This document shows, piece after piece, positions 1 to 42,508 of a DNA stretch of 42,508 nucleotides. A model generated the notes under the pieces. The model saw only the letters and a program-made list of their open reading frames with translations, ran no database searches and was not told the origin of the DNA. The DNA comes from a virus, in the IMG/VR virus record IMGVR_UViG_3300027852_000018, positions 1-42,508 of that record. One strand, given 5' to 3'. Each line of letters opens with the position of its first letter. Position 1 is the first letter of the stretch. The translations under genes were made by a program, and so were the position numbers.

Positions 1-127
1 ACTGATATCTTTGAAAATCCTGGCTCTTTCATCCAGCCGTGCAGGGTTCTGAATGATTCCTTTTGATTTCTGATTATATGATTGGCGTAGCGTGTTTTTT
101 GTTCAGCCTCTTCAATATCGTTCTTAC
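1..127. repeat. Terminal direct repeat, copy 1 (identical to 42382..42508); circular-contig overlap
   Basis: Read directly: the first 127 nt equal the last 127 nt. The portal ORF continues in frame across the junction. Confidence 0.95.
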
Positions 128-371
128 CTAATGGCTCAAACTTTAATATGTCACCGCCACCAAGAAAGGTCTCAACTAGCGCGGTCATGTCAGATTCAAC
201 CATATCGTAATGGTCAGCGCTGACTACCTGGCTGCGCCCCTTCTCTTCATTCCCATATTTTTCTTGATTGTATGAATTAAATAGGTCTATATTTAATCTA
301 TTAAAGTTACCGTTGCGTACACTGTTCTCAACCTGGTATTTTATAATTGTTAGAAGTTCTTTATCGTTCAT
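1..371 (-). CDS. Portal protein, first 371 nt of the gene (wraps the linearisation point, continues 42381..40719)
   Basis: ATG 371..369 overlaps the terL stop (ATGA). Translation MNDKELLTIIKYQVENS...RTLHGW joins MKEPGFSK of ORF 40719..42413 in frame. 371+1663 nt = 678 codons. Confidence 0.85.
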   Translation of the reverse strand, partial: MNDKELLTIIKYQVENSVRNGNFNRLNIDLFNSYNQEKYGNEEKGRSQVVSADHYDMVESDMTALVETFLGGGDILKFEPLGKNDIEEAEQKTRYANHIIRNQKESFRTLHGWMKEPGFSKIS

Positions 372-1843
372 ACTATCCCCGAAACTCTAACGTTTAATTC
401 TCTGCGCTTTCGCTTAACCTCGATAGGCCGCATACACATCATTACCGCATCCGCTCTATTGGGCGATGGAATATCTAGTTTCAGCATATCTTGCTTGCTC
501 ATTAACTGGATTCTGCCTGTATTGTTATATTTTCTCGGTATCTGGCAAAGCTCTGTTCTAAGTGGTTTCAGGTCTTTAATCTCTGAACTGAATGAAATCA
601 ATTGCTCCGGTGCTGCCATTTTACCACATTCAACCGCTTGGTAGGTTCTTTTCATTGCATCTCTAAGTAACCAATAGCATTGAGCACGTTTATTTATAAA
701 GGTTTCTTTGTTTGTCTTTGACTTTTTAACCTCGGTTCCAATACGGTCATATATCTTATCTGGGTTATCTGCACCTTCTGAGCCTCTAAAAGCCTCAACC
801 TCAACCTTTTTGCCATCAAATGCCTGTGCTATTTGCCGCTTTAACCCCATTCCCATCCCGTCAGCATCCCATGTGAAAGCGTCAGGCTTCCTATCTAATG
901 CCCATGTTGTTGCCCAGTCTGTTGCTGTATCAATCAGTCCCGTCTTTGTGCTTTCAACACCAAGAAACACGTTGCCGTGTATATGCGCTACTGCCTTCTC
1001 ATCACCTGTGTCTGCCGGATCATACGCTATTCTTTCTTGTCCCAAAGGGTCGAAACCAAGTTTCTTATGGGCATCTACACAAGCGTCAAACCATTCAGGT
1101 TTTATAATCGCGTCCGCTACAGTATCCAAATAATGTCCATGCCACTTATGGTCATATTCTTGCCTTTCAAGGTTGTCCAGGTCATCCAAGCGTTCAACCT
1201 CTAATCCAGATAACAAAAACCACTCCTCTGGCATATCTGTATAATTTAGCTCTACTATCATTACAAGATCATCTTCATAGTAACCGCATCTTGCTAACTC
1301 TGATTCTGCCCTGGCTAAAAACCGCTTTGCTACCGCATCATTTTTAGAGCGCCGATTCATTGTTATAATGATTTCAGGCTTTTCTACATGCTCACCTGCT
1401 AATGCTCTTTGTGTCTCTGCTGCGTTCAATCGTACCGATGCAGTCAATGTCCTTAGTGAGTTTGCCGATATATCCTCACCTTCTTCAATCCAAAGCCCTT
1501 GTATGCCTGATAACGTTGACTTTAAAGAGGTTATATTCCTGGCCAAACCCCTGTAAAAATTCCTCCCACCTGATGCGTGTTCTATCCCTGCCTTCTTGTC
1601 ACTAAAGCCTGGTAACTCTAATCGGCCTATCTCATCAAGCATTGTTCTATGAACTGACTCTTCCATTGAGTTAAGCTGTTCTCTTGCACAACACCACAGC
1701 TTACCTTGCATTAACTCCACTGATACATAATCTGCTACTGCTGTCGATTTAGTTGAACCCCTACCACCTACAACAATCTTAATTCGCTTTGGTTTCGTAA
1801 AGATCGGGGTTAACTTATCAACGTACTCTACGTCAATATCAAT
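368..1843 (-). CDS. terL: Terminase large subunit; 5' end unresolved
   Basis: Large ORF between terS and portal. Walker A GGRGSTKS (1745..1768) lies upstream of the first GTG (1720) and ATG (1711). The frame is open only back to TAG at 1853..1855 and has no ATG/GTG/TTG before the P-loop. ATT at 1843..1841 sits 5-6 nt after AGGTAAG. Confidence 0.8.
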   Translation of the reverse strand: MDIDVEYVDKLTPIFTKPKRIKIVVGGRGSTKSTAVADYVSVELMQGKLWCCAREQLNSMEESVHRTMLDEIGRLELPGFSDKKAGIEHASGGRNFYRGLARNITSLKSTLSGIQGLWIEEGEDISANSLRTLTASVRLNAAETQRALAGEHVEKPEIIITMNRRSKNDAVAKRFLARAESELARCGYYEDDLVMIVELNYTDMPEEWFLLSGLEVERLDDLDNLERQEYDHKWHGHYLDTVADAIIKPEWFDACVDAHKKLGFDPLGQERIAYDPADTGDEKAVAHIHGNVFLGVESTKTGLIDTATDWATTWALDRKPDAFTWDADGMGMGLKRQIAQAFDGKKVEVEAFRGSEGADNPDKIYDRIGTEVKKSKTNKETFINKRAQCYWLLRDAMKRTYQAVECGKMAAPEQLISFSSEIKDLKPLRTELCQIPRKYNNTGRIQLMSKQDMLKLDIPSPNRADAVMMCMRPIEVKRKRRELNVRVSGIV

Positions 1844-2138
1844 CTTTCTTACCTACTGGTTTAAATGTAACGTTAACATTAGTCTCAAATGGATTACCGT
1901 CTGCCCCTGTGACCTCAACAGCCTTTCTCTTAGCTGCCACATACTGCGCAAGCTCTTTGAACATATTCCCAGCTAGCGCCATGTCCCCTTCATCTTCTGC
2001 CTCTTTAGCAATCCGCGCCATGCCCTCTATGGGATCGCAACCAAGCTCCTCTAGCCTTTCCGCAATTTCTGCGCTTTTCTTGTTAGATGAACCTGGCTTT
2101 CTGCCTGCCCCTTCACGCTTACCGCCTCTATTACTCAT
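1839..2138 (-). CDS. terS: Terminase small subunit-like DNA-binding protein (99 aa)
   Basis: Position immediately upstream of terL. Basic N-terminus MSNRGGKREGAGRKPG, then a helical acidic segment, as in small terminases I recall. Confidence 0.55.
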   Translation of the reverse strand: MSNRGGKREGAGRKPGSSNKKSAEIAERLEELGCDPIEGMARIAKEAEDEGDMALAGNMFKELAQYVAAKRKAVEVTGADGNPFETNVNVTFKPVGKKD

Positions 2139-2197
2139 GATAAATCTTGATATAATTCGATAATCTTTGATATTTATTCATTTTTTATAACCTTTGG

Positions 2198-2476
2198 CTA
2201 TATCTCCTGCCCTGGTGCCTCAATTATTACATTAAGGTCTGGACTTGTTGACCCAGATAAGGTGTATGTTACGTCCATCACTGGTGTTGCAAACGATACA
2301 TCTGCCGTGTCCGGTGTCTGTAGTGGTACAGTCCCACCCGTAATGGTCGCTGTCATGGTGCCGCTACCCCACGTCCCTGATATTTCTACAGGAATATCCC
2401 GACCTATCTCAGCCGCAACAAATCGCTTTGACCCGTCTGCTGTAAAGTTTAAAGTTGTTTTTTCTGAACCGCTCAT
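2198..2476 (-). CDS. Hypothetical protein (92 aa), last gene of the accessory fibre-like block
   Basis: Thr/Gly-rich beta-type ORF. Starts 1 nt after the upstream stop. No family recognised. Confidence 0.5.
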   Translation of the reverse strand: MSGSEKTTLNFTADGSKRFVAAEIGRDIPVEISGTWGSGTMTATITGGTVPLQTPDTADVSFATPVMDVTYTLSGSTSPDLNVIIEAPGQEI

Positions 2477-2477
2477 A

Positions 2478-2666
2478 TTAATCCGCCTTAATTGCCCAAG
2501 TGTCTTCTGAATCAGCAGCTACCGACCAAGGCGCATCTGCCCCAACCTCTATACCACTGTATAAGCTCAATAAACTTGCTCTGTTTTCTGTGTCAATGCT
2601 TCCGCTTGGAACCACTATCACCATTTCAGGTCTATTGAATCCAATTGTTGAATGTCTGTTAGCCAT
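2478..2666 (-). CDS. Hypothetical protein (62 aa)
   Basis: ATG 2666 lies inside GAT GGC TAA of the upstream gene (8-nt overlap). The track start 2681 is an alternative. Confidence 0.45.
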   Translation of the reverse strand: MANRHSTIGFNRPEMVIVVPSGSIDTENRASLLSLYSGIEVGADAPWSVAADSEDTWAIKAD

Positions 2667-3549
2667 CTTTGCCCTTTTCAAAAGTCACAGTGTCATCGCT
2701 TACCGTTGATGTGCTTACCAGTGTGGTGCCATCATTCGCGTAAATCTTTCTTTCTGTTGATGTTTGTGTGCCTCTGTTTTTAAGGCCCATAAAGTTATAA
2801 CTGATTTTATCTGCTATTGGTGCTGTTGATGCTGGTGGGCTTGTGGGTTCTACTGTGGCATCTGTAAACAATACATCTTTAGCCTCTGTGTTTACTTCTG
2901 CTTTCATGGCTGTAGACATACCGCCTAAATCTGTAAGACCTGCTCCTGCTGTACCTATTTCTGGGAAATTATCGCCTGTTTGTGGTGTGTGGCCTGAGAG
3001 AGTCGTTACCGTATCGGCTAACTGAATGTCTGTACCTGATAAACCAACTGCTGTGGTGGGATTAGCTACGTTTGCCCAATCTACCCCTGCACAACCACCG
3101 GCCTCAACATCTAAAGTGTTTGCTGGTGTGGTTGACCTTACAAGCTGATCTAGTCCGTAGCTTGCATGTTTCAGTAGCGCCAACGCGCCACCCGTGCGCT
3201 CAATTGAGAAATCATCAGCTACAAAGTTAATCACACCCGCGTCAATGGTCACGCTATTCACAATTACTGTATATTCACTACCCGCTGCATAAAAACTTGC
3301 ATCGGTATCATCCGATAAATCAACACTGAAACCGTTAATCCCTGTAATACCATCAAAATCAATGCCGTCCGTATCAAGTAGCGTAAATCCTGAAGTTGAT
3401 GAGCGTTGAGTCACGCCGCCATCCTTGTATATTTTAATATCTGCCAGTGCCAAGCCGGTCAATGTCACACTTGCTGTCGGGTCGTTAGAATCATAGGATG
3501 CAAAATAAAAATAAACCGTGTTAGCTGTTGTAAAATCGCCTTTGTACAT
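2659..3549 (-). CDS. Hypothetical fibre-like / structural-type protein (296 aa)
   Basis: Long ORF with Thr/Asp/Gly-rich beta composition, adjacent to the beta-helix protein. No family recognised. Confidence 0.5.
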   Translation of the reverse strand: MYKGDFTTANTVYFYFASYDSNDPTASVTLTGLALADIKIYKDGGVTQRSSTSGFTLLDTDGIDFDGITGINGFSVDLSDDTDASFYAAGSEYTVIVNSVTIDAGVINFVADDFSIERTGGALALLKHASYGLDQLVRSTTPANTLDVEAGGCAGVDWANVANPTTAVGLSGTDIQLADTVTTLSGHTPQTGDNFPEIGTAGAGLTDLGGMSTAMKAEVNTEAKDVLFTDATVEPTSPPASTAPIADKISYNFMGLKNRGTQTSTERKIYANDGTTLVSTSTVSDDTVTFEKGKDG

Positions 3550-3557
3550 TTTTAATC

Positions 3558-5369
3558 CTAGCTTATTGTCAGTGTAGCTGTGAATGATTGCGTGGGTGTC
3601 GTTGCTTCATCTGGGTCATGTACTTCAAAGATTATTGTATCTGAGCCTGTGTATCCTGATGTCGGCGTATAAACTGAACCTATATTTACACTCAACCATG
3701 TACCTTCAGTTGTCAGTGTGCCGTTTGTCGGGTTTGTCGTGATCTTTAAGCAAGCGTCCCCTGTTGAGCCAGTCACTTCCAGGCTTTTGCACAAGCTGTT
3801 TGAATCCACTACTGAATATGGCACAGAATACGGATACAGTGTATTTACAATAATCTCCAGTGTTGAGTCTGGCTCCACATCATCACCTATCGTTATATTG
3901 CAAGTTACCGCCTCGATTGATCCAGATACCCGCCTGATGTAGTCAATTGTTTCTGAGCCTGCCCCGCCAGATATTAAATCAAAGTGGTCTACCCCGTTGA
4001 TTATACATTTTGTCAGTGCGTTTGAAAATGTATGCGTCAAGGCCACGACTGTCTCGAATTGATCTATGTCGTTATCTCCACCTACAGCCGTGAGTGCAGC
4101 TACTTCAGGATCAATTACTAGCGTATCTGTATTTGATATCGAGCTAGTACCTATGGCATTTGTAGCCGAAACGCTTAGTCCTGTCACATCGGTATCATTT
4201 AGTGGCGTGCCGGAAAATTCACCTGTTGACGTGTTGAAACTTATACCACTCCCAGCTAAAGACCCTGATTCTAGCGTGTAAGATGTTACTGAGCCTGTAA
4301 ACAGTGGTGATACGCTGTAACTATATGCAGCTCCTTCTACCGCCGTAACAAAAGCTAACGGTCCTACATAAACCGGTGCTGCTGCAACATCAATAACCTC
4401 AAACGCTCCGATGTCATACGATGTATTTTCCGGTCTTGTCGTGCCAACAATGTCCAACGTAGGTACTGTTAGCCCTGCACCTGTCGCAGATGTGTGGTTA
4501 TCTTGAGCTGTATTATTCGCGTGATCTACTATCCTTAAGTCAGGTATCGCAGTGTCTTCAACTATATACGCTGCGCTGGCTGTACTGTCAGTTACTGTCG
4601 CGCTTTTTGTATTGTTAGTATCGGTAGCTAAGATAACACCTCTATAATAAGATGATTGCGCTGAGCTTGTTATTACTCTCTCAAAGTGCGCCGTAACGCT
4701 GTTTACGTCGTCTGCACTGCACGTATTTCCTGTGGGAATGTGAAAAAGTGAGTTAAATACTCTTACGGTAGCCGCATTGTTGCCGGTCGTCCCAACCACA
4801 CCAGATCTAGAACCCGCTGCTGAGCTGTACCCGATATTGTACCCTGTACAGCTATTTATATTTACTGTTAGGCCTGCGTCATGGTTATATCCATCAACTA
4901 CGCCGCGGTACACATTGTAGAAATGGCAAGCATTGAATGTAACGTCCGAAGCTTTCTCAGTATATAAGAGATCCTGCTGGTCGTTTCTTAATGCGAACCC
5001 CAGCAAACACCTATTAGCAATAAGTGTATTGGCTACGTCATTTCTAAATAGCTCATCAGAAACGCCTGTAGAGGCATTTTGAATATCCACATCATTGAAT
5101 ATAATCGTGCCAGTATTTGTCAGTGTAAATACATGCCCTGATGTTGGCCTTAGTCTGTAGTGCGTTTCACCTGGCTGCCAGATTCTACCTGTATGCTTAG
5201 CACTGCCCAGGGCGGTTACTGTCAAGTTTTTTGTGGTTGAAATTGTATTTGTCTCGGGCGCAGACCAAGTGCCGGAAATTTCTATTGTATCACCGGTAGT
5301 TGCTGCTGCAACCGCAGCGCTTAGAGATGCGTAATCCCCCCAGGACTCTTTGACTGTTATTGTTGCCAA
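3558..5369 (-). CDS. Right-handed beta-helix protein with He_PIG-type Ig-like domain; putative depolymerase/tailspike-like
   Basis: TTG start 5369 with AGGAG 8 nt upstream. The N-terminal half has short repeated turns (FNDVDIQNAS, FNACHFYNV, NINSCTGYNIG, RVFNSLFHIP). The central APVYVGPL...SYTLESGSLAGSGISFNTSTGEFSGTP matches the putative-Ig (He_PIG) motif. Confidence 0.55.
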   Translation of the reverse strand: MATITVKESWGDYASLSAAVAAATTGDTIEISGTWSAPETNTISTTKNLTVTALGSAKHTGRIWQPGETHYRLRPTSGHVFTLTNTGTIIFNDVDIQNASTGVSDELFRNDVANTLIANRCLLGFALRNDQQDLLYTEKASDVTFNACHFYNVYRGVVDGYNHDAGLTVNINSCTGYNIGYSSAAGSRSGVVGTTGNNAATVRVFNSLFHIPTGNTCSADDVNSVTAHFERVITSSAQSSYYRGVILATDTNNTKSATVTDSTASAAYIVEDTAIPDLRIVDHANNTAQDNHTSATGAGLTVPTLDIVGTTRPENTSYDIGAFEVIDVAAAPVYVGPLAFVTAVEGAAYSYSVSPLFTGSVTSYTLESGSLAGSGISFNTSTGEFSGTPLNDTDVTGLSVSATNAIGTSSISNTDTLVIDPEVAALTAVGGDNDIDQFETVVALTHTFSNALTKCIINGVDHFDLISGGAGSETIDYIRRVSGSIEAVTCNITIGDDVEPDSTLEIIVNTLYPYSVPYSVVDSNSLCKSLEVTGSTGDACLKITTNPTNGTLTTEGTWLSVNIGSVYTPTSGYTGSDTIIFEVHDPDEATTPTQSFTATLTIS

Positions 5370-5385
5370 GTGGCCTGCTCCTTAA

Positions 5386-6822
5386 TCATAATGCGAACCC
5401 ATCCTCATCGACAACATCACCATTGCTATCAATAACATATAGATACGTGCCTGTGAAGCTGCTAAAAGACCCTTTATCCAGTGTCACAGTAATTGCCGAT
5501 GTGCTCCAATTCGCGCTCACTCCAACCTGTATTTCAATGTGAGTGCATGCTGAGAATGTCGACGCATTGCCAAGCTCTACTCTGGCTCTAGTCGTTGCTA
5601 CATATACATCTGTAAAATCAGTAGTAGCATTAATCATATTGTTATCCATAAACCCCAGTCTGAAGTCCTTGAATCCTGTAGGGTTTACTGTCGGAGTTGA
5701 TGGCATCCAGTTGTAATCAGTAGACTGCATATCATCTACATTGTCCCTCCAAACTTTAAATGCTCCATGCCTGCCTTCAGAGTCACCTAAATCTAAGTAT
5801 GTATCCCACCGCTGCCATACATCTGAGCTATCCGCCATAGTCCACGGGATCGTTGTGTAAATAGCAGGGTCTGCGCCATCAGTATTGGGTGACATATCCC
5901 ACCAAGTTCCTCCAGGGGGTATATTTACAATCGGCTGTGGTTTCTCTGTAGATGAAGTGCCGGTTGTACCATTGGAGTAAACAATATATTGCTTCATGTT
6001 CCAGGTAGTGTAGTCGGAGGAATCCGCGTGAAAGTATCTCCAATAAGAGAAAAATAGCTCTGGATCGTCCCTTCCGCTATAGCCAAACCCCCCGTTTCTA
6101 TTCGCCCCTGAGCCGTTGTTACGTCTTCGCCTAAATGTCCCAGCTCGCCCTGTCCGATTATTTGACGCTGACATAAGCATGTGCTCACCAGCTGTGTCGT
6201 CTCCGATCCCAATTATGAACGTGGAGTATTCATTGCCAACCGTAGGCGTTACATTTGTTATTGGTATGCCTGCACTAGATTCGTCCCCTTTACCGTATTG
6301 GATAACATCACCGCCCATTGTGCCAAATCCGCTACCATTCACAACTACGCTTTGACCATCTGCAATAGTGCCGGTCACTGACGTAATTATTGTCGTCCCC
6401 TGTGCATTTATTGCTAGAGTAGCTGTGTTTGACGTGGCGCTTGTACCGGTTGTGTTTGTAGCTGAGACGGTAATTCCTGTTATATCAGTGTCATTTGGTG
6501 GAGTGCCGGAAAACTCGCCTGTTGCTGTGTTAAAGCTTAAACCGCTGCCCGTCAAATCACCTGATACCAATGTATAAGAATCAACAGAACCAGTGAATAG
6601 TGATGCCACGCTGAATGTATATGCGCTGTTCTCTGTAGCATTTGAAAACACCAATGGGCCTACATAAACAGGGGCAGGGAGGGTGTTTGCTGTAACTGTG
6701 AGTGATATATTTGGTGTGACCAGTGCAGAACCTCGAGTATCGGATGCTGCTGGTGGTGCAGCCCCGCCTCCGCGAGATAGTCGAGACGTTGGGCCTTCAA
6801 GTGGTGATCTAGGTGTAGGCAT
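5386..6822 (-). CDS. He_PIG Ig-like domain protein with C-terminal beta-sandwich (jelly-roll-like) domain; putative glycan-binding or -degrading protein
   Basis: APVYVGPL...SYTLVSGDLTGSGLSFNTATGEFSGTP is paralogous to the domain in 3558..5369. The C-terminal 300 aa is Trp/Tyr-rich beta type. The N-terminal ~45 aa is Pro/Gly/Arg/Ala-rich, so the start is uncertain. Confidence 0.5.
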   Translation of the reverse strand: MPTPRSPLEGPTSRLSRGGGAAPPAASDTRGSALVTPNISLTVTANTLPAPVYVGPLVFSNATENSAYTFSVASLFTGSVDSYTLVSGDLTGSGLSFNTATGEFSGTPPNDTDITGITVSATNTTGTSATSNTATLAINAQGTTIITSVTGTIADGQSVVVNGSGFGTMGGDVIQYGKGDESSAGIPITNVTPTVGNEYSTFIIGIGDDTAGEHMLMSASNNRTGRAGTFRRRRNNGSGANRNGGFGYSGRDDPELFFSYWRYFHADSSDYTTWNMKQYIVYSNGTTGTSSTEKPQPIVNIPPGGTWWDMSPNTDGADPAIYTTIPWTMADSSDVWQRWDTYLDLGDSEGRHGAFKVWRDNVDDMQSTDYNWMPSTPTVNPTGFKDFRLGFMDNNMINATTDFTDVYVATTRARVELGNASTFSACTHIEIQVGVSANWSTSAITVTLDKGSFSSFTGTYLYVIDSNGDVVDEDGFAL

Positions 6823-6851
6823 GTATTAACCATTGCGTTAACTTACTGATC

Positions 6852-6860
6852 ATTATATCA
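6852..6860 (-). promoter_or_regulatory. Extended -10 promoter-like element TGATATAAT upstream of the accessory block
   Basis: Reverse complement of attatatca. It lies ~29 nt upstream of ATG 6822. No good -35. Confidence 0.35.
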
Positions 6861-6974
6861 AAAAAATATGGGTGTTGCCGCTTCTACAGCGTTTATAGTG
6901 ATTAATACAAATAGCATTAAGGCCAATAAGCCTATACCTGCCTCTGCCAATATATTAATTGATTCTTTGTTCAT
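6858..6974 (-). CDS. 38-aa single-pass membrane peptide (below the ORF-track cutoff)
   Basis: ATG 6974..6972 overlaps the upstream stop (ATGA). Translation is MNKESINILAEAGIGLLALMLFVLITINAVEAATPIFF. Its TGA stop is part of TGATATAAT. Confidence 0.5.
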   Translation of the reverse strand: MNKESINILAEAGIGLLALMLFVLITINAVEAATPIFF

Positions 6975-7228
6975 GGTGCGCCCTTCCACTCAAGATATGT
7001 TTCTTCTCTTTCAGCCGTTACAATTCTTGTTTTTATTTCCGTATTATCCCTGTACTGCTCCAAAACGCTCATCAGCTCCCTATCTAAAGTAATGCTTAAA
7101 TCCTCTGGTATTGCTAATCTTTTGCGAACTTCATTCAAATCTAAAAGCACACTTACATAATCATGAGCGTCTGTTTCATCAAGACAAGCATACAAACCCA
7201 ATTCTTCTAACATGCCTTCAGTTATCAT
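6971..7228 (-). CDS. Hypothetical acidic protein (85 aa)
   Basis: ATGA-coupled to both neighbours in the lysis region. Confidence 0.55.
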   Translation of the reverse strand: MITEGMLEELGLYACLDETDAHDYVSVLLDLNEVRKRLAIPEDLSITLDRELMSVLEQYRDNTEIKTRIVTAEREETYLEWKGAP

Positions 7229-7473
7229 TTCTTCTTACTCAACAACTTAACAGCGCCCAATAGTAAACCATCACTTTCTTTAGGCTTAGCACCACCTACG
7301 GCCAAAGCAGGCAGATTTACCAGCAGGTTAAAGACTTTGTTTAGCTTTGTGTTGTCCTTAAGTGTTGGCAGTGATGCAGAAACTACGCTTGCGCCTAAAA
7401 CAATTCGGCCTAGAACGTCAAGTATCTGTTCTTGGTTGGTTAGTACAAATGTTATTAATGTTAAGATGTCCAT
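7225..7473 (-). CDS. Small membrane protein, holin candidate (82 aa)
   Basis: Hydrophobic segments plus a Lys-rich C-terminus (LLSKKK). Position in the lysis cassette. Confidence 0.35.
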   Translation of the reverse strand: MDILTLITFVLTNQEQILDVLGRIVLGASVVSASLPTLKDNTKLNKVFNLLVNLPALAVGGAKPKESDGLLLGAVKLLSKKK

Positions 7474-7495
7474 TTATTTACCCTCTTTGATTGTT

Positions 7496-7834
7496 TTATC
7501 TACGTTCTCGTAAAAGCTTCACAACTTCTTTCAATGTAGCTTCCTGGTTTCTCATGTGGTTATCAATGTGAACTTGGTCGTTTTTCATTACACGAATATC
7601 TGATTGAATTGTGTTTACATCTGCGGCCATTTGCTTTTGCTCAGTTACCATTTCAGTTATTTTTGCGTTCGTTGCTTCTATATCCTTTTGCGCTGCTGTG
7701 TCTGCTGCTGCTAAATCCCTGTACCCCCCACCAAATGCCACTCCTATTAAAAGTAAAGCTATAAGGTTTTCCAGTGTTAACCACTTTCTCAATCCTCTAT
7801 TTGATATGTCCTCACTCACCGCCGATTCGGTCAT
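7496..7834 (-). CDS. N-terminal TM + coiled-coil protein (i-spanin-like topology)
   Basis: TM segment LIALLLIGVAFGGG followed by heptad-like helices. Position in the lysis cassette. Confidence 0.35.
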   Translation of the reverse strand: MTESAVSEDISNRGLRKWLTLENLIALLLIGVAFGGGYRDLAAADTAAQKDIEATNAKITEMVTEQKQMAADVNTIQSDIRVMKNDQVHIDNHMRNQEATLKEVVKLLRERR

Positions 7835-8142
7835 TATCTACTCCACCGCTTAGAAACTACAAAACCAAAGTTGTTTACTGTGTGATCATCCTTATTCCAA
7901 ACACATGAGAAATGAGTGCCTTTAGCCCCAATATCTAACCACCCGCTGTATATATTTGCAACAAATCCCATGTTAGATGTGGCCTGGTTATCATTTGTTA
8001 CGTTGGTTTGTGGATTGTTTTCGCATAACGGGCTTTGATTTTGGTAGTAATCAATTCCTGCATAAACTTCAAAGTATTTAAACCACTCCCCCGCTGATGC
8101 TGGGACAGATAACAGCATTAGAGCCAAGCACTTAACCTGCAA
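7834..8142 (-). CDS. Secreted small protein with cleavable signal peptide (102 aa)
   Basis: MQVKCLALMLLSVPASAGEW. There is no lipobox, so it is not a canonical o-spanin. Beta-rich and aromatic. Confidence 0.3.
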   Translation of the reverse strand: MQVKCLALMLLSVPASAGEWFKYFEVYAGIDYYQNQSPLCENNPQTNVTNDNQATSNMGFVANIYSGWLDIGAKGTHFSCVWNKDDHTVNNFGFVVSKRWSR

Positions 8143-8587
8143 AGCCCCTCACCTCTACCTCACATGTCTCACCTCGTTCCAATGCCGCACTCACAGCTTG
8201 ATACAGCCTCTTGAATGCCGTCCCGCTATTTGATAAAAACCCTCTGGATGTTGTTAGGTTATTGATCCCATCCCCTACAAGCAGGCACCCATCGGTGTTG
8301 TCATCTTCATTGCCAATATGGATGTATACGTACTTGAATTCAGGTACGTTCTGGAGATGTAGGTGATATTTAAACCAGGGGTATTTCGCTCTATATTGCT
8401 CTGTTTTTGGGGAGAGTATTATGCGGTAGTTTAGTGGGTACGTGCCCTCTGGAATTCTGGTCTCACCCGGTACTTTTTGGGCCTGCTCCTGATCTTCAAG
8501 GCCATATGAAAAGAACTCTCCGTCAATCAGCACAATTGATGCTGTTGCCTGGCCATTCTCGCTATAACGTATAAATGATATTTTCAT
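8132..8587 (-). CDS. Putative cell-wall hydrolase, endolysin candidate (DUF5675-like)
   Basis: Motif IHIGNEDDNTDGCLLVG resembles the His/Cys site of YkuD-type L,D-peptidase folds. First gene of the lysis cassette. Confidence 0.4.
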   Translation of the reverse strand: MKISFIRYSENGQATASIVLIDGEFFSYGLEDQEQAQKVPGETRIPEGTYPLNYRIILSPKTEQYRAKYPWFKYHLHLQNVPEFKYVYIHIGNEDDNTDGCLLVGDGINNLTTSRGFLSNSGTAFKRLYQAVSAALERGETCEVEVRGFAG

Positions 8588-8688
8588 AGCCCCTCCAAGT
8601 CGCCGCCCGCTTGATCAGGGATGAAAGGGGCATCCCACGGACGGCATGTTCTTATTTTAACTTATTGTTATTATATTTCAAGTTATTG

Positions 8689-9051
8689 CTATTCCCTTAA
8701 ATCCAATGTCTTCTTGCCAGATATGAAATCATCAAGACCGCATTTATCTGTCACCAATTTTATACTTTCTAATCTATTTGCTAATTGCAGGGCTGTGTTT
8801 ATGCTGTTTACTATTACCCTTAAGCCCTGCCAATCAGAGTGGAATATTTCCTGAACATCAGTCAGCTTTTGCTCACTTGGGTACTTGTTGCCGTCTTTTA
8901 TTTCAACCAGGCAATTAATCCCTTTCCTGGATATCATAATATCGGTCATCCCATCGCCTACCGCTGACAATATCACGACCGTATAGCCCATGCGTCTGAA
9001 ACACTTCACAATTTCGGTTTGATTATCATCAATACGTGCGGCGCGTCTCAA
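8689..9051 (-). CDS. PD-(D/E)xK nuclease, Holliday-junction-resolvase-like
   Basis: DDNQTEIV...GMTDIMIS...CLVEIK (D...ExK). TTG start overlaps the upstream stop (TTGA). Last early gene before lysis, as for lambdoid resolvases. Confidence 0.5.
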   Translation of the reverse strand: MRRAARIDDNQTEIVKCFRRMGYTVVILSAVGDGMTDIMISRKGINCLVEIKDGNKYPSEQKLTDVQEIFHSDWQGLRVIVNSINTALQLANRLESIKLVTDKCGLDDFISGKKTLDLRE

Positions 9052-9206
9052 TGTTGCCCCTCATAAATCTCATTAAAATATTCTAATTCATCCCTGCTCA
9101 TTGGCGTATCCCTGTTTTTAGTTAAGTATTTAAGAAATTCTATATCGTCCTGACTTGTTACAGTTTCGAGCAATGCAGCTAATCTTTCCCGCTGCTCAGT
9201 AGTCAC
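9048..9206 (-). CDS. Hypothetical protein (52 aa, below track cutoff)
   Basis: GTG 9206 overlaps the upstream TGA (GTGA) and its own stop overlaps the next TTG start. I checked that the frame is open. Confidence 0.45.
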   Translation of the reverse strand: MTTEQRERLAALLETVTSQDDIEFLKYLTKNRDTPMSRDELEYFNEIYEGQH

Positions 9207-9433
9207 TTTGTTATACGCTCCCTGTAAAAGCGCTCATTAGCATAGTAAAATGTTTCGCCATCGTGTATTTCTTTTTGTAGAAGTATATTGTGTACACCCC
9301 AGCATAAACGATAAAATGAGTAATAAACAAATTCACCTTGTGGTGTTTTCTCAGGGGTCACAGTCCGGCTTAACAGTCGCAAGAAGTCTAATTGAAGTAG
9401 CTTTTGGTATTCCTCTTCACTTATTCTTATCAT
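9203..9433 (-). CDS. Hypothetical protein (76 aa)
   Basis: ORF in the operon series. No family recognised. Confidence 0.5.
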   Translation of the reverse strand: MIRISEEEYQKLLQLDFLRLLSRTVTPEKTPQGEFVYYSFYRLCWGVHNILLQKEIHDGETFYYANERFYRERITK

Positions 9434-9452
9434 TTTAAATATTCAGCCAGCT

Positions 9453-9749
9453 TTAATCATACATCCCTAATTCTTGTGAGACTTCTGTTAATTCATTTAG
9501 CGCGTCCATTCTTTTTTGCTTTGGTTCCGTTAACCACTTGTTTCGATGGCTAAGGCTACCCTTGCCGCGCCCGTTTAAATGAAAGCGAGTCCCGCAATTC
9601 TTAAGGATTATAGTCTTTTCAGACTCAAAGCCCCTGCCTGCCTTTGTCTGGGCATAGCGCTCAAACTGTTTCTCTATGGGCTCAAAGGTTGTTGAGTTAA
9701 CCACAACAGTGTCATCTTCTTTTAAATTCAAAAGCCATTCATGACTCAT
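9453..9749 (-). CDS. Hypothetical protein (98 aa), paralog of 13330..13584
   Basis: ATG 9749 with AAGGGGAAG upstream. WLLNLKEDDTVVV...LKNCG..F..NGRGKG....NKWL aligns with the 84-aa protein. Confidence 0.55.
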   Translation of the reverse strand: MSHEWLLNLKEDDTVVVNSTTFEPIEKQFERYAQTKAGRGFESEKTIILKNCGTRFHLNGRGKGSLSHRNKWLTEPKQKRMDALNELTEVSQELGMYD

Positions 9750-10062
9750 TTTCTTCCCCTTCGTAATTTGTTTCGTCACTCCATACTTGCGCCCGATCTG
9801 TCCCCTCGAAATAAAACCCTGTGCTATTGTTTTCAATATCTGGTTTTGATTTTGAAACCTTAACAACTGCCTCAGCTATTGCTATCTGTGCCTTTGCAAG
9901 ATTAAGCAATACCTCTGTCATATCTCCGTTATCAACATGAACATGCGTTGCTGCGTCAACTGAGCAATTGCTTACCTCAACCCCTTTGGTTTTTATTTCA
10001 TCTGCTGAAGCCTTCACAGCGTCCTTAATGTATTGCTCAACTTTAGTTACTTTCTTGGTCAT
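9739..10062 (-). CDS. Hypothetical acidic protein (107 aa)
   Basis: ORF in the operon series. Confidence 0.5.
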   Translation of the reverse strand: MTKKVTKVEQYIKDAVKASADEIKTKGVEVSNCSVDAATHVHVDNGDMTEVLLNLAKAQIAIAEAVVKVSKSKPDIENNSTGFYFEGTDRAQVWSDETNYEGEENES

Positions 10063-10234
10063 TTTCTTCCCCTTTAGCCTTCTTAATTCTGGCTTTGTTT
10101 ATGAATTTATTGTGCGCGTTTATGTCATTCTCGGTTTCACCGTTGCCTAATTGACGTATAATGCCGCCTCGTTCTTTGAAACGCTCTACATCTATCCTGA
10201 GCTTTTCTTTAAGTGCTGCTTTTTCATTAGTCAT
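10043..10234 (-). CDS. Hypothetical protein (63 aa)
   Basis: ATG 10234 overlaps the end of the XRE gene (AATGACTAA). Lys/Glu-rich. Confidence 0.45.
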   Translation of the reverse strand: MTNEKAALKEKLRIDVERFKERGGIIRQLGNGETENDINAHNKFINKARIKKAKGEENDQESN

Positions 10235-10493
10235 TGCCTGGTTCTCTCTCGTGTCCAAAAGTAAATGTTATTATAACCTTTGGTTTTACCCCTAATGCGT
10301 AATATATATCTGAAAGACTGCCAAGGGTCATGTTCCGGGAGCCATTCAAAGCCTGAGAAACGTAAGAACGAGATTTACCTAAACGCCGAGCAAGTTCTTT
10401 TTTGCTTACGCCCATGTCTTCGAGAGATACCAAAATATCTTCAGTTATATTATAGACTAGCTCTTCTCGTGCATATGCCCTTTCATCCGGCAT
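10227..10493 (-). CDS. XRE-family helix-turn-helix regulator
   Basis: GVSKKELARRLGKSRSYVSQALNGSRNMTLGSL is a typical HTH_XRE segment. Confidence 0.7.
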   Translation of the reverse strand: MPDERAYAREELVYNITEDILVSLEDMGVSKKELARRLGKSRSYVSQALNGSRNMTLGSLSDIYYALGVKPKVIITFTFGHEREPGND

Positions 10494-10495
10494 AG

Positions 10496-10693
10496 TTAGT
10501 CATCCTTATCATCATCAAACCAAACGGTTACATAGGATGCAGGCGGCATGATTATACCTATACCGTGTATTGCTTCGCACCTGTAATTTGATTCAAAGTC
10601 ACAATTTGCAAATTTAGCTGCGTTCCATAACCATGGTGCAGCAATGAGAACTACAATCGTTAACACAAAAACACCTGCCATTATATCTTTCAT
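10496..10693 (-). CDS. Small membrane protein (65 aa)
   Basis: N-terminal TM segment GVFVLTIVVLIAAPWLW. Confidence 0.5.
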   Translation of the reverse strand: MKDIMAGVFVLTIVVLIAAPWLWNAAKFANCDFESNYRCEAIHGIGIIMPPASYVTVWFDDDKDD

Positions 10694-10727
10694 AGTTTCA
10701 CCCTTTTGTTAATCATAATTTAATATC

Positions 10728-10979
10728 TCACATAAACACAGCATCAATATTGTAAATATCCAAAACCATGCGTTTTATTTCGCTGCCTGATAGATCGCCG
10801 AACCCCTCAATTGCTTCTTCACCAACAACATTAAATTCAATACCTTCATCCAGGGCTTCGGTTTCGCCCTCAAATAGCCAGAAATTACCTGCCACATGAG
10901 TGCAGTTAATATATAAGTCGTCTCTTGCGCTTTGATCTTTCGTCTCAGCAACTTCGATAAGCTTTACCCAAAATTCCAT
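10728..10979 (-). CDS. Hypothetical acidic protein (83 aa)
   Basis: ORF in the operon series. Confidence 0.5.
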   Translation of the reverse strand: MEFWVKLIEVAETKDQSARDDLYINCTHVAGNFWLFEGETEALDEGIEFNVVGEEAIEGFGDLSGSEIKRMVLDIYNIDAVFM

Positions 10980-10988
10980 ATTTCCCCC

Positions 10989-11423
10989 TTAGTCCTCTTT
11001 CTCATTAGTTAATACTATTCCCTGCTCAGCATATACTTTTTGTATGTGATCAAGGCACCGTCTTAATTGTTTTGTGCTCATTCGGCTTGTTGCTGAAATA
11101 TATGCCATGCTTTTTAGCTGCTGCTCATAAGTAAGATCTTTTATACATGCTTTAAAGAACCCGTTAAACACTGGGTCTTCTGCTCTTAAGATCGGTACAG
11201 CATAATGAAGTTTGCAATAGTTTTTCACTTCAAGCGGCGTTTCACCCTGAGCTTTTGCAATAATCCCAAACCATTTATGAGCCAGTGCGTTTTGATCAAG
11301 CGTCCTCTTTTCTGTGATCTTTACATTAATGACTTTGCCGACTTTATATTTTGATAGCTCTTTCTCTCCCTTTTCATCAATTACACTCAATCCCTGGAGG
11401 TTATCGCGCACCATCATTTTCAT
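10989..11423 (-). CDS. ninB: NinB/Orf-family recombination mediator
   Basis: KRTLDQNALAHKWF...SATSRMSTKQLRRCLDHIQ parallels lambda Orf RSLDQNRKLWA...STSRM... Confidence 0.65.
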   Translation of the reverse strand: MKMMVRDNLQGLSVIDEKGEKELSKYKVGKVINVKITEKRTLDQNALAHKWFGIIAKAQGETPLEVKNYCKLHYAVPILRAEDPVFNGFFKACIKDLTYEQQLKSMAYISATSRMSTKQLRRCLDHIQKVYAEQGIVLTNEKED

Positions 11424-11600
11424 TTATATTTTCCAACAATCAACGCTTGTATTAAACATACGCGAAACCACTACGCATTTAACACCGTCTTCAGGGTTTA
11501 TTACTTCATGCTTTGATACAGTATCCGCAAAAAATGTCCCTAATAACCAGATACCAATAATTACCACAAAGTACACTGCCACATATGTCCAATCTTTCAT
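11424..11600 (-). CDS. Small membrane protein (58 aa, below track cutoff)
   Basis: ATG 11600 with AAGGGGGT upstream. TM segment VAVYFVVIIGIWLLGTFF. Its stop abuts the ninB ATG. Confidence 0.55.
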   Translation of the reverse strand: MKDWTYVAVYFVVIIGIWLLGTFFADTVSKHEVINPEDGVKCVVVSRMFNTSVDCWKI

Positions 11601-11699
11601 GTTACCCCCTTTAGTTATTTAAACACCATCCACACAATAATCTGGATTATCTGCATTGCTACTATTGCCCATATTAGGTCTATTGTTGTTTCCATGTTA

Positions 11700-11897
11700 T
11701 CAATCCATCTTGAGCGCTATAGCTGCGCAGCCAGCAATGCAGATCGCAGTAACGGCCAGCCATGCGTCCCATTCTTGCATAAATAATTGAGTTTCAGTTA
11801 GATGGCTATTCATTAAACGAATCTGCATGATTTTTATAAACGCTACTAAGATCATCAAGTAACCACCAACATTAATAAATACCTCTAATATCTTCAC
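11700..11897 (-). CDS. Small membrane protein (65 aa)
   Basis: Two hydrophobic segments. Confidence 0.5.
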   Translation of the reverse strand: MKILEVFINVGGYLMILVAFIKIMQIRLMNSHLTETQLFMQEWDAWLAVTAICIAGCAAIALKMD

Positions 11898-11917
11898 GCT
11901 TCCCCCTTAATATATGG

Positions 11918-12232
11918 TTAGTTGTCTTTCAAAAGTAATTCAAAAAACCACCTCATTAAAGTTGTATTTTCCGAATATGCCCCTTCTTCTGTCTCAACAT
12001 GAATCTCAGTTGTCTCATGCATTATATAGTCCCCACCTTTCCACCCACTAAAGGTTTTACCTATACTATCTACAGCACAATCAATCATCTCGCCAATAGT
12101 TGTGTCTTCTACAACTTCAAAGGCTAATTCTGCATACACGCCCCTCCATGAGTGTGGATTCCCAAGACCCTTAGGTAACCTTTTTTCTCTTGGGTAGTTT
12201 TCTAGTATTGCAATGTATTCTTGTAGTTCCAT
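11918..12232 (-). CDS. Hypothetical protein (104 aa)
   Basis: GAGGGG upstream. ORF in the series. Confidence 0.55.
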   Translation of the reverse strand: MELQEYIAILENYPREKRLPKGLGNPHSWRGVYAELAFEVVEDTTIGEMIDCAVDSIGKTFSGWKGGDYIMHETTEIHVETEEGAYSENTTLMRWFFELLLKDN

Positions 12233-12262
12233 TTTTTCACCCCTCTATCATTTCGTTAGTTA

Positions 12263-12541
12263 TTACTGCCGCTTAAAAAGCTTCTCAATTTCTATAACAT
12301 CACCGATCAATGAAAATCCAAACACTATTTGGTTTTCTGGCTGGTTGTAATTTGAAACGTATGTAACTTCAACCATTTGCCCTCTCCCTGTCGGTATATG
12401 CGCTTCTGCTCGCTGCTCAATCAAGGTTATCGTGTCACCCTTTTGATAGCCTTTATCCTTATTGTTTCTGATTTCAAAGTTTTTCTCGCCTCTGATAACA
12501 GCCTCAAAGAACGCAGGCAATATTTTTATTTCATGTACCAT
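12263..12541 (-). CDS. DUF3850 / ASCH-like domain protein
   Basis: HEIKILPAFFEAVIRGEKNFEIRNNKDKGYQKGDTITL matches the DUF3850 N-terminal pattern as I recall it. Confidence 0.55.
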   Translation of the reverse strand: MVHEIKILPAFFEAVIRGEKNFEIRNNKDKGYQKGDTITLIEQRAEAHIPTGRGQMVEVTYVSNYNQPENQIVFGFSLIGDVIEIEKLFKRQ

Positions 12542-12579
12542 TATTACCCTCTATCATTTCATTAGTTATCTTCATTAAT

Positions 12580-12774
12580 TTAATAATACTCGTACTCATC
12601 AGATGTTAGTTCTTTACTATAAATGTAGTGCCGTATATCTGTATCTTGGTATTCCCGAACGCCGTTATAACTGCGCACATATACATCATGCTTCCCATCA
12701 GCCCATGATTTTACAATTACACCTATCTGCCCATTATCAACAACAACGACATTACTAAATTGAAAATTACTCAT
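12580..12774 (-). CDS. Hypothetical protein (64 aa)
   Basis: ORF in the series. Confidence 0.5.
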   Translation of the reverse strand: MSNFQFSNVVVVDNGQIGVIVKSWADGKHDVYVRSYNGVREYQDTDIRHYIYSKELTSDEYEYY

Positions 12775-13070
12775 GTTATCTCAACCAACCCTTTCTCAAG
12801 TAATATTAATTGCGTCCTGACCATAGCCTCAAAAAACCAAACCTTTATCTGCTCTTTCGTGTGATACGTTGTGTGCTGGCCGTCTACTATTAAATGGCAT
12901 TCATAACAACCATAAGCCGCGTGTATATCATTAGCCTTTAGAGACCAACCAGCGCCGCCTAAGTGACATAACACGGTAGTGTCTGGATCGAAATTACAAA
13001 AGCCTGGTATCCTGATTTGGCATTCTTGGCCTTTTGCGCTTTTCCTTATTTTAGATGTGCGGCCTTTCAA
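12771..13070 (-). CDS. DUF1364 (YbcO-like) putative nuclease
   Basis: KSAKGQECQIRIPGFCN...VLCHL...AYGCYECH Cys/His pattern. TTG 13070 overlaps the upstream stop (TTGA) with AGGAG 10 nt upstream. The track start 13109 is a GTG without an SD. Confidence 0.55.
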   Translation of the reverse strand: MKGRTSKIRKSAKGQECQIRIPGFCNFDPDTTVLCHLGGAGWSLKANDIHAAYGCYECHLIVDGQHTTYHTKEQIKVWFFEAMVRTQLILLEKGLVEIT

Positions 13071-13321
13071 ATGGTAATCGCTCCTTTCCCGGACTTGGTT
13101 AATTTCCACTTATGCCACGGGTATGCCGATTTAGCAGGTTTTATCATTCCTTTGTCTTTGAGGTTTTTAATAATGTCACACAACCACGGGTTATCGCACA
13201 TATCCCAGGTACTTATTGATGGGTTAATATTTAGCGCATTTAAAACACCTCTTTCGTTTCTATTGGATTTCTTTAAATCAACTATTGAAGCATTTGAAAA
13301 ACTGTCTATATGTATATTCAT
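13067..13321 (-). CDS. Hypothetical protein (84 aa)
   Basis: ORF in the series. Confidence 0.5.
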   Translation of the reverse strand: MNIHIDSFSNASIVDLKKSNRNERGVLNALNINPSISTWDMCDNPWLCDIIKNLKDKGMIKPAKSAYPWHKWKLTKSGKGAITI

Positions 13322-13329
13322 TTTATCCC

Positions 13330-13584
13330 CTAATACCTGCTCTTCTTATCCGCACCCAATGATTTTATTTTTTCATCAGACGCTTTGCTTAACCACTTAT
13401 TAGCTTGCACGCCTTGACCTCGGCCTTTACTTGAGAACGCGCCACCATTTTTAATGCAAATTACTCTTTCTTTGAAGTGGCCTTTTGTTTCTCTTATTCT
13501 ATCGACATAGCGCAGCTCTGTAATTCTGTCAGATTCGACTACTACCGGATCACCTGGTTTTAGATTGTCTAGCCATGTTTTCAT
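13330..13584 (-). CDS. Hypothetical protein (84 aa), paralog of 9453..9749
   Basis: WLDNLKPGDPVVV...IKNGGAFSSKGRGQGVQANKWL. Confidence 0.55.
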   Translation of the reverse strand: MKTWLDNLKPGDPVVVESDRITELRYVDRIRETKGHFKERVICIKNGGAFSSKGRGQGVQANKWLSKASDEKIKSLGADKKSRY

Positions 13585-13585
13585 T

Positions 13586-15259
13586 TTAATAATTAATCTT
13601 TAGATTGGATATTTTATCTAAAGCAATCGCCTTAACTAAATCCTTGGCTTGTTTATCATCTAATCCAAATTCAACGAGTCCTGATACTGCTTCATTATTA
13701 ATTCGCTTTTGGTGATTTTTATTGGCCGCTCGTTTTTCTTCTGCTTTGCGCTCTTGCTCTTCGTCATCAATAAGCTGTTGCTCTAATAGATCAGCCTCAC
13801 GCCTTTCTTTCTCTCGTTCGGCCGCAATAGCTATTTGTTGCGCTTCAAGGGCATCCTGTTTATCCATTTCAGCTTGCTTTATTGCCTGCTCTGCCTCCAC
13901 CTTAGCCTTTGCTTCAGCCAACTGTATTGCCTTGTCTTGAGCTTCTTTTGCCAGCCTTTCCGCTTCAGCTTTCCTATCAGTCTCGGCTTGAATCCTTGAA
14001 TCAACAACTACTTTAAACGGCTCGAATTCATAATTAATAATTGAGCTTGCATCTTTGAATAAGTGCTCATTACCAACCGATTTTAGATATTCTGCGTTCT
14101 TTAACATGCCGTCCATTATTATATTAACTTCTGTTTTTGCTGCGCTTAATGTGCTGTCGATGGCATTCTCGATTGATGATAATTTGCTTTTCCCTCTTAT
14201 TGCTGTGTCAAAATCATTGTCAACTTTTCTAAAGTATTGGATTATATCAAGATCATCTAATCCTATGGCGCGTTTATTGAAATGCTCTGCAAGATTGTTT
14301 TCTGCTTTTTTTATTAGGTCTTCTTTAATTCTTTCCTTCTCCTGCTTTACCTGCTTCTCACCAGAACTTTGCATCTTCTGTAAAACACTATCATATTCTT
14401 TTACTAATTCCTCAAATGCCGCAACTGATTCAAAACCTGCCTTAACATCTGCAACCAGTTTTTTAAGTGATGTCCTGGCCTTTTTAACATCTTTGTTTAA
14501 TTGTTCTTTGTCGGCAAAGTCTTGATCTGTCACCAACTCCTTAACCATTTCTGATGAAGCAATTTCTTTTACAGTAGCCAGGCATTGTTTAAGATTTGAA
14601 ACAACAATAGAATTGTCTACTGAGTATGTCATAATGGGGAATGAATTTGTAACTTCAGCAACCACTTTTATTTCCTCTTTGACTTCATACGTTTCCAGAT
14701 CAATATCGAATCGGCTCCAACCATTTATAATTTTGTCTCGCAGCGATTCATCTGGGTAATACGCCACACAAAGCATATTTTCTTTTGTTCCATCGGAGGC
14801 CATGAATACGGCTTTTTCTGCCCCGCTCACCATCAACTGCTGTTCTAATTGGGGTTTGTATTGATCTGGAATAACATCTTTCTCCAGGCTTTCTTTAAGT
14901 TCTGCATTGATCAGCTTATGCTCCCAAACCACATTATGAAACAATGTTATACCGTCAAAACTTGCAGAGAAAAGACTGTTTTCGAGGCTTCCAGTTAACG
15001 GAAAAAGTTCACTACCCGTTATTTCTTCTGCAAATGGCCTTGCCAGCGCCTCCGCCTTGTGCCCTTCATCAAATCTCTTTTGTAGAAATTCACTAACTGG
15101 TTTTGTTTCGCCTGTTTTTTTTAAGTGTAACAACTCATTTCGAGTCATATACTTTGACATATTAAGCATTGCCGCTGCTTCAGATGCGTTCCTGTATGTT
15201 ACTCTGTGGTCGTGCCAAAGTTTTTCACCCTGCTTCAGTTCGTGTATGATCAATGTCAT
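13586..15259 (-). CDS. YqaJ-type (lambda Exo-like) recombination exonuclease fused to a ~350-aa charged coiled-coil C-terminal region
   Basis: N-terminal 190 aa has SFDGI...WEHK (D...ExK) and the YqaJ pattern. The rest is Glu/Lys/Ala-rich heptad sequence. Directly downstream of bet. Confidence 0.65.
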   Translation of the reverse strand: MTLIIHELKQGEKLWHDHRVTYRNASEAAAMLNMSKYMTRNELLHLKKTGETKPVSEFLQKRFDEGHKAEALARPFAEEITGSELFPLTGSLENSLFSASFDGITLFHNVVWEHKLINAELKESLEKDVIPDQYKPQLEQQLMVSGAEKAVFMASDGTKENMLCVAYYPDESLRDKIINGWSRFDIDLETYEVKEEIKVVAEVTNSFPIMTYSVDNSIVVSNLKQCLATVKEIASSEMVKELVTDQDFADKEQLNKDVKKARTSLKKLVADVKAGFESVAAFEELVKEYDSVLQKMQSSGEKQVKQEKERIKEDLIKKAENNLAEHFNKRAIGLDDLDIIQYFRKVDNDFDTAIRGKSKLSSIENAIDSTLSAAKTEVNIIMDGMLKNAEYLKSVGNEHLFKDASSIINYEFEPFKVVVDSRIQAETDRKAEAERLAKEAQDKAIQLAEAKAKVEAEQAIKQAEMDKQDALEAQQIAIAAEREKERREADLLEQQLIDDEEQERKAEEKRAANKNHQKRINNEAVSGLVEFGLDDKQAKDLVKAIALDKISNLKINY

Positions 15260-15959
15260 TCCCCTTAATATTTTTTACTTTATTTTCTTGTTTTTTGGTT
15301 AGCGGCGTTACAGAGCCAACGGTTTTTAATAATGCGTCAACTGTTGTACGCCCATCTTGCACCGCTTTTTCCCAAATTGGAAAGTTTGTTTTGAATTTTT
15401 CTTCTGGATAATATTCGACTATTTCAGCTTCCTGAATAACCCCAACTTCCTTAAACCGCTCTGCCTCATCGGGGTCAATAATTCCGCTTAATCCAAATGC
15501 GTAACGCCCTGCCTGTATTGCTGCTTTGTGTCTTAACATCCTGGCTGGCCATTTCCTCCATGGCTCAGTATTCTTTTTGCATTCGTCCATATATTCCGTA
15601 ACCTCAACAGGGTATTGGATGCCTTTTTTATGAATACCACATGTTATAGATATAATTTCGCCGTTTTCACTGCGATTATCTGAGAATACCATGCCGTTAA
15701 ATTCAGGATGCGTGTTAATAATTCTTAGCCATCCGTCAATTGAAACAATGGGCTGAATGCCGCCGTTACCTGTAGGGTATGCGTATATTTCTTTCGTAAG
15801 TGGGTTTAGCTTGTATTCGTTGGCAACCGCGACAAAGCTAATAAATTGCTCTATTGTTGCCTTTTGATTCGGCATAACAGAACTCATAATTATGTTCTGC
15901 AATTCATCTTCGTTTATAGCCAGCCGGTTAGCTACTTGCTGTAATGCTGTATTGCTCAT
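15225..15959 (-). CDS. bet: Bet (Red-beta) single-strand annealing protein
   Basis: LNPLTKEIYAYP...VSIDGWLRIIN...WRKWPARMLRHKAAIQAGRYAFGLSGIIDPDEAERF closely parallels lambda Bet. Confidence 0.8.
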   Translation of the reverse strand: MSNTALQQVANRLAINEDELQNIIMSSVMPNQKATIEQFISFVAVANEYKLNPLTKEIYAYPTGNGGIQPIVSIDGWLRIINTHPEFNGMVFSDNRSENGEIISITCGIHKKGIQYPVEVTEYMDECKKNTEPWRKWPARMLRHKAAIQAGRYAFGLSGIIDPDEAERFKEVGVIQEAEIVEYYPEEKFKTNFPIWEKAVQDGRTTVDALLKTVGSVTPLTKKQENKVKNIKGNDIDHTRTEAG

Positions 15960-16107
15960 TATCTCCTTCCCCTTTCACCCGATCATTTTGAAATTGAATT
16001 GTATAGCCTTTATCATAACCCTCTGATTGATCTTGTTTACGTGGCTTACCTTCTTTACAATCATTTAAGCCTTCTACGAAGTCATCTGAATAGAGTACGT
16101 TGCGCAT
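15928..16107 (-). CDS. Hypothetical protein (59 aa, below track cutoff)
   Basis: ATG 16107 with AAGGGGA upstream. I checked that the frame is open. It ends 32 nt inside bet. Confidence 0.5.
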   Translation of the reverse strand: MRNVLYSDDFVEGLNDCKEGKPRKQDQSEGYDKGYTIQFQNDRVKGEGDNEQYSITASS

Positions 16108-16136
16108 GTTATTCCCCTTATGGTTGTTCTGTAGCG

Positions 16137-16376
16137 TTAGCTGTCTACAGCTTCGACAAATGGATATTCTAAAATTTCCGCTACATCATAAGTCTTGTAG
16201 TGCTGGTTATGGCCAAACAGTGAAATCTCTCCCAGAGGCTCACATACGCTACTTACACACTGAGCATTGCCATATCCCTGCATTCCAGAGGATGCTTTCA
16301 TTTTTACAATGCAGTACTTTGTTAGCTTATTTGCTTTAACGCACACAACACCGTTTAAATTAATTTCATCATTCAT
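16137..16376 (-). CDS. Hypothetical protein (79 aa)
   Basis: ORF in the series. Confidence 0.5.
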   Translation of the reverse strand: MNDEINLNGVVCVKANKLTKYCIVKMKASSGMQGYGNAQCVSSVCEPLGEISLFGHNQHYKTYDVAEILEYPFVEAVDS

Positions 16377-16379
16377 GGT

Positions 16380-16586
16380 CTACCCCTTTGTAGTGGTTTT
16401 TTCTTCAGAATTTAACTCTATCCATTCATCTAAAACGGCTTTATCGTATAGAACTTTTTTACCGATTTTAATGTGCTTAGGCGCATCAACACCCGCTAAC
16501 TTACCGTCTACCCTTGATCTTTTAAGGGTGTAAGGCTTGTAGTTTAAATACTTTGCTGCTTGTGCTGATGTTAATAATTCTTTCAT
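16380..16586 (-). CDS. AlpA/excisionase-type helix-turn-helix DNA-binding protein
   Basis: LTSAQAAKYLNYKPYTLKRSR...IKIGKKVLYDKAVLDEWI matches the MerR-like Xis/AlpA pattern. Confidence 0.5.
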   Translation of the reverse strand: MKELLTSAQAAKYLNYKPYTLKRSRVDGKLAGVDAPKHIKIGKKVLYDKAVLDEWIELNSEEKTTTKG

Positions 16587-16610
16587 AATTGCCTTTTAAA
16601 AATTGGTGCT

Positions 16611-16904
16611 TTAATCACTTGGTTGGTTATTCGGAACCTCTACAGGATCAAGCGCCTCAACTTCAGCAATAACTTTATTTGCATTTTCCTCTGACAAATA
16701 CCCCAGCACATCATTCGTTATTCGCGTTTCATAGGTAATGCCATCTTTATCAATAACAGCTATTTCATAAGGAGCATCATCACGAGTATAAAAAACACTC
16801 CCAGTAATAACACTAACTCCAAAACCGTTTTTAAACATATGTCTTGCCACCGATCCATCTGGACATGCGGGGTGAGGCTTAAATTCTAAATCTTTAATGT
16901 TCAT
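16611..16904 (-). CDS. Hypothetical protein (97 aa)
   Basis: First ORF after the 16970..16997 promoter. Confidence 0.55.
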   Translation of the reverse strand: MNIKDLEFKPHPACPDGSVARHMFKNGFGVSVITGSVFYTRDDAPYEIAVIDKDGITYETRITNDVLGYLSEENANKVIAEVEALDPVEVPNNQPSD

Positions 16905-16969
16905 TGTATTTCCCTTTTTAAATTAAATGTTAATTGCTAGGATGAACTTAGTTACACCCTGCACAAACC

Positions 16970-16997
16970 AATATATACCATCTTACACCTATGTCAA
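16970..16997 (-). promoter_or_regulatory. Sigma70-type promoter TTGACA-N16-TATATT
   Basis: A perfect -35 sits 3 nt after the P-like gene stop. It is intergenic, ~60 nt upstream of ATG 16904. Confidence 0.5.
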
Positions 16998-16999
16998 CC

Positions 17000-17509
17000 C
17001 TATTTTAATTTATTTTTAATCTTTGCTATTTGAGCTTTTGCATTCTTGCGTTTACTTGCTTTAGATTCATCCGATTCAATGCGCTTTGGTTGATAGTGTG
17101 GATGGGCTGGATTATTAAAGTCCATGTAAGCGCCTCCCTGTTGCTCCCAGGAGACGTCTTTGCCGTCTTGGTCTAATGCCCTGCCCTCACACAAAGCGCG
17201 GTACTGAGCGGCTCCTGGTGGCCACTGAGGGTATGTTTGTAAACAGGCTTCTAGCCCTGTCTTAATTTGAAGCTCATTTAAGCCTTTCAGGCAGGCAATC
17301 CAGGTAGGGTCTACCGATTCACCAAATTGGCTTGTGAACTTATGGCCGTACATGCTGGTTAAGATTGGCCAGATGTAAACACATGCTTCACGGGCTTTTT
17401 TAATCGTCTCTGATTTTTGCAAGCTCTCTGTTGCTGTTTTGCTGGACTCGTTCGACAAGTGAGAGTTTTTGATTACTTGGTTTATTTGTTTCACGTGAAA
17501 CCTTCCCAA
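17000..17509 (-). CDS. Lambda P-like replication protein (putative helicase loader); start unresolved
   Basis: WIACLKGLNELQIKTGLEACLQTYPQWPPGAAQYRALC resembles lambda P RQWVLAFRENGIT...PFLPSPGQFVAWC. The track start is a TTG lying 110 nt inside the O-like gene. Confidence 0.5.
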   Translation of the reverse strand: MGRFHVKQINQVIKNSHLSNESSKTATESLQKSETIKKAREACVYIWPILTSMYGHKFTSQFGESVDPTWIACLKGLNELQIKTGLEACLQTYPQWPPGAAQYRALCEGRALDQDGKDVSWEQQGGAYMDFNNPAHPHYQPKRIESDESKASKRKNAKAQIAKIKNKLK

Positions 17510-18254
17510 TGTTGTTGATAAAGAATTCTAGCTTTTCACCAGATCGGCAAATTAGCGTTAAATCATCGTAAATCGTTCCTGAGTCGTTTTCGCCCATGTG
17601 ATAAGCAGATTTTGCGCAGCCGTCAATGGCCTGCTTAATTTGGTCAACAGTGTAACCATCATTAAGCCTTGCCTTGATTTTCGCTTTTCGTTTGTCTGTG
17701 AATTTAGCTGTGTTGTTTTTCTGAAGAATTAATTTCCAATACTCGAATATATCAAGCAGGTCGGGTTTATCCGACATATGTTTTTCTCTAGGAATCAGGA
17801 TACAGGAATCAGGAATCAGGATACAGGAATCAGCCGGTGCCGTTCCGTTTTCATCGTGATTGGATCGAGATAAATCGCGATTAATCGTGAGTCCTTTTAA
17901 ATCAACAGCTTGCCGCATACTTTCAGAGAAGCAAGGAATAGAACTACCTTTTTGTTTTTCGTTTTTGTGAGGGTTCTGATGAGAACAGAAATTAACCACA
18001 TTTAGGTATATTTTATCCCCATCTGAGAAGAACCGAATGAACCCGAGCGAATCGAGATTAATCGCGATTTTTTTAATGTTGCAATTATCATAGGGCAAGA
18101 CAAGCGCTTTTATCTTTTTTTCACGCCACTCAACATCCCCTTTATAATCTGCAATTGTCCATAATCCGATAAAGAACAATCTGCCAATTGGGTCAATTTC
18201 AGCCAAAGTATCATTTGTAAAAAAGCTGTATTTTATATTTCTTGATCTTGGCAT
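17400..18254 (-). CDS. Replication initiator / replisome organiser (O-like; conserved phage C-terminal domain)
   Basis: C-terminal FEYWKLILQK...RKAKIKARLNDGYTVDQIKQAIDGCAKSAYHMGEN matches the conserved phage replication C-terminus. Iterons lie in the linker. Upstream of the P-like gene. Confidence 0.6.
   Translation of the reverse strand: MPRSRNIKYSFFTNDTLAEIDPIGRLFFIGLWTIADYKGDVEWREKKIKALVLPYDNCNIKKIAINLDSLGFIRFFSDGDKIYLNVVNFCSHQNPHKNEKQKGSSIPCFSESMRQAVDLKGLTINRDLSRSNHDENGTAPADSCILIPDSCILIPREKHMSDKPDLLDIFEYWKLILQKNNTAKFTDKRKAKIKARLNDGYTVDQIKQAIDGCAKSAYHMGENDSGTIYDDLTLICRSGEKLEFFINNIGKVSRETNKPSNQKLSLVERVQQNSNRELAKIRDD
17791..17832. repeat. Two perfect 21-bp tandem repeats containing four GGAATCAG iterons; candidate origin
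   Basis: ggaatcaggatacaggaatca occurs twice. Iterons start at 17791, 17805, 17812 and 17826. It encodes DSCILIP twice in the initiator linker. Confidence 0.5.
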
Positions 18255-18898
18255 TATTCAGCCTCGCAAGAATCAGGGAAGTTGATTGTGTGCTCAAGGT
18301 TGTTATCAATTACATATTTATCATAGGCTTTTGCTGCCGTTATTGGGTCTTTAAAACTTCCGAGAGTAACCCTCTTATAGTTAACTGAAATACTTACACT
18401 ATATTTTTTACATCCCTTTTTTTTACAAACACCTCGATAACCTGTTGTGTTTGTTGAGCGTAAGCGTCTAGTGTTCCTTAGCTGAGTTGCCATAGTGGAA
18501 AAGCGGCAATTACCTGGCTCATAATTCCCATCGTTGTTAATTCTATCTATAGATAAATTATCTTTATAACCATTATTTAAGCACCACTTTTCAAAAGTTA
18601 GGTAATCTGCCCATTCATCACAAACCTCTACACCTCTACCTCCATAATTCTTATATCCTGGTCTATTCGGGCTGTAGCACCTTTTCCTCATGCTTCGCCA
18701 AATACTGTAAATCCTGTCTTGACCATTAATATTGACTCTTTTCAACCGAATGCGGCAACCATTGCAAGTAGAGGTGCTTGGTATATCTATTCTTCTTTCA
18801 TAAACACAACCGCATTTTTGGCAAACAAACACCCCTTTTTTTACCAACTTTTTACAAGTTTTGTTTGGTTTTTTACCAATATCTAATAATAATATCAT
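18254..18898 (-). CDS. HNH homing endonuclease with AP2-type DNA-binding domain
   Basis: N-terminal CxxC pairs. DRINNDGNYEPGNCRF (HNH-type). C-terminal GYRGV...KYSVSISVNYKRVTLGSFKDPITAAKAYD (AP2 pattern). Confidence 0.7.
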   Translation of the reverse strand: MILLLDIGKKPNKTCKKLVKKGVFVCQKCGCVYERRIDIPSTSTCNGCRIRLKRVNINGQDRIYSIWRSMRKRCYSPNRPGYKNYGGRGVEVCDEWADYLTFEKWCLNNGYKDNLSIDRINNDGNYEPGNCRFSTMATQLRNTRRLRSTNTTGYRGVCKKKGCKKYSVSISVNYKRVTLGSFKDPITAAKAYDKYVIDNNLEHTINFPDSCEAE

Positions 18899-18969
18899 TC
18901 AAACACTCCAGCTTTATTTTTAGCGGCCGCAGGTAAGCCATGAAATAAACGCTCTAGGAATATTAGCAG

Positions 18970-18997
18970 TTGAGTATTTGAGGTTGGTTGGTATAAT
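18970..18997 (+). promoter_or_regulatory. Sigma70 promoter TTGAGT-N16-(TGg)TATAAT, opposite to the surrounding operon
   Basis: Read directly. The extended -10 TGGTATAAT is at 18989..18997. Confidence 0.55.
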
Positions 18998-19003
18998 AAG
19001 AGG

Positions 19004-19143
19004 AAGTAGCGCGGGGTATTGCGGCTTCTTTTCTTATTTTCTCAAGCTAAAAATACTTAGGGCTGCAACCCTAGAGCACTACAGACACATTAACCTCTTA
19101 ACGGAGGTTTGTCGAGAAAAGCCTGCTTAATTGCAGGTTTTTT
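19004..19143 (+). ncRNA. Candidate ~140-nt small RNA (promoter-to-terminator unit without ORF)
   Basis: No ATG-initiated ORF. Hairpins at 19003..19028, 19058..19073 and 19092..19109 (the last contains CCUC/GGAGG). Ends in an intrinsic terminator. Confidence 0.4.
19120..19143. terminator. Rho-independent terminator, probably bidirectional
   Basis: CCTGC-ttaatt-GCAGG followed by T6 on the plus strand. On the minus strand the same hairpin is followed by CTTTTCT, 16 nt after the stop of 19159..19341. Confidence 0.6.
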
Positions 19144-19158
19144 GTGGGTGTACATAAC

Positions 19159-19341
19159 TCACCCCCACCCACCAAATAACGGTTTGCCTGTTTCAATTAT
19201 TTCTTTTGTAGCCTCCAATGCTTTATCGTATAAATCTGGGTCTGTGTTTCTTTCATCAGGCCATATTTCCCATATTAACCCATGCCTGGTTTGAACAGTC
19301 CATTGCCCATTATCAAAATATGGTACTTCAAATTCTGGCAT
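19159..19341 (-). CDS. Hypothetical protein (60 aa)
   Basis: AAGGGGA SD cassette upstream. Confidence 0.55.
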   Translation of the reverse strand: MPEFEVPYFDNGQWTVQTRHGLIWEIWPDERNTDPDLYDKALEATKEIIETGKPLFGGWG

Positions 19342-19359
19342 AATAATCCCCTTTAGATG

Positions 19360-19623
19360 TTAAAACCTGACATTAGTGTGAAATTCAAAGTTCTTAACAA
19401 CCTTTAAAAACTTACTATTACAGAAAATCGCAGCATCTATACTGTCACTCCACGCCTCTATTGTGCATGTAGTTATAGCTTGCCCACCAATACCGCCAAA
19501 TGGCCCAGTAGTATTAGCAAATGTCTCAGCCCACGCAAAATAATGCAAGTAATGCTCTGGACAATCCAAAACCTCGGAGGCTTTTTCTCTATCTTTTTTC
19601 TGCCTTTCTGTTTGCTTATCCAT
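19360..19623 (-). CDS. Hypothetical protein (87 aa)
   Basis: An identical SD cassette CTAAAGGGGATTATTATG lies upstream. Confidence 0.55.
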   Translation of the reverse strand: MDKQTERQKKDREKASEVLDCPEHYLHYFAWAETFANTTGPFGGIGGQAITTCTIEAWSDSIDAAIFCNSKFLKVVKNFEFHTNVRF

Positions 19624-19634
19624 AATAATCCCCT

Positions 19635-20285
19635 TTAGTTAATGTTTTCGTCTTTACAGATGGCTAACCAATCAGCATTAATTTCAGCCCAAAATACGTG
19701 GCTACCTGATTTTGACCAATCAAAAGCGTGGGTTACCCACTCTTCCAAGTCTTCCCCGAATAAATTCGTCCACGCTTGCGCAAGGTTACTATGCGTCTCC
19801 AGCATGCTAAATTGAGCATTCATAAGCCAATACTCAAACTTCTCAAGCGCACCTTTATCACGTAGAAACTGCTTAAACTTTTCTTGTTGGGTGATCTCTG
19901 GTGTAGGCTTTTCTTGCTTGGCATGGCGACTAAGATACCCTATATCGCAAATAAGACCGTCCATAGCTTCAGCCTCGTGGTATTGCTTAAGGTAATTGCG
20001 CCAGCTCTCTTGAATATCATAGCCTGAATCACTTACCCAGGTTGCCGGTTTAAAAAGGTTGCAGTATGTAACTAATTCCATCCCTTTAGCGAAGACGGGC
20101 AGCGTTGATCTCAACTCACCTTTGAACTTCTCATACACACCCAAACTTTTAAGCACATCAATAAACTCACGCTGCAAAGGATGCGGCTCTGGCTCTTTAG
20201 TTTCCGGTTTCGGTGCAGTTAACTGCTTAGCATTGCTTACCACAAAGGGTTTGTTGTGGTCTGTGAAATAATTACCGTGGTTCAT
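19635..20285 (-). CDS. Hypothetical protein (216 aa) with an internal two-fold repeat
   Basis: FIDVLKSLGVYEKFKGEL and FKQFLRDKGALEKFEYWL segments. Confidence 0.55.
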   Translation of the reverse strand: MNHGNYFTDHNKPFVVSNAKQLTAPKPETKEPEPHPLQREFIDVLKSLGVYEKFKGELRSTLPVFAKGMELVTYCNLFKPATWVSDSGYDIQESWRNYLKQYHEAEAMDGLICDIGYLSRHAKQEKPTPEITQQEKFKQFLRDKGALEKFEYWLMNAQFSMLETHSNLAQAWTNLFGEDLEEWVTHAFDWSKSGSHVFWAEINADWLAICKDENIN

Positions 20286-20542
20286 TCCGATTCCCCTTTA
20301 ACAACATCTTTATCAAGCGTAGTTTCTACCACATGAATAGAGTCACCTTCACATGAATATATCACTGAGTATACCCACCCCTGGTTATCATTTTCGTGAA
20401 CTGTTTCCTCAAAGTCCTCTAGGTATCGACAATATTCTTTCGCACTTTTCTTCGCAAACTTCACAGCTTCCTCAACATCTGAGAAAACATGAGCTGTTGT
20501 ATCTGAGTGCCGATCATTCCAAATTACTGTGTATAGTTTCAT
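20282..20542 (-). CDS. Hypothetical protein (86 aa)
   Basis: ATGA-coupled ORF. Confidence 0.55.
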   Translation of the reverse strand: MKLYTVIWNDRHSDTTAHVFSDVEEAVKFAKKSAKEYCRYLEDFEETVHENDNQGWVYSVIYSCEGDSIHVVETTLDKDVVKGESE

Positions 20543-20543
20543 T

Positions 20544-20741
20544 TCACTTCTCCGAATTGTTTATATTTTTAATGCAATCCCACATCACCACACCTGACAC
20601 TTCACATGCAGCCTCTTTCTTTAGCATAGCTGAGTACTGGGCTGCCAGCGCCTCTTGCTGCTCGTATTCCTGCTCATCTAGTGTTGCTACCAGTAGAAAC
20701 ATTATTATTAGTGATAGTAAGTAGAACGGGCCTAGTTTCAT
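20544..20741 (-). CDS. Small membrane/secreted protein (65 aa)
   Basis: N-terminal hydrophobic segment FYLLSLIIMFLLVATL. Confidence 0.5.
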   Translation of the reverse strand: MKLGPFYLLSLIIMFLLVATLDEQEYEQQEALAAQYSAMLKKEAACEVSGVVMWDCIKNINNSEK

Positions 20742-21040
20742 TGTTGTTCCTCGCTAGGTTGATCGCTCTCAACGACTACAGAGTAATTGCCGCACCTATC
20801 CGAGCACAAAAGATTCTTATTTTTCATTCTATATAGCTTGGCTGTCAGATTTCTGCGTTTACTGATAACGCCGTTTTGTTTATACAAAGCAACTAAAAGG
20901 TGATCTATGGAAATCGTTCCACCATTCTTTTCTATAATGTTTACAATTTTAAATTCAGCGTGATCGCTTTCTGATAAGCTTAGCTCATCAATAAGTTCTT
21001 GGGGCAAGTCTTTTAGATCATCTAGACTGTTTATTTTCAT
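20738..21040 (-). CDS. Putative winged-helix DNA-binding protein (100 aa)
   Basis: GGTISIDHLLVALYKQNGVISKRRNLTAKLYRMKNKNLL resembles a wHTH recognition segment. Weak. Confidence 0.35.
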   Translation of the reverse strand: MKINSLDDLKDLPQELIDELSLSESDHAEFKIVNIIEKNGGTISIDHLLVALYKQNGVISKRRNLTAKLYRMKNKNLLCSDRCGNYSVVVESDQPSEEQQ

Positions 21041-21288
21041 CGGTGTTCCTTTGTGATTTTTTCTAATCTATCATCAAGTTCAAGCATCATTTCTGGATCA
21101 CAACAAGCATGCGCAGCTTCAGTTATAGCTGTCACTTGCTGCTCTAAGTCAAACAGTCTTTGCCTAGTCCTACGTCCGACGGTCGGGAGGCGATCCAGGC
21201 ATGCGTTGCATATTGTCTCGCCATTCATAAAGGTGCTCATGTAACCCGTGGCTGGGCAGTAGTCACACTTCTTAATTGGTTTATTCAT
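21037..21288 (-). CDS. Zn-ribbon protein (83 aa)
   Basis: CDYCP...CNAC pairs. Confidence 0.5.
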   Translation of the reverse strand: MNKPIKKCDYCPATGYMSTFMNGETICNACLDRLPTVGRRTRQRLFDLEQQVTAITEAAHACCDPEMMLELDDRLEKITKEHR

Positions 21289-21460
21289 TTTCCGGCTTAC
21301 TCACTATTTCAAAATCAAACGGTCTGCTGTAGCTCGGCATCCAAGTACCACATGAGCATTTATACCTGAGCATTATTGAGTTATTTCCCTGAAGGCGTTC
21401 TTTACAGTTCGGGCAGTGTGGCTTTAGTTCAGACACTTTTCTATATTCTGGTTTAATCAT
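21281..21460 (-). CDS. Zn-ribbon protein (59 aa, below track cutoff)
   Basis: ATG 21460 overlaps the upstream end. CPNC...CSCG. I checked that the frame is open. Its stop overlaps the next ATG. Confidence 0.5.
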   Translation of the reverse strand: MIKPEYRKVSELKPHCPNCKERLQGNNSIMLRYKCSCGTWMPSYSRPFDFEIVSKPENE

Positions 21461-21794
21461 TCACCGCCACCACAACTACATCTTTACCTACAAGAGGGTC
21501 TGGCATAGCCTTGTATCTCTGAAGGAAAGCCGCTCGGTCTTCTTCGGACGGTATGGGCAAGTCAAACTCGCCGACATGGGTCGTGTCCCATTCATCGTTC
21601 CAAAAGCGTTTGTCCTTAACATTAGCCCGCAACCATGGCTCAACAGCCCTCAGGACGCGCGGTAGCATATGAGTCATTAAACCACTCTCATCAGTAAGTA
21701 AGCCAAGATCTTCGTAAACATGGTCGATTTTAGTATGTAGCCGGCCTGTGGTTAAATTTCTAAGTCTTTGGATATCTATTTTTATATTACTCAT
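21453..21794 (-). CDS. Hypothetical protein (113 aa)
   Basis: ORF in the series. Confidence 0.55.
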   Translation of the reverse strand: MSNIKIDIQRLRNLTTGRLHTKIDHVYEDLGLLTDESGLMTHMLPRVLRAVEPWLRANVKDKRFWNDEWDTTHVGEFDLPIPSEEDRAAFLQRYKAMPDPLVGKDVVVVAVND

Positions 21795-21960
21795 TCGCTG
21801 CCTCCATCTTTTTAATAATGAGCTTATCTTGCAAGTGCTCTATCTCTTTGTCTCGCAAGTGCTGAATTAGAGCCTCGGTGACTGTTAAGTCAGCCGCGCC
21901 CAGGTCTCCGGTCATTTTGTGTAGTAACACTTCGTCGATTAGTTGCTTTTGATTGTTCAT
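21787..21960 (-). CDS. Hypothetical protein (57 aa)
   Basis: ATG 21960 overlaps the upstream TGA (ATGA). The track start 21996 is unlikely. Confidence 0.45.
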   Translation of the reverse strand: MNNQKQLIDEVLLHKMTGDLGAADLTVTEALIQHLRDKEIEHLQDKLIIKKMEAANE

Positions 21961-22223
21961 GTTGCTGCTCCTAACATGCCACCCTGCTGCACCCAATCAT
22001 CGTACAGCTTCTTGCTGCCATGGCACATAGATGGCAACTCGTTATATATGTAGTTGGCCCAAATTGGTATGCGCTCGATATTCAGATGATCAGCCCGGCG
22101 GCAAGCTCCCATCAGGTCGTTACGCAGCATTGCTTGCAGGAACCCGCCAGGCTCGATTCCATGGCTAACGTATCTATCAAGCGCATCTTTAGAGTGTAGC
22201 TGTGAATAATCGAAAACATCCAT
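21957..22223 (-). CDS. Hypothetical protein (88 aa)
   Basis: ATG 22223 lies 1 nt after the upstream TAA, with GAGGGGG as SD. Confidence 0.55.
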   Translation of the reverse strand: MDVFDYSQLHSKDALDRYVSHGIEPGGFLQAMLRNDLMGACRRADHLNIERIPIWANYIYNELPSMCHGSKKLYDDWVQQGGMLGAAT

Positions 22224-22224
22224 C

Positions 22225-22437
22225 TTAAACCCCCTCACGCCTCAAGGCTTCAGTTACACATTCATCTAATGATTTATTGCCACCCTCACAAGCGTCCACG
22301 AATTCAAATATTCTCTCACCTGCGGCTGAACATTCAGTTGTAGTTTTGAAGCCGCTAATACATCCGATTTCAAATTGAGTTTGAATGTCTTTAGGAGTTA
22401 CGATTGAGATTGCTGCTGCTAATATTAAAGTTTTCAT
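22225..22437 (-). CDS. Small secreted Cys-containing protein (70 aa)
   Basis: Signal-like MKTLILAAAISIV and four Cys. Confidence 0.5.
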   Translation of the reverse strand: MKTLILAAAISIVTPKDIQTQFEIGCISGFKTTTECSAAGERIFEFVDACEGGNKSLDECVTEALRREGV

Positions 22438-22476
22438 AATGTTGCCCTTTGGTTGGTTTAGGTTTATACGTTGAAT

Positions 22477-23022
22477 CTATTTGCGTTTCTGCCCGTAATC
22501 GCGTTTCTTAATCTTCGCCATACGTCCATCCTTATGGTGAAACACTAGCCCTTCAATATCCCTGTGTTCTAAAAAACCACGTATCCCATCAAAGGTTCTT
22601 TCAATCCCGTCATATTGTGGCGCTCCACTGTGTGGCACTAGCACATGCGTCTCAAATCCTTCTGGGTTGCCTTGCACTTTCGGGCCGCAAAGTTCGTAAG
22701 TTCCATCAGGCCAATTACCATCGCCAAACGCCTCAACGTGCCAGCGATCTTCATCAGCATCGGTTACGGGCATCCAGCCGACTTTCTTACCTGTTATTTC
22801 ATCTGAATCAACTAGCTTAAATCCTTCCGGTTGTGGCTTGCCTTTTTTTAACTCCCGGCGCTTAAACATTAAGCCGTCCATAACCATGCAGCAAGTACCG
22901 TCATACTTTCTTGTTGGCACTCCTTCTCCAGAAAATACCCAAGCGCACTCTTTATGCGGCTCGTCTAATAATTCGCGCCTGTTATCGGGGTTGCGTTTAA
23001 ATATTGTTGGTGTCTTTTTCAT
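22477..23022 (-). CDS. Minimal covalent nucleotidyltransferase, RNA/DNA ligase-like (181 aa)
   Basis: Motif I TRKYDGT, motif III-like GTYELCGPK, motif IV IEGLVFH and motif V GRMAKIKKRD, in the canonical order. Confidence 0.55.
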   Translation of the reverse strand: MKKTPTIFKRNPDNRRELLDEPHKECAWVFSGEGVPTRKYDGTCCMVMDGLMFKRRELKKGKPQPEGFKLVDSDEITGKKVGWMPVTDADEDRWHVEAFGDGNWPDGTYELCGPKVQGNPEGFETHVLVPHSGAPQYDGIERTFDGIRGFLEHRDIEGLVFHHKDGRMAKIKKRDYGQKRK

Positions 23023-23073
23023 AATGTTGCCCTTTCTTGTGTGTTGTCAAAAATTTGCAAATATTGCGCGTTA

Positions 23074-23355
23074 TTAATACATCTTATGCTCCCAAATATG
23101 GTCAATTATTTGATCCACATAAAACTCTATATCACTCTGGTATAAAGCAGCATAAGTGCCAGGTAGAGCAGTAGATTTACCCCATGGCTTAACCGAAACT
23201 GAGAAGTCAGGGAATTGAAGCTTAACCTTCTTACGAATTGAAGATATAAATCTTATAATACCCTGCTCAGAATCATCACCCAAATAGCGCGGGCAAACGA
23301 TTACATCTATAGTGGCCACATTATCGCCTTTGTTAATTCTTTCTGATATTGACAT
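23074..23355 (-). CDS. Hypothetical protein (93 aa), first gene of the leftward early operon
   Basis: ATG 23355 with AAGGGGAA 5 nt upstream. The track start 23406 lies upstream of the predicted TSS. Confidence 0.55.
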   Translation of the reverse strand: MSISERINKGDNVATIDVIVCPRYLGDDSEQGIIRFISSIRKKVKLQFPDFSVSVKPWGKSTALPGTYAALYQSDIEFYVDQIIDHIWEHKMY

Positions 23356-23396
23356 GACATTTCCCCTTTTTGGTTGTTTCTTAAGTGTATAACTAC

Positions 23397-23424
23397 ATAA
23401 TAGCATACTATTATCTTATGTCAA
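23397..23424 (-). promoter_or_regulatory. Leftward early promoter TTGACA-N16-(TGc)TATTAT
   Basis: Read directly on the minus strand in the divergent intergenic region. Confidence 0.6.
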
Positions 23425-23449
23425 CACTTATATTATATTTATATTATTA

Positions 23450-23478
23450 TTGCATTGCCTTTATCTTGCTGCTATTAT
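23450..23478 (+). promoter_or_regulatory. Rightward early promoter TTGCAT-N17-(TGc)TATTAT
   Basis: Read directly, ~19 nt upstream of ATG 23497. It has the same TGCTATTAT -10 as the leftward promoter. Confidence 0.6.
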
Positions 23479-23496
23479 TAGTTCAGGAGACCAAAT

Positions 23497-23871
23497 ATGT
23501 CTAAATCAAAAGAAGTAAGTAAAGAACAACGACTTAAAGAGCGTGAAAGAAAAGTGCTTAGAGAGATTGTAGAGTTAGCCGGGGGCCAGGTTTCACTTGC
23601 TGAGAAATTAGCCAGAAAAACAAAGCGGCCAATAAATCAAAGTCACATTTCAAATATGATTAACGTTTATAAGGCTCCTATGCCGCCTGCTGAGCTTGTT
23701 ATTCCGATGGAAAAGATTGTTAATAGGCAAGTGACACGGCATAAAGCAAGACCTGACCTGTACCCATATGAGCCGCCTGACGTGTATCCGGTTAGATACC
23801 CTCACAATGCAAAAACGCTTGCTGAGTATTTTGAACGTGAAACGGCTTATCGATTGAAAAACAATATTTAA
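23497..23871 (+). CDS. Cro/YdaS-like helix-turn-helix regulator
   Basis: GGQVSLAEKLARKT...QSHISNMIN then VTRHKARPDLYP, as in the YdaS/Cro family (..VTRHELRPDLYP). Confidence 0.55.
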   Translation: MSKSKEVSKEQRLKERERKVLREIVELAGGQVSLAEKLARKTKRPINQSHISNMINVYKAPMPPAELVIPMEKIVNRQVTRHKARPDLYPYEPPDVYPVRYPHNAKTLAEYFERETAYRLKNNI

Positions 23872-23889
23872 ATATAAAGGGGAAGATAA

Positions 23890-24168
23890 ATGTACATGCT
23901 TATAATTATCGTATCGATATGCGTACTTATTCGACAAGGGTATATATTATATAAGGTTCAATGGGGAGTGCTGATAAGGCAGTACTTAATCGAATGTAAA
24001 GTTAAATACAACAAGTGGCGATATTCATCTGGTTATAGGTGGGTAATTAAATCTTACTTCGTTGATCAAATAGACTTTAAAACTATTGAAAAGCATCGCT
24101 ATAACAGTAATAGTGCATTTGATAGGGGATGCCGAGAGGCTTTATTTAAAATAAGTGCTGGGGAATAA
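23890..24168 (+). CDS. Membrane-anchored hypothetical protein (92 aa)
   Basis: GGGGAAG SD. N-terminal TM segment MLIIIVSICVLI. Confidence 0.5.
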   Translation: MYMLIIIVSICVLIRQGYILYKVQWGVLIRQYLIECKVKYNKWRYSSGYRWVIKSYFVDQIDFKTIEKHRYNSNSAFDRGCREALFKISAGE

Positions 24169-24169
24169 A

Positions 24170-24367
24170 ATGGATGATTTTGATAAAATGTATAAGCAAT
24201 CCTTGAGGAGTCACAGAGCCAGGAGCAAAAAAATACTGGCCGAAAACGAAAGGGCTTATGATTCACTTAACGATAAATCCAGCAAGTATGCTAGGACAAT
24301 AAAAACTTTGCAGGACTTACACAAGCGAGCCCATGAAGTATATAAAAATGCTTCTAATGAAATATAA
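24170..24367 (+). CDS. Hypothetical helical protein (65 aa)
   Basis: ATG within the GGGGAATAAAATG junction cassette. Confidence 0.5.
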   Translation: MDDFDKMYKQSLRSHRARSKKILAENERAYDSLNDKSSKYARTIKTLQDLHKRAHEVYKNASNEI

Positions 24368-24404
24368 TACATTTAAAATAAGTGCAGGGCTGTGATAAGC
24401 GCCT

Positions 24405-24413
24405 TGTTATATT
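24405..24413 (+). promoter_or_regulatory. Extended -10-like element TGTTATATT
   Basis: It places a TSS at ~24419-24421, the 5' end of the tRNA-like element. No -35. Confidence 0.3.
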
Positions 24414-24418
24414 TTGAA

Positions 24419-24505
24419 GTGGCTTGCAGGTAGCCACTAAGCACGGCGCAAAAATAGAAGCCTTAGCGGGCTTTAAAATGGGCTCGACTCCCATGAGCTA
24501 CACCA
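24419..24505 (+). other. tRNA-like element: 7-bp acceptor-type stem, anticodon-type arm, T-arm, discriminator A and encoded CCA; not a canonical tRNA
   Basis: GTGGCTT (24419..25) pairs with GAGCTAC (24495..501), including 2 G-U pairs. T-arm ATGGG-CTCGACT-CCCAT. AAGCC-ttagcg-GGCTT arm with a 6-nt loop. No D-arm; 32 nt where 19 are expected. Confidence 0.35.
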
Positions 24506-24545
24506 AAATATAACACCACACTATACAGATACACAAGGGAATAAC

Positions 24546-24761
24546 ATGAACTGGCTTCGGGATAGTGCAAAGTTTGGGATAGATGCCTTTTTATTAACTG
24601 TCTGCTTGTTGTTTTCTCTATCTTTGGTGATCATGCCAATGTTTGGGATTGCCGCTCTTGTGGACATACACGCAGCCTGGTTTCTGTTATATATTCCATG
24701 GGTGCTAACACTGGATATTACTAGCAAGCCACTTATGGCGTTTTTTGGTTATGGGGAATAA
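24546..24761 (+). CDS. Small multi-pass membrane protein (71 aa)
   Basis: AAGGGAA SD. Two to three hydrophobic segments. Confidence 0.55.
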   Translation: MNWLRDSAKFGIDAFLLTVCLLFSLSLVIMPMFGIAALVDIHAAWFLLYIPWVLTLDITSKPLMAFFGYGE

Positions 24762-24762
24762 A

Positions 24763-24909
24763 ATGAATGACGCAACTGTAGCAACTTCAATATTAGCTGT
24801 AGGTATGGGCTGTATAGCTGCTTATTTAAATGTAAACGGCAAGAGATCCTGGTTTGTTTGGATAGGTGGTTTAATTTGTTATTTATTAATCGTGGTTAAT
24901 GGGGTTTAA
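24763..24909 (+). CDS. Small two-TM membrane protein (48 aa, below track cutoff)
   Basis: ATG in the GGGGAATAAAATG cassette. Translation MNDATVATSILAVGMGCIAAYLNVNGKRSWFVWIGGLICYLLIVVNGV. Confidence 0.5.
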   Translation: MNDATVATSILAVGMGCIAAYLNVNGKRSWFVWIGGLICYLLIVVNGV

Positions 24910-24919
24910 GAGGAATAAA

Positions 24920-25111
24920 ATGAATGAGGATGCAGAAGCATTATTAATGATGCTTATCAGTGATGGGTATTCAAACAGCTCAGGTAGGGTGAGCAAAAAA
25001 ACAGCTATTGCAATGATGAGGTACGTGGGCAAAGATAAAGAGCTTCAACGCTTAGTAAATATCGGGGATAAGTCAGGTATTTTGAGATACAGAGCGAGCA
25101 AAGGAGAATAA
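24920..25111 (+). CDS. Hypothetical protein (63 aa)
   Basis: ATG in the GAGGAATAAAATG cassette. Confidence 0.5.
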   Translation: MNEDAEALLMMLISDGYSNSSGRVSKKTAIAMMRYVGKDKELQRLVNIGDKSGILRYRASKGE

Positions 25112-25112
25112 A

Positions 25113-25451
25113 ATGACCAAATGCCGAGTATCACTAGACGAACTAAACAACGACAAAGGCGACTACACCAGAGAAGATTATATGTACGACCTGGGGCGTA
25201 TTCAAAACAGGGCAACCGATATCATGGCTGATAAAGAGGCTTTCTTTGATTGCCTCGATGAACCCTTTGCAAACAATGAAATATCAGAACATGATGCAGA
25301 TGTAATACATTTAATGTATGAAGTAGATCACCGTTGTAAATTGCATCATTTCCCGTTCAAGGAATATGTATTTAAAGCTGCGTGCTATAAGCTTCAGTTA
25401 TGTTTTGAAGATTATAAAGATGATCTGATGATAGAGGATTGCAACGATTAA
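25113..25451 (+). CDS. Hypothetical acidic protein (112 aa)
   Basis: ATG in the GGAGAATAAAATG cassette. Confidence 0.55.
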   Translation: MTKCRVSLDELNNDKGDYTREDYMYDLGRIQNRATDIMADKEAFFDCLDEPFANNEISEHDADVIHLMYEVDHRCKLHHFPFKEYVFKAACYKLQLCFEDYKDDLMIEDCND

Positions 25452-25453
25452 TC

Positions 25454-25462
25454 TGGTATAAT
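25454..25462 (+). promoter_or_regulatory. Extended -10 promoter element TGGTATAAT
   Basis: Read directly, 3 nt after the stop of 25113..25451. Predicted TSS ~25469. Confidence 0.45.
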
Positions 25463-25468
25463 ATAGGA

Positions 25469-25703
25469 AAAGCGAAGTGATTCAGTTTGAGCTTTTGCGG
25501 AAAGATCGGAAAGGAACACGACGATGAAAAACCCGATCCTCACGCCTTGAGCTATGTAGTAAAGAGCCGGATACGCACAGCAACCACTTTTGTGGAGACC
25601 TGCTGCCAACGTTGCAAAGTCGGTGGTATTGTTCGGTGGACGCGCTCACCAATACCATATGCAAAGGCTCAAACTGAGTCACTACCAAACAAGGATTATT
25701 GCT
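25469..25703 (+). promoter_or_regulatory. Long structured leader RNA (riboswitch-like or processed RNA), class unassigned
   Basis: A 23-bp helix forms between 25476..25498 and 25661..25683, with 2 G-U pairs valid only in the plus-strand RNA. Internal hairpins at 25504..25538, 25578..25605 and 25624..25657. By eye the segment is more GC-rich than its flanks. The ORFs drawn here look non-coding. Confidence 0.5.
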
Positions 25704-26408
25704 ATGTCATTAACTCGTGATTTAACCCGTGATCTTACCAGACCTCTAACCCGTGACTTAACATCAAGTTCCGGTGTTACAAGTAGAAACCTTACTGAGC
25801 TTGTTAGCGCGAGCACCAAGTATTTTTCTTTTCCTGATTGGGTCACAGCTAACAACTATGAAGTGAGAATGAAATACACGCCTAGAAATTTCTCAAATTT
25901 AGCGTTTATCTTAGACCATCCAACTGGAATTTATTCACGAATTTATATAAATACATCAGGGCATCTAGTGACTAGGCATAGCTCAATAACAAAATCAGGG
26001 ACGGTGCAAACACTAACTTTAGATGAGGAGAACTTAATCTATATTATTGTCTCTGGCACATCGTTGAAAGGCTACGTAAATAATGTTTTAACTATTGACA
26101 CAACAGTAACACCTGTGGCGCAGACATTTAAATTTTCAGGGAAAAATTTTGCAGATACATTATATGTTGACGGCATTATATCAGAAATTGAACTTTCATC
26201 TAATGGGGTTCTTGAACGTTACTATAAAGCAAACGAAAGCTGGGCAGGCGCTTCAACCGTTCTCGCTGATTCATCAGGCAGCGGTCAGAATGGTACAGCC
26301 TTTAATATCACTAATGCTGATGCAGAGTCATTCACGTTAAATACAGCAGCAACCCCGGATCAGTGGGAAAATGGGGATCAATCTGTAATTATCCCCATTG
26401 CGTACTAA
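25704..26408 (+). CDS. LamG/concanavalin-like jelly-roll protein with N-terminal (LTRD)n repeats
   Basis: ATG 25704 with AAGGA 8 nt upstream. N-terminus MSLTRDLTRDLTRPLTRDLT. Body has LamG-like strands (SLKGYVNNVL, YVDGIISEIEL). Confidence 0.5.
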   Translation: MSLTRDLTRDLTRPLTRDLTSSSGVTSRNLTELVSASTKYFSFPDWVTANNYEVRMKYTPRNFSNLAFILDHPTGIYSRIYINTSGHLVTRHSSITKSGTVQTLTLDEENLIYIIVSGTSLKGYVNNVLTIDTTVTPVAQTFKFSGKNFADTLYVDGIISEIELSSNGVLERYYKANESWAGASTVLADSSGSGQNGTAFNITNADAESFTLNTAATPDQWENGDQSVIIPIAY

Positions 26409-28402
26409 ACTCCATCATAAACTGAAATACGCCAATCTTTTGCGTCAACATTCGCTGTGGCTATAATTCTGCATGTATGCCCCGTAGGGTTTACTACATA
26501 AGTAGCCCCGCCCATCACTGTCCACCCATCTGCCGCGTCTGTAGCGTCCAATTGAAGGGTTTGCGCACCCAATGTTAACGCTGGGTTACTGTCTCCAACT
26601 ATATTGAAATCTATAGCTGTGTGCCCAAATAATCGATTAAAATCATCTGCGTGTGTTAGCGTCCAAGTGGATGGTGCTGTGGATACAACCCAGTACGAAG
26701 GATCTTTGCTTTCTAAATATAATATTTGGGTTGATGATTTGGAGTTTCTTCCTGCTTGCTTATATTCGTATTGGCCAGTGTTATACCCGAATATTATACC
26801 TCTTAAGGACTCATATACAGGGTTAAGTTTATTAGATGTATATCGAGGTCCTATTGAAACATTTTTTGCAATACCGTCAGTGTAGTGGCCGTTTAACGTC
26901 AACCCGCTGTCTGTATCATTAGTTAGCTTAACAAAATCAAAATCTGTTGCCCCGCCGCCTTCCGCGTACACACCATTGATAACCCCGCCTTTATTGGCTG
27001 ACCCTCTATTCGACCCGTGCAAAACAGCTATTAGATCAAACTGTGATATCTGACCAGTAATAAGAGGATTATATAAAGATGAAAGCCTTATGCCGACACC
27101 GCATCTTGTAGTGTCCGCATGAGCGCAAGAAACAAGCCCGGTATCATTGCCAATGAATCGTATCCCACCTCCAATGACATACGCAAGAGTTCCGGCGGAA
27201 CCAATTGTGTTATCTATCCATGGGTGTACATCTACTGTCCCCGCGCCGGAATCAACTGCTCTAATGTGGTATAGCTCAGAATTAATTATCAACATGTCAT
27301 CGACAACAACTTCAGGTGGCAGGTTGTCTACGTCTATCGTAGTCGTTTGAGTGACTGATCCTGATGAACCGTTATTTACAATATTTGACCAGTTGGCTGT
27401 TACAGCTCCACTGCCAGACTTTTCCCAGGTTCCGCAGTCTTTAGCTCTTACTAGCCCGAGCTCTGCCAGATTATTACTTAAACCGCCTCCTAAACTACTT
27501 ACATCTATACCCCAACTTTTTGCATTTCTTGCATCTATAAAATCAAATTTAGCACGCGATACTAAACTTAAATGTATTGCTGTATCACACGTCCGTTCGC
27601 TATAATTTACACCACCTGTACCCCAAACTTTAAGTCTACCAATGAATCTAGTAGTAACAACGTTGGTTATCGATAAAACTATTGTTATTGCTTCAGTAGC
27701 CGTAATTTTTACATTAAGCTCGCATCTTTCAAGACCTGTGCCTGTCCACGTTAAACCCTGTGAGGTGAGCATGTCCCCAACTATTTCGCTCTCAGCAACC
27801 GAGTTAGTTTCACAATAGTAAAAGAAAGCCTGAAGCCTGGCGTAATCATCCCCGCCCGTAGGTAGCCCAAAGCCTTTTGTCGATACTACCCCTTTAACCC
27901 AAACCTGCTCAAACCTGAAATTCAATGTATCGTGATTAATAACACTGCCGCCGTCATCTGTACCGGTTCCAGAAAGGCAGTTAAAATATAATGGGCCTGC
28001 ATTTCTTCCGCTTGCGTAGTCTTTGAGAATGTAATAATCGCCTGCTGTTGCTGAAGCGTCTGCCGTCATGTTGGCGACATAATCCAGGTTTTTGTTTGTC
28101 CCTGTAGCTGATGTCAGCCCATTTGGCACGTAATCAGGGATGGTGTACATCGTTGAACCGTCATCATCCTTAACAACGATTTTATAAATTATGCCATTGT
28201 CGTAATAAATATCAGTTGCAGGTACGCCGCCCGTTGTAAGCGTTAATGATGTACCACCAAGAGTTCCGGTATCATCGGTATAATAGGGCGTTGGTGTGCT
28301 GGTGCCTTCAAGATAGAATTCAATGGTTCCGCCCGCCATTGGGCGACCAGTGATATAATCCATGAATTGCGGCTTGAATGGTTCGCCTTTTACATACGCC
28401 AT
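26405..28402 (-). CDS. Tailspike / depolymerase-like receptor-binding protein (665 aa)
   Basis: Last gene of the late operon with a P22 gp9-like size. N-terminal 85 aa shared with 28406..29311. KGFGLPTGGDDYARLQAFFYY resembles the pectate-lyase-3 tailspike entry motif. Beta-helix-like repeats. Confidence 0.6.
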   Translation of the reverse strand: MAYVKGEPFKPQFMDYITGRPMAGGTIEFYLEGTSTPTPYYTDDTGTLGGTSLTLTTGGVPATDIYYDNGIIYKIVVKDDDGSTMYTIPDYVPNGLTSATGTNKNLDYVANMTADASATAGDYYILKDYASGRNAGPLYFNCLSGTGTDDGGSVINHDTLNFRFEQVWVKGVVSTKGFGLPTGGDDYARLQAFFYYCETNSVAESEIVGDMLTSQGLTWTGTGLERCELNVKITATEAITIVLSITNVVTTRFIGRLKVWGTGGVNYSERTCDTAIHLSLVSRAKFDFIDARNAKSWGIDVSSLGGGLSNNLAELGLVRAKDCGTWEKSGSGAVTANWSNIVNNGSSGSVTQTTTIDVDNLPPEVVVDDMLIINSELYHIRAVDSGAGTVDVHPWIDNTIGSAGTLAYVIGGGIRFIGNDTGLVSCAHADTTRCGVGIRLSSLYNPLITGQISQFDLIAVLHGSNRGSANKGGVINGVYAEGGGATDFDFVKLTNDTDSGLTLNGHYTDGIAKNVSIGPRYTSNKLNPVYESLRGIIFGYNTGQYEYKQAGRNSKSSTQILYLESKDPSYWVVSTAPSTWTLTHADDFNRLFGHTAIDFNIVGDSNPALTLGAQTLQLDATDAADGWTVMGGATYVVNPTGHTCRIIATANVDAKDWRISVYDGV

Positions 28403-28405
28403 TTA

Positions 28406-29311
28406 TTAAACCTTCATTAGTTCAGCATAAAATTTAGAATGGGCTGCAAGCGTGGCGGCTTGAGTTGTGTCCTGGTTTTTAAAGAAAATTTTATAATAAT
28501 CCGTAGCAACGCAATCAAGCCATAGTGTATCAAGGTTCCAGCTTAATCTATTGGTGTTATTAAATGACATGGTAACATTATGCAGTGATGCCCCATTATT
28601 TTTTGCAATGCCGTAAGTTATAAAAGGTGACCCACCTGTCGGTGCCACGGCATAATTCGCTGACATTTCACAATGGAATCTTATTCTGTTGTATTCAGCA
28701 GTCACCGTTATGCGGCTATTATTAACGGTGTCGCTATGTGACCCCGCCTCATCCCTTACTTCAGAATCCCAGGCCGGGTAGATAACAGAGTTGGCTGGTA
28801 CATTTTGTGTGGTAGAATGCCCCAGCTCAACACGCGCCCCGATCCTGTTAGTATCTGAATAACCCTTCCTAACTAAATCTTCATCGTCTACCGGAGTGAT
28901 GCCTTTAATTTGTCCTGTAACTGTTCCGCCTGCCAAGGGCAGTTTTAAGGCTGTATTCGCAGTATTTGTGGAAATATTCGAAGTATTAATGGCAATATTA
29001 GCTGTGTTTGTAGCTACTTGGTCTTGGTTTGAAACAACATAAGGATCAAGTGTATGAATGGTAGAAGTTAAAGCATCTTTTAAAACCAGCTTATAAGATA
29101 CTGATGTATCGTAATAAATATCAGTTGGTGGCATACCTCCTGAATCCAGGGTTAATGAGTTCCCGCCACCTGTTCCGATATCATCGGTGTAAAATGCAGT
29201 AGGTGTGCTGGTTCCGCTTACGTAAAACTCTATAGTTCCACTTGCCATTAATACGCCCGTGGCTGGGTCGTGGAATTGGGGTTTAAACGGTTGACCTTTA
29301 ACGTATGCCAT
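28406..29311 (-). CDS. Tail fibre protein (301 aa) sharing the N-terminal anchor domain
   Basis: MAYVKGQPFKPQF...IYYD paralogous N-terminus. NTANIAINTSNISTNTANTALKLPLAGGTVTGQI is a fibre-type repeat. Confidence 0.6.
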   Translation of the reverse strand: MAYVKGQPFKPQFHDPATGVLMASGTIEFYVSGTSTPTAFYTDDIGTGGGNSLTLDSGGMPPTDIYYDTSVSYKLVLKDALTSTIHTLDPYVVSNQDQVATNTANIAINTSNISTNTANTALKLPLAGGTVTGQIKGITPVDDEDLVRKGYSDTNRIGARVELGHSTTQNVPANSVIYPAWDSEVRDEAGSHSDTVNNSRITVTAEYNRIRFHCEMSANYAVAPTGGSPFITYGIAKNNGASLHNVTMSFNNTNRLSWNLDTLWLDCVATDYYKIFFKNQDTTQAATLAAHSKFYAELMKV

Positions 29312-31165
29312 TTATTTGCTCTTGATTAATTCGTGCATTGCTTTTATTGCGTTTTTATCGTTAATGCCTTGTGCTTTTTCTAAGCCTGCTTTGCCCAATT
29401 TAACCGCCATTCCTGCAACCGTTTCCTGCCCTGCTGCTGCTCTTAACGCAGTTTCTTGAGCCGTGGTAATCTCGCCTTTAAAACTTCCGGCCGCTACCGC
29501 TGAAGGGAAACGCCTTTCTAGTTCACTTACAAATATAGCTTGCGATAAAATATCATCGTTGAACTTCACGCCATTTTTAGCTGCTATTTTCTCCATCTGC
29601 TGGATAGAGTCCATAATCTGAACCCTTGAGACCTGATTACCTATAAGCCTACGAGACATTTGCCCCATGATTTTATTGGCATTGCCTGATAGCGGGTCGA
29701 ATTTCTTACCTGTTGCTTGCTGCATCAGTTCCAATGCACCTTTGGATTCTGCAAAAGTATTATTGGCTGCTGCGTATTTTTTAGACTCAGACTTTAAAGA
29801 TGTATTAATGCTCTCTCTTAAGCCTTTAAGAATTCGTTCGGCATCGGCATCCAAACCGCCTTCTCTGTTTTTGCCCCAGGTTACTTGTTTATCAATGAAG
29901 CGTTTTAACTCGTGGGCTTTTTTTCCATCCATTGAGCCACCAACACGCTTAAACACCATGTTTAAAGCTCTCTTTGCTGTGCCTGACCCCTCCATTGAGG
30001 AACCTTTTAATATTAATTGGGATGTTTCAGGGTCAAATCTTATGCCTTCTTTTTGTAGTTTCTGCATAAAATCGGTTGCGGCTTTTTGGGTGTTTATCTG
30101 CTTACCTGCTAATTCTGTTTTTACAATGTTATCAATGCTTTTTCCTGCCCGCTTGTTTATACCGCTTACCGCTTGCCATCTGCGCATTAAGGAGCTGCCA
30201 GCAACATCACCTGGCCTAGTGCCTGCCGCTATTTTTTTGTCAGTCAAGCCCCTAGAAACCTTTTTAAGCATTTTCCCATATTTAACTTTGTCCGCTCTTG
30301 AGGCCGTATTTATTAAAGATATAACGCCCTCATCATAGCCCTGGGTCACGGCTTCTTTAGAGGGTTTGTGAGTTTTAAGCTTGCCTGCGCCATTGACCAT
30401 TTTTGTTGCCACTGTGCTCTCAGCTTCACCCTTTTTAATCATTTCGATCATTTGTTTTTTAGTGGGGTCAAGATATCTGAATATCTCGCTTTCTGGTGGT
30501 TTAGGTGTAGGCTTTGCTGCTGTCGGTTTGGGTGTGGCTAAATGGCCTTTCATTGCTTTGGCTACAAAAGGCGCTGCCATCATTAAAGCGGTTGGGGCTG
30601 TTCTTGCCACGGTTGCGGCTAATGGGCTGTCAGTGGCCTCAAGTGTCCGTTCACCTAATGTCTTACCTAACCCCTGGGCTTGTACGTTCTTTAGTGTTTC
30701 GGCTGCCTGATCAAGTCCTTGACCTGCCACAAGCTCACCCAACCCGGCTAAACCCGATATAGGGAAGTTAACCAGATCAACACCCTTTTTCATCAGCTCG
30801 CCTACGGTTTTAAGGCTTTCAACTTCTGCTTGAGTCTTTGGTTTGCGCGTCAAAGCTTCCTTAGTGCCCGCCACGGCCTGCGCTCCCGCTCCTTCATCAG
30901 CGAATGGGTTTATTGATTGCGCTATTCCTGCGATGCCTGCTAGTGGCTCAGTCGCAATTGCACTGCCAAGGGTTAACGCTGCACCTAGCTTCCCGCCTTC
31001 ACCTGCTGGTAATTGTTCTTCAGCCTGAGCAGTAGATAAATCACCACCGTCTCGCTTGGCTCTTTCTTCAGCCACACGCTGCCTTAACACATCCGAATCA
31101 GGCTCTATATCATCGGGGATATTGTCTATTGTTATGCCATCTTTAGTTTCAATAGAATAAGGCAT
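29312..31165 (-). CDS. Internal virion / DNA-ejection protein (P22 gp16 position, 617 aa)
   Basis: Size and order 215/385/617 aa before the tailspike mirror P22 gp7/gp20/gp16. Ala/Gly/Lys-rich helical sequence. Confidence 0.4.
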   Translation of the reverse strand: MPYSIETKDGITIDNIPDDIEPDSDVLRQRVAEERAKRDGGDLSTAQAEEQLPAGEGGKLGAALTLGSAIATEPLAGIAGIAQSINPFADEGAGAQAVAGTKEALTRKPKTQAEVESLKTVGELMKKGVDLVNFPISGLAGLGELVAGQGLDQAAETLKNVQAQGLGKTLGERTLEATDSPLAATVARTAPTALMMAAPFVAKAMKGHLATPKPTAAKPTPKPPESEIFRYLDPTKKQMIEMIKKGEAESTVATKMVNGAGKLKTHKPSKEAVTQGYDEGVISLINTASRADKVKYGKMLKKVSRGLTDKKIAAGTRPGDVAGSSLMRRWQAVSGINKRAGKSIDNIVKTELAGKQINTQKAATDFMQKLQKEGIRFDPETSQLILKGSSMEGSGTAKRALNMVFKRVGGSMDGKKAHELKRFIDKQVTWGKNREGGLDADAERILKGLRESINTSLKSESKKYAAANNTFAESKGALELMQQATGKKFDPLSGNANKIMGQMSRRLIGNQVSRVQIMDSIQQMEKIAAKNGVKFNDDILSQAIFVSELERRFPSAVAAGSFKGEITTAQETALRAAAGQETVAGMAVKLGKAGLEKAQGINDKNAIKAMHELIKSK

Positions 31166-32322
31166 TAAAAATCCACTTTTATTTTTTTAGATTTTTTAGG
31201 CTTATTCTTTAAAGTACCAGATAATGTTTCTAGCTCTGCGTTTTCTGCTTCTAACTCGCGTATAAATTCACCCAATAAGGCTTTGTTGACTTCCTCATCA
31301 CGACCAACACCAAACATGGCCTGCTTCATGCCTTTGACGTCCGCATCTGTTGGCCTAATTTCACCCGAAGCTTTAAGCTTTTGTCGTGCCGCAACTTCAG
31401 CGAAAGCATTAAACTGTTCGTCAAATTGACCTTGGCTTGAATAAACCCCTGGGATAAACCCTGCCGCTTGTCTGCCAGCACCACTTCTGGCGCCGTTTTC
31501 AAATTCCGTTAGAAATTCTTTAGCCTTTATTAGAGCCTGGGTTCGTCCTATATCTGAACCTTTTAGGGCTTTATGTCTTGCTACGTCTGTTTTTATGGTT
31601 CCCAGTGCTTTTTCTGTTTCAACGCGCCCCGGTCTTTCGCTCTCTATAATTGACGCGGCTATATCACCCGATGTATCAAGCTCTACGTTTGCCTTGCCTT
31701 GTGCTGCTGCTGTTGCCGTGCCGCCAGCTAAATCAATTTTAGATTGCAGCGCTGCCTCTAATGTTTTCATTCTTTCTGGGCCGGTAACTATGTTGCCTTC
31801 CGGGTTCAATACTTGAGATGTGTTATTTGGCAAGCTCTGAACTACAGTCCCATCGGGGTATATTTCTGTTTTTGCAGATGATAACCCACTTTTACCCTTG
31901 CCTAATGTCGCAAACTGCTGTGTACTGGACATAACAGCATCAAGCTCACCGTTATCGAGTCCGTCTGCTAAATTTTGTTCTGTAAAACCAAACCTGTTAA
32001 TAAGCTCCGGAGCCATCAACCCCATTACAGCCGCTCTTTGGTCTTCATCTTCAATCTCTCTCAATGATTTGGCCGCACTGTATACCTCAAAACCATCCTG
32101 AGCGGTTATTTTTCGTCTGCCATGGCCAACGCTTTGCTCTAAGCTCTCTTGCTGCAGAGGCGCCATAAGGGCTTGCTGATCTGCTTGCTCATCTTTGAGC
32201 TTACGATCTGCCGCAATCTCACGTGATCGTTGCATGTTTAGTAATGAGTTTTGAAATGACTGCAACCCCGCTGAGGTATCCGCTGGCTGTAGTCCTAATA
32301 ATATGTTTGGATTTAATGGCAT
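31165..32322 (-). CDS. Internal virion / DNA-ejection protein (gp20 position, 385 aa)
   Basis: Synteny, with Gln/Ala-rich helical composition. Confidence 0.4.
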   Translation of the reverse strand: MPLNPNILLGLQPADTSAGLQSFQNSLLNMQRSREIAADRKLKDEQADQQALMAPLQQESLEQSVGHGRRKITAQDGFEVYSAAKSLREIEDEDQRAAVMGLMAPELINRFGFTEQNLADGLDNGELDAVMSSTQQFATLGKGKSGLSSAKTEIYPDGTVVQSLPNNTSQVLNPEGNIVTGPERMKTLEAALQSKIDLAGGTATAAAQGKANVELDTSGDIAASIIESERPGRVETEKALGTIKTDVARHKALKGSDIGRTQALIKAKEFLTEFENGARSGAGRQAAGFIPGVYSSQGQFDEQFNAFAEVAARQKLKASGEIRPTDADVKGMKQAMFGVGRDEEVNKALLGEFIRELEAENAELETLSGTLKNKPKKSKKIKVDF

Positions 32323-32332
32323 GTTTTAACCC

Positions 32333-32980
32333 TCAAATTAATGCCCCAGCGCCCATACCTAACAGGCCGCCGTATAGCTGATCAGCACTCTGTCTGATTT
32401 GGTTTTGAGCGTTTTGGCCACCGATTATCCCGGCTGATCTTGCGGTTCCAATATCGCTTAACAAATTAGATACGTTTGATCCTTCGCCGATACTCACGTT
32501 CGCCTGTGAAGTAGCTAAACCACGACCAAAGTCCAGTAATCCGGCTATGCTTTGCTTCTGATCCGCAATCAATGGCATGGCTGTTAGTAGTGAGTTTTGT
32601 GATAAGCGCTCTAACGTAGAGCCTGAGCCTAACTTGCCCCTTGCGGCCTGATTCGACATTGTAGAGCGGTTAACATTATCCAGCATTTGTTGAAATAACG
32701 GGTTACTTTGAAGGAAATCAAATTGTTCTTGAGGGTTTGTTAGGAAACTGGCTTGATCTAACCCTTGTTGACCAGGACCAGCAAACTTCTCTAAAAAACC
32801 TAAACCTTGTTGTGATGCGCGTCTTTCTTCGGCAATGGCCTGTTGACCACCCTGAACTTGTGCCGCTGTGCCTGCTGCTGTTGCCCGTCTCGCATCTTCT
32901 CTAGCTGCTTCCGTCCCTGAAAAATCATCTACTATGCCAAAGGTACCAATTTCAACAATACTGTCAACTGCTCCGCTCAT
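32333..32980 (-). CDS. Internal virion / DNA-ejection protein (gp7 position, 215 aa)
   Basis: Synteny, with Gly/Gln/Ala-rich composition. Confidence 0.35.
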   Translation of the reverse strand: MSGAVDSIVEIGTFGIVDDFSGTEAAREDARRATAAGTAAQVQGGQQAIAEERRASQQGLGFLEKFAGPGQQGLDQASFLTNPQEQFDFLQSNPLFQQMLDNVNRSTMSNQAARGKLGSGSTLERLSQNSLLTAMPLIADQKQSIAGLLDFGRGLATSQANVSIGEGSNVSNLLSDIGTARSAGIIGGQNAQNQIRQSADQLYGGLLGMGAGALI

Positions 32981-33351
32981 GGTTTCGCCTCGTATATTGC
33001 CAAATCATCTTTATATTCTACAAAGTTAAACAGAATGCTTGCTATTGATCGTACAGGCTTTCTATCTATTCTTATTGTCGTTAGCACTTTGTAATCTTTT
33101 TTTAAATCATCAATAACGCTCTTGCAGGCTTGTACCGCTATTTTACCACGTTTACACTTTTTAACACCCGCATGGATCACCGCGCAGCCATTTTTTGTTC
33201 TTACCGGGAAAACCATATCTTCAAATACATAAAATATGGCATCTGGTAAATTTATGAATTCCTGTGTAGCCTCAACCCCATCCATTAAACCAGGGTTAAT
33301 TTCCGGGTCGTTTAATAATGGTAATAGTATCTCAGGATCTTTGGTTATCAT
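32977..33351 (-). CDS. Hypothetical protein (124 aa)
   Basis: ATGA-coupled ORF in the tail module. Confidence 0.55.
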   Translation of the reverse strand: MITKDPEILLPLLNDPEINPGLMDGVEATQEFINLPDAIFYVFEDMVFPVRTKNGCAVIHAGVKKCKRGKIAVQACKSVIDDLKKDYKVLTTIRIDRKPVRSIASILFNFVEYKDDLAIYEAKP

Positions 33352-33692
33352 GTTTCAGTAGTTCCCGAAAGGTCCGCATTTATTACTGCAGCCGTTCCAG
33401 CAATGGCCTCTACCTTCATTGAGCCGCCTAGTACGTGACCAATCAATTTATTTATTCTTACTGTTTTCATGGCTGGAATGGTTTCTTTCCACAACCAGTC
33501 GCCGCCGCTGCCATCGGTTGCAGTCGTAGCGCTTGCTATGCGCCATAATGTTACCTCAACGTTTGAGGTTGACGTGTTCGTTAGTGTGGCATTACCAATG
33601 AACTTCTTTTCGCTGCTTGCTGTGCTGGTTAGCACCGTAGCCGTTAAGCCTATTTGCGTTTCACTTGTAAAATTATCTAATGTTGTTGCCAT
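33348..33692 (-). CDS. Hypothetical Thr/Ser-rich beta protein (114 aa)
   Basis: Coupled ORF in the tail module. Confidence 0.55.
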   Translation of the reverse strand: MATTLDNFTSETQIGLTATVLTSTASSEKKFIGNATLTNTSTSNVEVTLWRIASATTATDGSGGDWLWKETIPAMKTVRINKLIGHVLGGSMKVEAIAGTAAVINADLSGTTET

Positions 33693-34757
33693 TTATAAGA
33701 CCTCTCGACCAATAATAAACACTTTGAAATCCAATAGGCCCGACAAATCATCATTAATTACAACTTCTAGCGCATCGCCTTTGCTTTCATCAAGCGTTAC
33801 CCACTCCTCTAAAGGGTTTGAAAGTTTTAGCATTGTGTTAGTTCCATCGGATAACTGATTTACTATTAATGAGCCTGCCGTAATCATATCGCCAATACTT
33901 GATATATTTCCCGATGATAAAACCTCATTATTGTTAACGCGCCTAAAGTTTATCCCAACGCCTAATAATGGAACGCCCAATATGGCATTATAGCTTATGC
34001 CAAATCCTGTTGCGTTTTCTGTAGCTCCTGCAACTGTCACAATGCTGGTTACATTATCTGTGATAATAAAATCAACACGCTTATATTGTACTACTTGCCC
34101 CGCGCTTAGATTGGTGTGGTACGTTAACGCGCCTGACTCCTGAAATTTTAATTCATCAAGGTAATAGTCCTGAGTAGGGCCACCCGTATTTACGGTTTTA
34201 ATTACCATTTCGTCTATATCACCAGTAGCGCCGGCTACGCTCAACGGGATTGCAAAATCCTGCCACACATTTAGAGTTGATCCATCTATATAATCACCAA
34301 TATTAACCTCTGCGCCATCTATTACACCGGCTAGTCGTAATAAAAAGGTAATTTCGTTGTTGACATCATTGTACCTTGTTAGATATATAGAGCCTGTGAA
34401 AACTAAATACGTGCCCGCTGCTATTGCGCTTGATCTTGTTAATAAGGCTTGGTCTCCGTTTGATGTGGCTGTGGCATCAATAGACTTTGTGCCTGCTTTG
34501 GCCTGAGCCGTACTTGCAAAATCCCATGTTCCTGATAATGCGCTGGCTGTCCATAAAACTGAGTCTGTACCATCATGAATGCCATCACTTGCACCCCCTG
34601 CCGAGCCATCGACATTTAAAAACGGGCTTCCATTGTCATTAACCAGAGGGGTAATTACAGATCGATAAGACCGCCTTTCCTGCGTTGTAACTACAAGACC
34701 GCCGTTCTCAACTTCTGATACCTCACGGTTAGCGTTTGCAATTACCGTTTTTTGCAT
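33693..34757 (-). CDS. Virion-module protein with carbohydrate-binding-module-like beta-sandwich (354 aa)
   Basis: The segment GSIYLTRYND...NVWQDFAIPL...DYYLDELKFQE resembles CBM/galactose-binding-like folds. Weak. Confidence 0.4.
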   Translation of the reverse strand: MQKTVIANANREVSEVENGGLVVTTQERRSYRSVITPLVNDNGSPFLNVDGSAGGASDGIHDGTDSVLWTASALSGTWDFASTAQAKAGTKSIDATATSNGDQALLTRSSAIAAGTYLVFTGSIYLTRYNDVNNEITFLLRLAGVIDGAEVNIGDYIDGSTLNVWQDFAIPLSVAGATGDIDEMVIKTVNTGGPTQDYYLDELKFQESGALTYHTNLSAGQVVQYKRVDFIITDNVTSIVTVAGATENATGFGISYNAILGVPLLGVGINFRRVNNNEVLSSGNISSIGDMITAGSLIVNQLSDGTNTMLKLSNPLEEWVTLDESKGDALEVVINDDLSGLLDFKVFIIGREVL

Positions 34758-35317
34758 TAAATTTCATCCGCATTTGGTAACTCAATTACAGAAACTATGC
34801 CGCTCACTGTGCCTGTTGCCGCTACCCATTCCAACGCTACGGCTTTACCTGGGCTAATGATTATTAACGAGCTTGTCTTTAGGTGGAATAGCTTGTCAAC
34901 CGTATCTAATTCTAAAAAGAATATTGTTCCGTCATCCGTTAACCCGGTTGTGTCAGTATCACTTTTCACTGTTGCGCCCAGGTTCGGGGATTTAACTGTA
35001 TTTCTTGTTACTGGCGTTATATCTGCTCCTGCTGTAAAAGTAGGCGTACCGGTTACTTTTTTAATGTACATTCTACCTGTAGTGGTGCCACAGCTAACCC
35101 TTGCATCGCTAATGGCAATGTCCTTTGTTCCTGTGTTGGTGATATAAAAGAACTTATCATTTGCGCCAACAGGGTCTATGTCAAAAAAAGGCAAAGACCA
35201 AACCGTCCCGTGGTGGTGGTTTTCATGGGCGTCGAATAACTCGCCAACGCTCCTAGTCTTAAGTCTGTTTTCCTTGGTTACACCCGCATAAGGGCCATTA
35301 GGATCATCAATTTGCAT
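34757..35317 (-). CDS. Hypothetical beta-rich virion-module protein (186 aa)
   Basis: Coupled ORF containing HENHHHG. Confidence 0.5.
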   Translation of the reverse strand: MQIDDPNGPYAGVTKENRLKTRSVGELFDAHENHHHGTVWSLPFFDIDPVGANDKFFYITNTGTKDIAISDARVSCGTTTGRMYIKKVTGTPTFTAGADITPVTRNTVKSPNLGATVKSDTDTTGLTDDGTIFFLELDTVDKLFHLKTSSLIIISPGKAVALEWVAATGTVSGIVSVIELPNADEI

Positions 35318-35469
35318 TATGTCAACTCCGGGTCATTTAGTAATTGTAAATAGTCTATGTCTTGCGCATCACTTAATATGATAATTAAGGCCATTAATAA
35401 TTGGTTGTTTCTCTCAAGCAACTCTTTAACTGTGGCCTCATGCTCTATATTGTCCGGCTCAAAGCTCAT
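35317..35469 (-). CDS. Hypothetical protein (50 aa, below track cutoff)
   Basis: ATGA overlap upstream and TAATG overlap downstream. I checked that the frame is open. Confidence 0.55.
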   Translation of the reverse strand: MSFEPDNIEHEATVKELLERNNQLLMALIIILSDAQDIDYLQLLNDPELT

Positions 35470-35963
35470 CGTGCATACCACTCATCTTCATCAATGAAAT
35501 ATTGTATAGTTAAAGTTGTTCCCCGTCTCACAATAGCGCCTGCGCTGTTACCGTTTATATTCTTTCCGTTACCAGAAAACTTTATTTTTGAGCCGTCACC
35601 GTTTCTAAGTATCACCACGTCATTAGCTGCTGGGTATTGGGGTAATGTAATCAAACTCCCTGATTTGGCGTTAACAAAGTCAAAGGCTACCGCTGTATAA
35701 TCTATGCTTTTAGATACTGCGCTATATTCTTGAAATATCTGAGATGATAGATCAAAACTATTGTTTATTGGGCTTGTGGGTTCGCTATCAGATGCAAGAT
35801 TCCATGCAAATTGCTCTTGAATTGAGATGTTAGTCACAGTATCAGTTGAGCCGTCTAGTGCAGTCCATAGCTGATTCAAAATATCTTCAAGGTTGCGCTT
35901 GTAGTGCTCACTATCAATTCGAGAGCTTCTTAACACAGCAATAGGAGGGTTAATATTAGACAT
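35466..35963 (-). CDS. Tail plug/needle-position protein (165 aa)
   Basis: It follows the gp10-like gene, as gp26 does in P22. No sequence motif recognised. Confidence 0.3.
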   Translation of the reverse strand: MSNINPPIAVLRSSRIDSEHYKRNLEDILNQLWTALDGSTDTVTNISIQEQFAWNLASDSEPTSPINNSFDLSSQIFQEYSAVSKSIDYTAVAFDFVNAKSGSLITLPQYPAANDVVILRNGDGSKIKFSGNGKNINGNSAGAIVRRGTTLTIQYFIDEDEWYAR

Positions 35964-37366
35964 TAGTACCCGTGTTCCTCTAAATCTGCTGCTGCTGCAT
36001 GAATTGACACCTTAATAGGGTCGCTGACTCTAATTTTAATAAGTAATTCGTACCCGCTGGCAAAGGTGAAATACTCCACTTTCTTTAAATAGTCTCCCAT
36101 CACACCGGGGCTTACAAATTGCTCATCCTGCCAAGTCCTGCCACCATCTGCGCTATGGGTTAACATAAAAACAGGATCAACACCTTGCCCTGAAGCCAAA
36201 CCAACGCCGGTTTCTATGATTAGCTCAAACCTGCTCATCAAAATCCGTTGACCTGGCTTACCGATATCTATAGCGGTTATCGGTCTAATGACGCGCTCTC
36301 TTATAAGTATATCGCCTACATCGTCGTTGGTATCTCTATCTAAATAATAAATATTTCCGTTTCTGTGATCTGTTACCAAGTTCTTGCCGAATGCCCAACA
36401 ATAACCGTTGCCTATGTCTCTAGCGTCATCGTCTGCTATTTCAAACCAGCTACCATTGGTTTCATTATACACCCAGGTTTTGTCCGCTGTTGGGAATGTA
36501 TATATTACAAAGTCTTGCCCCTGGTACTTGATGGCATCACAGAAACAGTCTGACACATCAGCGTAGCTTTCAAACGCATTATTAATGGCTATAGTTGATA
36601 TTTGCGTTTCTTGATAGCCTTTCAGCTTATAGGCTGTTTTATCGCCACCTAGAAAATAAGCAGCATCTTTTGTGTTAGTTACCGCATGAATCCCGGCAAT
36701 ACCAATATTAATAATGCCGCCTTCAATACGATCAAAGGGCGGGTTTCCTGTGCCTGAGTTATACCAAGGCTCTATGGTATCAACGCCGAACAAGTACAAA
36801 GCTTGATCAAAAGCATAGACACGAGTTAAGTCATCACCTTTGGATTCTGCTGTGCCGTAATTTAAACCGTCAATGCTGGAGCCGTCACCTGCATCACTCA
36901 CCGCAAAACGGCCTGCATCACCGTCATAAATCATTTGACTGTTTAGGAAGGTCGTGCTGTTTGGTGTCTCTAAATCCGAATCGGTCACTTCTGTAAGACT
37001 GGCACCGTCTGTACGCCATACCCTGCCGCCTGTCACTATATAAAGATAATAGGCTGAAGCATCAAATACACACCTATCAGTACCGGCTATAGTGCCAAGA
37101 GATGTTTGCACACCTGCTGAATCAACCTTATAAAGATCAGTTCCATTTACAACAAACACACTACTATTGAATGTATTTTTGTATATGCCTCGGTTAGTTC
37201 CTGAACCTGTTGAAAATGTAGCTTTACCAGGCCAGGAGATTAAAGCCTTTTTGACCTTGCCTGTTGGTTCAACCTCTGGATAAAGGTTTTTAGTGACCTG
37301 AGCAGATAACGGCCTGCTGTTGTGCTCATAAGCCTGGTCAACTATGTCAATAGGATAAGTAGGCAT
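35963..37366 (-). CDS. P22 gp10-like tail hub / packaged-DNA stabilisation protein
   Basis: 467 aa against 472 aa for gp10. NGTDLYKVDSAGVQTSLGTIAGTDRCVF parallels gp10 CGGKLYKGESEVGDVAGSGRVSMAH. C-terminal SRFELIIETGVG...GGRTW... parallels CFDLEVESSTGV...DGINY.... Confidence 0.6.
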   Translation of the reverse strand: MPTYPIDIVDQAYEHNSRPLSAQVTKNLYPEVEPTGKVKKALISWPGKATFSTGSGTNRGIYKNTFNSSVFVVNGTDLYKVDSAGVQTSLGTIAGTDRCVFDASAYYLYIVTGGRVWRTDGASLTEVTDSDLETPNSTTFLNSQMIYDGDAGRFAVSDAGDGSSIDGLNYGTAESKGDDLTRVYAFDQALYLFGVDTIEPWYNSGTGNPPFDRIEGGIINIGIAGIHAVTNTKDAAYFLGGDKTAYKLKGYQETQISTIAINNAFESYADVSDCFCDAIKYQGQDFVIYTFPTADKTWVYNETNGSWFEIADDDARDIGNGYCWAFGKNLVTDHRNGNIYYLDRDTNDDVGDILIRERVIRPITAIDIGKPGQRILMSRFELIIETGVGLASGQGVDPVFMLTHSADGGRTWQDEQFVSPGVMGDYLKKVEYFTFASGYELLIKIRVSDPIKVSIHAAAADLEEHGY

Positions 37367-37965
37367 TAGCTTAAAAATTTAGCAGGGTTTGAATACCTGC
37401 CTTTCCTGGATTGTCGGTTAGCTTTTGCTATAGCAATGCTAAATTCATTTGCCCAAAATCTTGAGAGCTCAAACTCTCTCGCCCACTCGCTGAAGTATTT
37501 CATGCAGCCAGTGATATATATTCTTGGGTAATTAGTTAAAATATCGTTTGTCGCGTTTGTATCTGAAAGCCCTGTTAGCTTCTTGTAGTATTGCATCTCA
37601 ACCGTGTAAGCCTGATCAGATACCTTGTTGAATTCTAGCTGTGATGTAATCGTGTAGCGTGTCGGAGCGTTTGCACTTGAGCTAACCTCAAGTGTTTCTG
37701 GTGGGACAAATATAATATCAAAATATTCACTATCTATGAGTATTTGGTGCTTCCTCATTGAGAGAAACCCGTCCGGTAGAGCTAAGAATCTGTCCACTGT
37801 GCTAGTTGTGCTAGTTGCCCTAACCTCCATTTCACGAACTTTAAGAATTGTCCACATTTCAGTTTCAGCAAGATCAATAAACGTATCAATATACGAGAGC
37901 ATATCGGTACGTTTAGCGTAAGCCTCAATCGTTGATCTTAACTCAGTGTAATTGTCTAAAGCCAT
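37366..37965 (-). CDS. Head-to-tail adaptor (gp4 position, 199 aa)
   Basis: ATG 37965 (MALDNYTEL...). The Arg/Lys-rich track extension to 38046 is the alternate frame of the neighbour's Lys-rich tail. Synteny only. Confidence 0.45.
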   Translation of the reverse strand: MALDNYTELRSTIEAYAKRTDMLSYIDTFIDLAETEMWTILKVREMEVRATSTTSTVDRFLALPDGFLSMRKHQILIDSEYFDIIFVPPETLEVSSSANAPTRYTITSQLEFNKVSDQAYTVEMQYYKKLTGLSDTNATNDILTNYPRIYITGCMKYFSEWAREFELSRFWANEFSIAIAKANRQSRKGRYSNPAKFLS

Positions 37966-37978
37966 AGAAAAAAGAGGG

Positions 37979-38161
37979 CTATGAAGCCCCCTCCTCCGCT
38001 TTCTTCGCCGCTTTCTTGGCAGGCTTCTTTTCTTCCTTAATCTCAATCATCCATTTCTTACTGAAATGATCTGGATTAATTCGGAATTGATCACCATGCG
38101 CTTGACGCTGCTGACCATAGAAACCAAATCCGCCATGCGGGAAATGTGCTTTAACTAACAT
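37979..38161 (-). CDS. Small protein with Lys/Ala-rich C-terminal tail (60 aa)
   Basis: Ends KEEKKPAKKAAKKAEEGAS. Lies between the cement and adaptor genes. Confidence 0.5.
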   Translation of the reverse strand: MLVKAHFPHGGFGFYGQQRQAHGDQFRINPDHFSKKWMIEIKEEKKPAKKAAKKAEEGAS

Positions 38162-38171
38162 ATCCTACCTC

Positions 38172-38648
38172 CTAGGTTATTGTGTAACCGTTGGCATATG
38201 AAATGTCAGTATTGCTCACCATGTTTTGCGGCGTTAAAAACGCTGAACAAGTGATAGTAGGTGAAGTACCAGCAGTTGTATAACGAATACCTAAATACTG
38301 TGCGCTTTCTGCAAGTGTAGTAGGTGGCACGTTAATAACAAACTGGAATCCAGCTACAAGCAAGTCAGCATCCTGTGCAGGAGCGCCAGGAGTGCCGGAT
38401 TCAAATACACGTCTGCCCACTAATTGGCGTCCAGTAGTTTGAGCGGCATCCGTCGCATACTCAACATCAAAAGTGTAATCTTCATCGCCTGTGGTCTGAT
38501 CCGCTGCTACCTCAACAGTAAATACAACTGCCATGGGATTACCGTTACCAATACTACGGTTAACAGATAAATCAATTTTGTCTGCCCCCACTGCTGATGT
38601 TGTTACAGCCTGAGAATCAGAGAAAAGGTTATCATTATCAATATACAT
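38172..38648 (-). CDS. Bbp16-like capsid cement/decoration protein
   Basis: LFSDSQAVTTSAVGADKIDLS...GNGNPMAVVFTVEVAA matches the N-terminal pattern of the BPP-1 Bbp16 family as I recall it. Directly after the capsid gene. Confidence 0.5.
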   Translation of the reverse strand: MYIDNDNLFSDSQAVTTSAVGADKIDLSVNRSIGNGNPMAVVFTVEVAADQTTGDEDYTFDVEYATDAAQTTGRQLVGRRVFESGTPGAPAQDADLLVAGFQFVINVPPTTLAESAQYLGIRYTTAGTSPTITCSAFLTPQNMVSNTDISYANGYTIT

Positions 38649-38659
38649 TTAATTTCTCC

Positions 38660-39673
38660 TTATGCTACTAGTGATTCAGCGTTGGTTAATGCATCGTTTA
38701 TCCCAACAGGAATACCCAAAAACATTAATCGATGGATTGAGCGTCCGAACTGATCTAAACCAGGCTCGATTGTTACCGCACTTGTAGACTTCTCAAGGGC
38801 TGCAACACGCAATAAAGAAGCGGCTGTTCTATTCATAAAGAACATTGGCTTCACGCCTTCAGGATCAGGTAGCCGATCAATTGCACGAGACATTAGCTTG
38901 GGCAAGAAAGTTGCTGCTGTGGTCGCCTGAGTTCCAGACAATGCAGCAAGGTCTGATATATCAAGGTTTGGAATACGAACGCCGTACCTCCAATCCTTAA
39001 CAACAAGACCAACTTTCCATTCAAAATAATCCATATAAGCGCGGAATCGGTTGTTAGACGCATCGAAAGCATCACCAAGACCGAGATTTTCATGTTTCAA
39101 CCCAGCTTGCGAGCCTTTAGGGAAAATGCCATAAATCTCATTTTCACCCATGCCAACTAACCATACGGAAGTATTATCACTTCCAGAACCGCCGCCTAAC
39201 AGTATATTCTCACCGTTGGCATCTGCTGTGGCCGTATACCGATTTGAAAGACCAACGAATTCTTCAGGGTTTGAAGCTGCACCATAAAACATAGTGCTGG
39301 CCACTTCTTGACCTAAAGATTCGATAAATGGACGCGACTCATTAAGTCTGTATTCGGCTGTATTGCCGTTCAGATCTACGATAGACGCATCAATTTCTGA
39401 TCTTGCTGTAGCCATCCCGCATTGCTCATCAACTTGCGCTGAAGTCGCTTTGCTAACAGGTACGCCAGCGTTAACCATACGCCAGTAAGTGATAGGTAAG
39501 CCTGTTCTGATAGATACACGATCACCAGTAGGGAGATTACCTGCTTTAAACATCATTGAATCAATAATGCGGTTCTTCTGACTTAATATCTCTGCAACGG
39601 CAGAAACAGACCCGTCAGGGTCAACCTCTTTACCCCAGTCAGCCAGGGTTTTTAATGTTCCAATAGTAGCCAT
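38660..39673 (-). CDS. Major capsid protein (HK97-fold expected, 337 aa)
   Basis: Position after the scaffold gene, size, and a strong GAGG SD. Confidence 0.75.
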   Translation of the reverse strand: MATIGTLKTLADWGKEVDPDGSVSAVAEILSQKNRIIDSMMFKAGNLPTGDRVSIRTGLPITYWRMVNAGVPVSKATSAQVDEQCGMATARSEIDASIVDLNGNTAEYRLNESRPFIESLGQEVASTMFYGAASNPEEFVGLSNRYTATADANGENILLGGGSGSDNTSVWLVGMGENEIYGIFPKGSQAGLKHENLGLGDAFDASNNRFRAYMDYFEWKVGLVVKDWRYGVRIPNLDISDLAALSGTQATTAATFLPKLMSRAIDRLPDPEGVKPMFFMNRTAASLLRVAALEKSTSAVTIEPGLDQFGRSIHRLMFLGIPVGINDALTNAESLVA

Positions 39674-39681
39674 TTTTTACC

Positions 39682-40434
39682 TCATTGTTTGTACATTCTC
39701 TGGGCTAATGTTTTAGCTTCAGATTTTGGGGCAGACTTTGGTTTGATGGTTTTAGGGATTGATACAACTTTCTTGGATTTGCTAGGATTATCTTTTAGCA
39801 GCTTTTCGTATTTCGCTGCTTTAAGAATCGCCTCCATAACACCAGCACTTTTTACACTTGAAAACTCTGCCGGGGTCATGTTGGAATCTTTCACATATCC
39901 ATCAATCGCCTCTAAATCAGCTTTACGCTTGTCATCGTCACCTGTCCACTTTAAGTTGTCTGATAACGCTTTGTAGTTGTCTGCTAAAGCCGCATCTGAC
40001 AAGGTTTTGAATTGGTCTTTAAGCTTGGATAAAGCGCCCTGTTTGGACTCTCTCTGCTCTTTGACTTTCAAATACTCTGACACATCGGTTTCACGCAAAT
40101 CATCTAAATCTACGCCATCGTTACTGCTGATAAGCTTTTCAATTTCAGATTCAATACCAGAAAGCGTTTCAAGGGTTTTATCAATCCTATCCCTCTCTGC
40201 TGCGCTTGCCTTTCTATCTTCTGAGACTTCCTGCTTACCTTTGGTATAATCGGCCTGCATCATGTGCCCGCTTTTCCATTCCTGGATAGTGCCTAAACTT
40301 ACTTCTTCACCATCAATGTCATAAAAAAGCTCTTCCTCTGCGGTTTCTTCTTCCTCGGCTACCTCGGTTGTTCCAGTGGAGTCCTCGGTTTCTTCGTTGA
40401 GTTCCTCTTCAGGATTGTTCAACTCTTCAATCAT
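39682..40434 (-). CDS. Scaffolding protein
   Basis: Acidic N-terminus, helical Glu/Lys-rich body and basic C-terminus. Lies between the portal and capsid genes. Confidence 0.7.
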   Translation of the reverse strand: MIEELNNPEEELNEETEDSTGTTEVAEEEETAEEELFYDIDGEEVSLGTIQEWKSGHMMQADYTKGKQEVSEDRKASAAERDRIDKTLETLSGIESEIEKLISSNDGVDLDDLRETDVSEYLKVKEQRESKQGALSKLKDQFKTLSDAALADNYKALSDNLKWTGDDDKRKADLEAIDGYVKDSNMTPAEFSSVKSAGVMEAILKAAKYEKLLKDNPSKSKKVVSIPKTIKPKSAPKSEAKTLAQRMYKQ

Positions 40435-40726
40435 TTTCTTTCCCCGTTATTGCGTTTATTAGTCTTGTTAACATGCTCTGCGCTTGCCTTCCATCTCTTG
40501 CAATTCTTTCCATCCTATTATGAACCCAGTCCAATGATTGCATTTTTCGCCATATCTCATCACGCTCATTGCTTTGCTGGTATTTTGTCTTTGTGAATTC
40601 TGCAAATAGCTCTTTCTTCATTGCTTTAACACTAGAAACATATTGCTTGTTATTAAGAAAATCAGTAGCTTCTATGCCGCTGCTGATCTGCTCCCTGAAC
40701 TTTGCCTCTCTTTGCTCATCATTCAA
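40427..40726 (-). CDS. Hypothetical head-module protein (99 aa)
   Basis: Overlaps both the portal end and the scaffold start. Confidence 0.55.
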   Translation of the reverse strand: MNDEQREAKFREQISSGIEATDFLNNKQYVSSVKAMKKELFAEFTKTKYQQSNERDEIWRKMQSLDWVHNRMERIARDGRQAQSMLTRLINAITGKEND

Positions 40727-42508
40727 TGCCCTGCCCCTTTATATCTTGGCTGTATTTTAATTCCATCTCTGTGTACTTGGCTTGCAATTCATCAAATTGA
40801 GCTTGAACCTTGGCTGTTAATTCCGCGTTAAACTGTCTGTGCTCTTCCTCAAGCTTGGCAATGTTTAAGTCCTGTGTAGCCCTGGCCTTCATTAAATCAG
40901 CCTGTGCTTTGACCTCTTCAGCCTCCGCTAATGGATTACCCAATGATTCAATGTGCTGCTTCATTAACTGAGCCACTTGTGTTAATTGCTCATTCTCAGC
41001 CTGTAGAACCTCATCAGGCTTGGTTGGGTCGTTAAAGTACATTGCTGTATCATTTTTACCCATCAACTTAGTAATGTCTGTTAATGTATTATAAACCTTT
41101 GAGTAATCAGAAATAGTGGATTGCTGATTTATAAAGCGTAGTTGTGTCTCCAGTAATATACCGAGGTTGGCTATCGCTTCTTCACTCTCGCCTAGTGCTA
41201 ATCCTACTTCAGCCAGTGCGTAGTGCTCGTGCTGCCAATTTTGTGGGTCTACAATTAATGGCTTTCCTAATACCTGTATTTCTCTTTTCTCATTTTGAAA
41301 ATGCTGCGCTAACCATATAACACCCTCGAATAACTCCCTAAACCCTGTCTCAGCATATACCCTAGAAACAAGCTTGATCTTAGCCTTGCCGGCTTTATCT
41401 ACACCCTCGAACCTGGTTGCTGTTTCTTCTCCAAAATCATCGGCTGATAATCCCTGTGTGGCTAATAACTGACCTACTGATTGCGCTTTTTCACTGTCGA
41501 TGTACTGAACAACCTGCAAAGCAGAATCACCAATATAAGGCGTTAACAATGGCATTATCTTGTCGTGTGGTGTGCCATCAACACGCACAACACCGCCGAT
41601 CTTATGTCCTAAATAATCATCAAGGTCTACACTACCGCCATCCATTGAGCCGTCTGAGTCGTCAACAGCTACGCGAGGCCGATTAACCTCGTATATATTA
41701 TCCATTATTCCGCGTTTAATAGAGGTCTTTTCTTTTTGGTACTCTGCTGTGGTCTCACCTCTGGATTTACCGATAACCGTATGCGGCATTAATATCTGAC
41801 TTAATATTGCATATGGGGCATGATCAAACGGTTCGTTTTGTAATATTACATCGCCTGCACGGATAATAGATCTGCGCTCCAGTGCCCCGTCATTATCCAT
41901 ATCTATCATTGAGAATAAATGCTGAATCTCAACCTCTTCACTTTGCCATTGTACACCTGTTTTTAAATCATACCCGCCGTCTTGATCTTGTAAGCGTTTG
42001 TGTTTTAAGGTTTTGTTGTGCTCACTCTGCATTGGGGCAAGCTTTTTAATTATTTCCTCATCGAAACCCTGGGCGATTAAATCACTCTTCATCATTATGG
42101 TTTCGTCGCCAATTACTTCAGCATCTTCCTTGCACTCTGCGCCCTTTGATATAATAAAGTTCTCTACAGGGACATTTATAATGCTTATCTTTTGCTGTTT
42201 ATATATAACTTTAAACTTGACGTTGGTTTCTTCATCTTCTGATTCTTGTTCTAACTCATCAACCCGGATAACATTCTTACCCTTTTTCAATGAGTCCAGA
42301 ATTGATGCATACTCATCGTCACTAATGTTTTCATACCGTACATATTTCGATACTTCGATATCTTCCATGAAATACTTGACTACTGATATCTTTGAAAATC
42401 CTGGCTCTTTCATCCAGCCGTGCAGGGTTCTGAATGATTCCTTTTGATTTCTGATTATATGATTGGCGTAGCGTGTTTTTTGTTCAGCCTCTTCAATATC
42501 GTTCTTAC
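40719..42508 (-). CDS. Portal protein, main part (open to the window edge; true start at 371 after circularisation)
   Basis: A 564-aa ORF plus an open frame upstream to 42508. Size (677 aa in total) and its position after terL. Confidence 0.85.
   Translation of the reverse strand, partial: KNDIEEAEQKTRYANHIIRNQKESFRTLHGWMKEPGFSKISVVKYFMEDIEVSKYVRYENISDDEYASILDSLKKGKNVIRVDELEQESEDEETNVKFKVIYKQQKISIINVPVENFIISKGAECKEDAEVIGDETIMMKSDLIAQGFDEEIIKKLAPMQSEHNKTLKHKRLQDQDGGYDLKTGVQWQSEEVEIQHLFSMIDMDNDGALERRSIIRAGDVILQNEPFDHAPYAILSQILMPHTVIGKSRGETTAEYQKEKTSIKRGIMDNIYEVNRPRVAVDDSDGSMDGGSVDLDDYLGHKIGGVVRVDGTPHDKIMPLLTPYIGDSALQVVQYIDSEKAQSVGQLLATQGLSADDFGEETATRFEGVDKAGKAKIKLVSRVYAETGFRELFEGVIWLAQHFQNEKREIQVLGKPLIVDPQNWQHEHYALAEVGLALGESEEAIANLGILLETQLRFINQQSTISDYSKVYNTLTDITKLMGKNDTAMYFNDPTKPDEVLQAENEQLTQVAQLMKQHIESLGNPLAEAEEVKAQADLMKARATQDLNIAKLEEEHRQFNAELTAKVQAQFDELQAKYTEMELKYSQDIKGQGIE
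42382..42508. repeat. Terminal direct repeat, copy 2 (identical to 1..127)
   Basis: Direct reading. Confidence 0.95.

Follow-up and report, generated by a model that had tools for sequence, protein, structure and literature searches.

Organization of the locus

The stretch of DNA analyzed here, called the window, is 42,508 nucleotides long and looks like a complete podovirus genome whose portal and adaptor proteins are of the SU10 type. Its two ends are occupied by minus-strand genes, one for the terminase and the other for the portal protein. The 48 ORFs include members of the RecT, YqaJ exonuclease, NinB, replication initiator, and HNH endonuclease families, an Rnl1-like RNA ligase, and a YdaS/Cro-like regulator, and an AP2-domain protein is encoded at 18257-18898, about 7 kb from the insert described below. 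No transposase, integrase, invertase, or reverse transcriptase was found among the 48 ORFs. The early operon reuses the junction GGGGAATAAAATG, with 7 matches where 0.25 are expected. Searches of GenBank phages found no nucleotide relatives of this phage.

The locus of interest lies between two plus-strand genes. Its features are as follows.

25113..25451, plus strand: upstream gene, an ORF of 112 amino acids with no function assigned; the left neighbor used to find relatives.
25449-25451, plus strand: TAA stop codon of the 112-amino-acid ORF.
25454..25462, plus strand: extended -10 element TGGTATAAT, which belongs to the ancestral site and is outside the insert.
25473..25693, or equally 25470-25690: insertion of 221 bp relative to empty sites; AAG is found at both edges, which gives a 3-nt ambiguity.
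25476..25498: left arm, the terminal inverted repeat that forms the 5' strand of the closing helix.
25499..25660: core, 162 nt, GC-rich and non-coding, without significant structure of its own or a homolog.
25661..25683: right arm, the terminal inverted repeat that forms the 3' strand of the closing helix.
25684..25690, plus strand: 7-nt tail ACCAAAC between the right arm and the Shine-Dalgarno (SD) sequence; part of the insert and missing at empty sites.
25691-25695, plus strand: SD sequence AAGGA, ancestral, in filled and empty sites alike.
25704-25706, plus strand: ATG start codon of the downstream gene, ancestral, in filled and empty sites alike.
25704..26408, plus strand: downstream gene, 234 amino acids, LamG/LNS jelly-roll fold, hypervariable among relatives.

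A tail-fibre-like gene on the minus strand (26405-28402) is convergent with the LamG-fold gene.

The downstream gene had been placed on the opposite strand by an earlier, sequence-only reading of this DNA; it is in fact on the same strand as the leader that precedes it. An AlphaFold2 model of its product has a mean pLDDT of 71, and the best Foldseek matches of that model are neurexin LNS/LG domains (E = 1.6e-6). A repeat of the pentapeptide LTRDL marks the N-terminal part of the protein and a conserved motif its C-terminal part. The body diverges strongly among relatives, to which the whole gene is 27-42% identical in protein sequence and 53-57% in nucleotide sequence. A role in host recognition is plausible. 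The product of the upstream gene is 79-88% identical to its counterparts in relatives.

The extended -10 element begins 2 nt past the TAA of the upstream gene, where the earlier reading had seen it. The pattern TGnTATAAT follows the stop codon in nine of nine relatives, whether their sites are filled or empty, and it is missed by a simple two-hexamer scan because there is no -35 hexamer. Its sequence and position suggest that it acts as a promoter. If transcription starts about 7 nt past the -10 element, the leader would be 235 nt long at the filled site, compared with about 14 nt in the ancestral arrangement. The SD sequence does follow the helix closed by the two arms, which ends 7 nt before it. 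The impression by eye that this segment is richer in GC than its surroundings was correct: GC content is 0.52 at 25500-25649, compared with 0.32-0.36 upstream and 0.33-0.37 downstream.

The closing helix is the only significant structure in the leader

Of the 23 positions over which the two arms pair, two are mismatched (25481/25678 and 25493/25666), in both cases T-G, which confirms the pairing described from sequence alone. This pair of arms is the longest inverted repeat within 500 nt across the whole 42.5-kb window. The only recurrence in the window of a 17-mer from one arm is the other arm, with 0.16 matches expected by chance. The complete leader RNA (25469-25704) has a predicted folding energy of -79.6 kcal/mol, with z = -5.0. 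Compared with dinucleotide shuffles, the interior (25499-25660) gives z = +0.52 on the plus strand and -0.51 on the minus strand. The 23-bp helix is real and far beyond chance, and it is the only significant structure in the leader. Three hairpins had been proposed for the enclosed sequence; they do appear in the minimum free energy fold, but the interior as a whole is no more stable than its shuffles, and hairpins like these are to be expected from any sequence with this base composition.

Both mismatches in the arms would be G-U pairs in a plus-strand RNA, and this had been read as a sign that the plus strand is the one that folds. The G-U pairs are there, but the minus strand of the 208-nt element bounded by the inverted repeats is as stable as the plus strand (-75.6 and -75.7 kcal/mol, respectively). 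The G-U bias also differs between this insert and the second type of insert described below, so neither G-U pairs nor folding energy gives a consistent strand assignment.

No terminator was found after the helix. The first six nucleotides of the transcript are predicted to be mostly unpaired (0.67-0.89). For predicted transcripts of 283 nt from the filled site and 62 nt from the empty site, the ribosome binding site has a predicted unpaired probability of 0.40-0.57 with the insert and about 0.6 without it, which is only a moderate reduction.

The insert is non-coding and matches no known RNA family

The insert encodes nothing. Its ORFs have no Pfam match and no database homolog, a 68-amino-acid minus-strand ORF that spans the element has no homolog among 5.8 billion proteins, and none of the ORFs is kept in the second type of insert. 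These results agree with the earlier impression that the ORFs drawn across the segment are non-coding. ARAGORN detected no tRNA or tmRNA.

At the gathering score, Rfam gives no matches in the whole window. At E ≤ 10, a search of 25300-25850 that covered cobalamin riboswitches, introns, and self-cleaving ribozymes gave two chance matches, both outside the element. The resemblance of a short string in the core to the cobalamin B12 box, noted in the sequence-only reading, therefore has no counterpart inside the element even at this permissive threshold.

Empty and filled sites in relatives

Relatives were found by protein searches with both neighboring genes. They comprise nine contigs, from metagenomes and one NCBI assembly. 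Five of the nine (L031, L034, L036, L037, and L038) have an empty orthologous site, in which the stop codon is followed by TGnTATAAT, about 14-20 nt, and the ATG, with the same SD sequence. The extended -10 element at the empty sites is TGGTATAAT, but TGTTATAAT in L038. The empty site of L031 and L034 reads TGGTATAATATAGGAAAAGGATTATACCTATG, and the window has 221 extra bases at that position. Alignment with the five orthologous sites shows these bases to be an insertion relative to all of them. The relatives with empty sites include those furthest from the window, at 50-79% protein identity, so the simplest view is that the ancestral site was empty.

The filled sites are of two types. Type 1 is found in the window and in two other lineages, L039 and L040 together with L030, and all four copies share one orientation. 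Type 2 is found at the same site in L033. Between the window and the other type 1 contigs (L039, L040, L030) nucleotide identity in the element is 97-98%, compared with 83% for the upstream gene and 53-60% for the downstream gene. A map of differences between the window and its type 1 relatives shows 8 differences across 25443-25724, compared with about 9 per 50 nt in the upstream flank and 16-33 per 50 nt in the downstream flank. The conserved region extends past the insert for about 30-40 nt on each side in all close relatives, and takes in the promoter on the left and the SD sequence with the first 21 nt of the gene on the right. The upstream genes of L040 (type 1), L033 (type 2), and L031 (empty) are mutually 95-96% identical.

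The aligned copies show that the distribution and the divergence of the element disagree with those of its flanks. Near-identity across diverged hosts, together with three states of the site in close relatives, argues for lateral movement and not for a vertically inherited regulatory leader. Recent transfer is also a simpler explanation of 98% identity in the element than constraint on all 208 nt. The copy in L040 and L030 differs from that of the window by 4 substitutions; 2 of these are in the right arm (25668 and 25676), and one helix substitution creates a C-A mismatch.

Three of the contigs end within the element, L039 at about 25540 and L040 at about 25572, with L030 starting at 25512. 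Assemblers break where diverged strains share a near-identical stretch.

A second type of insert has related ends and an unrelated core

L033 has 216 extra bases at the site, and the part bounded by its inverted repeats is 205 nt long, compared with 208 nt in type 1. Its closing helix is of 13 + 6 bp, and if indels are allowed its arms remain similar over about 40 nt. The two types are related in the outer 11 nt of their arms (TATGATTTAGT in type 2 and AGTGATTCAGT in type 1) and in the tails that follow the right arm (TAACCAC and ACCAAAC, respectively).

When the arms of the two types are compared, 8 of 23 pairs have changed on both sides and 92.8% of cells are paired, a comparison that covers only two independent lineages. 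No shuffle reaches 92.8%, and controls in which the arms were slid are 29-47% paired. The aligned arms show that complementarity of the ends has been maintained; an RNA helix and transposon-type terminal repeats would both fit. Conservation of the helix in relatives, to which the earlier reading had pointed, is therefore found in part: the helix is kept with compensatory changes in the divergent L033, but it is absent from five relatives.

The cores of the two types are not significantly similar in either orientation (local score of 18, compared with 16.0 ± 2.2 for shuffles), and the score of their global alignment is within the range of shuffles. A shared 9-mer, AGGAACACG, was considered as a common core element and rejected; it lies in different structural contexts in the two types, which suggests coincidence. 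Folding of the type 2 core gives z = -0.13 on the plus strand and -2.0 on the minus strand, the latter being better because mismatches in the extended arms read as G-U there. Rfam at E ≤ 10 gives no match in the L033 insert.

Searches for further copies

Neither type of insert has a nucleotide match among GenBank phages or PLSDB plasmids, in searches run in both near and distant modes. The arm motif does not recur in the phage genome above chance. An arm 16-mer gave 27 single-arm chance matches in IMG/VR, none with both arms, and an arm 20-mer gave 6 single-arm chance matches in GTDB representatives of 185,579 species, the best of which (L041) lies inside an ORF of 380 amino acids. A three-motif pattern gave 0 matches in IMG/VR and 0 in GTDB genomes. 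A generalized terminal-repeat pattern detected 85 loci in IMG/VR, at none of which did the helix extend beyond the pattern. Searching IMG/VR with the type 2 arms produced 0 matches.

Comparison with known classes of element

The anatomy of the insert is that of a miniature inverted-repeat transposable element (MITE). MITEs have terminal inverted repeats of at least 10-15 bp, and the insert has repeats of 23 nt with 2 mismatches. They are 50-800 bp long without coding capacity, and the insert is 221 bp long (208 bp between and including the repeats). Its presence or absence is independent of host phylogeny, with five empty sites, three filled lineages, and two types. Dispersed copies or a transposase-bearing partner were sought in the phage, IMG/VR, and GTDB genomes, and none was found. 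A MITE is flanked by a target-site duplication of 2-10 bp. Comparison of filled with empty sites yields an overlap of 2-3 nt (AA or AAG) within the A-rich GGAAAAGG, or alternatively a degenerate 7-8-mer (as a 7-mer, AAAAAAG / AAACAAG); both are of low complexity and compatible with chance. The insert has the anatomy and population behavior of a MITE, but neither extra copies nor a partner turned up in the collections searched; we therefore describe it as MITE-like in its workings and do not assign it to that class.

Several other classes were rejected. Group I and group II introns give no model match at E ≤ 10, and each of the four possible 5' borders is preceded by A or G instead of U; the GUGYG...AY of group II introns is also not found. 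A retron ncRNA (msr-msd) is not indicated, because no reverse transcriptase family was found among the 48 ORFs and the adjoining gene has a LamG fold and is also present at empty sites. An inverton does not fit, since all copies have the same orientation and no site-specific recombinase family was detected.

The insert is also similar to the Correia elements (CREE/NEMIS) of Neisseria, which are likewise small and non-coding (about 100-160 bp for CREE, compared with 208-221 bp here). Correia elements and MITEs share with it inverted repeats of about 25 bp, presence or absence at orthologous sites, and a possible position between promoter and gene. A Correia element in that position becomes part of the mRNA, and its paired repeats are cut by RNase III (PMC2649163). 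The likeness to CREE is one of anatomy and behavior. Correia elements and MITEs are multicopy with a defined target duplication (TA for CREE), whereas the insert is present in one copy per genome with an ambiguous duplication, its repeats lie 3-7 nt inside the borders, and two unrelated cores occupy one site. MITEs do occur in phages, but they are rare, being reported in a small fraction of phage genomes (PMC11602168).

The insert here is optional, has a fixed site, different sequence types, and pairing ends, and in these respects resembles the intervening sequences (IVS) of 23S rRNA. The IVS, about 100-200 nt long, occupy a fixed site in some strains and are missing from others, and they are of several sequence types. 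RNase III cuts the long stem formed by their paired ends, and the host RNA thereby tolerates the insertion. The IVS are located in rRNA helices, whereas the insert is in an mRNA leader and its excision by RNase III is only a proposal.

Short conserved sequences at gene borders allow module swapping by recombination in the PeSL cassettes of T4-type phages and in the boundary sequences of lambdoid phages, where promoter or terminator stem-loops of about 50 nt serve as homology. The insert is comparable in being flanked by about 30-40 nt of conserved sequence at a gene border. The exchanged unit differs, being a 220-bp non-coding block with a long-range inverted repeat. Likeness to the cobalamin riboswitch (RF00174) is limited to the short B12-box-like string and the position in a 5' leader; the insert has no model match at any threshold tried, no aptamer conserved in relatives, and no expression platform. 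The insert is unusual in combining a single site and a single copy with two cores that are unrelated but have related ends. Two such cores at the same site hint at site-specific insertion or at cassette exchange by the recombination system of the phage itself.

Interpretation of the insert

With confidence only a little above even, we favor the explanation that the locus carries a dispensable, laterally exchanged, non-coding insertion that is bounded by inverted repeats, is co-transcribed with the LamG-fold gene, and folds back on itself. An insert of about 220 bp would have landed between the +1 region of the extended -10 promoter and the SD sequence of that gene. It may have originated in a MITE-like event with a transposase acting in trans, of which the terminal inverted repeats and a possible short A-rich target duplication would be the footprint. 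Later spread between co-infecting phages may have been by recombination through the conserved flanks of about 30-40 nt, by way of the phage RecT/YqaJ. Flanking homology of 30-40 nt would be enough for the phage RecT, so cassette exchange would be sufficient for the recent spread.

The extended -10 element is conserved in every relative and the insert lies downstream of it; transcription from this element should therefore place the insert at the 5' end of the mRNA. The arms would close into the 23-bp duplex, with the whole insert sequestered and the 5' tip and ribosome binding site single-stranded. By comparison with Correia elements and rRNA intervening sequences, a duplex of 23 bp would be long enough to be an RNase III substrate. 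Cleavage would restore a short, ancestral-like leader, and we propose that the insertion is tolerated at so sensitive a place because the short leader would be returned in this way. An RNA processed by RNase III, one of the possibilities raised in the sequence-only reading, is plausible, with an uninterrupted helix of 23 bp expected in the transcript shortly past the conserved -10 element; nothing requires the new phage regulatory RNA that it also raised. Some observations stand against the preferred explanation. No copy of either insert was found in another context in all the collections searched, no transposase, integrase, or reverse transcriptase was found among the 48 ORFs, the target duplication is ambiguous, two cores at one site demand strong target specificity or cassette exchange, and the inverted repeats are not strictly terminal, with 3-4 extra nt on the left and 7 nt on the right.

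The same observations can be read as those of an exchangeable functional RNA leader, a cassette that is retained for its RNA function and moved only by homologous recombination of its flanks, with an inverted repeat that exists for RNA folding and not for a transposase. Such a leader could stabilize the 5' end, carry an RNase III processing site by which the amount or timing of the LamG-fold protein is controlled, or release an RNA about 200 nt long that is stable or acts in trans. We hold it to be rather unlikely, though it is the main rival. Its position directly downstream of a promoter element common to all relatives, the accessible ribosome binding site, and the nearly equal lengths of the two inserts would suit it, as would the lack of a transposase or other copies in the searches. 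The closing helix is kept in both types despite sequence change, but 2 of the 4 recent substitutions hit that helix, one of them making the C-A mismatch, and the core has neither significant folding nor conservation between types. The element is far better conserved than its flanks, for which recent transfer is the simpler explanation; five relatives do without it, so it is dispensable; and neither folding energy nor G-U pairs show a strand preference. A more elaborate reading is improbable in our judgment, namely that these are undescribed, ORF-less leader cassettes with pairing termini and a 3' tail, a swappable core of fixed length (about 185 nt), and a functional RNA released by cleavage. 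If it were true, the released RNA could, for example, serve as a decoy or sponge or act in trans, with versions tuned to different hosts, and such host-tuned RNAs would parallel the hypervariability of the adjoining LamG-fold gene.

Readings that give the insert a role in the DNA, or a mobility at the level of RNA, agree with less of the evidence. A cis element in the DNA (a phase-variable invertible switch, a site for protein binding or looping, or a cruciform recombination hotspot) would account for an inverted repeat that is equally good on both strands and that sits exactly at the boundary of the 83%-identical and 53-60%-identical genes, a mosaic junction. It is decidedly improbable: the four type 1 copies all point the same way, the searches found neither an invertase nor any other site-specific recombinase, the arm motif is not recurrent in the genome above chance, and relatives dispense with it. 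We consider very improbable a new ORF-less, site-specific mobile RNA element, intron-like or ribozyme, that homes into the leader. The distribution is like that of homing, with presence or absence at the same site and high identity across diverged hosts, and a position in a transcribed region would allow removal from the RNA; but there is no match to group I or II introns or self-cleaving ribozymes, no U precedes any possible 5' boundary, GUGYG...AY is missing, no reverse transcriptase was found and no endonuclease adjoins the site, and the cores of the two types are unrelated to each other and, by folding energy, unstructured. The proposal of a riboswitch-like sensor, in which a ligand-sensing leader with a cobalamin-like core would control the LamG-fold gene, is scarcely credible. 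A long 5' leader whose closing helix ends 7 nt before the SD sequence invites it, and the alternative CCUUG/CAAGG pairing does exist in the sequence. Neither type of insert matches an Rfam model at E ≤ 10, however, shuffled interiors are as stable as the real one, the two types have no conserved core in common, five relatives have the same gene behind a predicted leader of about 14 nt and no element, no terminator follows the helix, and most of the ribosome binding site should be accessible according to the prediction. The analysis does not support a riboswitch, and the element does not appear to sense a ligand.

Significance

If the preferred explanation, a laterally exchanged insertion that folds back on itself, is right, what looks in a single genome like a structured leader would be the fold-back of a small insertion and not a sensor. 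The decisive property, presence/absence polymorphism with a phylogeny discordant with that of the flanks, could not be revealed by a single sequence. Comparison of orthologous sites settles such leaders quickly, and this is a caution for riboswitch hunting in phage genomes. Insertions that resemble transposable elements are rare in phages, and this one lies precisely in the first transcribed stretch of a LamG-fold gene that is hypervariable and possibly functions in host interaction. If RNase III excises it, the insert would be an mRNA-leader counterpart of the rRNA intervening sequences and the Correia elements.

LamG-fold gene and a recurring gene junction

The LamG-fold protein encoded downstream of the insert (25704-26408) carries an N-terminal pentapeptide repeat, LTRDL TRDLT RPLTR DLT, and a C-terminal motif, TPDQWEN..IIPIAY, that is strongly conserved in the window and in the relatives P0002-P0005. 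Identity in the intervening jelly-roll body is only 27-42%, in phages that share 79-88% identity in the neighbouring gene. The ends of this hypervariable module are conserved.

Several small early genes are preceded by a stop-RBS-start junction, GGGGAATAAAATG, which has seven matches in the window at ≤1 mismatch, versus 0.25 expected.

24160, 24753, 24910 and 25103, + strand: junction copies, ≤1 mismatch
9747, 10060 and 16105, - strand: junction copies, ≤1 mismatch

The junction is also found in the related phages L031 and L038, and a possible role for it is to provide the common homology through which modules are shuffled in this mosaic operon. The exception is the LamG-fold gene, which has its own predicted promoter in place of the junction.

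Other inverted repeats

The + strand operon of the insert (the ~220-bp non-coding insertion bounded by inverted repeats) also contains a second long-range inverted repeat, lying in the 178 nt that separate ORF 24155..24367 from ORF 24546..24761.

24405-24424 / 24496-24515, + strand: arms of 20 nt, 85% complementary

The folding energy of 24405-24515 on this strand is -45.1 kcal/mol (z = -1.9). The 3' part of the repeat reads ATGGGCTCGACTCCCAT-GAGCTAC-A-CCA, which resembles a tRNA T-arm with a 3' acceptor strand, a discriminator base and CCA after it; neither ARAGORN nor Rfam called a tRNA or RNA family at 24405-24515. L031 differs from the window in sequence at this site and has the right flank in common with it.

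Close relatives possess a further inverted repeat, inside the 112-aa gene upstream of the insertion site.

L031, 1695-1712 / 1845-1862: 18-nt arms with 132 nt between them
L034, 415-582: same repeat
L039, 1566-1727: same repeat

The arms are 94-100% complementary in these three phages; in the window, this gene had no reported inverted repeat.

Probable replication region

ORF 17400..18254, probably the replication-initiator match of the PHROG list, contains a repeat pair, and an AP2-domain gene lies beside it.

17872-17893 / 18049-18070, inside ORF 17400..18254: repeats of 22 nt, 86% complementary, 155 nt apart
18257-18898, - strand: 214-aa protein, C-terminal AP2 domain (sub-threshold Pfam hit)

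Each arm of the pair is itself partly palindromic (TCGCGATTAATCG), and the repeats may be iteron- or origin-type sites. The 214-aa protein is probably the source of one strong PHROG HNH-endonuclease match, such matches being listed per family without assignment to an ORF. If so, its gene would be a free-standing, homing-endonuclease-like gene adjoining the replication genes; no connection between it and the insert was found.

Relative from a named assembly

L038 (NCBI GCA_001044975.1, AZIB01000003.1), whose orthologous site is empty of the insert, is the sole relative from a named NCBI assembly, which may hint at the host of these phages.
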